From: Negaprion brevirostris
Taxonomy: Eukaryota
Direction of reading: 5' to 3'
Length of the DNA: 64,000 nucleotides
NCBI GenBank assembly: GCA_030324005.1
Contig: JARDVH010000073.1
Span: 88,161,495-88,225,494, forward strand
The notes below the pieces were generated by a model. It ran no database searches. It saw only the letters and a program-made list of their open reading frames with translations, and was not told the origin of the DNA. Position numbers and translations under genes: made by a program. Shown here in pieces: positions 1-64,000 of this stretch (positions within the stretch are counted from its first letter, which is position 1; every line of letters begins with the position of its first letter).

Positions 1-93
1 GTGCAGGTCAGTGGGACTAGGCAGAAAAATGGTTCGGCACAGCCAAGAAGGGCCAAAAGGCCTGTTTCTGTGCTATAGTGTTCTATGGTTCTA
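1..93 (+). mobile_element. CR1/HER1-type LINE 3' tail
   Basis: gggccaaaaggcctgtttctgtgct...gttctatggttcta is a typical CR1 3' terminus. Confidence 0.65.
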
Positions 94-1280
94 GTTGGAA
101 ATTCATAACCAATACATCAACCTAGAGGTAGGGAGACAGAAATCACTACCTTTGAGAGAATGAGAATGATTAGAGAAGTGGAAGGAAAGTATTTAAAAGA
201 CGTAATTACAATTGAGATGTTTATTATATAAATATTGACTTCATAATTACCATTCATTCATATCTAGCCACCTAATAATAAATCCCCAATTGCCATTCAC
301 AGAACTGTAATTAGAGGTTTCAGACTCAAAAGGGGCCAATGCCTAACCAGATAATGAAAAGTCAGATGGAGTTGTGCAGCTGAGTATGTTATGCAATGGC
401 AAGTATCAGATTTGCAACAGAATCTGTTATTTAATTTCCTTTATTATAACTATGGAGTCAGAAAGCGGCAAGAAGCTGACGATTAAACAATATGGTACAG
501 TTAATTTTTGTTCTATTAATATCCTCTCCTAGAACTTAACAAAATCCAAGCTTCAAAGGGCAGCATTCTAAACAGCACCTCACCTGGGAATGGACCATTG
601 ACTGCCAAAGAGCACTACCACTATGGAACACAAAATCCAAGCACATAAGCGATAGAATCACACTGATATTTCAGTTTGTGTTTTGAAATTACATGCTTTG
701 AATGAGTTCAATATGTCTTTTGTAGTCCTGAGACATATGAACCAACAAGTCCAGATTTGATCAGTGTTGTATGGTCTAGCTGATCTGAATTAGACTGACA
801 GCAGAGCACAACAACTGACTTTCACATCTCTGAGCTAGAAAAGGGGATAAAGAAAATTAGCTAGATCATGATCATGATCCACTGACTCCTGTTGAAAACT
901 GCACCCACGTGGACTTAGATCATGGTGCCCACTCTGGTCAGTAGCTCAATGCTCATTATTGAGGCTAATACATCAAGAATTGCCACAAAGACAACCCCGC
1001 ATTGATGAATCTATAGTAAGTACGAGCCTGCACCTTCAGAAGTGTTGCTGATATTTCACAGACGAGAGAAATTACCATTAAACAGAACTTGAACAGATCA
1101 ATTCTCAACACAGAAACTCAAGGCCTTGATCCTTGAAATATGCATTTACAATGCTATTTTGAAAAAAAGTCTGCAAGTTTTTCTCTTACATTTCTGTTTA
1201 TGATTATAACTTGCATGGTGCAATGACATTTTTCCAAAGTTTGCAAATACATGTTTTATTTGGATTCCTTGGTAATATTA

Positions 1281-1580
<300 letters not shown>

Positions 1581-2709
1581 TCACAATTACATAATGAAAA
1601 TAAATTCAACAATAAAAAGGAAAGCCTCGAGTAAAATATTGCAAGAAATTTGCAAAACTAAACCACATTCTACATTCTTAAAAAATCTTTTCTGTTATTT
1701 AATAGCTTGAAAAGAGTTTTATTTTCTTTATTCGTTCACAGCATGTCACTGGCAAGGTCAGTATTTGTTGCCCATCCGTAATTGTACTCATGGCTTACTA
1801 TACAACCATGAGTCAACAATGTTGCTGTGGTTCTGAAATCACATTTGGGCCTGACTGGGTAAGGATGGCAGATTTCCTTCCCTAAAAGACATTAGTGAAC
1901 CAGATGAATAATTGCAACAATTGGTATACCTTTGGGTCAGCAGAATTAGTATTTTGTGGACAGAGGTCCTATTTTTCTCTTTATTACAAAAATACAAGCA
2001 GCTTATGAAGCACTGTTGCAACTGTACAGAGTGTCAGATTTTCTGTTTTGTTTCAGAGATGTCCAACATGCAGTCCAGAGGTCAAATCCAGGCTGAAATC
2101 TTTTTTAATCTAATCTGTGGACCCTTTGCCAAATGCTTCTAACCTTTGCTTGATGAAAAAGAACTATCTTGCCCTCTACAGATATGAGGAAACTGTACAG
2201 GATGATTATTTGCGTAAATAGCACATTCTTCCTCATGTTGTTTTAGTAATCTTCACCCTTCCAGTACTTAGTCTCGTTATTCAAAAAGTTAAACCTGAAA
2301 TTCAGGCTTTGTGTAGGTTGTTTAACAAGGGAGTTGTGAGAGGCAACTCTTATTCCATTAAATCACAGATATACATTCTGGTAAATTATTGATTGAACAT
2401 TGCAGAGTCTGTGCTATGGTTAATGATTGAAAATACAGCCTGAATTCCAATTATTCAACTGAAAAAGATATATCTTCTAAACTTAAAAAAGGTAAAGAAA
2501 TTGAATAGAAGGGAGTTTCAAATTCAAGCACATCTTATCCCCAAGACGCTGTTGTGTGCCTTTTATTAAATGACTCATTTAGTTAAATCAGTTAGAGCCT
2601 AAGAATAGGCATTCATCTTCTTGCGTCTAGGTAACGTGTAACCCAGGAAAACTGAGGTGAAACAAGAGGGCAAAAATAGTGGAATCACTTCATCCCAAAA
2701 AACCATTCA

Positions 2710-3018
<309 letters not shown>

Positions 3019-4129
3019 TCAGATAGAATGCAATTTGATTTTAACAAAAACAGAGCTCAATACATGCCAGTAAAGGCTGGCAATTTTTGGTTTGCATACA
3101 ATAGTGACTAATGTATTTAGCATATTTATACTTATGGAAGTATGTACTTGAAAGTTAATTTAAAATGTGAAGAAACTGTAACAAAAAATTCCGCAACATA
3201 TTTAATGCTAGACATTTTTGATTTACTTAAATTTTCACCTCTGCAAAATATTGTTTAAAGTTAAACCAGTAAAACAAGGATGTAATATATTTTGTTTTTA
3301 AGTTTTTGCCAGATAACTGTTTTGGTTAATATTTAATCAATCCAGACCATATAAAATTGCTGCCATCCACTCCTTAATTTTTCAAAAATAGTACTAAAAC
3401 ATTCTGAAACATTTACCTTGCTATAAAAATCGAAGATCATTGATAGTGGGTCAAAATCCTGGAATTCATGGGAAGACATTATTTGAAAAATTGGACCCTT
3501 TTTAGAATGGAGGGAATTAAGAATGATTTGATAGAGGTGTTTAAAATTATGAAGTGATGAGACATAGTAAATAGTTTATTTTAAATGACCAAGATATCTA
3601 GAATGAGGGACCATGATTGATATAACAGTAAGTATAAAAGTAGGGCCGAGAGCAGAAGAAACCTTCTGCATTTGAGGATTATGAAGCTGTAGATTGCAAC
3701 ACTAAAGTTAGTAACTGAAGCAGTGGTCATGTCAACATTTAAGAATAGATTATACGGTTGATGAAAGATCATCAAAAGGATATGGGTACACCAAGTGTTT
3801 ATCAAATTAAAATGATTGCTCGTGATAGAGAAACTTCAACATGGTTATGTCAACAGCACCAGCCAACCTCTTTAACCTTCCTATCTGGAAGAAAAATGCT
3901 GCAGCCACATGGTAAAGTACCACTGTCAGATTCCCAGCAAGTCACACACCATCCAAACTAGGGAATAAATATATTGCCATTCCTTCATTGATGGTGGGTC
4001 AAAGTCCTGGAATTTATGGGAAATTATGGATCGGCAATAGATATTGACCTTGCCAGCAAGTCCGTGGTTTGAATGATCCATTTTCATGTTGTAGCTTCTG
4101 TGCAATAGAATGCTCATTTGCCTTTGAAT

Positions 4130-5400
4130 CATAGAATCATAAACAGCAAAAGAAGCCCTTTAGCCCATCAAGTCAGCACCGACACGAGAAACACCCAACT
4201 TTCTAACTAGTCCCATTTACCACCACTTGGCACATAGCGTTGAATGTTATGACATGCCAAGTGCTCATCCAGGTACTTTATAAAGGATGTGAAGCAACTC
4301 ACCTCTACCACCCTCACAGGCAGCACATTCCAGACCATCACCACCCCTTTGGTAAAAATATTTTTCCTCACATCCCTCTAAACCTCCTCACCTTGACTCT
4401 ATGTCCCCTTGTGACTGACTCTTCAACTAAAAGGAACAGCTGCTCCTTATCCACTTTGCCGTGCCATATTCTTGTACACTTCGATCAGGTTGCCCCTCGG
4501 TCTTCTCTGCTCCACAGAAAACAACTCAAGCCTATCCAACCTCTCTTCATAACTTAAATGTTCCATCCCAGGCAGCATCCTGGTGAATCTCCTCTGCACC
4601 TCCTCCAATGCAAACACATTCTTCGTATAATATGGTGATCAGAACTGCACACAGTACTCTAGCTGTGGCCTCACCTTTATCAACTCTGACATGACCTGCT
4701 TTTTCAATCCAAGCTTCAACTGACAAACCAAGTGTCCCATATGCCTTTTTCACCACCCTACTAACATGCCCTTCTGCCTTCAGACATCTAACAACAAACA
4801 TGCCAAGGTCCCTTTGTTCCACAGAACATCCTAGAGTCATGCTGTTCATTGAGTATTTCCCTGTCAAATTATTCCTTCCAAAGTGTATCATCTCACACTT
4901 CTCAGGGTTAAATGCCATCTGCCACTTATCTGCCCATCTGATCACCCCATCTATATCTCTGTTAACCACCCAACCAATCTTTTTGTCATCTGCAAATCTT
5001 CTAATCCTATCCCTCCCCCACCCCCCCATAGTCATCTACGTCACTTACATAAGGGACAAATAATAGCAGACACAGCAAAGATCCCTGTGGTACACCACTG
5101 GACACTGACTTGCAGTCACTAACACAACCTTCTGTCATCACACTCTGTCTCCCACAAATAAGCCAGTTTTGAATCCACTTTATCAAATTACCCCGTATCC
5201 ATGTGAATTTGCCTTCTTTGTGAGTCTCCCATGTGGGACCTTGTCAAAGCTTTGCTGAAATCCATATAAACTACACTACTCTCATTTACACACCTGGTCA
5301 CCTCCTCAAAAATTTCAATCAAATTTGTCAGGCATGACCTCCCTCTGTCAAAGCCATCCTGATTGTCAGCGGTCAGCCCTTGCCTCTCCAAATTGATATG
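4130..5400 (-). mobile_element. Decayed CR1 LINE (RT C-terminus and 3' tail)
   Basis: GRSCLTNLIEIFEEVT, YMDFSKA, FADD, WADKWQMAFNPEKCEMIHFG; (ATTCTATG)-type tail near 4130. Confidence 0.9.
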
Positions 5401-7394
5401 GATGCTTACTTTATTTCCTCTTTTTGCCGTCTCCAACATTCTTCACTTATTACTTCATATATGACAGTAGGTACTTTGTTATAATTTGTTCACTTGTGAA
5501 TTTCCTCAATTCAGAATACAAACTGTGCTCTGTGAAAAGATAACCCACTTCAAAAATGGGCAAAGCTAATAGAACCATTCAAAAAGCAGACTTGAAGAAC
5601 TCCAAATGCAGCACAGGTTAATTTAGTGTGAGCTCATCAAAGTGATAAATGTTGATAAATATCAAGCCAGCAAAGCTCATTTCCCACTAATTTGATTTAA
5701 TAAAAGGATGACCCAGGTTCAATGATTGGAATATTCTCCGGATTGGGAGAGGAAAATTGATCATTCAAACTGTCTTATTCCGGAACAGAGGCAGATTTAC
5801 ACTTCATGGGTGGCTGTGTTCAACTTCATTTTCAGAATCCCCACACTCCCAATCCTAGGATCTAAAGGCTGAAGCCCAACCCTCGTGTGCATTCTCTCTA
5901 AGCCCTCTCCCCCATCCCTTGGGCGCACTCTAAAAGGCTGAATGGATGCAAATATCAATGAATGGGGTTTGGCATATGTGTGCAAACATTCATGCATCAA
6001 GCCTTTTCTCCAGCCAATTCAAATTACTCCAGATCTTAAAGAACTATTAGTCAACTAAATAAACAGCTTTATAATACCTCCTTTTTTTTAAAACAGTATT
6101 TAAGGTTACAAATTATCTTGTCCAACAACCTGATCAATTTTCAGCGCTTAAAACCAAACTAAGGCAAATTCTGCATTTCCATTTGAGGAGTCAATATCTA
6201 AAACATTTGTATCTATTGCTGCAATATCTTCAATTGTGAAAATGAATACAAAACATATATATTTACATTTCAACCATATTGTACTCTTCAATCCGAACCA
6301 CTTTGATAGATCTTTCAAAGGATCTATATGGCTTTTTGACCACCAACAGAACTTATAAAGCTTTTTCAGTGGAATGTCATCTGATCAATTATTTCATTCC
6401 CCTACCCAATTTTTGCATTCAATTGTGGCTTTAGTTACCATCAGATGCATCTGATACTGAGGCATGCAATCCTGCCAATGTTTTGTACTTTGTTAAATAT
6501 TTTTGAGGCTACTTTCTGACTATTTATGTAAATTACATTAATTTTTCTTTTCTATAGCTTATTCCCATCAACTAGCACACCCCATCTCCATTTTTGAAAC
6601 CTTTCCATTCCTACAGCAGGTACAGCTAATTGTCTGCAGCAATAACTATGGCAATCAAATGAAATATGATGCTACAATAACTACTGATATGAATTGAGGG
6701 GGTGTTAGGACATGACATTCTCACTATAAACAGTGGCAGGAATAGAATCTAGCGTACATTTCATATCTGATTTTTTTTAAAAACAGAGAAGTATGGGAAA
6801 TCTAACAATATGGATGGTTCTTTCTGAAAATTGTGCAGTTACCATGATGGGCCAAGTAGCTTCCTTTTGTGCTGTGAATTTATATAGTTTTCGAATGGAA
6901 ATTGGATATCATCTTTGAAGTACTGCTATTGATTAAATCCATTACTTCCCAACATATTGCGCAAGGAAGAAATTCATGCCTGCATCCTGATCTATTTTTT
7001 CCCTCCCATATTATCCACTGAATAAGGTAACACACCCTAATTTCTAACCAATTATCACCGTTGTTAATGTTAGGTATTGTAGTTATGTTTCAAATAGGAT
7101 AAATGAAGTAACTGACGAAAACATCTGGGGTCTATATTCTTGGAGAATTTGGCTTTACCTGACCCAATTCTTGACCCTTATAAAATATTTATTAGGTTGG
7201 GAAGCCTAAAGAGATCGCAGTCCTGGTGCTGAGATTCTATAATACAGACCATTGCCTTGAATTGCTCCAGCTTGCAATAACTCAAAGGAAGAAAGGACAA
7301 TAATTGAAAAGCAGAATACATTATTCTTTCTGAGGGAATGCAGCTAGAAGTAGATTGACGTTGCCTCAGTGCTAGGGTGAGTGATTTACCTTCT

Positions 7395-7880
7395 TTTATA
7401 TTCATTTTATGAGACGTGGACATTGCTGGCTAGGCCAGCTTTTATTGCCCATCCTTAATTGCTCTTCAGAAGGTGGTGGTAAGCTGCCTTACTGAATTGG
7501 TGCAGTCCCTGAGATGTAAGTATACCCATAGTGCTGGTGGGGAGGGAATTGCAGAATTTTGGTCCAGCGACAGTGAAGGAACGGCGATATATTTCCAAAT
7601 CAGGATGGTAAGTGATTTGGAAGGGAACTTTCAGGTGGTGTTCCCAGGTAGCTGCTGCTCTTGCCCTCTTAATGGTAGTGGCTATGGGTTTGGAAGATTC
7701 TGCCTAAGGAATCTTGCAGTGCACCTTGTAGGTGGTGCACACAGTTGCTAATGTTCGTCGGTGGCAGAGGGGATCGAATGTTTGTGGAAGAGGTAGAAAT
7801 CAAGTGGCTGAATTGTCCTGAAAGGTGTCAAGAGAGAATTCCATTACACACCTGACTTGTGCCTTTGCAGATGGTGGACA
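7395..7880 (-). mobile_element. LINE 3' end with the shared tail GGATGGGCAATAAA...GCTGGCCTAGCCAGC (CR1/L2 superfamily)
   Basis: The same tail recurs near 1750, 13990, 17940, 32110, 37340 and 44810. Confidence 0.6.
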
Positions 7881-9259
7881 GGCTTTTTGGGCAGAATGTG
7901 CTTTGCTCTGTCAATGAGCTGGTGGCAGATTTCTGTATGAAACATTGTACTATGATAGTGGCTACCTCTTGGACACCTACAGTAGCCAACTGCATCCATC
8001 ATAGTGCTAAGTGGAAACTCTCTGGATGGAGACTGCTGTCAGGATAGGCTTACAAATGGATACAAATGGGCGTCTCCTATACATACACTCTCACTACTAC
8101 AAAATCAACATTTTCATACCTGGGATTGGGGCTGAGGGAGAGGAATGGGGGTGAAATAGTAAAGGAGAGGTGATGGAGGGTGAAGGAGGGAGATGGATAG
8201 TGAAGGAGGGAGATGGATGGTGTAGGGGGGTGGAGGGACGGTGAAAGAGTGGTTTGACATAATGAAGGAGGGTAGTTGATGTTGGAGGGAGAGTGAAGGG
8301 GGTGGGGTGTGGGCAGGGAGTAGGCTAGAGGAGTTAAATGACTGTGATCCATTTTCCTGCTGACCAGGACTGGGATTTACAATCTTCAATTCCAGCCCCA
8401 TCCACACTCTTATGCTTTCTCAGCTTGGAACTCCCGAGTTCTAGGCCCTAACAACTGCTGCAAGCGTACCAATGACAACTCCCATAAGGGACCGTTGTCT
8501 GGGTCTTCCTTGACAGTGTGTGAATCCATAAGGCTGGTGTCCTTCTGACTAGTGACTGTGTCAGGAACAAGCTGCCTCTGTGATTGGCTCAGTAGGGTGA
8601 TTGACATGTAAATTCTGGAAGGGATTTCAAAGCAGTTCTGTCCCTGATTGGCCACACCTTTTTGGGACCCCATGTTGTTTGGGGCCCTGTGCCAGGGCAT
8701 GGCGTGTTTCATTGTAAATCACTCCTGGGCACAATGCATCTGATCATTGTTGGAGTTATTCTCCAGAGCTGCTTGGTGCTGTGGCCAACATTATTTCCTT
8801 TGCATTGTTGTTTTCCATGTGAGAGCCACTAGTAATGAGAAATTAGCAATATTCTGGAACTTTCATAAGTGGTGCAGAGTCATTGAGACAAGATGTTTTC
8901 TGTAAATGGAATATCTCCAGATAATTTATTACTGCCAGTGGTTAACTACACACTTGGCCGTTGAGAGCATACCAGTAAAAGGACAGACCATACATTTCCA
9001 TCTGAAACATATTATAGTTAATTGTTCTGGGATGTCCCTGAATATATAACATTAGCCTCAGCGAAATTTGTTGTATTCCCTTGTTGCATGTTTAAATCAG
9101 GTTCTGGCAGTGTTACGTTTTCAAATGCTGTGCAGTGCAACTAGTCAAAACAAACTCCCTCAGATTCTGCTCACCTAGATAATGGCCCAAAAGCAAGCCT
9201 CATTCTGTTTGTTTGCCTTTTGCTCTTACAAAAAAAACTGTGATGCCAATTGTTAGAAG

Positions 9260-9568
9260 GGGGCAGCACAGTGGCACAGTGGTTAGCACTGCTGCCTTGT
9301 AGCGTAGGGCCGTGGGTTTAATTCTGGCTCTGGGTGACTGCGGAGTTTACATGTTCTCCCCATGTCTGCGTGGGTTTCCTTCAGGTGCTCTGGGTTCCTC
9401 ACAGAATCCAAAGATTTGCAGGTCATGAGCATTGGGCATGCTAAATTGCCTCTTGGTGTCAGAGGCATTAGCAAGGTAAATATGTGGGGTCACAGGGTTA
9501 GGGCCTGGGTGGGATTGTTGCTCGTGCAGACTCAAATGGCCACTTTCTGCACTGTAAGGATTCTATGA
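9260..9568 (+). mobile_element. tRNA-derived SINE, HE1-like
   Basis: Head gcacagtggttagcactgctgcc (A box) with a B-box-like sequence, central gggtttcc..ggtgctc..gtttcctc core, and a CR1-like ATTCTATG tail. Confidence 0.85.
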
Positions 9569-9858
9569 AGTGTGAGTTGATGGAGGACAAAGGGGAATCT
9601 GAAGCCTGGAGGAACGCCAGGATAAATATCCTTAATCAAGAGATTTAAAGATAAAAGAAATGATGGAAAAGAAAATTGGGTGAATTGGAGTCATGAGGAA
9701 AGAAGGTTTGGATTATGGAAGAAAAAGAGACAAAATGAAAAGCAAAAAAAATTGTAAAGAGAGCAAAAATTTAAATTGAAGCTATTTCAAAGAACTATTT
9801 GCCACCTTCAGGAGAGAATCATTACAGAAAGGTTAAGTGGCAAGAACAGAAATATTAG

Positions 9859-10284
9859 AGGCGATTCTCCCAGAAGTGCTGAATTGGCAGGAAAACTGTT
9901 CTAAATCTCGACTGTTTCATCAGTTTAGTTTTTCACCTGAATCTCCGCACTCTGTGCACTCTAGAGGTCCCAGTCGTGAACATCATTAAAAATCCTAGAG
10001 GGACGGGGCCTATTCACGCCGGAGTTCTACAGTTCTGGAACTCTGCACATGCGCAGTGGCCCTGATCTGTCAGACTCCCAGTTTGTCAGCCAGCCCGGGA
10101 CCCCTGCAGTGCTGCCCTTCCAGCTCCCTCCCCACGGCCTGATTGCAGCTCCCACAATTCCCAGGCCAGCCCCAAACCCTCCCTGATCTGGAGTGCCTTG
10201 ATGCACACCCCACTCCTCTCCCAGCAGTGGCAAACCCCTGCCCCCCTCACTCTGGCAGACCCCCCCCCCCACCCCCTCGCCGGG
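9859..10284 (-). mobile_element. GC-rich non-autonomous element, partial; same family as 42613-43333
   Basis: The terminus GGCGATTCTCCC and the following sequence resemble the reverse complement of 43140-43333. Confidence 0.6.
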
Positions 10285-11374
10285 NNNNNNNNNNNNNNNN
10301 NNNNNNNNNNNNNNNNNNNNNNNNNNNNNNNNNNNNNNNNNNNNNNNNNNNNNNNNNNNNNNNNNNNNNNNNNNNNNNNNNNNNATTAAGGGTTATGGGG
10401 AGCAGGCGGGTAAGTGGAACTGAACCACTTTCAGATCAGCCATGATCTTATTGAATGGTGGAGCAGGCTCGAAGGGCTAGATGGCCTACTCCAGCTCCTA
10501 TTTCTTATGTTCTATGTTAAAAGGTCTGTACTAACTCCGCCAAATCCAAACCCTGCATGCAATTCCGGGATTGTTGGTATAAAGTCAGGTAACTATGCAA
10601 CTTTGTGATTCGGCCAGAGTTGGTTATTTATAGTAATAAACTTTTGTTGGAAATCTTGAAAGCGAATAGTCTGTGATAAACTCAGGTTCTCCCAAATTCT
10701 TAATACTTTATGGCTATTGATAAAGTTATCAAAAGGCAATGTACAAATTTGGCACCTCATAAAAAAGCACAATCAAGAACAGCATCAAAGAGAAAACAGA
10801 AGAGCAAATGTGCAGGCAAATTATAGAAAGGTGCAAGAACACAGCAGTGAAAATAGGCATCTTCAGTAATCCTAATAATTGTCTGGGAGAGCAACAGTGT
10901 ACTGGGCGAAAAGTGTGGAGGAGGAATTTCCAGAAAGATGAATTCTCTTGAACTTTCATTTCTGTTTCTAGGCCAATGAAGAAGCAATGCTGGACATAGA
11001 TCTGAGAATGAAATAGGACAAGTGGAACATGTTTCAGCGGGAGAGCTGTTGAGGTACAGTGATCATAATATCATGGAAAACAGTGAGGAGTGATCAAGCA
11101 TAAAACTGCCCAACTGGAGGAGACCTAATTTCAACGACTTGAAATGGGATCTTGACCAAGTAGATTGTAATCAAGAATTGGTAAGCAGAACAGTAATTGA
11201 ATACTGGAATGTTTTCAAACAGGGATAGGTCAGGTACAAGAAGAAACATTCCCTGCTGTCACACTGAACCAAGCCTGTCACTTCAGCTTTCACTTGTTTT
11301 GTACTCACCCCTCACCCAGAAACACTTGTTTTCTCCCCCTTATTTTCCTTCCATTCTCCTAGGTTTCTTCTGAA

Positions 11375-11797
11375 TACATGGCTCTTCAAGAATTTTTAAA
11401 CTGCATCCAGGGGAGCTTTTTAAGCCAGCACGTAAGAAGTCCTACAAAAGAGGGGGCAGTACTTGATCTACCTTTAGGGAATGAAGCTGGGGAGGTTATA
11501 AAGGTGTCAGTTGGGGAGCATTTCAGTGATAGCAACATTAACTTGGTAAGATTTAAGGTAATTGCGGAAAAGGACAAAGATGGTCTACAAATAAGGTTTC
11601 TGACTTGAGGGAAGGCCGATTTTAATAGGATAAGATAGGATCTGGCCAAAGTGGGCTAGAAGCAGTTACTTGTGGGAAGATCCACGTCAGAGTAGTGGGA
11701 GTCATTCAAAAAGAAAGAGAGAGGGTACAAAGCCAACATTTTTCCATAAAGCTATAGGGCGGGACCAACAAGTCCAGAGAACCCTGGATGTCAAGAG
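11375..11797 (+). mobile_element. CR1 LINE endonuclease-region fragment, resuming at about 13355-13680
   Basis: FLNCIQGSFLSQHVRSPTKEGAVLDL...VGEHFSDS. Colinear with the copy at 62870-63660. Confidence 0.85.
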
Positions 11798-11844
11798 ACG
11801 TGGTGTGGAGATGCCGATGTTGGGCTGGGGTAAACACTGTAAGA

Positions 11845-12176
11845 AGTCTCGCAACACCAGGTTAAAGTCCAACAGGTTTATCTGTTAGCAAACACCATTA
11901 GCTTTCAGAGCGCTGTTCCTTCGTCAGAGCATATAAAGACACAAATGATTGGAATAATGATTGGAATGCGAGTTTTTACAGCTAATCAAGTATCTTTAAG
12001 ACTCCATTAGATGTAAAGACTCACATTCCAATCATTATTCTGTAAACTGAGTTTGTGACTTTATATGCCCTGTTTGTGAACAGAACTCCCACTCACTCGA
12101 AGGAGCAGCGCTCCAAAAGCTAGTGGCGCTTGCTACCAGAGGAACCTGTTGGACTTTAACCTGGTGTTGTGAGACT
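11845..12176. repeat. Foldback (long inverted repeat) element, Penelope-like
   Basis: agtctcgcaacaccaggttaaagtccaacagg pairs with cctgttggactttaacctggtgttgtgagact. The inner arms are also complementary. Confidence 0.75.
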
Positions 12177-13354
12177 NNNNNNNNNNNNNNNNNNNNNNNN
12201 NNNNNNNNNNNNNNNNNNNNNNNNNNNNNNNNNNNNNNNNNNNNNNNNNNNNNNNNNNNNNNNNNNNNNNNNNNNNNNNNNNNNNNNNNNNNNNNNNNNN
12301 NNNNNNNNNNNNNNNNNNNNNNNNNNNNNNNNNNNNNNNNNNNNNNNNNNNNNNNNNNNNNNNNNNNNNNNNNNNNNNNNNNNNNNNNNNNNNNNNNNNN
12401 NNNNNNNNNNNNNNNNNNNNNNNNNNNNNNNNNNNNNNNNNNNNNNNNNNNNNNNNNNNNNNNNNNNNNNNNNNNNNNNNNNNNNNNNNNNNNNNNNNNN
12501 NNNNNNNNNNNNNNNNNNNNNNNNNNNNNNNNNNNNNNNNNNNNNNNNNNNNNNNNNNNNNNNNNNNNNNNNNNNNNNNNNNNNNNNNNNNNNNNNNNNN
12601 NNNNNNNNNNNNNNNNNNNNNNNNNNNNNNNNNNNNNNNNNNNNNNNNNNNNNNNNNNNNNNNNNNNNNNNNNNNNNNNNNNNNNNNNNNNNNNNNNNNN
12701 NNNNNNNNNNNNNNNNNNNNNNNNNNNNNNNNNNNNNNNNNNNNNNNNNNNNNNNNNNNNNNNNNNNNNNNNNNNNNNNNNNNNNNNNNNNNNNNNNNNN
12801 NNNNNNNNNNNNNNNNNNNNNNNNNNNNNNNNNNNNNNNNNNNNNNNNNNNNNNNNNNNNNNNNNNNNNNNNNNNNNNNNNNNNNNNNNNNNNNNNNNNN
12901 NNNNNNNNNNNNNNNNGGCACCGGTTGGCACTCGGTGTGCCCATGCTCAGGGTGCACGACCCCCCCCCCCCCCACCACCTGACCCCTGGGGAGGGGGGGA
13001 ACTCGATTGACCCCCTTCATTCCAGCAAGGTCTCCCGCTAATTCCCTGAATGTGGGGAACTACTCTAAACCCCTCTGGAATGAAGTACTCCTGGCGGGGT
13101 GGGAAATCCAATCAGGCCCGGCAAGTTCCCGATGATCACGTGCAAAACATATTTAAATTACATTAAAAAAAAGATTCAAATCACTTACCTGTCTTCCCAC
13201 CAGTTTCCAGCGTGGTCTGGACTGCAACTGTTCTCCAGCTCTGGGAGATGCACATGCATTCCCAGCGCATGCGCAAATCCCAGAAAAGGACTGACGACGC
13301 GATTCTCCCGACCGGACCCGCCAGAAAATTTGTGGGCCGCGATGGGAGAATCAG

Positions 13355-13680
13355 GTCCTAGGAGGGCGAAGAGGGGTCATGAAAAAACACTGAGGGGCAA
13401 AATAAAGGAAAATCCAAGGTGTTTTATAAGAATATTACGGGCAAAGGGGTAACCAGGAAAAGAGTAGGGTCCATTAGGGATCAAAGTGACAACTTCTGTG
13501 TGGAGCCAAAAGATGTAAGGGGGGCGGTATTAAATAAATATTTTGCATGTGTTTTCGATGGAGAAGAATAATGTGGGTATAGAAAGCAGGAAGGAGATAT
13601 GTGATATAATTGAACAGATTATCATTGAGAAAGGTGTTAGCAATTTAGTGAGCTTAAGAGTGGATAAATCCCCAGATACA
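13355..13680 (+). mobile_element. CR1 LINE fragment, continuation of 11375-11797
   Basis: RRAKRGHEKTL..KIKENPRCF and LRVDKSP; matches 63370-63660. Confidence 0.8.
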
Positions 13681-14091
13681 TTCAAAATACATTCTATTGT
13701 ATCATAGAACTTCAGGTTGCAGCTTTGTGCCTTAAGTTTTCATGACAGAAAATCACTATACGAGTGCAAGCATTAATATTTTTGCTGAAGACTTACGTAT
13801 TTCTCTGAAAGGTTCACTTAAAAAAAAAAGCTGGTAATCAAGTAAGCTACATCAATTTTGCACTTTTAATCAAGGATATGCACGCAGATGCAAATACGAG
13901 ATGGTGCTTTGACAAGATTAAACAAAATGAAAAATCCATTTCCTCAACCACATTACATTTTGTTTTAATTCTTTCACAGGACATGGACATTGCTGGTTTG
14001 GCCAGCATTTTCATTGCCCATCCATAACTGCCCTCAAGAAGGTAGTGGTGACTCACTGCAGTCCATGTGGTGTACACCCACAGCACTGTTA

Positions 14092-14385
<294 letters not shown>

Positions 14386-14819
14386 CTAACAAAAACCTCA
14401 GCAAAGCAATTTCTTCATACTTATTGACATAGGATGCTATCGTGGCAGTGGAGGAATCTTACAGAATAAATGGGAAGGAATGTAACTGATACGCATTACA
14501 TTTTTGAATGAATGTTTCAATAGATACTACTTTCTGTAACTTGTACACAGTGGTCTGCCTGCATTTTGAATATAAGATGGATTTTTGTTAGTCTATTCAA
14601 ATCATAAAACTGGGGATTCATGTTAAATTCTGCAAACACTAAACATGTTGCAAAGTAGTAATCAACTCAGTTGACAGAATATTGAATGACATAGTCAAAT
14701 CAGTAAAGCAGAAATTATAATCAACTGTACACTAATGACCCTCTAAATTTTGTTTTTGTCTTGCACAGCACCATTAATTTTTCTTTAAATACACACGCAC
14801 AGTGGCTTAATGGGACAAA

Positions 14820-15139
14820 TCAGTGCCACAGTGGTTAGCACTGCACCCTCTCAATGCCAGAATCCCAGGTTCGATTCCAGTCTTGGGTGACTGTTCGAGT
14901 GGAATTTGCACATTCTCCATGGGTTTTCTCTGGGTGCTCCAGTTTCCTCCCACAGTTCAAAGATATGCAGGTCAGGAAGATGGAGCATGCTAAATTGCCT
15001 CTTAGTGTCTTGAGATGTGTAGGGGTGGGGGTTAATGGGGTACATGTGTGGGCCTGGGTAAGATGTTCTGTCGCAGAGTTGGTGCAGATTCAATGGGCTA
15101 AATGGCTCCTTCTGCACAGTTGGGACTCTATGATTCTAT
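14820..15139 (+). mobile_element. tRNA-derived SINE, HE1-like
   Basis: cacagtggttagcactgc...ggttcgattcc head and ctctatgattcta tail. Confidence 0.85.
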
Positions 15140-15244
15140 AACTCACGAGCGGCCTGCAGGGTACTTTTAAAGTTGCTGCACAGTCATTCACACATGCACT
15201 TGGAAGGGGACAATACCTGCACTGGTGAGACCAAATCTATCTCA

Positions 15245-16380
15245 AGTTTTATAAGCACTATTTTGCTTAGTTTATTTTGTAAAGCTCTTCCTTTCGTGAT
15301 TCAATTCTTCATTGGACCTGTTCTTATTTTCTAGTTGCTTTGTCATGGAGTTCAGTTTATTTTCCACTGTCTTCATTAATTTCTTCCTCTTTGTAACTTC
15401 ACTTTGTAAATTTTTGTATCTTTTTTCCCAAAGTTTGCTGTTTTAATGTTTTCTTTAAAGCTTTAATTCCTTCTGCCGTTAAGCTTCAAAACCATTTGCA
15501 AATGTATGAATCTTGTCATACAGTTCAATGGTTTTCCATACATTGGAAACATCCAGTGCTTTTCTTCTTCTTGGTCCTTGTACTTCAGTTTCGGATTTTC
15601 CAATCCTATTTCAGGCGTTTCTTTTTCTGCCTACAGCAGAACTTTTTCGCCTTTTCTTTTGGCTTCACAATTGGCCAGGTCTGTATCTGATGAAGTGTTG
15701 ACGTGTTTCCATTTTGTGAGTCTCTCGTTGTCCTCCATTTAGGGTCCTCTGTTGTTCTCATTTGGGTCATGGGTTGCCCACCATTTGGGGGTAAAGCTTT
15801 TTTAGACTGCAAATGTGTTTTTTCCATTCAGTTATCAGCAACTGCTGACTGTACCTATTTTCCCCATGCTTTTGCAGGACACCTGTGACTGTAGCTGCTT
15901 TTTAAAACTCTTTTAATACTTAATGCATATATTTCTAAACATGAAATCTTTTTTCTGTTTGATTTATTGTCCTGTGCTGTGGGAATTTCAGGAGGAGCAC
16001 TTCCTTTTAAAAGTGCGTACTATAGGTTTCTTCACACCATTGACCTTCCTGCACTTCAGGAGGCAGAGCAGTGTAGTTATTTTGAAAGCCACAAGGTTTC
16101 AACTCTGCAGCTTGTTTGCTCTTGCTTTGGATTTTGGTTTAACTTTAAAGCAACAGCCATTCTGTGTCTGCTTTCTGAATGTCACAGCAATCTTTTTTAC
16201 TTTTTTTTCCAAAACGCCACTACTCTTCTTGCTAACTCTGCAGTTTTTTAATACCCTATGTTCTTTCTTAAACATTTAACTCTGCTGGGCAATTTTAAGA
16301 GTTTTTTAAAAACAGCTTTTTCTTCTGTACCTGCCTTTTTGTTTTAGTTGTTTTTTGTGGCTGCCTTTAAGTTTCACTGA
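15245..16380 (-). pseudogene. Possible decayed coding sequence (K/E-rich, coiled-coil-like) of unknown origin
   Basis: Strong purine skew on the minus strand. One frame at about 15270-15598 reads as a heptad-like peptide broken by three TAA codons. Confidence 0.3.
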
Positions 16381-16385
16381 GTCTA

Positions 16386-16977
16386 GGCATGGTGGCACAG
16401 TGGTTAACATTGCTGCCTCACAGCGCCAGGGACCTGGTTCAATTCCAGCCTCAGGTAACTGTGTGTATGGAGTTTGCACATTCTATCCATGTCTGTGTGG
16501 GTTTCTTCAGGTGCTCCAGTTTCCTCCTATACTCCAAAAGATGTGTGGGTTAGGTTGATAGGCTATGCAAAATTGCCTCTTAGTGTCAGGAGGATAAGCA
16601 GGGTAAGTACATGGGGTTACAGGGATAGTGCCCTGGGTGGGATTGTTATCAGTGCAAGCTTGATGGGCTAAATGNNNNNNNNNNNNNNNNNNNNNNNNNN
16701 NNNNNNNNNNNNNNNNNNNNNNNNNNNNNNNNNNNNNNNNNNNNNNNNNNNNNNNNNNNNNNNNNNNNNNNNNNNNNNNNNNNNNNNNNNNNNNNNNNNN
16801 NNNNNNNNNNNNNNNNNNNNNNNNNNNNNNNNNNNNNNNNNNNNNNNNNNNNNNNNNNNNNNNNNNNNNNNNNNNNNNNNNNNNNNNNNNNNNNNNNNNN
16901 NNNNNNNNNNNNNNNNNNNNNNNNNNNNNNNNNNNNNNNNNNNNNNNNNNNNNNNNNNNNNNTGGGAATTCTATGAT
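16386..16977 (+). mobile_element. tRNA-derived SINE, HE1-like, spanning an N gap
   Basis: ggtggcacagtggttaacattgctgcctcacagcgccagggacctggttcaattcc head; tail follows the gap. Confidence 0.85.
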
Positions 16978-18112
16978 ACTTTGAGCCTCTTGTGAATGTC
17001 ACCTATTCTAAAATTAAAGTACAGTTACTCTTCTATATTTTGCTCATCCTTCTTGTCAATTCTTAGCCCAAGGTCTTGTAATGTCTCTATATTGCTCACT
17101 CATCTTGTAACTACCCATGCTCTCCTGACTACTTTATTCAGGCAATGTCACTTCTTCAGTGCACGTTCTCTAGTTAAGCTTCAGTGTTTCATACCTTGGA
17201 ATATTGTTCTGCATTCCTACCTTTAGTTGTTACCTTTCTTATCATCATTAATCACCACCATCAATGACCTAGTTACTCTCACCAAATTTCACTCCTGACA
17301 CCTGATCATAATATAGTTTTTTATGCTGCTGTTGTGGTGACTCATTGATGACATTTTGAAATCTGTGTGTTTAAACATAAACACCTATATCAGCAGGCTT
17401 TAACTATGACATATCATCGCAGAAGGGGAGACGAAAGGTGAGGTAGAAATAAGAGGAAGAGGAAGAGCTAGGATAGGATGAGAGAAGAGTGAGAATGGAA
17501 CTAGGAAGAGAGGTGGATTGAAGTGGGAAACGGTAGAAGTGTAATGGAACCAAGTAGAGGTGAAATGGGATAGGGGCTTTTGAGGAGAGGGAGAATAGGG
17601 CCATTGGGAAGAGAGCAACATCTAACATTGCATCCACGAGTGGCCACACAGCAATCTGGATGTACCACACAAAATAAGCAGGTGGCTCACTACTTTTTCT
17701 GGACTGTCACACTTTCAAAATGAAGGCAGCCCATGGACAAAAAAGTAGTATTCAGAGCAGTTTGTAAACAGCCTAGTACAAAGAGAATTTAGAGCAAACA
17801 CTGGGCACGGGAGGCCCACAGGACATGAACACAAAGCTCTTGGGGGCCTAGAAATTTGCAGCAAAACGCAGCTTACANNNNNNNNNNACAATTTAGAAGT
17901 TTAAACATAATTTATCAGCTGCTGCTTTCATGGACCTGGGCATTGCTGGCTAGATCAGCATTTGATGCCCTTCCCAAATTGCCCTTGAACTGAATGGCTT
18001 TTTGGGCCATTTCAGAAGGCAGTTAAGAGTCAACCATATTGCTGTGGGTTTGGAGTCACATGTAGGCCAGATCAGGTCAGGATGGTAGATTTCCCTCCCT
18101 AAAGGGCACTGG

Positions 18113-18407
18113 AATTATAGAATCCCGAAAGTACAAAAGGAGGCCATCAAGCCTGCACCAACAACAATCCCACACAGACCTTATCCCCATAACTTCACGT
18201 AGTTACCCTGCTAATCCTTTTGACACTGAGGAGCAATTTAGCATGGCCCATCCACGTAATCTGCATATCTTTGGAGCATGGAAGGATACAGGAGCACCCT
18301 GAGAAACTCACGCAGACACGGGGAGAATGTGCAAACTCCACACAGTCACTTGAGGCCGGAAGTGAACCCAGGTCCCTAGTGCTGTAAGGCAATCACTGTG
18401 CTGCCCA
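18113..18407 (-). mobile_element. HE1-like SINE inserted into an older SINE (about 17925-18605)
   Basis: Reverse-complement HE1 body. The flanks join into the SINE seen intact at 32090-32440. Confidence 0.8.
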
Positions 18408-21337
18408 TATTAGTGAATGATGGGTTATGATGATAATCGATGATAGTTTCATGGTCACCATTTACTGAAACTAGTCTTACATAATTCCAGGTTTATTAAC
18501 TGAATTCAAATTTCACCAGCTTTGGTGGGATTTGAACTCATGTCCCAGATCATCAGCTTGGGTCTATGGATTACTATTTCAGCAGCACTATTTCACCATG
18601 CCACCAACCCCCTTTGCGTTTGGTCTATTGCTGCCACAATGAGATTTCATTTTTTGAAGAGTATATGTCTTTTAATGGATAAGTATTTCCCAGCTTTCAA
18701 TCAGCCACTAGATGGAGAACTTTGGGATAGCCAAGTATTCAATAAGAACACCAGAGATGGGGACAGAATAAAAACTGGTAAGATGATTTCTGCATCATCA
18801 AGTAGCTATGCAGCAGCATTGTGCCCAGACAATCCCATTCTCACATCAGTCAATGCTGTTCAAAAGTAATTCACTGAGTATAACAGCACAGGCATCTTAA
18901 AATTCTCTACTCCTTCCCCACTACCCCGAATACTTCCTTCACCAGCCCATACCCCTCCCAATCTTTGTAACCTCCAACTCGCTCAGGTAGCTGCTGACCA
19001 TGCTAACGTGTCCATTTCCATTATTTATTCCTCCCCTTAGCTCTGGGATTCCTTCCTTAAAGCTCTCCACATCAATATCTCTATCTTCTTTAAGATGCTT
19101 GTTTAAACCCACCTCTTTGATCAAACTTTTGGTTATCTGCCCCAACATCTCGTGTGGCTCAAATTTTGTTTGATAACACTATTGTGAAGTAGCTTGAGAC
19201 ATTTTCCTAAGTAAAAATGCTATCTAAATACTGGATTCTCTCTCAAACAATAGCAACAAAACAGATAAAATATGAATTAACTTTGTCATTACAGTTTTGG
19301 AGCCTTGCTATGTGCTATACTGACCTCCCTAACAGTGACTATACTTTCAAGTAACTAATTAGCTTAAAAGCACTTTTGAACATCCTGGATGTTACTGGTC
19401 CTACATAATTATTTGTTCATTCATTGTTTTAATGTTAAGATATTGCAATAAATGCAAATGTTTATTTAACTTTTAAAATACAATGGGAAGCAGCAGCAAT
19501 AATATGGAATTAATTATTTTCTATAAAACTTAAGAAAGGAAAAAGTAAACTGCCCTAATCAGTAACAAGTTATTTGATCTCACCTGGGGCAGTTGTAAAG
19601 TTATAGAAATATGCCCCAGTAGTGTGCAAACTTTTCTTAGCTTGCCAGTCAGTGGATCAATATCTACTTCAGCCCAAGTTAGCTATGAAGATGACAAGTG
19701 GGCAGTTGTCTTACTAAATCTTAGCTAATGTTATCTCTGCATGCAAGAAGAAATGACGTGTCTTCATTAGGGGAGAAATGATTCAACTGAAGTGACTTGA
19801 TATGAGTCAGGAACTTTATTTTTATTAGGGAATGGGCAATACAAATAGGGAAGACAGGCTTGAGGTGCTGTCAGCCTCTGCCTTCCTAATGGCTCAGTGA
19901 ATTTTTGAAATCAGCCAGATTTGAATCAGACACTTAGATACCAAGGAGCAATCCTATTGTGGGGGATAGTGATATGTCATCACAGGTATAAACAGGGGCA
20001 GTGCGCCAGAGGAAGACAGCAACTGCCACCTGCCACAGCTCATAGCTTTTAGCTCAAAGCTGCATGAGAACGTAAGAAATAGGAGCAGGAGTAGGCCATT
20101 AGCCCTTCGAGCCTGCCCCGCCATTCAATAAGATCATGGCTGATCTGAAGTGGATCAGATCCACTTTCCTGCTTTCTCCCCATAACCCTTAATTCCCTTG
20201 CCTACCAAAAACCTATCTACCCGTGTCTTAAATATANNNNNNNNNNNNNNNNNNNNNNNNNNNNNNNNNNNNNNNNNNNNNNNNNNNNNNNNNNNNNNNN
20301 NNNNNNNNNNNNNNNNNNNNNNNNNNNNNNNNNNNNNNNNNNNNNNNNNNNNNNNNNNNNNNNNNNNNNNNNNNNNNNNNNNNNNNNNNNNNNNNNNNNN
20401 NNNNNNNNNNNNNNNNNNNNNNNNNNNNNNNNNNNNNNNNNNNNNNNNNNNNNNNNNNNNNNNNNNNNNNNNNNNNNNNNNNNNNNNNNNNNNNNNNNNN
20501 NNNNNNNNNNNNNNNNNNNNNNNNNNNNNNNNNNNNNNNNNNNNNNNNNNNNNNNNNNNNNNNNNNNNNNNNNNNNNNNNNNNNNNNNNNNNNNNNNNNN
20601 NNNNNNNNNNNNNNNNNNNNNNNNNNNNNNNNNNNNNNNNNNNNNNNNNNNNNNNNNNNNNNNNNNNNNNNNNNNNNNNNNNNNNNNNNNNNNNNNNNNN
20701 NNNNNNNNNNNNNNNNNNNNNNNNNNNNNNNNNNNNNNNNNNNNNNNNNNNNNNNNNNNNNNNNNNNNNNNNNNNNNNNNNNNNNNNNNNNNNNNNNNNN
20801 NNNNNNNNNNNNNNNNNNNNNNNNNNNNNNNNNNNNNNNNNNNNNNNNNNNNNNNNNNNNNNNNNNNNNNNNNNNNNNNNNNNNNNNNNNNNNNNNNNNN
20901 NNNNNNNNNNNNNNNNNNNNNNNNNNNNNNNNNNNNNNNNNNNNNNNNNNNNNNNNNNNNNNNGCGCTGTGAAGCACCAGTGCTAACCACTGTGCTTTTA
21001 AAGGATATTGATAGCTTTTGAATAAAAGAACAACATTCAAAAAATAGCCTGACGTCATTGGATCATTATTTCTTGTTTTCTGTTAATTGCCCCATACCAT
21101 ATCCTAACACTCCATTTGCTCTTAAAATGGCATTTTGGCATTGGTCATTGACCTTCAATGACTGTTCTTTTTCCACTCACCACTCAACTCTCAACTATGC
21201 ATGATACAGTAGATAGCTGCATTGTGGAGTGAACAATGGTGGTATGCTGGACCAAATGCTCTCCATCTGTGCTAAGTTTCCCAATAAAATAAATCCAATA
21301 TCCACACAATAAAGAATGAATTTACATCAAAAGGTAC

Positions 21338-21413
21338 CTGTAGCAAAAGCTTTTCCACAACTTGGATGTTCACATCTATATGGCCGATCCCCAGTATGTG
21401 CCCTCTCATGTAC
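21338..21413 (-). CDS. ZNF143: ZNF143 exon 9: [25 protein letters not shown](G)
   Basis: 76 bp, cacag| ... CAG|gtacct. End of finger 1 and start of finger 2. Confidence 0.96.
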
Positions 21414-22789
21414 CTGTGATCACATAATAAAACTGAAGTGGATTAGAAAATATCAAATGTATCAAGAACAAACACAATATTTTAATTTGATCGCAGCTTG
21501 GAAATTTCTGGGGGGTTTTCAAGGAGTGTTGCAGATGGGCAGGGTGTAAGTGAAATGTTCATTTCAATTTTCTCTCATCTTATCCCACTCTTCTGAAGGC
21601 ATTGACTTTTGCTATGACTCACTGGGTGTTGGCAACCCTCCAATACTTCATGCAATAAGTCAGCATATATCTTTCCTGAGTATATCAGCTATGTTCTTCC
21701 CCTCTCTAACTTTACCCCTTCTTCATCNNNNNNNNNNNNNNNNNNNNNNNNNNNNNNNNNNNNNNNNNNNNNNNNNNNNNNNNNNNNNNNNNNNNNNNNN
21801 NNNNNNNNNNNNNNNNNNNNNNNNNNNNNNNNNNNNNNNNNNNNNNNNNNNNNNNNNNNNNNNNNNNNNNNNNNNNNNNNNNNNNNNNNNNNNNNNNNNN
21901 NNNNNNNNNNNNNNNNNNNNNNNNNNNNNNNNNNNNNNNNNNNNNNNNNNNNNNNNNNNNNNNNNCTCGAATCAGAAACTAAGCAGATTGGAACTTGAAA
22001 CAATACAATCGTACTATCACTGGTGATGCCAACTATAGTTAGCATTCTAGCAGCAGTTACTATTATAGTTGCTGAGAAGTTATTAATTTACACTCCATAT
22101 TATTATAAATGAACTCAGAGGAACCTGAAACTTGGCTGCAACAGGCAACAAAAAAGAAAATTGGAAATAACAGCTATCCTGATGGTTTATTGTGTAAAGA
22201 TGGTGAATGGGTGCACTATACTGACACAGAAGGTCCCAAATTCAGCCCCGGTCAGTGCTAGCTAATTACAGTCAGGGCCATGCAATTCCATGTAACTGAA
22301 TGCATTTTGAGTGAGCTTGAATCTTACCTTATAGCAATGATACCCTTAAAAAAAGGCAGGAAATAATCTGTTACAGTTCTGGCTTTCTTAATTGTGCTGT
22401 TAACCATACTAGAAGTGCAGATGTGGAAGTTGCATGATTTTTAAACCATCAAGACTCATACATAAGGAACTGTTAACTGATTGAGGTACCAGAGGAATCA
22501 GATATTTACATAATTTACAAAAGGAACTGCTAACTGACGTACAAGGGGAATCACAAACATTTAGTGTCATGGACTGCACTGCAGCCAAGTTAATACCTCC
22601 AGAAAAGATGAGCAATGGAGAACAGAAAGAATGATGAAATGGGGAAAGAAAACAAAAGTTTAAAAGAATTGATCCTCTTCTCTTCTGGAGGAAGAAATGG
22701 TTCTATAATACACTAAAATGAGCAGTACGTGATACTCTTTTCATTCTCCCTCTTTTTGGGTCTCGACTTCGAGTTGTTTCCCCATCACA

Positions 22790-23200
22790 GCTGTGAGAGG
22801 GAGAAGGTGGAGGACAGTGGGGCACAAGAGGGTGGGTGAGAGGATGGGAGGGTGCAAAGGTGAGAGAGCAGGCATTTGCGTGACAGGGCCCAAAAGCGTG
22901 AACACAGGTGCGTATGTGAGATAGCAACAGGGGGTTTGTTTGTGAGAGAGTGAGATAAAGTGTGCATGCGCGCAAGGAAGATGGGGCATGCAAGAGACCG
23001 CAAAAAAGTGCCAGTGTGTGTGTGTGTGTGTGCGCGTGAGAGAGAGTGCCTGAGTGTGTGAGAGTGTATGTCAGAGTGTGTGAGAAAGAGGGGGTATGAA
23101 TGTGTATGGGAGGAAGGGAGAGAGGTTGTGTGTATGGAGGGCAGAGGGAGAGAGGGTGTAAGGGAGTGTGGGGAGAGGGTCTGTGTGCGTGTATGTACGA
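22790..23200. repeat. Degenerate (GT)/(GA) low-complexity tract
   Basis: gtgtgtgtgtgtgtgtgtg and gagagag runs, strongly G-skewed. Confidence 0.8.
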
Positions 23201-23431
23201 GTGCCTGGCTCACTCCCAGTCACAGGATTCTCAGTCACCAGCACACATTCTCGCAGTGAGCTAGGCACACACATCCAGGTACACACGTTCACCCTCTTAT
23301 CGCCTAATGATCATTTTTATTCATTACTGTTTTTATTTAAATATCAACTTATTGCTTTGACATTGCTTTGTTTTGCTCAAAGTTGTTCTTTTCTTCAGAT
23401 TCAATGTTTTCCTCAAAATTCATTTTTATTT

Positions 23432-23887
23432 CTGAAATCGGCTCATCAGCAGGTGAAAATAATTAAAATATGCCCCCCATGCAAAAAATAAGTGCAGAAG
23501 TAATGACATACTGCATTTGGAGGTGCTATAGTTTGCATGTCTAGGACTACTTGCTCAATTGTGTATGAAGTACTGTGTGGCACTGTTCAAATTGGAGCTG
23601 GGAATTTGCCTACTTTTCTGGCCAACAGTTCCTTCCTCAACTGCAAACACCAGACTGACTAGTTATTTACTTAGTTGTGGCTTGTGCAATCTGACACACA
23701 TCCAGGTACAAGAGAAATCCCCAGCTCCAGTTTGAACAGTGCCACGCGCTGCTTCATACACAATTGAACAAGTAGTTCTAGACATGCAAACTGTAGCACC
23801 TCCAGTAATCATTACTTCTGCACTTATTTTTTGCACGGGAGGGGGACATATTGTAATTATTTTCATCTGCCGATGAGCTGATTTCAG
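23432..23887. repeat. MITE-like element with ~175-bp terminal inverted repeats
   Basis: 23432-~23607 is the imperfect reverse complement of ~23716-23887 (ctgaaatcggctcatc... / ...gatgagctgatttcag). Confidence 0.8.
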
Positions 23888-24677
23888 TGGGCTGATGAAC
23901 GGCGGATGGAGTTTAATTTGGACAAATGTGAGGTAATGCATTTTGGTAGATTGAACCAGGACAGCACTTTCTCAGTTAATGGTAGGGCGTTGGGGAGAGT
24001 TACAGAACAAGGAGATCTAGGGGTACATGTTCACAGCTCCTCGAAAGTGGAGTCACAGGTGGACAGAGTGGTGAAGAAGGCATTTGGCATGCTTGGTTTC
24101 ATTGGTCAGAACATTGAAAANNNNNNNNNNNNNNNNNNNNNNNNNNNNNNNNNNNNNNNNNNNNNNNNNNNNNNNNNNNNNNNNNNNNNNNNNNNNNNNN
24201 NNNNNNNNNNNNNNNNNNNNNNNNNNNNNNNNNNNNNNNNNNNNNNNNNNNNNNNNNNNNNNNNNNNNNNNNNNNNNNNNNNNNNNNNNNNNNNNNNNNN
24301 NNNNNNNNNNNNNNNNNNNNNNNNNNNNNNNNNNNNNNNNNNNNNNNNNNNNNNNNNNNNNNNNNNNNNNNNNNNNNNNNNNNNNNNNNNNNNNNNNNNN
24401 NNNNNNNNNNNNNNNNNNNNNNNNNNNNNNNNNNNNNNNNNNNNNNNNATATAAAAGTGTCCAGGGGGGCAATTTTTTCACCCAGAGGGTGTTGACTGTC
24501 TGGAACAAGCTGCCAGAGGTATTAGTAGAGGCGGGTACATTTTTAAAAAGAATTTAGATAGGGATATGGGCCAAATGTGGGCAATTGGGATTTGTTTAGG
24601 GATTTTAAAAAAAAGGGCAGCATGGACAAGTTGGGCCAAAGAGCCTGTTTCCATACTGTAAACTTCTATGACTCTAT
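23888..24677 (+). mobile_element. 5'-truncated CR1/HER1 LINE (gap inside)
   Basis: MEFNLDKCEVMHFG...DLGVHVH...VVKKAFGMLGFI, FFTQRV..VWNKLP, and a ttctatgactctatg tail. Confidence 0.9.
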
Positions 24678-25104
24678 GGCTGTGGCAAATTGATTGCCAT
24701 GTTTGTCAGCGTTACAGCAGTAAGTACACTTGGAAATTAATTTACTGGTTGAAAAATACTTCAGCATGTTCCAAGAACGTAACAATGCACAAAATAACTG
24801 TAATAACAACAAAGTTCTGATGAAAGGTGACAGCTCTGAAACATTAATTCCATTTCTCTCCATGGACACCTGACCTAATGGACAGGATTTTACAGCCTCA
24901 CACGATTGTGATTGGAAATTCCTGTTGTCCACTCCTAGCCTGCTCTGACTCCGTCAAGGGCACAGCGGTAGAATTCTGGCAAATGAGTATTTCATATTTC
25001 TAGCATCCACAGTAGTTTGCTTTTGATCTAAATAATTGTAGATGTTTTCCAAGTTTTTTCTTTCAGCAATGATTAACGTTAGCCAATGTAACCTCAAACT
25101 ATAC

Positions 25105-25337
25105 CTTGAGATGATGAGCAGTTGTGTACAGTCTTCCACAACCTTCATATTCCACTTCATAAAGNNNNNNNNNNNNNNNNNNNNNNNNNNNNNNNNNNNN
25201 NNNNNNNNNNNNNNNNNNNNNNNNNNNNNNNNNNNNNNNNNNNNNNNNNNNNNNNNNNNNNNNNAGCGAAAAGCTTTTTCTCCCAGCTGTTGAGCCTTGG
25301 CACTCACTCGTGCAGTTACGTGACCCTGAAGAACAAT
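25105..25337 (-). CDS. ZNF143: ZNF143 exon 8, interrupted by a 100-N gap at 25165-25264: IVLQGHVTARVSAKAQQLGEKAFR[C]EYEGCGRLYTTAHHLK
   Basis: Both halves translate to the linker and the start of zinc finger 1. The acceptor is accaag| and the donor AAG|gtatag. The expected true length is about 123 bp. Confidence 0.9.
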
Positions 25338-28037
25338 CTTGGTAAACAGAACAAACAATGATAAGTAACTTACTGCTGAATTTTGTGCTATTTTGCAGTT
25401 GATAATTTATCATTCGCTTATGCAGAAAAACAGAAACTTTATGACAAAAAAGGCCATTCTGCCCATTACCTTTGTAAATTACATAACTATAAGTGTTAAG
25501 TTCCTCATTTCAAAACATAATTTTAGTTTTTGCATAACATTTAATTACATAACATAAACTTTAAACCCCTTTCATCTCAATGAAAAATATTTTTCTACAT
25601 TAGATTTTGAAAGCCAGTCCTTAGAAACAAAAACTCACTCTAACATTTAGTTATTTTGGAACAGAATGGCATTCCAGAAAGAGAACTGGTCTGGACCACA
25701 GCAGGAATAATTAATTACCTCTATCTACAATCACCGCATTGTTCACATAAGCCACAACTTCAACCTCTTCATTTTTCCTTTTACTTCTTTCCTCTAATGG
25801 CTCACACAAAGATTTCAAACAAATTACATTCAGTAACAGGGACAACGGCCAACCTTTTCTCACTGTGAATTAATTTATACTTGCTTTGACAGCTCATCTG
25901 TTATCAATACTCTAAGAGACAGATGACTCACAATATCTTTTTCAGATTTAATTACTCCAGCAGCTAAATCATAAATTAGTGTCTTACCCAGTTGAATGTC
26001 TTTTCTCGAGTCAGATTAAACAAAACCATTGGAAATACTTTCTCTTCCCTACAACCAATACTGTTGAAAGGATTAATAATCACATTAGCAGTTATGAGGA
26101 AAAACTTTTTGTTAAAGCCGACACAGATAAGCGTCAAGGCCTAGTTACAAGGGAGGAAACATGAGAATATGGTTTATATCACTAAGACCCTTAGTCTGAG
26201 AAAATGCATCAAATCAGACATTTGGACATGAGGGAGATAACAGATAACTGCAAACCCAGACACAAGCTGGAATAAGGATAACTTTTAACAATAATAAGTT
26301 AGGTCAGCTAACATGTTCAAATCTCCACATTGATTGGATATTATAAACTTAGCAGGTATGCAACAATTGTGATTGATTTTTCACATTTGTACCTTATGCA
26401 TGATGTAACTGTAATCAAGTTGGGAGTGGATCAAGATATATATCTATTAAGGTATAGGAGTTGTTAATTATTTGTAATCAAATCTGGAAGTATATCTGTT
26501 TTTGTAAATCTGTGCCATGTGCTCTGGCTGGCCACTAGCTAGCATTCTAGATTCCTTGCTATGCAGCTCAAATAAAATAGCTGTGGTGAAAAACTCTGTG
26601 GCTTGGTCTGGCTACCTGAGTGAAACAAAGTTGGAATAAATTAAAAGGCTGAACACTAAAAAAATTCACAATACTGCAATTCAACAAAATCTCCTTAATT
26701 GATTAACTTCAAACTCCATAACCTGATAGAGGTAGATAATTTGTTAGGTTACATCTTTTAAATATGAAGCCAAAATCCTGCCAAAGTTTTACTAATCAGC
26801 TTTGAATACAGCAATAAATCTCTAAATCCCTCTTACTTCTTTATACTATTCCTCACACATTTAAGCAACACATTATTAATGAAGGTATTATTAGTTCAGC
26901 ATCACTTTAAACAATTCTAGAATTTCCCCTTTTCATTTTTTTCTAACATTGTAAAACTCGATTAAAGTTGTCAGTTCCTGGTGCTTTGTGACCACGTTAC
27001 CCAAGTTGCTTTCTCCTGTCAAAAGGTATTTCATACGTTCTTTGTCTTTCTTGGAAACCATGATCCCCAAACCATCCAAAAAAACCTTCAATCTAAGCAT
27101 ATTATACTTTCAAATTAGAATTAGAGTGTATGTATTATTATAACTCCTCCTTTTTACTACAAACATACAAAAAGGATGTGCAGGAAATAGAATAGTTAGC
27201 CTGTTATGTCTGTCTCACTCAGTCATATTGCAATAAATAATCCCACCTACCAGCTGCCAGGTAATTGGAGAGCATCAAAAATATTTTTTTTAAACCCATG
27301 AGCAATTCGGGAAGAAAATAATTCCCTGAAATTCCACTGTCATTCTCTCCGCAAAAATATCAAAAACAAGTTCCAGTAGATAATCATAATCATAGATGAA
27401 TTGTGCAACATGCCATATAGTTTTTGAAGGCAGCCACATCGACCTCCTTCAGGAACTTATCTAGTTCCCTTTTGAAATTTTGCAGCAAGTCTGAAGCCAC
27501 TGAAAATGCAGGTAATCTATTCTAACCTTTAATAATCCTCTGTGATAATCTGGGCAATATCTAATCTAGTTTTGTATTTATATAGATTTTATGCATATTT
27601 CCTCATCCCCCCCCTTATCTCATTCAAATAATCTTCCCAAATGTGCACAGATTAGTCCAGCCCTTATTTTAAATACTTCATTCAAATCGTTTTAAAGTAT
27701 AATGTTCCAGAGCCTGTTGTGATTTCATACTAGTTGTTAATCCAGTACCTCTCTTCTGAGGGTGTTTTGAGGCTTCTATATTTCACCACACAAAGGAACA
27801 AAAACGGGACAGCAGTGATTTCTCACTAAATGTTATAGTTGCATTTCTACAAAGTGTAATTTTAACTGAAACAACTTTAAGCAAATCAGATTTTCCTATC
27901 ACAACCAATGTAAAAGCTGTAATTTGGTTCTGTAGGACCTTTCGAGTCAGAAATTAACTTGAAAACACTATACCTGAAAGTTGAAATACCACACATTTTT
28001 AGATGATTATATTTGTAAATGAAATAACATTTAAAAT

Positions 28038-28252
28038 ACCAAAAAATCTCAGCAGGTCTGACAGCATCGCTGAGGAGAGAAAAGAGCTGACCTTTTGAGT
28101 CCAGATGATTCTTTGTCAAAGCTCTGACAAAGGGTCATCTGGACTTGAAACATCAGCTCTTTTCTCTACTTATGCATGCTGTCAGACCTGCTGAGATCAT
28201 CCAGCATTTTCTCTTTTGGTTTCAGATTCCAGCATTTGCAGTAATTTGCTTT
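28038..28252. repeat. Palindromic Penelope-like insertion flanked by a 13-bp direct repeat
   Basis: atctcagcaggtctgacagcat...tttgtcaaag pairs with tctgacaaag...atgctgtcagacctgctgagat. TAACATTTAAAAT occurs at 28025-28037 and 28253-28265. Confidence 0.75.
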
Positions 28253-30099
28253 TAACATTTAAAATTTAATGGATTTAAAAATTAAATAGAAATATGCTAA
28301 TTCTATTATCTCAACTCTCACTGCCTCTCCTGCTGGACCCTTCTACTTACTGGCCTCTCCTGCTTGTCTCTTTTNNNNNNNNNNNNNNNNNNNNNNNNCT
28401 CCCTGCTTCTGTCTCCTGAGCCCTTGCCATGAACGAGGCAGCAGGAGGGAGGAAGCAAGTATGGCAGTCAGGGGAATGACAAGTCAGAGGATCAGGGAAG
28501 GAAGTGGCGAGCGGGAGGGAAGCAGTAGGAGTGGTGGCTGCAGAGGAAAGTGGCGAGTGAGACACACATTGTGAAGGGAGCAGGAGAGAATTAACAAGCA
28601 GGATAAACCACTTCAAAATAGCACTGATCAGGTCATGCATGTCCCAATGCAATGCCAAAGTTGTCCTGATGCCAATTGCACAGTGTCCCCATTTTATCCG
28701 TGATACTGAAGCAGAATGACACTGAATGAGACAACTTAAAATGGTGACTTACCATAATCAAGGTGGCACTGAACCAAGGCCTTCAATGCAGACAATGTGG
28801 TTGATGACTATTGTTTTGTGCTGTATTTCCCAGCTATACATCCTATCATCCCACTCTGTTCACTGTAATTGCCTGGCATCAGTCATGAACATTAATAGAC
28901 TCTACCAACATTTGTTACACCACAACTTTGAAGAAAAAGATTTATTTTAAAAAAAAGTTGCAACATTCCTCACACTGTTTCTCTCTCCACAGATGCTACC
29001 AGATTTGCTAAGTCGTTGCAGCATTTTCTGCTTTTGTTTCTGAGATTCCCAGCACCTGCTATATTTTGCTTTTTAGTCATTTTGTCTTACTCTTCTCTAC
29101 TTTACCTTCCTGAAAATATGCACGTTCATTAGGCTTTAAAAACGACTTGCAGCTTTCCGCACAAACAGTAGCTGATGACTATTTTACTGTCTGTTTTCTT
29201 ACTACCCTGTCTTCACAAGGGTGATCCAAGTCAGTGAATATATCTTCACAGTAGATCTCATCCCACTATACCATTAGGCTCTCACGCTGCTCAATGCATC
29301 ACAGCCTGATCACTCACTCATCAGCAGCCTTTAGTAGTTCCCAGAACTCCAGGTGCTCCATCTCACATCACTGCTTTCCAATGTTACCAGTAAGCCACCT
29401 GCCATATCCAGATGCTCAGCTGTGACAGGCATATCATCCAAACTCAACAGGAGCAATTCTGCCAGACTGCTGCCACTGGTCCCTAGCCACTGGATTTCTG
29501 GCGACATCAGCTCTAAGCCAGAAATCAGCACAGACCTGTATAAATTATGCTAATGACAATTAGCATAGCATCAGTAGGCCCAGGACTGAAGTCCACAGCA
29601 GCAGCTCCCCGCACCCGCACCCTGGNNNNNNNNNNAAGCGCCAATGTCCAGGGGACAGGGCCTAATGGGGCAGGGCCTCTGGGGAGTGACCAGTGGAAAT
29701 GGGGTGTCCTGCTGCCACTCTGTATTTAGGCTGAGTAACAGAGGGAGGGAGGTCAGCATCTCATGAATCCTACAGAACAAATAGTGTGCCACACAATGGA
29801 CCAACTATTACGCAGACCATCACTGAGAATGTTACAAATGATGGAATGTTTCTGTCTCATGCCCCTTTTCAAATATCCACCTCAGTCTCAATACAAACTG
29901 CTGATGGTGTGACCAGGGTCCTCTTGATTTCCAATTTATTCATTTCCTTCACCCCCAACCAGCTTCTTCTGCTTTCAGACACCCAAGAACTGTTGCCTGG
30001 CCAGTCTAGCAGGCTCAGGAAGAAGGAGGAGATCAACAACCTATCAATCTATCTATCTACCTACGTAATCGAAGTTCCTCATGCCTGGAAGCCTTTTCA

Positions 30100-30480
30100 T
30101 TAATCTTTTCTGCACTCTCTAGAATGGTTTAACTTTTTCCCTAAAGATGGCCAAACCAGTGTTTTACACAGGTTTATCATAATTTCCTTGCTTTTATACC
30201 CAATGTCTATATTTGTAAAGCGCAGAATCCTGTATGCTTTATTAATTAATTTCTCAACCTGTCCTGCAACTTCAGTGATTTGTGAACATATACCGCCGGT
30301 CTCTCCGCTCCAACATCCCACTTCAGAATTGAACTCGTTTTATGTTATACTGCTTGTCCTTGCTCTTCTTCTCAAATCAATCACGTTGCACTTCTCTGGA
30401 TTGACATTTCACCTGCTACCTGTTTACCCTATTCCACCAGCATACATACTTTTTAAGATTATCACATTCTCATGGTTCCA
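30100..30480 (-). mobile_element. Decayed CR1 fragment
   Basis: QVEKLINKAYRILRF...YKSKEIMINLCKTLVWP. Confidence 0.75.
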
Positions 30481-32089
30481 AGTTTTGTTATGAAACTCAA
30501 ACTTACCTTGGTTGAGCAAGGAGATTGGGAACAACTCCCGAGGACCTCAGAACCTCTGCAAATGCATAGACTGGGCTGCACATGCACACATCTGAAAATC
30601 TGATGTTCTTTGGGGTCCTTTGCATTTGTGCCCAAAAAGACAGGCGTGAAAACCTGGATCAAGTGAATGGGTGCAGGACACCACGACCAGCAAGTGTTCT
30701 GGACAGTGGACAGGGAGAGGAGATAGGAGAAATCCCAAAAGGAAGTCCCAGGTAAAAGACAGAGGCAGGGGACAGAAATATGTCCCAATTAACTTAGAGA
30801 AAAAGAGACAAATAGAGAAACAAACTCCAAACAGGAAGGAAGACGGCTGTGAGGAGCAGGCTCTAAGTGAATAACACAGCTGAAAGTTGGTGACTTTGTG
30901 CTGCAGACTGTTGGTGCAAAGGTACCCATTTGGAGCAGATTGTTGACTCGGTGTTACCAACAGCTGGGTGGGTCACTGAGATATCCGTGGAATCTGTTTC
31001 GGTTGCATCTGTCGTTCATTGTGCAGTCTAGTGTGTTCGACCATAGTTGCTCGTTAATTCACATGCATCTCAGATCANNNNNNNNNNACCCTGAAGGTTA
31101 TGAGTAGTAGAAGATATTGTAGATTTTTCTATCTTTATGATTTTTTTTAGTTTTTTTTCTTTGTTCAAAATCCACAGAATCTCATGGCTTTCCTTCATGA
31201 ACAAGTGTCTTGGATCTCAAACTTGGTCTACTTTAAACAAAACGTTATTGGTCCCTAACTGGCAACAACTTGGGAATCTGGTATATGATCACAATATTTA
31301 CAAACTTCCTCCACTGAGATTAAATTAACTGGCTTGTGGTTAGTGGAGTTAACCGTACACCCTTTTTTGAAACAAGAGTATAACAGTTGCAGATCTCCAA
31401 TCCTCTGATACCCCTTCTAAAGCCAATAAAATTTTCCTGTTATGGTTCAGGGTTTGAATCTCCATTGGATAAGCTTACAGTTTTTTTTGTGCATCATACT
31501 TTCTGAAGAGCTGAACAGTTCTTGCAATTGCTAAAAGTTCCAATCTTCCTCCACCTCCTCTCTCACCAGCATGTCTGCAGAAAGGAGGGACAGCTAATCT
31601 TGCTAATTTTCTTTCTATCCTATTCCGACCCCACCCTCCCACTGGTGCTTTGAACTCTTATCAGTAGACCAACAATCATTGCCCCTCTCTACATTTCTCT
31701 TTAAAATGTCTGTTCACCCACAAGGTATTTGCAATTTATAAACTTAGTATAGATTACTGCTTTGGGATCCTAGCTTTGACTTAAATGTCCCTCATATATA
31801 ACAACATTTTGCCCCTTGCTATACTGTCGCAATATCCCCTGCCCAAACTGCCATGGGAGTGGGGAAGGACAGAAATACAAAATTGCATCACGGACTCTCT
31901 GCTTACTTTGTTGTCCTTCAACCACATATCATGTACCATTCAAATACCTGTCTGTTAAAATCTTGCTCTCTACCACCCCACCCAGAGATTCTCCTTAGGA
32001 TATCCTCCCTCTTTTCTCTCTCTACATTGATTCCTCACTCTAGCAGTGTTAACCATCATTTCAACTCCTCTTGCCCACTTCCTTTATTT

Positions 32090-32445
32090 TTATTAATTGG
32101 GTGTGGTGTTGCTGGCTGGGTCAGCATTTAATGCCCATCCCTAATTGCCTTTTAACTGAGTGCTTTGCCCATTTCAGAGGGCATTCAGTGTCAACCACAT
32201 TGCTGTGAACCTGGACTCACATATAGGCCAGTGTAGTAAGGGTGGCAGATTTCCTTCCCTAAAAAGGATATTAGTGAATCAGATGGGTTTTTTTTTTGTT
32301 TTACAATAGTTGAGAATAGTTTCATGGTGATCATTAATTCCAGATTTTTATTGTATTCAAATTTCACCATCTAACATGGGATTTGAACCTGGGTCCCCAG
32401 AGCCTTGTGTCTCTGGATTTCTAGTCCAATACGCCACCACCTCCC
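32090..32445 (-). mobile_element. tRNA-derived SINE of a second family (LINE-type tail)
   Basis: The minus strand reads ...ggactagaaatccagag...ggttcaaatccc...agggaaggaaatctgcc...gggatgggcattaaatgctg. Other copies are near 1730-1920, 17925-18605 and 37030-37400. Confidence 0.7.
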
Positions 32446-33984
32446 CTGTTGTCCATATACCTAACTGCTATATAAACTTTTATGCAATATTAACAGCCAC
32501 CAGATCCACTGAGAGATCTTATGCGACCTCTCTAATCCCATCAGTTTGCAGAATTGTAGACGAAGCCTTCACCAAGCAGTTCTTTATACACTTTCCAACT
32601 AAAAGATACCTCCCCCACTCCCCTATGCACCTACAAATGCACTAAATTCCAACAGTCTATAGACTTTCTTCCTCCCATTTTCCATAATGCTTTATCAATC
32701 ACTACTCTACTTCACCACTCCTTCAATCCTTTGTCCTTGTCCCAGCCAGTCTCCTTTGTCTGGGTCTCATGTCTGTCATCTCAGTTCCAAGGAATACTGA
32801 CTGGTTCAGCCACCATATCAAGCATACCAGAGCATACTAAGCACAAATAGGCCTCAATCTCTTTTGCCAAAAATGCCCACTATGCAGAGATCACTACCAT
32901 CTGTCTTGTTAAAACTCTCTCTTATCACTCTCACACTTACCTACAAGTGCAAGAAGAATCATGGACTTCTTTGCTATTTTGAAAACCTACATTTAATTGA
33001 TTCTGCAGCTCCCCCTGCCACAACTGCCCTGCTCTTGAATCCAAAACCAAACCTTCCATTGGGTCCCATGTAATAGCTTTGAACACTTGCCTCTCCATCT
33101 CTTTTTCTCTCTCATTTCTCTCCCATATCCCCCATGGCCTTTCTGTACTCCTCTTGTCCATGAGACCTATTTCCTGCTCTTCTGACCTCATTTGTAAACT
33201 GCTGACTACTCAGCTTCTTTTCTTGACTTCCTTGCTGGCTGACATTGTAAATGGCTCCCTTTATCTTCCAAAATCCCTTCTCAAAACTCCACTCCAACCC
33301 CTCAATCCTTCCACCTCATCTCCAACCTTCTTATAATCTTCCCTTTCCCCTCCAGAGTTCTTGCATGTGCTCTCACCCCTCAAAACTGCACCTATCTTTT
33401 CCATCTTTTTGCTTGAATTTCTCAAATGAATTATTGATCTCTCTCACAGCACTGAAACAGCACAAATAGCATTGCCTATGATGGTGATTAGATTGCATTT
33501 TTGCCTTCTTAGCTTCACATTTTCATGTCAGAATTAAATACCAAACATTATATCATTGCAACTTTTATTGTTCTGATCGAGTTTCTAAGCTGAGCTCACA
33601 CAAAAGTGCTCTTATATCAACCAGTCCCAAAAAACCAGCAGCAAATGAGCCATTTTAAAACTTAATTCAAAGTTTCCCTCATTATTAAAAAATTTCTTTA
33701 TGAAATTCAGTCTTTCTACAACATCAACCCATCAACCTCAACCTTTGTAAGTTTACCGCTTGTTCCTTTCATTCTTAATACAATCCTCATGAGATTAATA
33801 CACTGTGCCTGTTACATGAATATGTTTTTGCTTTCTCGCATCCCTTCTCCAATTATGGACACTGCAAAATACCATCGGCAAACTATTCCTATAGATTTTC
33901 TGAAAAAAAATTACACAGTTCTCAAAAAATGAAACAGGATATGCTATCTCTTAGCTTGGAGAGTCTTATTTACATGAAGGAACC

Positions 33985-34280
33985 GAGAGAGAGCTGGGGT
34001 TTCAGTTTAAATGGTGAGGTGGAGAGAGAGCTAGGGGACTTAGTTTAAATTTAAATGGTGAAGTGAGAGAGAGCTGGAAGTTTCCTTTTCAATGGTGAGA
34101 TGCACAGAAAGTTCTGTTCTAATGGTGAAAGACAGAAAGAGAGACCATGGAGTTTTTGTTCCAAATGGTGAATTGGAAAGACAGCCAGAGGTTGCTGTTT
34201 CAAATGGCAAGATGGGCAGAGAGTCAACAGTTTCTGTTTTAATAGAGAGGCAGTGAGAGAACTGGGGTTTCTGTTTGAGG
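33985..34280. repeat. Degenerate minisatellite, ~37-bp unit, about 8 copies
   Basis: The unit gagagagagctggggtttcagtttaaatggtgaggt recurs with increasing divergence. Confidence 0.75.
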
Positions 34281-34289
34281 GGACTTTCC

Positions 34290-34627
34290 ATGGATATGGA
34301 AACGATGTTTCCCTTTGCAAAGGGGATTAGAAATAGGAAACTCAGTTTAAAAATAAGGGTCTTCCACATAAGGCAGAAATGAGGAGACTTTTTTCCCTCA
34401 AGAGCGTTGCAAGTCTGTGATGCTCTTCCTTAGAGATCGGTGGAGAAGGGCCATTGAATATTTTTAAGGCAGAGATAGTTAGGACTCCCGATGAGCAAAG
34501 GAGTCAAAGGGTATTGGGGGTCAGTAGGAAAGTGTTGTTGAGGCGATAATCAGGTTAGCCATGATCTTATCAAATGGCAGAGCAAGCTCAATGGGCCGAA
34601 TGGCCTCCTATTTCATATCTTATGTTA
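34290..34627 (+). mobile_element. CR1 3' end
   Basis: gaaatgaggagacttttttc...agccatgatcttatcaaatggcagagcaagctc...ttatgtt tail. The same tail type is at 10385-10518, 20065-20236 (-) and 62080-62252 (-). Confidence 0.75.
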
Positions 34628-34779
34628 GCTATCATGCAGACCTTGAGTCTGATGTACTAGACAAGCGCTAGAAGAGTTGAGAGGGGCAATATTAATGAAA
34701 AAAAGAGTGCGGTAATATGAAAATTCACAAAATCAATGTTATTGCTCCAGTGTTTACTGCACAATAACTAATGCCTTAC

Positions 34780-34854
34780 CTGCATTTTTTTCTCATGATC
34801 ACTCTCATTTACTAGTCCTGTACTGCTGACACTCTCACTTCCATCAGCAGTTAC
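34780..34854 (-). CDS. ZNF143: ZNF143 exon 7: VTADGSESVSSTGLVNESDHEKKMQ
   Basis: 75 bp, ctgtag| ... CAG|gtaag. Matches the DGSESV...EKKMQ segment. Confidence 0.93.
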
Positions 34855-35007
34855 CTACAGAGAAAGAATATTAAGTGCATTTGGGTAAAATGCTAAGAAT
34901 TATGTTTAAACCCTGATACAATTTATGCCAAATTTATTTATTTCTCACAACTTCTAACATACACCCAAGCTTCTGACCATATTACACCTTCAGTACCCAA
35001 CAAGACT

Positions 35008-35768
35008 GTTAGGTACCAGATCAAAAACCTCAGGGTATATTATGCAGCCAGGCTAGACCTGAACAATCTTCTATTTTGGCATTAGGGTGAGGATAAGATG
35101 TTTCACTCCAGGTGTGATTTTACTAACTAGGAAGCTTTTATCAAAACAAACTTTATTTAACAACACGGTTTAACTATAACGAATTAATTAGCTTAACCTT
35201 TCACAACTGAACAATATCTAAACATGACAAGAAACTAATCTCAATTGCTAACCTATCGCTATGTTTCCCAATTCAAATAATATTCTTCTTATAGACTTAA
35301 CCCACGCCCCCCCCTTTAAAATTAGTTAGCAAAACACAGGCATACTTGCTGTGACTTAGGTTACCAGTCCTGGAGCTTTCAGAACATCTCTGGAGAGAAA
35401 GAGAGAGAGAGACACTATTTTCTTCTGCAGCCCAGGCAGCAACTGCTTGTATTTAAAATGAAACTGAAACCCTTTCTTTCCTGCAAGCTTGGCTTCTCCC
35501 ATTAAGTACATGACTCTGTCCCTGTAAATCAACCTAAACAAAACTCTACTCTGGAAATCGGGGGAACTCAAGTAAACACAAATGCATTTGCTCCAGATCT
35601 AAATTGAATACTTATCTTCTGCTCCCAGCTAGTAATTTAAAAGTTTTCCTAGACAGATCGCCACACTGCAAAACATATCTGAATTCTAAACATACTCCTT
35701 ACAAGATACNNNNNNNNNNACAAGATACATGATATAAATATATTTCTTAATGGCACAGTATCATCACA
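35008..35768 (-). mobile_element. Possible solo LTR
   Basis: TGT...ACA termini, about 760 bp, AATAAA on the minus strand. No clear target-site duplication. Confidence 0.35.
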
Positions 35769-36282
35769 GTACCAACATTCCGCTTGGACTTAGGAGTTTC
35801 AATAGTGCATCTCAGGACCAATATTGACAGATTACTTTAGGACTATATATATATATTTTTGAACACTATATCAATTAAAAATTAAGAATTATTTAACAAC
35901 CCAGGAGATTCAGTGGTGCAGTAGGTAGTGTCTCTGCCTCTAAGCCAGAAGCTCTGAGGTAAAGTCCCACCCAAGGACTTGATAGCCAAGGCGTAATGCA
36001 GCCAACAGATTGACTATCAACCTGCAAAATTCTTCCAACATACCAACAGCAGGCAAAGAGAGCAGGAGTCAGCTATGCTTGGTGCAGGGTGGTGCTCCTC
36101 AAGCTCTAAGCCCCTGATGACAGGTTAGTGCCTTGTTCCAGCAAAAACTGGCTTTGTAGACATATGCCTTGTGCACCACTAGGTGCAGGAAGTAAAACAA
36201 CAAAACAATGTAACAGCGTCAGTGAAAGCCAGATTGAGGCATCAGGTGATGTTACAAAGTTGGCATTTAAACAGACACTTAC

Positions 36283-36479
36283 TTTTGTGGCATATTGCTC
36301 AAGTGCAGTGATGGTCTCAGGATCTACTGTGGCTTCTCCCGTGTGTATTCCTGTCAAGGTGCTATCGGCTTGAACAGTAAGGATGGTATCAGATTGTGGA
36401 ACTTGTATTGTATGGTGAATATAGGCAGTAGTTCCATCTTCCAACTGAACTGCTTGTACTGCATTTGGATCATAGCCAT
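36283..36479 (-). CDS. ZNF143: ZNF143 exon 6: (D)[65 protein letters not shown]
   Basis: 197 bp, attaag| ... AAA|gtaagt. Encodes repeat 4 and the following QVPQSDTIL...ALEQY segment. Confidence 0.96.
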
Positions 36480-36560
36480 CTTAATCATAAAGACATGAAA
36501 AATAGTGAATAATCACATTTTTCTCGTAATAGCTTTACTGTAATTTGTTTAATAACTTAC

Positions 36561-36641
36561 CTTTTGGTGTATGATGGATAAATGCAGTTGATCCATCCTC
36601 TAGTTGAACTGCCTGTCCATCCTCAAAACGCAAACAGTCTC
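36561..36641 (-). CDS. ZNF143: ZNF143 exon 5: (G)[26 protein letters not shown]
   Basis: 81 bp, ttgtag| ... AAG|gtaag. Encodes activation repeat 3. Confidence 0.95.
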
Positions 36642-38841
36642 CTACAAGAGCCAGCAGAAGAGTTTTTGAATAACTCCATTTCCGTTCTTTTAGGAAATTG
36701 CAACATAAACGAATCAGTCCCACAAGGACTCAGCAGATAAAGGAATCACTTTTGCTGTAACTAAGCCATTCATGTGTCACTGTTGTATATGTTAATGCAA
36801 CCAAACTACGGAGAAGGAAAAACGCAACCTGGGCATCCGCTCGAGGTAGCTATCCAATAAAGCTTCATGTGTGTTATGCAGGTGAGGACAGCATTGTTAT
36901 CCACCATGATGTCTTCCACTGTCAAATACTATCTGGACCCAAATTTTAAAAAAGTGGTCACAAAACAGCTCTCAATTACATAAATATACAGAAAGCCATT
37001 TCACATCATTAATAGGAAGGATATGATGTAGTAGTAGTATCACTGAATTAGTAATCCAACGTTTGGGGATATCTCATCATGGCACCAGGTGAAATTTAAA
37101 TTGAATTACTAACATTTGAAATTGAAAGCATGTCTTAGTAATAGTGACGATGAAACAGTCAATGTTGTAAAACACCATCTGGTTTATTAATAACTTGTAC
37201 GGAATCTGCCATCCTTTCCTGGTCTGGCCTACCAGTGACTCCTGATTAATAGCAGGTCCTCTGAAATGGCCTAGATGGACCTCAAGTTCGACCATCCCAC
37301 TGCAGAAAGATTATAGCAGTTTACCACCTTTCAAGGGCAAGTAGGGATAGGCACAAATGCTGGCTTTGTCAGCAATACCCATATCCCATGAAAGATCGAT
37401 GGAAAAAATATATAAATTCTATATTTACCTTTTGAGATTAATTTTAACTAACTTAACTGCAACAATTTAAAGTTAGAGTTCTGTGTGTTTAGGTAGAATG
37501 CATCCATGTTTTCTGAATGGGAGCCCAAGCATCAGAATACCACAAACTACTTTACGGTTAATGAATGATTTTAGAAGCACAGTCACTGCTATGAAGAGGT
37601 AAATCCAGAAGTCAGGTTGTACACAGCAAGGTCACAGAAATAGCAAACGAATGACTAGGGAATCAGCTTTGGTAGCACTGACAAAGGGACAATGTTGGTC
37701 ATGATGCAGGAAGCACTTCAATTCATCAGTACATCCAAGGTATTTTGCAAGCACCTGAGATGGCAGACCTGGCCTCAGTCTGTGTCGAATCAAAAAAGCT
37801 TTGGGTGGGGGCCATCTTACCAAAAAAAAAATTCTAAATGCCAAACGAGTGTGAAAATGCAGGAGAATCATGCTTTTTTTTTGGGCGAGATAAAAATCAA
37901 ACCTTATCTAACTTTGTTAAAAATATTCAACCAAATTTTGTTTCTTGCCAGCAGGGACAGGGGAGCTGNNNNNNNNNNNNNNNNNNNNNNNNNNNNNNNN
38001 NNNNNNNNNNNNNNNNNNNNNNNNNNNNNNNNNNNNNNNNNNNNNNNNNNNNNNNNNNNNNNNNNNNNNNNNNNNNNNNNNNNNNNNNNNNNNNNNNNNN
38101 NNNNNNNNNNNNNNNNNNNNNNNNNNNNNNNNNNNNNCCTGCCTCCACAACTAAAACAGCATCCAACATTAGATATGATTCTGCGATTGGACAACAGATG
38201 CAAAATAATCCTCAGTGTGCTAGAAATATGCCAACAACCAATTTAAGATTATCAGTCACACAGACGGTGTGGCGCATTTATGTATATTGGAAGCTACATA
38301 TATTAATACACAGGGCCTTGTCCTCTGCAGAGAGACAGGACATGTATATATATTGTGCCTGCTTCAGCTTAACAAAATATGTTATGGTCATTCACTGGCT
38401 CATTCATCAGGGCAATACCATAGCCTGTTCCTGTGCTGTAATTTTTTTTGTTCTTTGCTCTAAAAGCTTCAACAAAACATTTCATTTTCAGCAATATTCA
38501 AGTTCTGTACTACCAAATGACTATTTGTATCTATTTATTATTTATAGATATATTATATCTATATTTATTATACCTATATTATGTTTATTATTTAAAAACT
38601 ATACCACTGCATAGTATTAGCATCATATTTTATGTTTTGTCATGTTGAGTTTGAGCGAATTATAATTTATACCTTTACAACTGAGAGAGAGTGTGTTTCA
38701 AGTTTGATTTTGACTATTTGAAAATGACGTTCACAGTTAACAATCAAATTTACATGCAGTTGCTGTCAACTTAAGTTGATAAAAAGCAAGACTAGGATAA
38801 ATTACCTAACTTCTTGCAGACACCAGTTGATCGTTACTCAC

Positions 38842-38925
38842 CTGATTTTGGTACTGAAACTTGTTGGACATATGCTGCAGAGCCATCCTCTAGTTGAATC
38901 ACTTGACCATCAACTAACTTCCCAT
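38842..38925 (-). CDS. ZNF143: ZNF143 exon 4: (D)GKLVDGQVIQLEDGSAAYVQQVSVPKS
   Basis: 84 bp, tttcag| ... CAG|gtgagt. Encodes activation repeat 2. Confidence 0.96.
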
Positions 38926-39600
38926 CTGAAACAAATCAAATATATCTCATCATATTGGAAAGTGAAGATTCTTTCAAGCACCCAGTAAGTAAATCTACCT
39001 GTGGTTGCATTGCTGAGCTATACGTTCTGGAAGGTTCCAGGTAGTAACCCTGCTCATGTCTGTTTTACCTGATACCAGCCAGAGCAACAATAGGTTATTA
39101 AAATTAGCCACAATATCCCGAGGCTAAGGTGAATGAAAGAAAATCAATTAGGCTTCTTATTCATGATCAATGATTCTGCTGGAAAGTTGGTGAAGGGAGA
39201 GAAGATCTCAGGTGTATTTTAATGTTCACTACTGTTAAATTATTGTTATATTTAGTATGTAGACTAACTCAATCAGAGGCACTCAATGGCAGCAGGTGTC
39301 TGTAGAATTTGTATCCAGTACATCAACAGATGAAGACTGAAAAGTGGACAAAAAGCATTAGTGGCAGTTGGGAGAGGTTTTGGGGCAGCAGTGATGAAGG
39401 AATGGGGAACACTTTTTAATATATAAACGACTGATACACATTTAGTTCCTAGAATGGTAAAAATCTTGTGTTTACCATCACGCTAAAATAAAGTTAGAGT
39501 TGTAAACAAAATTATGTCAAAAGGCTAAATTAGGCAAAATACACATGGATTAAATAATAGAATTGCTATACAATTAGAAATTCACCATGAAAGTCTACAC

Positions 39601-39693
39601 CTTTAGGATTGTGTTGAATATATGCTGTCGTCCCATCTGCAAGAGTAACAGCTTGTAAACTCACACCATCCATATTTTCTAGTCGATCACCAT
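39601..39693 (-). CDS. ZNF143: ZNF143 exon 3: (D)[30 protein letters not shown]
   Basis: 93 bp, tttag| ... AAAG|gtgtag, phase 1/1. Encodes activation repeat 1. Confidence 0.96.
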
Positions 39694-41765
39694 CTAAATT
39701 TAAAAAAAAACTAATTAAAGCAATTTTGTACAGAAATTCAACAATCTTCTCCCTACATATATCCACATAAATGCACACTCATACAGTAATAGAGTCATTG
39801 AGAAAAGGTTATTAGAAAAAACTAATCAGCAATGCTTACAAACACCTTGATTACAATGCATTACCATAACATTTGTGATTCTATACTCTCCCAATAAAAA
39901 AAAAGTTTTCTTTTCCCATTAGGTTGATCTTCACTACAGAACATAAGAACGTAAGAAATAGGAGCAGGAGTAGGCCATCCAGCCCCTCNNNNNNNNNNNN
40001 NNNNNNNNNNNNNNNNNNNNNNNNNNNNNNNNNNNNNNNNNNNNNNNNNNNNNNNNNNNNGTTGTGGTTGGTGCAGACTCAATGGGCTGAATGGTCTTCT
40101 GCACTGTAGGGATTCTGAAAGGGTAGTGATAAGGATGTTGCGCTTACTAATTTCAAACACAAAGGGAAACTCAACATATTCCCTGGAATACTTCGCTGAA
40201 GTCAGGAATTTGCCATGTGGCAATCTACAATACATAAATCCGTAGTTTACCATGTCTTAGCAAAATGCCTTGAAGCACAAAGCTATATCAATGGGGCGTC
40301 CTTTTAAATTTCAAAAATAAATTAATTTTGTGTTACGGTAGGATTTTTCTCTTCTGTTCTGAGAGCACCTGAATTCGTCAACGCTATACAAAAGTGTCTG
40401 CGACAATGTCTGCATAATTTACATAAATACTGACTAAAGCATCTGCTGATTACTACTGTCAGGACTTTCAATCATGTCATTACATGTAATTTCAAAGAGA
40501 GACTGTGAACATTTGAGGACTTTGAACAGCAAAGAATTGTCAGAAATGAGGGCAATGTCTTTTAATGAAGCTATGTGCTATAAATTGACCCCAATTTTTC
40601 TTCACCACCCCCTCCTCCTTCACCAATAATTGAATCAAACACAGATGTCAACAAATGATGGTGTTTTGCCTTTCTTCCTTTCACCTGTTCTCACAGTGGT
40701 GTTAACAGAATTGCCCAGGCAACTGGAAACAAATTTAAGAGAAAATGTTGCACGCATTACACTTGAAAGGACTCTATAATGCCACAGAAAACAAGAAGAC
40801 TGACACAAACATTGGGTTGGATTTTATGCAGTCCATCAGGAATCATGGCAGCCAGGTAACTTGAGTGTGTCCTCGTGTCAGTCTTCCGATGGTGGGAAAA
40901 CCTTTCTTAATTAAGTCAGAGAGAACTACTGGCAATGGGTTTTCAGCTTGTCTCATTAATAAACCGACTGACATCTATTAAGATTAATCCATTGCAATTT
41001 AGTGGTGGTTCAGGGATTAAACAGAGGCCTCACGGGTCTCCATACCCTTGGAATGTCGCTCAAGAAAAGCTATCGGGTTTGCCAGTGGCCTTACAGAAGG
41101 GAACGTTGAAGGTCTCTTGTTATGAAAAACTCTGTGCTCAAACAAGGGACCTGGCAATGGCTGTGGAAAGACATCCTTTCCACTCTTACTTCTGACACTG
41201 CATCCTCCCCTCCCATGACCCCCACCCCACCTTCACATACCTGTGGCTTAGGGTCTCTCCACAATTCTGAAGCTCAGGTTGGTGCAGCGCCACCAGCAGG
41301 CACTGTTCCCATTGGTATGGGCAGCATGAAGAGCTGCAGGCCTTTGACTGGAGCTCTCAGCAGGTTGGGACCTCCATCACAGGTAAAGCCCCATGACAGC
41401 CAATTAAGTGCCCGAAGGATACCTGATTCCACGGGCCTCCCTTGAGAGTTTCCAAAAGTTTGATGATCAGTGGGTGTAACCACTGTTGGCCAAGCAAATT
41501 CCCAGCCATCTCTTTCAACCATACAGCCAAAAATTGTGAAATTAAGTGAATAATATTAAACGGACAGAAATCACCTGGCTTCATTCAATAATTTCTGTTT
41601 ACTTTGTAAGCTGTTGCTACAGTAGTTATTTAAGAAAACTCCATGCTATTTATGGAAGTTGCCACCTATTCTTCCAAATCATTGGAGTGAACCTCAAAAA
41701 TGTTCAAATAATGGATAAAAATACAAACCGGAACAGAATAAAGATCAATAATTGTAGTGATTTAC

Positions 41766-41874
41766 CTGTTACCGCTACAGCTTCTGTTAGGCACAGTGTG
41801 ACATGCTGACCATCACCTACTCCCTGGAACTCAGCCATACTTTGGGTTTCTCTGTTTATCTGTGCCAATAACAT
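41766..41874 (-). CDS. ZNF143: ZNF143 exon 2, first canonical coding exon: [36 protein letters not shown](D)
   Basis: The translation matches the ZNF143 N-terminus (MLLAQINR...[11 protein letters not shown]). The acceptor is ttattag|AT-ATG, so the exon starts at 41876. The donor is CAG|gtaaa, phase 1. Confidence 0.95.
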
Positions 41875-42612
41875 ATCTAATAAAATGACATTTGATTAGA
41901 GTTAATGGGCGTCACCCACTTCCAGCAAGAAACAACACATCAACACAAGTAGTCAACGAAAAACAAAGTGTACATTTGTGTTAGAATTATATTGAGATAG
42001 TAATACATCAATTAGTGGGAATAAAATGGTATTTTGAAAAATTATAAAGATAAAACAGTTTGCAAAATCTGCAGTTTATTAGGTTTCAATTGTGGTTTAA
42101 AAAATCTGCTATTGCAAAATAAAACTGCTCATGTTGCAGTGTCTCATGCTACATATCATCATGTTCCACTTCCTCTCTGAAACATTCCCACAATGTGAAA
42201 TTGAACAAAGACGAAATGGATATTAAAAGTAACAATCTAATAATATCAAAAAACAGCAGCTTTAATTCCCCACATGGCAAATAAATTCAGCTAAGCCATC
42301 AAGGGGACTATCGGGGCAGATGGTGAGGTGAGACATGGGTAAGGAAAAAAGAAATAGATGTATGAAAAGTTATACTAGGTATTCCTGCATATCACTTAGT
42401 GGTCAGCAGCACTGACAAGACAACTGTCCAACTTCAAGGGAACGGTATCTGCCAGGTGACGTTACTTAAAGACATAGTACTGTATACAGAGCAACTTGAC
42501 TTCCTTCAAATCATCAAAAACATAATTTGCAAATCTCACAAGTAGAAGAGGCCTTGATAATATGCCAAATTGAATAATACTGTTTAAGTGAAATCCTTCT
42601 TTCAAAGTTTAT

Positions 42613-43333
42613 GGGGGTAGTTCTCCCACCCTGCTGTGCTGCTTTTGTAGCACAGAGGGTTGGGAGATTCTGGCGGAGGCCACCTGCTGGGTGCCAAAGT
42701 CTCCGTGTGTCTCCAGCAGCCGGATTTCCGGCACAGAGCTGCATAAATTATGTTAATACTAATTTACATGTATTTTAAATATGATTAGCAGGCCCTGGAC
42801 TGAAATTTCAGGGCCCGCTAGCCTCTCTCCACCCACCCCCCTCAACACCAGGAGTGGTTAACCCGAGCAGGTTTTAGTATAGCTCCCCACCTATGGGGAG
42901 CTGGCGGCCTGATCCTGCTAGAGTGAAGAAGGGGAAATCAAGGCCCCTCCATAAGGTCAGGCTCCAAGAGAAGTGTCCCTGGGCACTGCCACCTTGGCAG
43001 CACCAGCCTGGGTTCCTGGCACAGTTCAACAAGCAAAGTACCAATGCCCAGGGGGTGAGGGTTTCATAGGTCGCAGGGTTGGCCTGTGATGGAGCTGGCC
43101 AATGATCAGCAGACCAGTAATGTGGGGCTACTGCGCATCCGCCAATCTAGGCGCTGCCAGATCAGCATATGCGCAGTGGCCCGCTCAGTGCTATGCCTCT
43201 TCAGCAGGAATAGCCTCTACCCACTGATTTTCAACAGTGCACAGAGTGTGGGAGATCCAGGAAAAAGCCAGGGTGATTTACTCCAATCTTTACACAAATT
43301 CGATACTTCAAATTTTTTTGGGAGAATCGTCCA
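42613..43333 (+). mobile_element. GC-rich non-autonomous element with short terminal inverted repeats
   Basis: Ends are GGGGTAGTTCTCCC and GGGAGAATCGTCC. Related pieces are at 9859-10284 and 12918-13352. Confidence 0.6.
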
Positions 43334-44902
43334 CTATATTTCCATATTGATGTTTTACACTTTGATCCCGTTTATTAATAACCGGCCTAACGCAATGTTA
43401 CAATTGCTTTTAAAACGAATCTTCTTACAACAGCATCACTTCAATCTTATGCTCTCTGAAAAACATCAAGAGCATCAAAATAAACTGTTCTGGCACAACT
43501 GTCGTTGTACAAACTTTTTAAAAATCTTTTAGACTTTTGTTTCAAAAGCTTCACCTATTCCCAGCAAGAACACAACATCTCATCTCAAGTAGCCAACAAA
43601 AAAAAAGTGTATTTTTTTTTCACTACTAAAAGCTTTTGTAAAGACTAGCAGAGCAGTCACAGGTTTGTTTTTATTGCTTGGAACCAGTGATAAACAATTC
43701 AACTCACAAACATGGGGTTACTTTATGAAACAAATAAAGCAAGGGGCAACCTACATAATGTAATTTTTTATGCTTACTCAATTTCTTTGAATCAAGCAAC
43801 CTACTACACATCGTTTTCCCGTAGCATTTTCTAATTTCCTTATTAATGACTTTTTGGTAGTTATATTCCCTTTATGTAAAATAAGAATAAAAATTCCTTG
43901 GTTGTGGATTTTGGTGAAAAACAAGAGCTGTTGCTGAAAAGGAGGTGATGTGGCTGAAGCTTTTCATCTTGCACTCATCTGCACAAACNNNNNNNNNNAC
44001 AACAATGCTGAATCTTAAATAATCACAACAATTTATACTATAGGGGAAAGGGTGATGATTGGTTGGTAAGTCGACTGATTGGCCAAGGCACTGCCATAGA
44101 GAAAGCAACAGGGAAACAAGCTTCCGGGAAATTCAAAAAAGGTGCAAAGCTTGAACATTTTCCTTTTATTTGCAGATGAATGTATGTCACTTCTCGCAAG
44201 CATAAAGAAGTACATTACGAACTTAATTATCTTAAATTGCTTGTTATGATAGCAATTGGTTCAATCAAGATTGTTCAGTAAGTGCTGCCCAATCATAGAA
44301 TCACATCTAACTGTAGACATTTTGTTTTCATTTTTGCAAGCTTAGACAAGTTGATACAGTCTGAACTTTGCCTATTACTGAAGGAACATACTATTTGATT
44401 CAATCAGACATTCGCCAGGATATAAGATCAACATACCTGGCATCACACTGGCACAGAAATTTCGAGTGTTATTCAATTGTGTGGTAAACAGGACTCCTTT
44501 TGTACTGACAACAGCAACCTGTTCATACGCATGTAACTGCTGCATAGTAGCAGCGTTAAACAGCTTTTTGAGTGGGTTTTTTTTCCACTGACAGATGCTG
44601 CACCAGTCTAAAAGGACACTCTTCCTCTCACAAAATCTTCTGGATGCAGACTGGCCTTAGCAATCACCTACGTGTCCACTGGGATGCTACCAAATACCAC
44701 ATGATCATCTTCACTTTGAAGAACAAACAAGAGATTGTGAGCGAACCTGGGACACAGTACGGCATTGGTTTAAGGCAGTGGCACACACCACCTTCTCGAG
44801 GGTAATTAGGGATGGGCAATAAATGCCACCACGCCAGCAATACTCATTAATCTATTGTGAGGACCATATGCACCTTGCAGATGTCTGATATACTTAAAAG
44901 GG

Positions 44903-45215
44903 TGCATCACATGGTAGCACAGTGGTTAGCACTGCTACCTCGCAGTGTCAGGGACCTGGGTTCGAATCCCAGCTTGGGTCACTATCTGTGTGTAATCTGC
45001 ACATTCTCTCCATCTCTGCATGGATTTCCTCCAGGCGCTCCAGTTTCCTCCCAACAGTCCAAAAGACGCACTGGTTAAGTACACCGGCCATGCTAAATTC
45101 TCCCTCAGTGTACCCGAACAGGTGCCAGAGTGTGGCGACTAGGGAATTTTCACAGTAACTTCNNNNNNNNNNNNNNNNNNNNNNNNNNNNNACCTGTGAC
45201 ACTGATAAATAAACT
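44903..45215 (+). mobile_element. tRNA-SINE with an HE1-like head and a different 3' tail
   Basis: HE1-type 5' half, then ggaattttcacagtaacttc...cctgtgacactgataaataaa. The same tail is at about 60280-60340. Confidence 0.75.
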
Positions 45216-46306
45216 TTAATTAATTAGAACTAAAGTCCAAGGCCTGGATTTTCAAGTTCATAACCACAACTCCTCATCCCAAGACTGACCAAATAGTTTC
45301 AAGTTTGACATAGTATATAGACTGAGTAAAAGACTGCTTCTGATTATTGGTGACTAACTTCTGCCAGGAAATAAGTATACATGAATAATAGGTAAGGAAC
45401 CAGTTTGGTGATGGTGCATCCACAAAGGTTAAAAAGTCACTACCACCAACATGTGTCTGCATTACTCCCATTTTCATTGTGAAATAGAGGAGAAAGAAAT
45501 ATCAGAATGACAAATATTCTGATATTTGTCAGAATATCAGAATATTCTGTTTTTTGTCCTGTGGTTTCCTAAATATTTATTTAGGAAACCACAGGACAAA
45601 AAACATGATTTCAACAATGGTTCAGCATTTGCTCCTAAAGTAATGGGGGATTGAATGCTGTTGCCATTTTTGAGGTGTAAATCGACCAGATATTTCTGGC
45701 AGGAAGTGAATAGCAAATCACCATAAATTGCTGGGCAATTTATGCCGATCCACCATGAGCATCACAAAACATTCTTAATCTCTATGAATTTCATGAAGTT
45801 GCTGCACGTGGTATTAAACGTGGTATTAAAGTTTATGGCCAGCCCTGAAGAACATAAGTAATTTTTTAATGTGGAGATTTATTTTACTGCAATGTCAACT
45901 ATCACTCCAGCTCAAAAAGGAAACTAAACTGTGGAGTTTCATTCCTACATTAGATTTTTTTAAAACTTACAATTTACTTTTTAAGTTGTCTTACGTTTTC
46001 CTTTCCACTTCTTTATTCACTCTCTTTTTAAAAAGTCCTCTAATTTATCTCTATGCACTTTGATTCTAATTCAACCACTCTAATCAATTTTCCTCTATCA
46101 TTTGCTCTGTAGCTTTCTCAATCCTAAATCTCATTGAAAATGCTTCATCCAAATGGAGTGGCAAAAATGTAACTACCCAAGCACACTACGACATGCTCTG
46201 CTCCAGAAAAATCTGAGTCAATGGGTTAGAGACTACCGAAGAGAGTGGGGGAAGTTCCTAGGTGAAATGTTAACAGCAACCTTCCCCAGCAGAGCAACTC
46301 CATCAC

Positions 46307-46494
46307 GGTACAGTAGCATAGTGGTTAGCACCGCTACTTCACAGCTCCAGGGACCTGAGTTCAATTCCCAGCTCGGGTCACTGTCTGTGTGGAGTTTGCA
46401 CATTCTCATGTCTGCGAGGGTTTCCTCCAGGTGCTCTGGTTTCCTCCCACAGTCCAAAGATGTGCGGGTTAGGTTGATTGGCCATGCTAAAATT
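46307..46494 (+). mobile_element. HE1-like SINE 5' half, running into a gap
   Basis: gtggttagcaccgctacttcacagctccagggacctgagttcaattccc. Confidence 0.8.
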
Positions 46495-46594
46495 NNNNNN
46501 NNNNNNNNNNNNNNNNNNNNNNNNNNNNNNNNNNNNNNNNNNNNNNNNNNNNNNNNNNNNNNNNNNNNNNNNNNNNNNNNNNNNNNNNNNNNNN

Positions 46595-46950
46595 TTTGAA
46601 ATTTCTTCACAACCTTCATATCCTTCCTAAAATGTGACGACCAGAACTGGACGCAATATTCTACTTCTGGCCTAACCATAATTTTATAAGATTCAGCATA
46701 ACTTCCCAGCTTTTGTACTCCACCTCTATGTATATGCTTTGCTAACCACTCTCTAAATATGTCCTCCTGCCTTCAAAGATCAATGCATATGCACCCCGAG
46801 GTTCTTCTGTTCCTGCACATTCTTTGGAACTGTGCAATTAAACCAATGTTGTCTCTTCCTAACCTTTCTGCAAAATGCATCATCTTATACTTCTCTGCAT
46901 TGAAATTCAACTACCACTTATCTGTCCATTTTGCTAATCTAGGTCTTGTT
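46595..46950 (-). mobile_element. Decayed CR1 fragment
   Basis: MVRPEVEYCVQFWS. Confidence 0.75.
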
Positions 46951-47959
46951 TCACTCAGTTATCATCCTCACTAACTGGTGTCCACATTAAGTTACACAAT
47001 CCTGTTAAAACACTGTCTCTCTAATGAGGGATTTTCAGTCTTCACATCTGAAGGTCTAGTCTCTGAATTCCCTCCAAAGGCCACCCAACCCAGATGATTT
47101 CAATGACTGCTCACCACCTGATCACTTAATCTCCTCTCCTGAGACTATGTACACTGGCTTCACGAGGTTTCACTCAAGCACTAACTCACAGGCAGAACCC
47201 TCGCTCTTCAGCCACATTGAGCAGAACACCTTCGCACCAATGGCCCTCAGCACATTGTCATCAGTCTTCTGCTGTCTTTCCAGCTGAACAGGGCTTTTCC
47301 CAAGCCCTCACCACCTGGAGCATGCTGACAGCAGTAATTTTGCTGCATCAGGCCTCTTCTTGCTTTTCTACCAGCGGTTTCCTTCCCTATTGGTTCCTAC
47401 TGGTAGTCTGCTTTCCCAGTGATCAATCTCTGGGTTCAGCCTCTCTTGGTTCTCTGGTTGAGTTCCCCCTCTCAGACCTGGGACTTTGCATGTTATGACT
47501 CTCAAAACTGGATCCCGTTATCTTTTCACGCAGGAAAACTACCCAATCCCCGCAGCTGTCTGAGGAATGGTGAAAACCGAGCACGCGCGATGTGTCACCT
47601 GCCGTGGTCCAAGTGTCTGCACTCATGGATCTACCGGGAACTGGAGTCCCCAGTCTCCACCTGGAACAAGGTAAGTTCACATTTCATTACATTTAAAAAG
47701 ATCATTTTACATTCCATTTCTAACTACGTATTCTCTCTCTCAATCAATTTCTTTCCCTTCCTTCATATTTCTCTTCCTGTGTCTGACGTGACACTGAATT
47801 CACCCACTTTAATTTACATGTTCATTTCAATTATTTCATAATCCTTAAGTCTGATTGGTTGGACTAGTGCCGCTTGCCCTGTTTGCCTTGTGCAAAATTA
47901 GCAGATCTCATTCTTTCAGCACTTGTGATGGAAAAAATGCAAAACCTAAACAAATCTAG

Positions 47960-48635
47960 TTGATGGCAACGGGGACAAAGTAGAAAGGATCGAGAGCTTC
48001 AAGTTTTTAGGTGTCCAGATCACCAACAATGTGTCCTGGTTCCCCCCATGCAGAGACTTTAGTTAAGAAAGCCCACTAATGCCTCTACTTTCTCAGAAGA
48101 CCAAGGAAATTTGACATGTCAGCTACAACTCTCACCAACTTTTACAGATGCACCATAGAAAGCATTCTTTCCAGTTGTATCACAGCTTGGTATGGCTCCT
48201 GCTTTGCCCAAGACCACAAGAAATTACAAAAGGTTGCGAATGTAGCCCAATCCATCATGCAAACCAGCCTCCCATCCACTGATTCCGTCTACACTTTCCA
48301 CTGCCTCGGCAAAGCAGCCAGCGTAATTAAGGACCCCATGCACCCTGGACATTCTCTCTTCCACCTTCTTCCATCAGGAAAAAGATACAAAAGTTTGAGG
48401 TCACATACCAACCAACTCAAGAACAGCTTCTTTCCTGCTGCCATCAGGCTTCTGAGTAGGTCTAGCTCGCACTAAGTTGATCTTTCTCAACATCCTAGCT
48501 ATGACTATAAGACTACATTCTGCACTCTCTCATTTCCTTCTCTATGAACAGTATGCTTTGTCTGTATAGTGCGCAAGAAACAATACTTCTCACTGTATGC
48601 TAATACATGTTACCATAATAACTCAAATCAAATGC
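47960..48635 (+). mobile_element. Rex1/Babar-clade LINE 3' end
   Basis: FKFLGV..., LTNFYRCTIESILSSCITAWYG, HPGHSLFHLLPSGKRY...NSFFPAAIRLL, and a (TCAAA) tail. Confidence 0.85.
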
Positions 48636-49289
48636 TACAATGAAATATAGCTGAGCACGAACAGAAAATTTTCTAAATTGCATGAGTTTGTAATCCAATG
48701 ACATGATACTTAATTAGGCAATTTGTAAGATATGGCACGGCTTGTTTCAGCATTATGTTAACTCAATTTTGATTTTTATATGTACTACAATACAAATCAA
48801 GAGCATATGGTCTTCAAGACAAAGGTTCATCTTGTTTGCCTGCTACAGGCCAGGTAGCTGCATAATAGAATAATAGTGTTAATTAATTGCAACAATGAAT
48901 CCCTATTAAACAATCTGCAACAGGCCCAGACGTGGGCTTTTTGCAGACTTCTATGGTGAAACACTTTGGGAACCATGGAGCCAAAAGTTACCCTTTTTCT
49001 CCCAAGCATGCCACATTTAAGGAATTCATGTTTCAAATTACTCAGCATATCCCAAAATATTATTTTCTAAGATAAACCCAATTTGCATTTGAAGGAATCA
49101 ATACCATCTACTTCTACTGCCTACCTAGAAAACATATTCAACAAATTTGCTATTAATTCACTGAAATTCTCCACAGGCTAGATTTGAATTTACCCCATTG
49201 AAGTGCAAACCACATCCTCTGGTTGTACAGTTCTTCGAGAAAGTGAAACAGCTTGCCATGATCGACATTATAGTTGCTTGAAAAGAGAC

Positions 49290-49487
49290 ATAGCGAAGCT
49301 TTTCATCTTGCACACATCGGATATTTCACAAGAACATCAGGAGAAGGGGAAAACAACATCTTGCACTGCAAAGAGCAGAATGCTGATTGACAAGGGACAC
49401 TTGTCATACAGCATAAATTCTTGTTTTCCCCTTGCACTGGTACTCTTGAAGCGTCCTGATGGAGTGCAAGATGAAAAACTTTGACAG
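49290..49487. repeat. Short inverted-repeat element; related copy at about 43955-44190
   Basis: gaagcttttcatcttgcac...atc pairs with gat...gtgcaagatgaaaaacttt. Confidence 0.6.
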
Positions 49488-51084
49488 GTCTACATTTAGA
49501 ATCCTAAACAAAGAGCAATCATATCCCCAGTCAACCTCCTCTTTTCTCCAGAGATCATGGTTAATTTATATAATTGGTCCAATCCCTGCGTAAGTTTAGC
49601 TGCTCTCTACTGCACAATATCAAGAGCTGCAATATATTTTGTCACCTATAATAACCAAAACTGTACACAGTATTCTAAGGGCAATTACACTAATTATTTA
49701 CAAAGTGAAAGATTACCTCGCCACTTCAGCTCAAAATTGTCTGTTTCATACATTCCAATTATCACTAAGATTGCATTCAACTGTTCAGAATTGTATTCAT
49801 GTAACAGCAAAGTTGTTCTTACATTTAACACACAGTGCCTTTTCTGAAAATCATGTTAAATTTAAACAAAAATTCAGAAAATGGACATTCTGACAACGTC
49901 TTACGGTTTTCTTAAATATAGATATGGCATCAACAAGAGAGCTATTGGATTTACAAACAACTCAGCAAATGAAAGAAAGATTTTTCAAAACACAGTAAGC
50001 TGAAAACACACCCCTTTAATGGTAAACCTACTGGTTCTTCTAAATGTAGATTCATTTTACTCTAAGTAATAAACCAGAAAAAGATCATAATTACCTGACT
50101 TCATTATTCACATTGACTCTTCAAAAAAGCTTGAGATGGCATTTGGCAGACTGACTAAACATTGCATTTCTTACTTCAGCAGGTTAAGTGTTAATGTTAC
50201 ATCCCAAAAAACATCATCAAATCTACTGTAGTTGGGAGTGCTTGACTGAAACATGAGAAAACAATAATGCAGATGGTCTTTTAAAAGCTATTCTGTTTGT
50301 GTATATGGCTGCACCTGAGTCACAAATTGTAATTGGTTCCTGCTCCAGGAACACCTGCGCTTTTTTTTGACTTTTTATTTAGCTTGGAGCATTTTTAAAT
50401 TAAACTACAATAAAAATATAATTATTGCTCTTATAACTTCTACAGGCAGACATTATTATATTCACATCCCACATATTCCAAAAAACAATTTTAAAATGTA
50501 CTTCACATTCTAAGAGGAATGACAGATTAATCTACCTAAACAAAACTGCAAATTACACACTCCTCAGATACAAGAATCTGGTTTTGGATATGGTATCACA
50601 GTAAATTGTGAGCCAGGTACTTCATTACACAAGTGTCTGGTAACGACTATATCAAACAATAACGTCAGGTCAGATCACCTAGATCTTCAATAGCACCACA
50701 TCAATACTCAAGGGTCAACCTTGACCAATGGCTTAAGAGGATAAGACATAAATCAACACAATGGCTACAATTCAAGGCAGACTGCAGGATTTCTGGCAAA
50801 TGAATGAGTTGAATCATGAACTCCAGGTCATTTCCTGACCTCTAGCTTCTACAAGATAAGGGTCTAACAATAGTTGACAGTTCGATCCCCGAGTTTCAGG
50901 AAGAGTGCCCCAAAAATGCACGAGACTTGGCTTCTCAGTGGTGAGAAAATCAGCTCATTGGCTGCCGAACCACACTAAAAATGTGCAAGTCTCAAAATTC
51001 TCAATGATGAGCAAATTAACTCATTACCTACAGAATAGCAGGTGCCAAAACTTGGAATAAACCGGGTGAAGAATAGCAAGGAGC

Positions 51085-52790
51085 CAGGGACCTCCTAGAA
51101 GGCAAAAACCTACCAGTTTCATCAGGAATGGGAAAGTGATTTTTTTTTAAATGAATGTCAAAGACAAAACCCATTTGTCTCATTTATCAACAGAGTGTAG
51201 CCTTGAGTAAAATTAGTAATTTGGAACGGCATAAAAGACAATGCATGCAGAATTTCAAGAAAATTTTCCTTTCAACGGCACAGTTTGGACAAAGAAAGTT
51301 AGGGACTTAAAGCAAATTTTGAAAACCCAAAGGCCCCTCTTTTCAAAATTTGTGGCTAAAATCAAGGCTAGCAGAGGCATCTTTTCAAATTAGTCACCTG
51401 CTGGCGAAACATAAGAAATTATTCATCGATATTGAAGTGATCAAGGAATCCATGATGGCTGCTGCTGTCACCTTGTTCAAAGACTTTAAAAACAAAGATG
51501 AAATAATGACAGCCATAAACAGCATGCCGTTTGGCGCTTTAACAGTAGCCAGAAAGTAGATTTGTTGTTCAAGGATGTGTCTCAGTATGTACACCAAGAC
51601 TTATCAGGCTGTGACTGTTTCTCACTGCAGTTTGATGAATCAATAATCATGACAGTTACAGAAGCCCAGTGATTGCTTTCGTTCGCATGGTATTCAAAGA
51701 CACAACAACAAAGGAGGGCTTTCTCACTCAAAGATAGGACAAGAGGCGAGAAGGGTGTCTTCATCGAATTCAAAAGGTATGTGACCAAGAAAAACATTCC
51801 GATCAGGAAACTAGTTTCAATCATAACCAATGGCGCACCACCAATGCAGACTTTGTAGCACTTAACAGAAATGATCCTGAATTCCCCTCCTTTCACAATA
51901 GCGAACGAGGTTATTGACATTCCTCGTAATGAAAGCTGTTGTCAAGATTGCGAGCTCAATTCATGCCAGAGCTCCGTAACATCACTTGTTCAAATCATTA
52001 CTCAATAAGCTTGATGCCACCTCAGGTGAGTTAATCCTTTATGCAGATGTGAGGTGATTAAGCCAAGGAAAAGTCCTCCAGAAATGTTTTGATCTGCTCT
52101 CTGAAATTGTCACCTTCTTGTTGCTGTCAGATGCATGGTTGCTAGACTTGGCATTTCTTATGAGTGTAAGTGCAAAATTGAATGAGTTGAATCATGAACT
52201 CCAGGAAGGAACAGAAACTTGTCACACAAGATCAGTGCAGTGAATGCACTCAAGTTGAAACTAGGCCTTTGGTCCTCCTCGTTAAAGATCAAAAATGCAG
52301 AGCACTTCTCAAATCTGGAGAAAATCTGACAGTAGGTCAAACAGAAAGGCTTCCATCTAAACAAATTCTGTAACCACCTAAACAATTTGGAAAATGAATT
52401 CAACAAATGAACTCAGGAGATAGGAAAGATGGAACAAATTTTTATGTTTGTCACAAATCCTTTTCTTCAAGTGGACATTGGAGAACTGATAGCGAAGTTT
52501 CAGCAGATGTTTGAACAAAGCAGTGTACTTGACCATGCAAAATGACAGAGATGAAAGCTAGGTCAAGGGACAAAGACTTCTGGGGACTTGTAAACAGAGA
52601 GAAGCACCCTCTTCTGACATTCTGAGCGCTCTATATACTTTGGTTCTATATACCTCTTGTGAGATGGCTTTTTCTCAGACAAAAATCATCAAGTCCTAAT
52701 ATCACACACATCTCACAGATGCCCACGTGGTGGACTGTATGAGACTGGCCATCTCAAAGTAGAGCCCAGACTTCACCGCACTCAGATTGT
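51085..52790 (+). mobile_element. Fossil hAT transposase (Charlie/SPIN/GTF2IRD2-like), multiply disrupted
   Basis: Fragments in order: FHQEWE, ALSKISNLERH, ASFQISHLLAKHKK, SLQFDES, ITNGAP, VR*LSQGKVL, WLLDLAFL, LNHELQ, FS.TKIIKS..LTD. Confidence 0.85.
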
Positions 52791-52821
52791 GTGACACCAC
52801 TGTAAGAAAAGGGCAGTTCAG

Positions 52822-53095
52822 AGCCAGGGTCCCGGGTTCAAAACCCGACTGGGGTCACTGTCTGTGTGGTCTGCACATTCTCACCCCACCCCGTCTGCAT
52901 GGGTTTCCATCGGGTGCTCCAGTTTCCTCCCACACTCCAAAGATGTGAAGGTTAGATAGACTGGCTATGCTAAATTGCTCTTTAGTGTCAGGGGGACTAG
53001 CTAGGGTTATGGGGATAGGGCCTGGGTGGGTTTGTGGTCGGTGCAGACTTGATGGGCTGAATGGCCTCCTTCTGCAATGTAGGGTTTCTATGATT
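52822..53095 (+). mobile_element. HE1-like SINE, 5' truncated
   Basis: agggtcccgggttcaaa...gggtgctccagtttcctcccacactccaaag...ttctatgat. Confidence 0.8.
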
Positions 53096-53169
53096 TTATG
53101 ATGAGTGTTATGCAGGGGGTACATTTTTGGGGATTTTAGTTAAGTTTTTTTAAGAGTAGACCCTGTGCT

Positions 53170-54480
53170 GAATTTAGATCCTAAAAGTGACCTTATCCTT
53201 AAAAATCATGGAGACCACTGCAATAGACAGACTAGCGACCGCAACCTACAGGTCAGTTCTAACTTCTGCTGCCTTTCCACATCCAGTCATGAACGAAGGT
53301 GGACAATGAAACAAATGAATGAAGGTGGTTCCACAAATATCCCTATCCTCAATGACAGAGGAGACCAACGTCAATGCAAAAGACAGGCCACAGTATTTCC
53401 AACCATCTTCAGATCAACTTGCCGAGTGGATGATCCATTTCACTTGCCTCCCAAGTTCCCTGGCATCAGAGATGTCAATCTTCAGCCAATCGTTCCATGT
53501 GGTATCAAGAAACATCTGACGGCACTGAATACAACAAAGGCTACGGGGATCTGGTAACAACCCAGCAGTGCTCCAGAGCTAAGGTAAAAGTAAAATACTG
53601 CAAATGTTGGAATCTGAAACAAAAACAGAAAATGCAAGAAAATCTCTCCAGGTCTAACAGCTTCTGCATAGAGAGAGAAGTCAGAGCTCTGGTGCTCCAG
53701 AACTAGCTGCGCCCTCAGCCAAGATATTCCGGTACAGATACAAAACTAGCATCTACCCAACAATGTGAAAATTGTTCAGGCATGCCCTGTCCTCAAAAAG
53801 GACAAAACCACTCTAGCCAATCAGCACCCCATCAGTCTACTCTTGATAAATAGCAAAGTGGTGGAAGGTATTTTCAACAGTGCTATCAAGTGGCACTAAG
53901 GAACACAGAACTTCAGAGCAGGAATCAGCCATTCGGCCCTTTCAGCCTGCTCTGCCATTTATTAAGATCATGGCCCGTTGTGGTCTCAACTTCACGTTCC
54001 TATCCATAACCCTTGACTCACTTGTGTATCAAAAATCTGTCTAACTCTGCCTAAAATAAATTCAATGACCCAGCCATCACTGCTTTCTGGAATAGAGAAT
54101 TTTACATACCAATGACCCTCAAAACAAACATCTCCTTATCTCTATCAAAAAAGATCTCTATTCTTAAACTGCATTCCCTTACACAGTAGTAACCTGCTCA
54201 CCAACACTCAGTTTGGGTTCCGCAAGGACCACTTGGCTCCTAACCTCATTACAGCCTTGGACTAAACATGGACTAAAGAACTGAACTCCAGAGGTGAGGA
54301 GAGTGACTGCCTTTGACATCATTTGATCAAGTGTAACAGCGAGGAGCTCTCACAAAATGAAGTGGACGGTAATCAGAGTGGAAAACCTTCCACCAATTGG
54401 AGTCATACCTAGCACAAAGGAACATGGTTGTGGTTGTTGACCAACCATCCAAGCCTGAGGACATCATTGCAGACACTCCT
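53170..54480 (+). mobile_element. Decayed CR1/L2-superfamily RT fragment, interrupted by other repeats at about 53580-53690 and 53900-54180
   Basis: KKHLTALNTTKATG, ELAAP, PISLL, QFGFRKDH and related motifs in colinear order. Confidence 0.7.
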
Positions 54481-57400
54481 GTTTTTTAATTTAACCCCTC
54501 TAAAAATGAATCCTAATTTTTGATTTCACTTATGATGGCCTTACCGAAGACCTTTTGAAAATCCCAACGTGTTACATTTGCTGCATTACTCTTATCTAAC
54601 CTTCTGTTCCTACTTTAAAGAATTCAATAAGGTTATTCAACCATGACCTTCCCTATTGAAATCCTCAATTACTCTTTATATTTTTGGTTTCCAGATGTTT
54701 TTCTATTATATCTTTAAGCTAAGATTCCATTTACAATTCAGTCTTAGTTATGGCCAAAATTTTAGTTTTCCCCCAAGTGGAAACAACTTCTCGACATTTA
54801 TTATTTTCATAATCCTGAAAACATGTGGTTATTTGATGGCAGATTTGTACTGCAGTCATATCTCCACAAGGAACTTCATTGGGATTGAATAAATGAGAAA
54901 CTTGTGAGCATCAAGATAGATTGTATTGAAGACAAAGAGGCAATTTGACCAAGGTGTTCAAAATCATGAGTGTTCCTGCTTGAAAAAGTACAGAGAATGA
55001 GAAGGCACAGATTTAATGTAATTTGCAAAAGAAATAAACGTGGTAAGAAAAATCTTTTTCACATAATGAATGGTTCAGCTGTGGAATGCATTGCCTGGAA
55101 GTGTGGTGGAGGCAAGTTCAAATGAGGCTTTCAAGAAGACATCTGATGATAATTTAAATAGAAGCAATGTGCAGGGGAGAAGTTAGGAAAATGGCACTAA
55201 AGTTATAATGCTCAGAGTCGGGTGCAGACACGACGGGCCGACTGGCCTCCTTCTGACCATAATAACTCAGTAATTCTGATTCGTGTCTCTATTAGTGTTG
55301 ACAGCAAGAGAGACATTCAACTAATCATTCAGGGCTAGATTTATACCAGGGTCTAGAGAACCCAATTTATCATACAATTCAACCAAGCCAGTTTTCAGAA
55401 GAAAATACATATTCATGGATACCAAATTACCATACTGTCTGTAAATTTATGCAATACTTTTCAGGTTCCAACAACTTTTAAAAAAACTTTTCCTATATTT
55501 TGGCAAAACTATTCCTTCCCATCTTCCTCCTCTTCTGAGAGGCTTGACTTATTGGATTACGATTTCAGAGGTTCTGGTATTTTTTCTATTGTTTGAACTT
55601 GATTCTGTGTCATCAGTTTCCAGTTGAGGTCATTTGTGTCAATTTTGAGCTATTTTTTCATTCCCAAAGATGCTGCAGCTGGTTCCAGTGTCCATCATGG
55701 TTGAGATCAGTTAACTCCACAACGCTGAGAAATTGAACTAAGGACCTTTCCACATGTGGCTCAGCTTCATACAACCAAGCCTTCAATCAAGATTTCTTTA
55801 GTATTACTCTTATCATATGCTGAGATCTCAGAGTTAAGTTTGAACCAATGGCCTTCTAAGTCCAACACAAGTTCTCTCTGTCCAGTCAAGCTTATCCTGT
55901 AGTAAAGTAACCTTTTTTCCCCCCCAAGTGAAACACTACTTCCTTTAGTACCAACATTTTCAATAAAATTACTCTACAATGAACTAAATTGGGGGAAAAA
56001 GAATTGATTTGTAGTTTTTCCAATGCATTTTAGCTGAAGACAGCTCTTTTTTGCTAGCTAGATATTATACAGCAACATCAATATGAACAAAGCAGCTGAA
56101 AATAAGATTTGTTTTTAGGATGTATGCTGTAAAGCCAATGGCAAATTACTGATCAGCCAGTTGCTCAAGATAGATGGGTGAACCATCTGTTTGAACTGTC
56201 TTCTATAGTCTTGTGACAATGATCCCATTATGATGTCAGGTATAGCATTTCAAGATTTTCATACAGGAACAACGGAAGAAGTGATATTTGTACAAATCAC
56301 AATATTGAAAATAGAATTTGGGGGAGGGGTGGTGGTTGATGGTGATTATGTCCCAGTGACATTGGTGGCCCTGGTATTTCCAGTAATAGAGATCAGATGA
56401 CTAGACAGTTGAAGTGAGCTTGGTAAATTACCGCAATGCATCATCTACCTAATAGATGCCATAAGAACAGCACGCTGATGGTTGATTTTCAACACAGCAG
56501 TAAGGTACAACCCAGAGCACTGTTGTCACAAATCCAAGCAAGTAGTGGATATGCTAAACTCAAGTGGTGATAAAGCTTTAAAAAGGTCACATCATAAAGC
56601 ATCCTGCTTCAGTCCTGCTGTTATATCCAGTGTCCCCGAAGATGTTGATGAAAGACTCTGCCATAGTGGTATTATTGAACATCATGGAGTAATTGTTGGG
56701 CCTTTTTTTGGTTTGACCCTGACTTTTATAGCATGATGACTGCCACTTATCAGTCCTAACTTAAATGCTTCATGGAAAGTTGCCTCGAGACATAGAAAAG
56801 ATGTTGGAGGTGATTGAGGAAGGACCAGATTACAGCTGAGGAAAAGGTATTTTCAGAAGTTTATTTATTAGTATCAACTTACATTAGCCCTGCAATGAAG
56901 TTACTGTGAAAGCTGAAAGGGGGAGAAAAACGTGTTTGGCATCATGTTGGAGGTGGCAGTCTTAGGTGTTCCATCCTGACATCCTGGGAAAAAATCATTT
57001 ATTTCTCCATGGTGAATCTGAGGTCTGAAATGCACACAAACTCTCAATATTTAAGAATCTGAAATCAAACTACCAATAAGTCTGCACAAATACTGCCAGC
57101 TCCTGTGTCCTGCTGTGGAAAGTACAATCCTCCTGTGGGATTACACCTTTTACCGAAGTGCTCAAGCAGTTTGGCAAGGCCTACAGACCCAGAACTGTGC
57201 ATACAAGAACACACGGAGATTCACTTGCTAAAACTATTCAGCATATCAGGACAGAGCGCTTATAAACTGCCTATCTGTTTAGACAAGATTACTGCAAGCA
57301 TTGGATAATGACAGCTATCCAAAGGAAAACAATATCATGCAATAGATAAGTGAACAAAACAAAAAAGAAATCTGATAACATCTTGCAAAGCGCATGGAAT

Positions 57401-58914
57401 TTTTGAAAATTGCAACAGGGTACAATGGTATAAGTGGACCAGGATCATACATACATTATCTATAAAGTTTAAAAAAACGATTACTGATCAATGTGCACTT
57501 ATAGCATTTTCTATTTGTACATAAATATGGTTGACTGGCAATAAATAGTACAAAGAACCTAGCTCATAGGTTCACTTTGTCTGTGTGATGCTAGAAAACA
57601 ACACAAGTTGCCAAGTCTCTTCATACAGAAAGCCCAGTAATAAGTACAGAAAGAAAAAAATATCTGTGACCAAGTCTTCTCATACAGAAAGACCTGTAAT
57701 AAGTAAGGAGAGAGAAAAAAATCTGTGGTCATATATTTGTATTTACTGATAGCACCAAAATAAAATGCCAAGAGAAAAGGCTCTAAACTACAGACTCTTT
57801 TAAGTTACCATATCATGTTCTCCTAAAGTTAGTTTGTAACATAGGCTGTGTAAACATGGGCATGCTTGGGTCCGTATTTAGCTTCTAGCAGATGTTTTAA
57901 TACATATTAGTCCTTGAATTTTTCATTTATTTGTAAATGTAGACAGTAAAAAGTTTGGACAGTCCTTTGTGTTTCGATATAGTGATTTTGAAGGAAATAT
58001 TATGTAACCGTTAAACTCATAATAATGGATTCAGATGAAAAACAAACGAAAATTAAACGTGCAAAAATGTATACAACTTAGGTACAAGGCCAATTTTGGT
58101 AACGGAAAGATAATTGTCAAGACTTCACCTGACATTAAACACATTAATAATGTTATTAATAAATTATACATTCCAGTGTTGAGTTCAGTAACCAGGGTCC
58201 ACTTTAATATCGTTTACAGTACCAAGTACAGTCATTTTTAAACGCAAAACGTAATTTACAAAGAATACAAATCCTGAAAAAGCACATAGAATAAAGGCAG
58301 CAGAAATATAGCACAGATCAACCAGCATCTGCTGAAAAAAAGGGGCTAACATTTCGGATTCAGATCCCTTCATCCGAACAACCCTTTCACATGTTTACAG
58401 AACTCCCAAGTGTACATTGTTAACGTCTCCTGCTATTATTTCACTTCAACACATTAGCAGTGCCCAACTCTGCAAGGGAGAAGAGCCAGGCGAGCTCATT
58501 CAGACTCAATGTGGGTAACAGAGCACAAAACCATATGTCACGGTTGGACTGTTTTTCCTGACGACGTGGTAAAAGGTCAGGTAACAAAAGCCGGATAATC
58601 CTTTCTATCAGGAAAACAAAAACAAATAACTACACAGTAAATGAGAACGGTCGGTGATCCCACAGCAACATCCGCTCAGCTCCTGCAGTTGATAGTTAGG
58701 GATGACAAATCTGAAAATGTACCGAGCAGCAAACAACAGAGAGAGAGGGAGAGGACAGAGAGGGAGGGAAGCCACTCTTAATTATCTAGCACAACAAACT
58801 AACTTCCAAACGGCGACTAAACTGCCAACTAGTCGACGTTTTGCCTGGCCAACACTTCTCCCCCTCCAAGCCACCCCATCACAAGTAAAACCTTGGCTGA
58901 TCTGGGTAAAAGAA

Positions 58915-58991
58915 ATAGGGCATACTGGGTAAAAAAAAATTACTAACCTCTTTTTTTCCAACAATTCCTCCCTTCGCCCACCATGCACCAG
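58915..58991. promoter_or_regulatory. Cluster of three Staf/ZNF143-binding-site (SBS) matches
   Basis: TCGCCCACCATGCACCAG (58974-58991, +), TTTCCAACAATTCCTCCC (58955-58972, +, degenerate) and TTACCCAGTATGCCCTAT (58932-58915, -), compared with the Staf consensus YYWCCCRNMATSCMYYRCR. Confidence 0.7.
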
Positions 58992-59010
58992 GAGCGGAAA
59001 CCCAAGGGCG
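58948..59010 (-). other. ZNF143: ZNF143 first (leader) exon; 5' boundary approximate
   Basis: It lies at the edge of the CpG island and reads TCCTGGTGCATGGTGGGCGAAGGGAGGAATTGTTGGAAAAAAAGAG|gttagt. This resembles the human ZNF143 5'UTR as I recall it (CCTGGTGCATGGTGG...GGAATTGTTGGAAAA). Confidence 0.75.
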
Positions 59011-59782
59011 GCCGCTCCGGCTCCAACGCCGGCCCCTCACCCTGAATCCCAGCATCAGCCCGCCGGCCGGCACCGCCCCCTTCCCCGCCTCCCACAGGCC
59101 AGCGCCTCCTGATTGACAGTGCGGTTCCGCCCCCTCACCGCAATCTAGTCCCGCCTCCCCTCCTCCCATTGGCCAGTTCCTCCTGATTGACAGCACAGCT
59201 CCGCCCCATCCCATGTCCAATCCCACCTCCCCCTCTTCCAATTGGTCAGTTACTCCTGATTTACAGCGAGGCTCCTCTTCCTCCCCAAGTCCCTTACCGC
59301 CTCCCTCTCTCCTCCTATTGGTCCGCAACCCGCCCGCACAGCCAACCGTCGGTGCTTCCCATTGCTCAGCCTCCACGTCCATCAAATAGCGTCACTAGGA
59401 TCGGCCCCGCCCCCTCCTCCCGCCAACGTTTCCCATTGCTCAGTCCCCACGTCAATCAAAGACCGTCACTGGAACCGTCCCCGCGGTAGGAAGCGAAGAC
59501 ATGGTGGTTGAGAATTATTCATCTTCCTGGGTACCTGCCGACGCCATTTTTTTTCTCTTAACGTTACAGTGCTGGGAATGGTTGATTTTAATTGACATTG
59601 GTCGTATTTAAAACCTCGGGGAGCCGTGTCTGTGATTTCGAGGGGAAGATTTTAAAGGAAGGGCGAAGCCGGGCCAGCAGGGCGCATCTCGGACCGGGAT
59701 TCGCGCGCCGATAAAAGGACGCGAACGCTGCCGCTGACTGTGACGTCATGGATAGGCGCAGCGCCCCCTGCTGAGGTGCAGG
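58970..59782. promoter_or_regulatory. CpG-island promoter of ZNF143 with GC boxes, CCAAT boxes, PBX/PKNOX decamers, and YY1, CRE and CTCF-like motifs
   Basis: Sharp rise in GC and CpG content. Motifs: CCGCCCC repeats; ATTGG at 59168 and 59241; TGATTGACAG at 59110 and 59184; CGCCATTTT at 59542; TGACGTCA at 59741; GCGCCCCCTGCTGA at 59761. Confidence 0.88.
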
Positions 59783-60369
59783 NNNNNNNNNNNNNNNNNN
59801 NNNNNNNNNNNNNNNNNNNNNNNNNNNNNNNNNNNNNNNNNNNNNNNNNNNNNNNNNNNNNNNNNNNNNNNNNNNNNNNNNNNNNNNNNNNNNNNNNNNN
59901 NNNNNNNNNNNNGAAAGCGTTTTCCATTCATCCCCAAGAGAATACCAGATTACTGATATAAACCATTTTATCTTTAAAAATTATAATGAATCAGAGCAAT
60001 CCTCAAATTTATGGTTTTCTATATTTCCACTTCAAAAATGTCAAGGATGTAATAATAAAAAGATTAAAACTGATATAAAAAGGTTAAAACTAGTATAAAA
60101 TCTGGGCGAAATTGTACTATAATGGTACTGGGCTAATAATCCAAACATAAAAACTTTACTACGTTCAGAAGGTCAGTCAGTACATGTGAAGAAAAGCAGA
60201 GTGGGGGACACACCTCTGACTCAGTGAGAACCACTGTACCCATGGCTGACATGGCTTTAAACGCACAAGTGTTGAATGGGGAATTTTCACAGTAACTTCA
60301 TTGCAGGTTAATGTAAGCTTTACTTGTGACTAATAAATAAATGGACTTTATAACAGATAGAGTAGATGG

Positions 60370-62080
60370 GGAAAATGCTCGGATTTTGGTACACTTTGTC
60401 CACTATTTGTGCTTGGTCTCCAACTGGGCCAATTGGAGGTGTTCAAAATGGTCGAGACCTTCACAGAAACTTCTTGTCCAGTTTTGGCATCAAGGCATTG
60501 CCATAACCCACAGGGAATGTTGCATTATTTCAGAGGAAACATTTTAAGGACATCCTCAATACGTTTCAGGGAGGTATTGAGCATGCCCTTGAAGTATTTC
60601 CTCAGCCTTCTGGTGATCACTCACTATGACAAAGCTTGAATTAGGTTGTTTTGGGAGTCTTGTATCAGCAACGCAGACAATGTGACTCAATACTGGGGAT
60701 GTTGACATGAGAGAGTACACTGATATTGGAGCACCCGTCCAGCCATTCAATTTGCAGGATTTTATGGAGGCATAGCTGGTGATATTTCTTCAGCGTTTTA
60801 AGGTGTCTGCTCTTCCTTGTCCACATCTTTTGACACATACAAGAAGACAGGTAATGCTGCAACACTTGTAGACCATAACTTTGGGGCCACATTTGAGGGT
60901 TTTGTCATCAAACACTCTTTTCCTCAGACAGCCAAAGACTACACTGGAGCACTGGAGACAGCCAAGTTTCATTGTTGATGTCAGTCCTCACTGAGTGAAA
61001 CTCCCAAGGTATGAGAAATGATCAACATTGTCCAGTGGACCTTGATAGTTGGGGGCAATATTGCAGTGCAGGAGCAGGCTGGTAGAGGATCTTTGTCAAA
61101 CAGATGTTTAGCCTAAGACTCATTCTTTCATATGCCATGGATGTGCTGATGGTGGTTTGGATCACAGCCTCTGAATGTGCATATGCAAGTGTCATCACTG
61201 CCCTGCTGTCCAGTTACTGAGATTGAGGGGATCTTGTCCTGGAATGGAGGCATTATGGATTGAGTAGCCAAGTTTAAGGAGTTGAAAGCCTTTGTGATGT
61301 CAAAGAAAGCCTTGAATAAAGGTTGCTGCTTCTGTCTGCATTTTCACAGACTTGTATTGCTGTGAAAATGATGCCCACTGTGCCTTTGATGGACAAAATC
61401 CATATTATGACACCAGGAGGTGCTCTTCAGCCATGGGGAGAAGACAATTGAGAAGGTCTTTTGCAATGACCTTCCCTGTGGTGGACAGCAGAAATATCCC
61501 TCGAGATGCCACAGTTGGACATGTCTCAATTTTTGAAGATTAAGGGTTGACTTTGCCATAAAAAAACAAACTAATTGACCATCTCGGCAAGTCCCCTTTT
61601 GGGATTAATGATTCTCTCGTGTCCCTCCAGCTCACCCTAGTTCAAAAAGGGTGCATCATAGTCATCAGTATGCCACCCCCAACTCTAGAAGCAACAGCTG
61701 AGGCCAAAAGGGCATTCCACTCCAAACTTGAGCACATATTGTCCTGTATCCCAAAGGTGATTTCAATGCCAGAGTTGAGAGGGACACAAATCTCTTGAAA
61801 GGCACGATTGGCAAGAGGTGTAGGGTAAGTTAACACCAGTAGAGTTCTCCTGGCAAAATGCTTTGAATGCAGTCTGATCTTAACAAATACACATTTTCAT
61901 CAGAGAGACGGATGCAAGACCTCATGGCAACACTCTTCCAAACATTAGCAACTGCTTGAATACATCATTGTCCAAATGAGGGACTTCAACAAAGTTAGTT
62001 TGTGCCATCCATGTCATAACAGCAGTTGATGACTGCAAGACTGGCCATCGCTGAATCCAGGTTACTCTCCCCATCAACCT
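60370..62080 (-). mobile_element. Decayed RTE-clade LINE
   Basis: FGCLRKRVF...KVMVYK, YHQLCLHKILQIEW, VLSHVNIPSIE, FFDITKAF. Confidence 0.8.
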
Positions 62081-62679
62081 AAGAACATAAGAAATAGGAG
62101 CAGGAGTAGGCCATCTAGCCTGCCCCGCCATCCAGTAAGATCATGGCTGATCTGAAGTGGATCAGTTCCAGTTTCCCGCTGTCTCCCCATAACCCTTAAT
62201 TCCCTTGTCTGTCAAAAACCTATCTACCCGTGACTTAAATATATTTAGCGAGNNNNNNNNNNNNNNNNNNNNNNNNNNNNNNNNNNNNNNNNNNNNNNNN
62301 NNNNNNNNNNNNNNNNNNNNNNNNNNNNNNNNNNNNNNNNNNNNNNNNNNNNNNNNNNNNNNNNNNNNNNNNNNNNNNNNNNNNNNNNTCCTCAACATGA
62401 ATGCTCTCAACCACATTCCACTGAATGCTGTCCCCCTGCACTATCCCAGCCTGACATGAGCTTAAAAAAATTATGCAAGAGCCAACAAGTCTGCCAGTAC
62501 AGAGGGAATCCCAGCTGAAATACTAACGTATGTTAAGGAACTCTTGACAAGAATACATGATCATATCTCTCTCATCTGGAAGGAGGAAAGCATGCCAGGG
62601 GATCTCTTGAGGCACCATATTAATCAAAGAGTCAATTATTGCAATGAGGAGGATTGATAGCAGGCTCCTCAAGTGAGGC

Positions 62680-64000
62680 CATATCGGTGGAACTTGAAAA
62701 CAGAAAGGGGACAATTGCGTTGCTGTGCGTGTATATAACCACCCAAACAGTCATGGAGAAATGGAAGAGCAGATAGGTAGAGAAATCTCAAAGTGTAAAA
62801 ATAGTACTAGGGGATTTCAACTTTCCTAATATTAGTTGGGATAGGTAAAGTGTGAAAGGCTTAGTGGGGGAAGAATTCTTAAAGTGCATCCAGGAGAGCT
62901 TTTTCAGCCAGCATGTAAAAAGTCCTACGAGAGAGAGGGTGGTACTTGACCTAATTTTAGGGAATGAAGCCAGGCCGTTTGCATAGGTGTCAGTGTGGGA
63001 GCATTTTGTTGATAAGTGACATAACTTATGAAAAGGACAAAGATGGACTGGAAATAAGGTATCTGAACTGCGGGAAAGCCGATTTTAATAGGATAAGACA
63101 GGATCTGGCTGAAGTGGATTGGGAGCAGCTACTTGAGGGAAGATCCACATCAGAACAGTCGGAGTCATTCAAAAAGGAAACAGCGTGCAATATCAACATG
63201 TTACCATAAAGGTAAAGGGTGGGACCAACAAGTCTAGAGAATTCTGGATGTCAAGGGATATATAGTATTGGGAAAAAGGAGAAAATGGAGGCTTGTAGCA
63301 GATTCAAGGGGCTGAAAACAGTGGATGCCCGAGAGGAGTGTAGAAAGTGCAGTGGGGTCCTTAGAAAATTAGGAGAGCAAAGTGAGGTCATTGAAAAAAC
63401 ATAGCGGGCAAAATAAAGGAAAATCCAAAGGCGTTTTATAATTATATTAAAGGCAAGAGGGACCATTAGGGACCAAAGTGACCTCTGTGTGAAGCTGGAG
63501 GTGAAATATTAAATGAGTATTTTGCACCTGTGTTCATTATGGAGAAGGATTATGTAGGTATAGAAATCAGGGAGGTGGACTGTGACATAATTGACCAGAT
63601 TAGCATTGAAAGGGAGGAAGTGTTAGCAGCTCTAACAGGATTAAAAGTGGATAAATCTCCAGGCTCAGATGAGATGTATCCTAGGCTGCCGTGTGAGGCA
63701 AGGGAAGAGATTGCAAAGGCTCTGACGCAAATTTTTAAATCCTTTTTGATCATAGGAGAGATGGCAAGAGGAGGTTAACGTGGTACCATTATTCAAGAAG
63801 GGACATAGGGAAAAAGCAGAAAATTATACACCAGTGAGTTTAATGTCAGTGGTAGAGAAATTATTGGATAAAGTTCTGAAGGACAGAATTAATTTGCACT
63901 TGGAGAGGCAGAGATTAATCAAGGATAATGAGCATGGCGTTGACAGGGGAGATCACGTCTAACAAATTTGATTGATATTTTCAAAGAGGTGACCATTTGT
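62680..64000 (+). mobile_element. CR1 LINE ORF2 (endonuclease to RT), disrupted, running off the window
   Basis: GDFNFP, KADFNRIRQDLAEVDWEQLL, LKVDKSPGSDEMYPR, VPLFKKG...NYTPVSL. Confidence 0.92.

What the first reader, a model, noticed from the sequence alone, without database searches (positions are those of the whole stretch)
58915..58991. ZNF143 appears to carry its own binding sites in and beside exon 1: a candidate ancient autoregulatory module
Seen: three matches to the Staf/ZNF143 site fall within 77 bp around the first donor. Two are close matches (58974-58991 on +, 58915-58932 on -) and one is degenerate (58955-58972). The two exonic matches are the same words I recall from the human leader (CCTGGTGCATGGTGG and GGAATTGTTGGAAAA). 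Established: mammalian ZNF143 is reported to limit its own level by binding near its start site and switching TSS usage. Inference: this feedback loop predates the split between cartilaginous and bony fishes.
Basis: partly seen in the sequence, partly recalled or inferred. Interest (0 to 1): 0.7.

Follow-up and report, generated by a model that had tools for sequence, protein, structure and literature searches.

The report
Self-sensor shared by ZNF143 and ZNF76
The first exon of this shark's ZNF143 gene carries close copies of the two DNA sites with which human ZNF143 limits its own output, and a matching element sits in the first exon of its sister gene ZNF76, so this feedback switch is likely older than the duplication that made the two genes.

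Summary
The window holds shark ZNF143 (minus strand). Two of the three reported sites are real: they are the orthologues of human SBS/B (17/18) and SBS/C (15/18), the published 'sensor platform' of Ngondo and Carbon (PMC3936768), who already aligned it to zebrafish and Xenopus and called it conserved in all vertebrates. The third 'site' is a conserved word but not supported as a binding site. New here: (1) the same element (60/69 identical, including the splice donor) is in exon 1 of the paralogue ZNF76 in this genome, spliced at the same place in three related species, with a trace in coelacanth ZNF76; human ZNF76 shows neither a ChIP peak nor a response. The loop likely predates the ZNF143/ZNF76 block duplication and was lost from mammalian ZNF76. 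(2) Transcript contigs cover a separate ~735-nt intronic stretch that begins at the position of human TSS2 and stops just past an ATTAAA signal: likely a short dead-end RNA (weak hint; strand not shown). (3) SBS/B contains an upstream ATG, in frame here. Binding and regulation in sharks are untested.

The parts
58948..59031 (-). ZNF143 exon 1 (5' end approximate)
   Evidence: Contigs in 4 of 4 runs cover it and continue into exon 2 sequence; two studies' contigs start at 59031. Contigs cannot prove a start.
58975..58992 (+). SBS/B orthologue, antisense to the gene; CCCA core intact here (ACCA in human)
   Evidence: 17/18 to human probe PN380 (by eye); rank 3 of 120,858 with a rough matrix; 2 mismatches to the recalled consensus.
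58982..58984 (-). Upstream ATG inside SBS/B; in frame with the main ORF (13 extra residues), weak context
   Evidence: Reading frame computed; the same 13-residue start is annotated in Chiloscyllium, Stegostoma and Scyliorhinus proteins.
58954..58969 (-).
   Evidence: Identical in human ZNF143, shark ZNF143, shark ZNF76; no CCCA core; rank 3,110; human mut 2 and mut 3 do not affect the switch; the paper mentions a putative NFAT5 site in the element.
58941..58947 (-). First splice donor
   Evidence: Loose ends at 58948 are exon 2 sequence in 4 of 4 runs; same donor heptamer in ZNF76.
58914..58931 (-). SBS/C orthologue, sense strand, in intron 1
   Evidence: 15/18 to human probe PN357 (by eye); ATGC half matches the consensus better than in human; rank 217.
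58912..58918 (-). Initiator (YYANWYY) in the 3' end of SBS/C; its A at 58916 aligns to human TSS2 (+149)
   Evidence: Sequence against human 5' RACE ends; contigs of X2 and X15 end at 58916 and 58920.
58183..58916 (-). Likely short unspliced TSS2 RNA, about 735 nt (strand inferred)
   Evidence: Contigs 58183-58916 (X2), 58192-58920 (X15), 58202-58902 (X1), fragments in X7; no loose ends at either end. No Rfam match.
58185..58208 (-). ATTAAA signal (58208-58203) followed after 9 nt by GGTTACTGA (58193-58185): likely 3' end element
   Evidence: Only one of 12 poly(A) hexamers on the minus strand of 58100-58960; the same two words, about 10 nt apart, stand about 530-553 nt into the human TSS2 leader.
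58891..58915 (-). Short duplication of the 5' half of SBS/C
   Evidence: 14-nt direct repeat D8, spacing 23; scores poorly as a full site (rank 2,082).
59076..59484 (.). Promoter: 74-bp units with CCAAT-like and GC boxes (3 + 2 copies)
   Evidence: Repeat families D1-D3, period 74. Factor names are recalled; human promoter needs NF-YA and GABPA sites.
41766..41876 (-). ZNF143 exon 2, main ATG at 41874

Best explanation
This is the shark orthologue of the ZNF143 'sensor platform', two ZNF143-type sites that flank the first splice donor and likely let the protein shut down its own main start site and divert polymerase to a second, unproductive start; a homologous element in ZNF76 exon 1 shows it is likely older than the ZNF143/ZNF76 duplication. 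Shown: orthology of gene and sites, exon 1 splicing in both genes, the shared 69-bp element, contigs over a separate intronic stretch. Inferred from human experiments: when ZNF143 (or ZNF76, same DNA-binding domain) is abundant, SBS/B and SBS/C fill; bound protein 40-120 bp downstream of TSS1 blocks elongation or initiation from TSS1 and favours the initiator inside SBS/C. Inferred from contigs: in sharks that TSS2 product ends about 735 nt later at an intronic ATTAAA and so encodes no ZNF143 at all, whereas the human clone was spliced to exon 2 behind a long leader. Inferred from the tree and gene order: the single ancestral gene already had the sensor, both copies kept it in early jawed vertebrates (one pooled set-point for both proteins), and mammalian ZNF76 lost it, which would explain why human ZNF76 represses ZNF143 but not itself. 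Step odds: orthology 0.98; binding in shark 0.85; ZNF76 element ancestral 0.8; sense-strand TSS2 RNA 0.65; shark ZNF76 actually regulated 0.55.
For: Gene identity: window gene inside the ZNF143 clade next to Chiloscyllium, C143 gene inside the ZNF76 clade, both 100/100, each clade holding sharks and bony vertebrates (19 rows). Human function: EMSA binding of SBS/B and SBS/C, loss of repression in the double mutant, TSS2 at +148/149. Conservation: 42/48 to human (by eye); exon-1-derived N-termini in 21 of 235 ZNF143/ZNF76 hits, in three different reading frames, from rays, amphibians, mammals and teleosts, gar too; zebrafish guide sequence carries the SBS/B word. Paralogue: the only other match of 58890-59010 in the genome is C143:44650752-44650818, 60/69 identical (38/43 ungapped), 19.3 kb upstream of the first ZNF76 coding exon on the same strand; contigs join it to ZNF76 exon 2 in 3 of 4 runs. 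It keeps the human-type base in SBS/B where the window does not, has its own SBS/C-like site (rank 19), and coelacanth ZNF76 isoforms P0125/P0298 start with 6 of the same first 7 residues as the shark ZNF76 exon 1 reading. Both genes are followed by a SWAP70-family gene on the same strand, as expected of a block duplication. Human ZNF76: not affected by either protein, and no 'ZNF76' row in the ZNF143 peak table, which does list ZNF143 itself in 4 of 4 lines. TSS2 RNA: contigs of two studies stop at 58916 and 58920 without loose ends, and at 58183-58202 in three, 1-20 nt past the only minus-strand poly(A) hexamer; in X2 the exon 1 contig bridges the donor unbroken into exon 2 while the intronic contig is a separate record.
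Against: No binding or expression experiment in any shark. Motif scores alone are unremarkable (23 hits vs 25 expected; SBS/C has a negative 3' half; the matrix has 13 training sites, a fixed core and no GC correction). Both shark sites are closer to consensus than the human ones, while the human model needs low affinity (fully canonical sites abolished TSS1). The human TATA-like box is absent and SBS/B-SBS/C spacing is 44, not 54. Contigs are unstranded, cannot show starts or levels, the runs are only guessed to be RNA, X1 and X7 contigs start 14-25 nt further in, and the plus strand has AGTAAA 27-32 nt before the same end. Shark ZNF76 lacks a consensus initiator in its SBS/C and has no copy of the GGTTACTG word in 30 kb; its SBS/B ranks only 662. 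Shark ZNF143 and ZNF76 share an A-run and donor that bony-fish ZNF143 does not, which short gene conversion could also give. The coelacanth support is two predicted isoforms of one species and covers about 7 codons; no other ZNF76 protein examined showed such a start, and nothing was found for lamprey or invertebrates.
Confidence: 0.72

Rival explanations
1. The ZNF76 copy arose by an old, short gene conversion from ZNF143 in the cartilaginous-fish lineage, so the element is no older than jawed vertebrates.
For: Shark ZNF143 and ZNF76 share the A-run and donor heptamer more closely with each other than with human; the coelacanth ZNF76 reading departs from it after about 7 codons.
Against: Similarity stops sharply at 69 bp with 9 differences; ZNF76 keeps the human-type base in SBS/B that galeomorph ZNF143 changed; Ala at codon 2 is shared by shark and coelacanth ZNF76 and not by the ZNF143 starts seen, bar a possible case in one eel model read in another frame (P0144).
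Confidence: 0.15
2. The intronic RNA is not a TSS2 product: it is either exon-1-initiated RNA with a retained intron cut at the intronic poly(A) signal, or an antisense RNA provoked by bound ZNF143; repression then works by roadblock or convergent transcription without a second sense start.
For: Contigs are unstranded and may break at the T9 run next to SBS/C; plus-strand AGTAAA at 58884; ZNF143 bound within 500 bp downstream of a TSS acts as a roadblock and in about a quarter of cases drives convergent initiation.
Against: The end at 58916 falls on the base that aligns to the human RACE-mapped TSS2; the X2 exon 1 contig shows no break at the donor; an antisense RNA would pass a canonical AATAAA at 58290 and start in AT-rich DNA; the human study found no antisense transcript.
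Confidence: 0.3
3. The element is conserved mainly for translation control or as an RNA element: the ATG inside SBS/B opens an overlapping uORF (human, ZNF76) or an N-terminal extension (shark ZNF143).
For: The ATG and its frame to the middle word are kept in human ZNF143, shark ZNF143 and both ZNF76 readings; the middle word is invariant yet dispensable for the transcriptional switch.
Against: No synonymous change in the 16-nt word across three genes; the frame relative to the main ORF differs between lineages and isoforms; conservation runs on into the intron; the ATG is a by-product of the ATGC of the site read on the other strand; no fold better than shuffles (z +0.65 to +0.96).
Confidence: 0.12
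4. The sites are chance matches in a GC-rich leader.
For: Consensus hits in the window are no more frequent than in shuffles.
Against: 17/18 and 15/18 identity to EMSA-tested human sites at the same places around the same donor, and a second copy at the same place in the paralogue.
Confidence: 0.02

Closest known systems
Human ZNF143 'sensor platform' with TSS switch (Ngondo and Carbon, PMC3936768)
   Same: Same gene; SBS/B antisense in exon 1, SBS/C sense in intron 1; initiator in the 3' end of SBS/C; same conserved middle word and donor position.
   Different: Shark sites are nearer the consensus (CCCA core in SBS/B, ATGC in SBS/C); no TATA-like box; spacing 44 vs 54; the TSS2-like RNA appears short and unspliced rather than joined to exon 2; the upstream ATG is in frame; the element is also in ZNF76, which that paper found unregulated in human.
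ZNF143 roadblock repression downstream of start sites (10.1101/2024.05.13.594008; review PMC12940116)
   Same: Sites within 500 bp downstream of the TSS; 29-bp footprint would cover part of the middle word and the donor region.
   Different: The passages read do not treat the ZNF143 gene itself or ZNF76; here the target is the factor's own gene and its paralogue.
Zebrafish znf143a/znf143b putative autoregulatory sites (PMC6977252)
   Same: Both teleost duplicates are said to keep a putative site, with cross-regulation proposed.
   Different: That duplication is teleost-specific; the ZNF143/ZNF76 split is older than jawed vertebrates' radiation, and the passages read report no such site for znf76.
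Paralogous (duplicated) conserved non-coding elements of vertebrates (e.g. PMC3595034)
   Same: A non-coding element kept beside both copies of a block-duplicated regulator gene.
   Different: This one overlaps the first exon and donor and has a tested function in human; neither gene name was found in that paper's four searchable supplements.

Membership tests
ZNF143 sensor platform (PMC3936768) | Lies at the exon 1 / intron 1 border of an orthologous ZNF143 gene | tested here: met
   Tree; exon 1-exon 2 contigs in 4 of 4 runs.
ZNF143 sensor platform (PMC3936768) | SBS/B in exon 1, antisense | tested here: met
   58975-58992, 17/18 to probe PN380.
ZNF143 sensor platform (PMC3936768) | SBS/C at the start of intron 1, sense | tested here: met
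   58914-58931, 15/18 to probe PN357.
ZNF143 sensor platform (PMC3936768) | Sites are non-canonical, low-affinity | tested here: inconclusive
   Both still miss the consensus (2 and 3 mismatches) and score below the training median, but are each one step closer than human; affinity not measurable here.
ZNF143 sensor platform (PMC3936768) | Second start (TSS2) at an initiator inside SBS/C | tested here: inconclusive
   Initiator sequence present; contigs of two studies end at 58916 and 58920: a weak hint, unstranded.
ZNF143 sensor platform (PMC3936768) | TSS2 transcript yields little or no protein | tested here: inconclusive
   Intronic contigs end near 58185 with no loose end, so would not reach exon 2; a spliced long-leader form like the human clone was not seen but could not be looked for over the whole intron.
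ZNF143 sensor platform (PMC3936768) | TATA-like box after the donor (accessory: its mutation left the human switch intact) | tested here: not met
   Window has a T-run in its place; human mut 4 had no effect, so not treated as defining.
ZNF143 sensor platform (PMC3936768) | ZNF143 binds the sites and TSS use follows protein level | not testable with these tools
   Needs EMSA, ChIP and reporter assays.
Independent third Staf/ZNF143 site | CCCA core and consensus match | tested here: not met
   No CCCA; absent from the 3-mismatch list; rank 3,110.
Paralogous conserved non-coding element from block duplication | Homologous element at the same place in both paralogues | tested here: met
   60/69, same donor, spliced to ZNF76 exon 2 in 3 of 4 runs.
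Paralogous conserved non-coding element from block duplication | Paralogues lie in duplicated gene blocks older than the species split | tested here: met
   Both clades hold sharks and bony vertebrates; SWAP70-family neighbour downstream of both. That this was a whole-genome duplication is recalled, not tested.
Paralogous conserved non-coding element from block duplication | Element present in the paralogue of more than one major lineage (excludes lineage-specific conversion) | tested here: inconclusive
   Only protein-level trace in coelacanth ZNF76; no vertebrate relatives' DNA could be fetched.

The most novel reading that the evidence does not exclude
The autoregulatory sensor was already present in the single pre-duplication Staf gene of early vertebrates; sharks still run one shared feedback loop on both ZNF143 and ZNF76, mammals lost it from ZNF76 (hence the one-way cross-repression seen in human cells), and the second start is a true decoy whose RNA is cut at a conserved intronic poly(A) element about 0.5-0.7 kb in, in humans too, the long spliced clone being read-through.
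Probability: 0.4. Interest if true: 0.68.

Novelty: new variant of a known kind. Interest (0 to 1): 0.5.

Why it matters
ZNF143 is an essential activator of thousands of promoters, and its dose is held by this element. The shark data date the element to before the ZNF143/ZNF76 duplication, give a simple reason for the unexplained asymmetry in human cells (ZNF76 represses ZNF143 but not itself), and offer a natural allelic series (CCCA vs ACCA core) for testing how site affinity sets the feedback point. A conserved intronic 3' end would change the model from 'poorly translated long leader' to 'decoy start with early termination', which can be checked in existing human 3'-end data. The finding as first stated (conservation to sharks) is only a small extension of a 2014 paper.

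Tried and rejected
Third site as an independent ZNF143 site: rejected. RNA structure in the leader: no fold better than shuffles; no Rfam match in 58100-59100. Bacterial promoter/terminator scan: nothing, and not relevant. Coding role for the intronic RNA: the minus-strand ATG ORFs inside it are 27 and 62 codons with no support sought or found. Run search: no RNA holder listed on record; all 11 RNA labels are guesses; 4 of 17 listed runs were laid. Parts without cover (57500-58180, 58921-58947, above 59031) are not used as evidence: a filter leaves records out. Search for the element in lamprey or invertebrate Staf through N-terminal peptides: no trace among 150 listed representatives, most of them unrelated zinc-finger arrays; uninformative because the ATG is often out of frame. 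Other non-coding similarity between the two loci: the other 31 of 32 blastn rows are mostly in opposite or mixed orientation and many hit several places, read as interspersed repeats, not checked one by one. A tblastn for the SWAP70-family neighbour within 30 kb found nothing (query lacked the N-terminal domain); the Pfam search then found it. Degron papers gave no data on ZNF76/Zfp523 (expression tables not held). Earlier scan notes: none. No JASPAR matrix was available; scores come from a recalled consensus and a 13-site home-made matrix (13 of 30 loci kept by CpG ratio >= 0.6, of 85 genome matches).

Full report
Gene and organism. Zinc-finger and activation-repeat exons run along the minus strand of the window. 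The finger 6-7 exon is 98-100% identical to shark and ray ZNF143, and a 19-row tree puts the window gene in the ZNF143 clade (100/100) beside Chiloscyllium. Exon 2 starts at 41876 with the main ATG at 41874. Contigs in 4 of 4 runs laid cover 58948 upward and continue into exon 2 sequence, fixing the donor at 58947-58946; two studies' contigs begin at 59031.

The observation. In the 18-bp register used by Ngondo and Carbon (PMC3936768; I read the main text, parts 1-6 of 8, the oligo table and the text layer of the supplementary PDF; figures, including the four-species alignment of Fig. 2C, were not visible), 58975-58992 (+) is SBS/B, 17/18 identical to probe PN380, and 58914-58931 (-) is SBS/C, 15/18 identical to probe PN357. 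Against the human sequence printed in a supplement of PMC3627581 and in Fig. S4 text, 59001-58954 is 42/48 identical without gaps; these counts are by eye. Motif statistics alone are weak: 23 hits to a recalled consensus against 25.1 +/- 4.9 expected; a 13-site matrix from this genome ranks SBS/B 3, SBS/C 217 and the third site 3,110 of 120,858. The third word is invariant in three genes but lacks the core, its two human mutants did not alter the switch, and a 29-bp ZNF143 footprint on SBS/B (passages) would overlap it. I count two sites, not three.

What is already known. That paper shows binding of both sites by EMSA, 18- and 80-fold weaker than an optimal site, loss of repression in the double mutant, a second start at +148/149 inside SBS/C, a 98-bp element 71% identical in zebrafish, and states that the mechanism is conserved in all vertebrates. 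Passages of PMC6977252 add putative sites in both zebrafish duplicates. Extending this to a shark is a small step.

New point 1: ZNF76 shares the element. A search of the genome with 58890-59010 gave two matches, the window and C143:44650752-44650818, 60/69 identical, covering SBS/B, the middle word, the donor and the core of SBS/C. The gene starting 19.3 kb downstream on that strand is ZNF76: one exon is 97% identical to Cetorhinus and 91% to Callorhinchus ZNF76 but 63% to Pristis ZNF143, and it falls in the ZNF76 clade (100/100). In 3 of 4 runs, from three organisms, contigs join this element to ZNF76 exon 2, so it is ZNF76 exon 1. Both genes are followed by a SWAP70-family gene on the same strand, and both clades contain sharks and bony vertebrates, so the duplication was a block event older than that split. 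The ZNF76 copy keeps the human-type base at SBS/B position 3 and has an SBS/C-like site with a different set of mismatches (rank 19). Two coelacanth ZNF76 isoforms begin with 6 of the first 7 residues that shark ZNF76 exon 1 reads from the ATG in SBS/B; no other ZNF76 protein examined did, which says little because that ATG is out of frame in shark ZNF76. In human, ZNF76 is unaffected by either protein and has no row in the ZNF143 peak table, which lists ZNF143 in 4 of 4 lines (supplement search, file 1 not searched). The simplest reading is ancestral presence and mammalian loss; an old short conversion is the rival.

New point 2: an intronic RNA. Contigs cover 58183-58916 (X2), 58192-58920 (X15, same species label as the best DNA holder), 58202-58902 (X1) and two fragments in X7, with no loose ends at their outer ends. 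Human TSS2 (+148/149) aligns to 58917/58916, in a retained initiator. The far ends lie 1-20 nt past ATTAAA (58208-58203), the only one of 12 poly(A) hexamers on that strand in 58100-58960. The human TSS2 leader has ATTAAA followed about 10 nt later by GGTTACTGA at nt ~530-553; the shark has the same two words 9 nt apart; this was noticed after the fact, and the human A-run could cause internal priming. Of 18 substitution sites among the three relatives, 17 fall in the distal 480 nt and 1 in the proximal 260 nt (p about 0.004, sites not independent and cover uneven). All of this is a weak hint by the tool's own standard: contigs give no strand, start or level.

New point 3: tuning and an upstream ATG. 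The change that restores CCCA in SBS/B turns codon 3 of the exon 1 reading from Val to Gly; Gly is seen in Chiloscyllium, Stegostoma and Scyliorhinus models, Val in Heptranchias, Pristiophorus and rays, so it looks like a galeomorph change. The ATG in SBS/B is in frame with the main ORF in shark ZNF143 (13 extra residues) and out of frame in shark ZNF76 and in the canonical human transcript. Exon 1 appears in three reading frames among 21 of 235 protein models and the middle word has no synonymous change, so the constraint is on DNA, not peptide.

Mechanism. Most likely the two sites fill as ZNF143 plus ZNF76 rise, block transcription from TSS1 (roadblock or occlusion, as in passages of 10.1101/2024.05.13.594008 and PMC12940116) and favour the initiator in SBS/C, whose RNA ends early in the intron. 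Binding and response are carried over from human and are untested in sharks.

Print check. Searches (listings only, except the papers named) and term look-ups in PMC11687419 (passages, two small supplements), 10.1101/2024.03.08.583987 (passages), PMC11754675 (one supplement), PMC1904299 (passages) and PMC3595034 (four supplements, one not searchable) found no report of the element in ZNF76, of an intronic 3' end for TSS2 RNA, or of the upstream ATG. The library lacks most subscription journals, and expression tables of the degron studies were not held, so these could bear on the claims.

Verdict. With the ZNF76 copy and the likely dead-end RNA it is a new variant of that system. Interest 0.5; best explanation 0.72.

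Noticed in passing
window 59076-59283 and 59356-59484: The ZNF143 promoter is built from 74-bp units (3 + 2 copies, 70-84% alike) carrying CCAAT-like and GC boxes.
   Followed up: partly
window 59089-59106 (+): Top-scoring 18-mer of the home-made ZNF143 matrix in the whole window, about 60 bp upstream of exon 1; possibly a fourth site, possibly a GC-content effect.
   Followed up: no
window 59742-59749, 59758-59776 and 59540-59550: A CRE-type palindrome, a CTCF-like word and a YY1-like word upstream of the promoter repeats (motifs recalled, not scored).
   Followed up: no
L002:1113-1428: The ZNF76 promoter has its own 17-22-nt word repeated four times at 81-116 bp spacing, unrelated to the ZNF143 promoter units.
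   Followed up: no
window 58914-58992: SBS/B to SBS/C spacing is 44 here and 54 in human, one helical turn apart; it is 42 in ZNF76 (by eye).
   Followed up: no
G000 whole genome: The THAP11/ZNF143 composite 14-mer occurs 85 times against 23 for the reversed control, and CpG-rich copies carry a ZNF143-type 3' half, so the SBS2 motif is in use in sharks.
   Followed up: partly
window 57611-57727: Two-copy 59-bp tandem repeat in intron 1.
   Followed up: no
protein P0393/P0394 (Narcine): Ray ZNF143 models with an extra exon between exon 1 and exon 2, showing spliced intron-1 exons exist in some chondrichthyans.
   Followed up: no
G000:C115:10045817-10045987: A third, more distant zinc-finger exon (63% to the ZNF143 finger 4-5 exon); identity not examined.
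   Followed up: no
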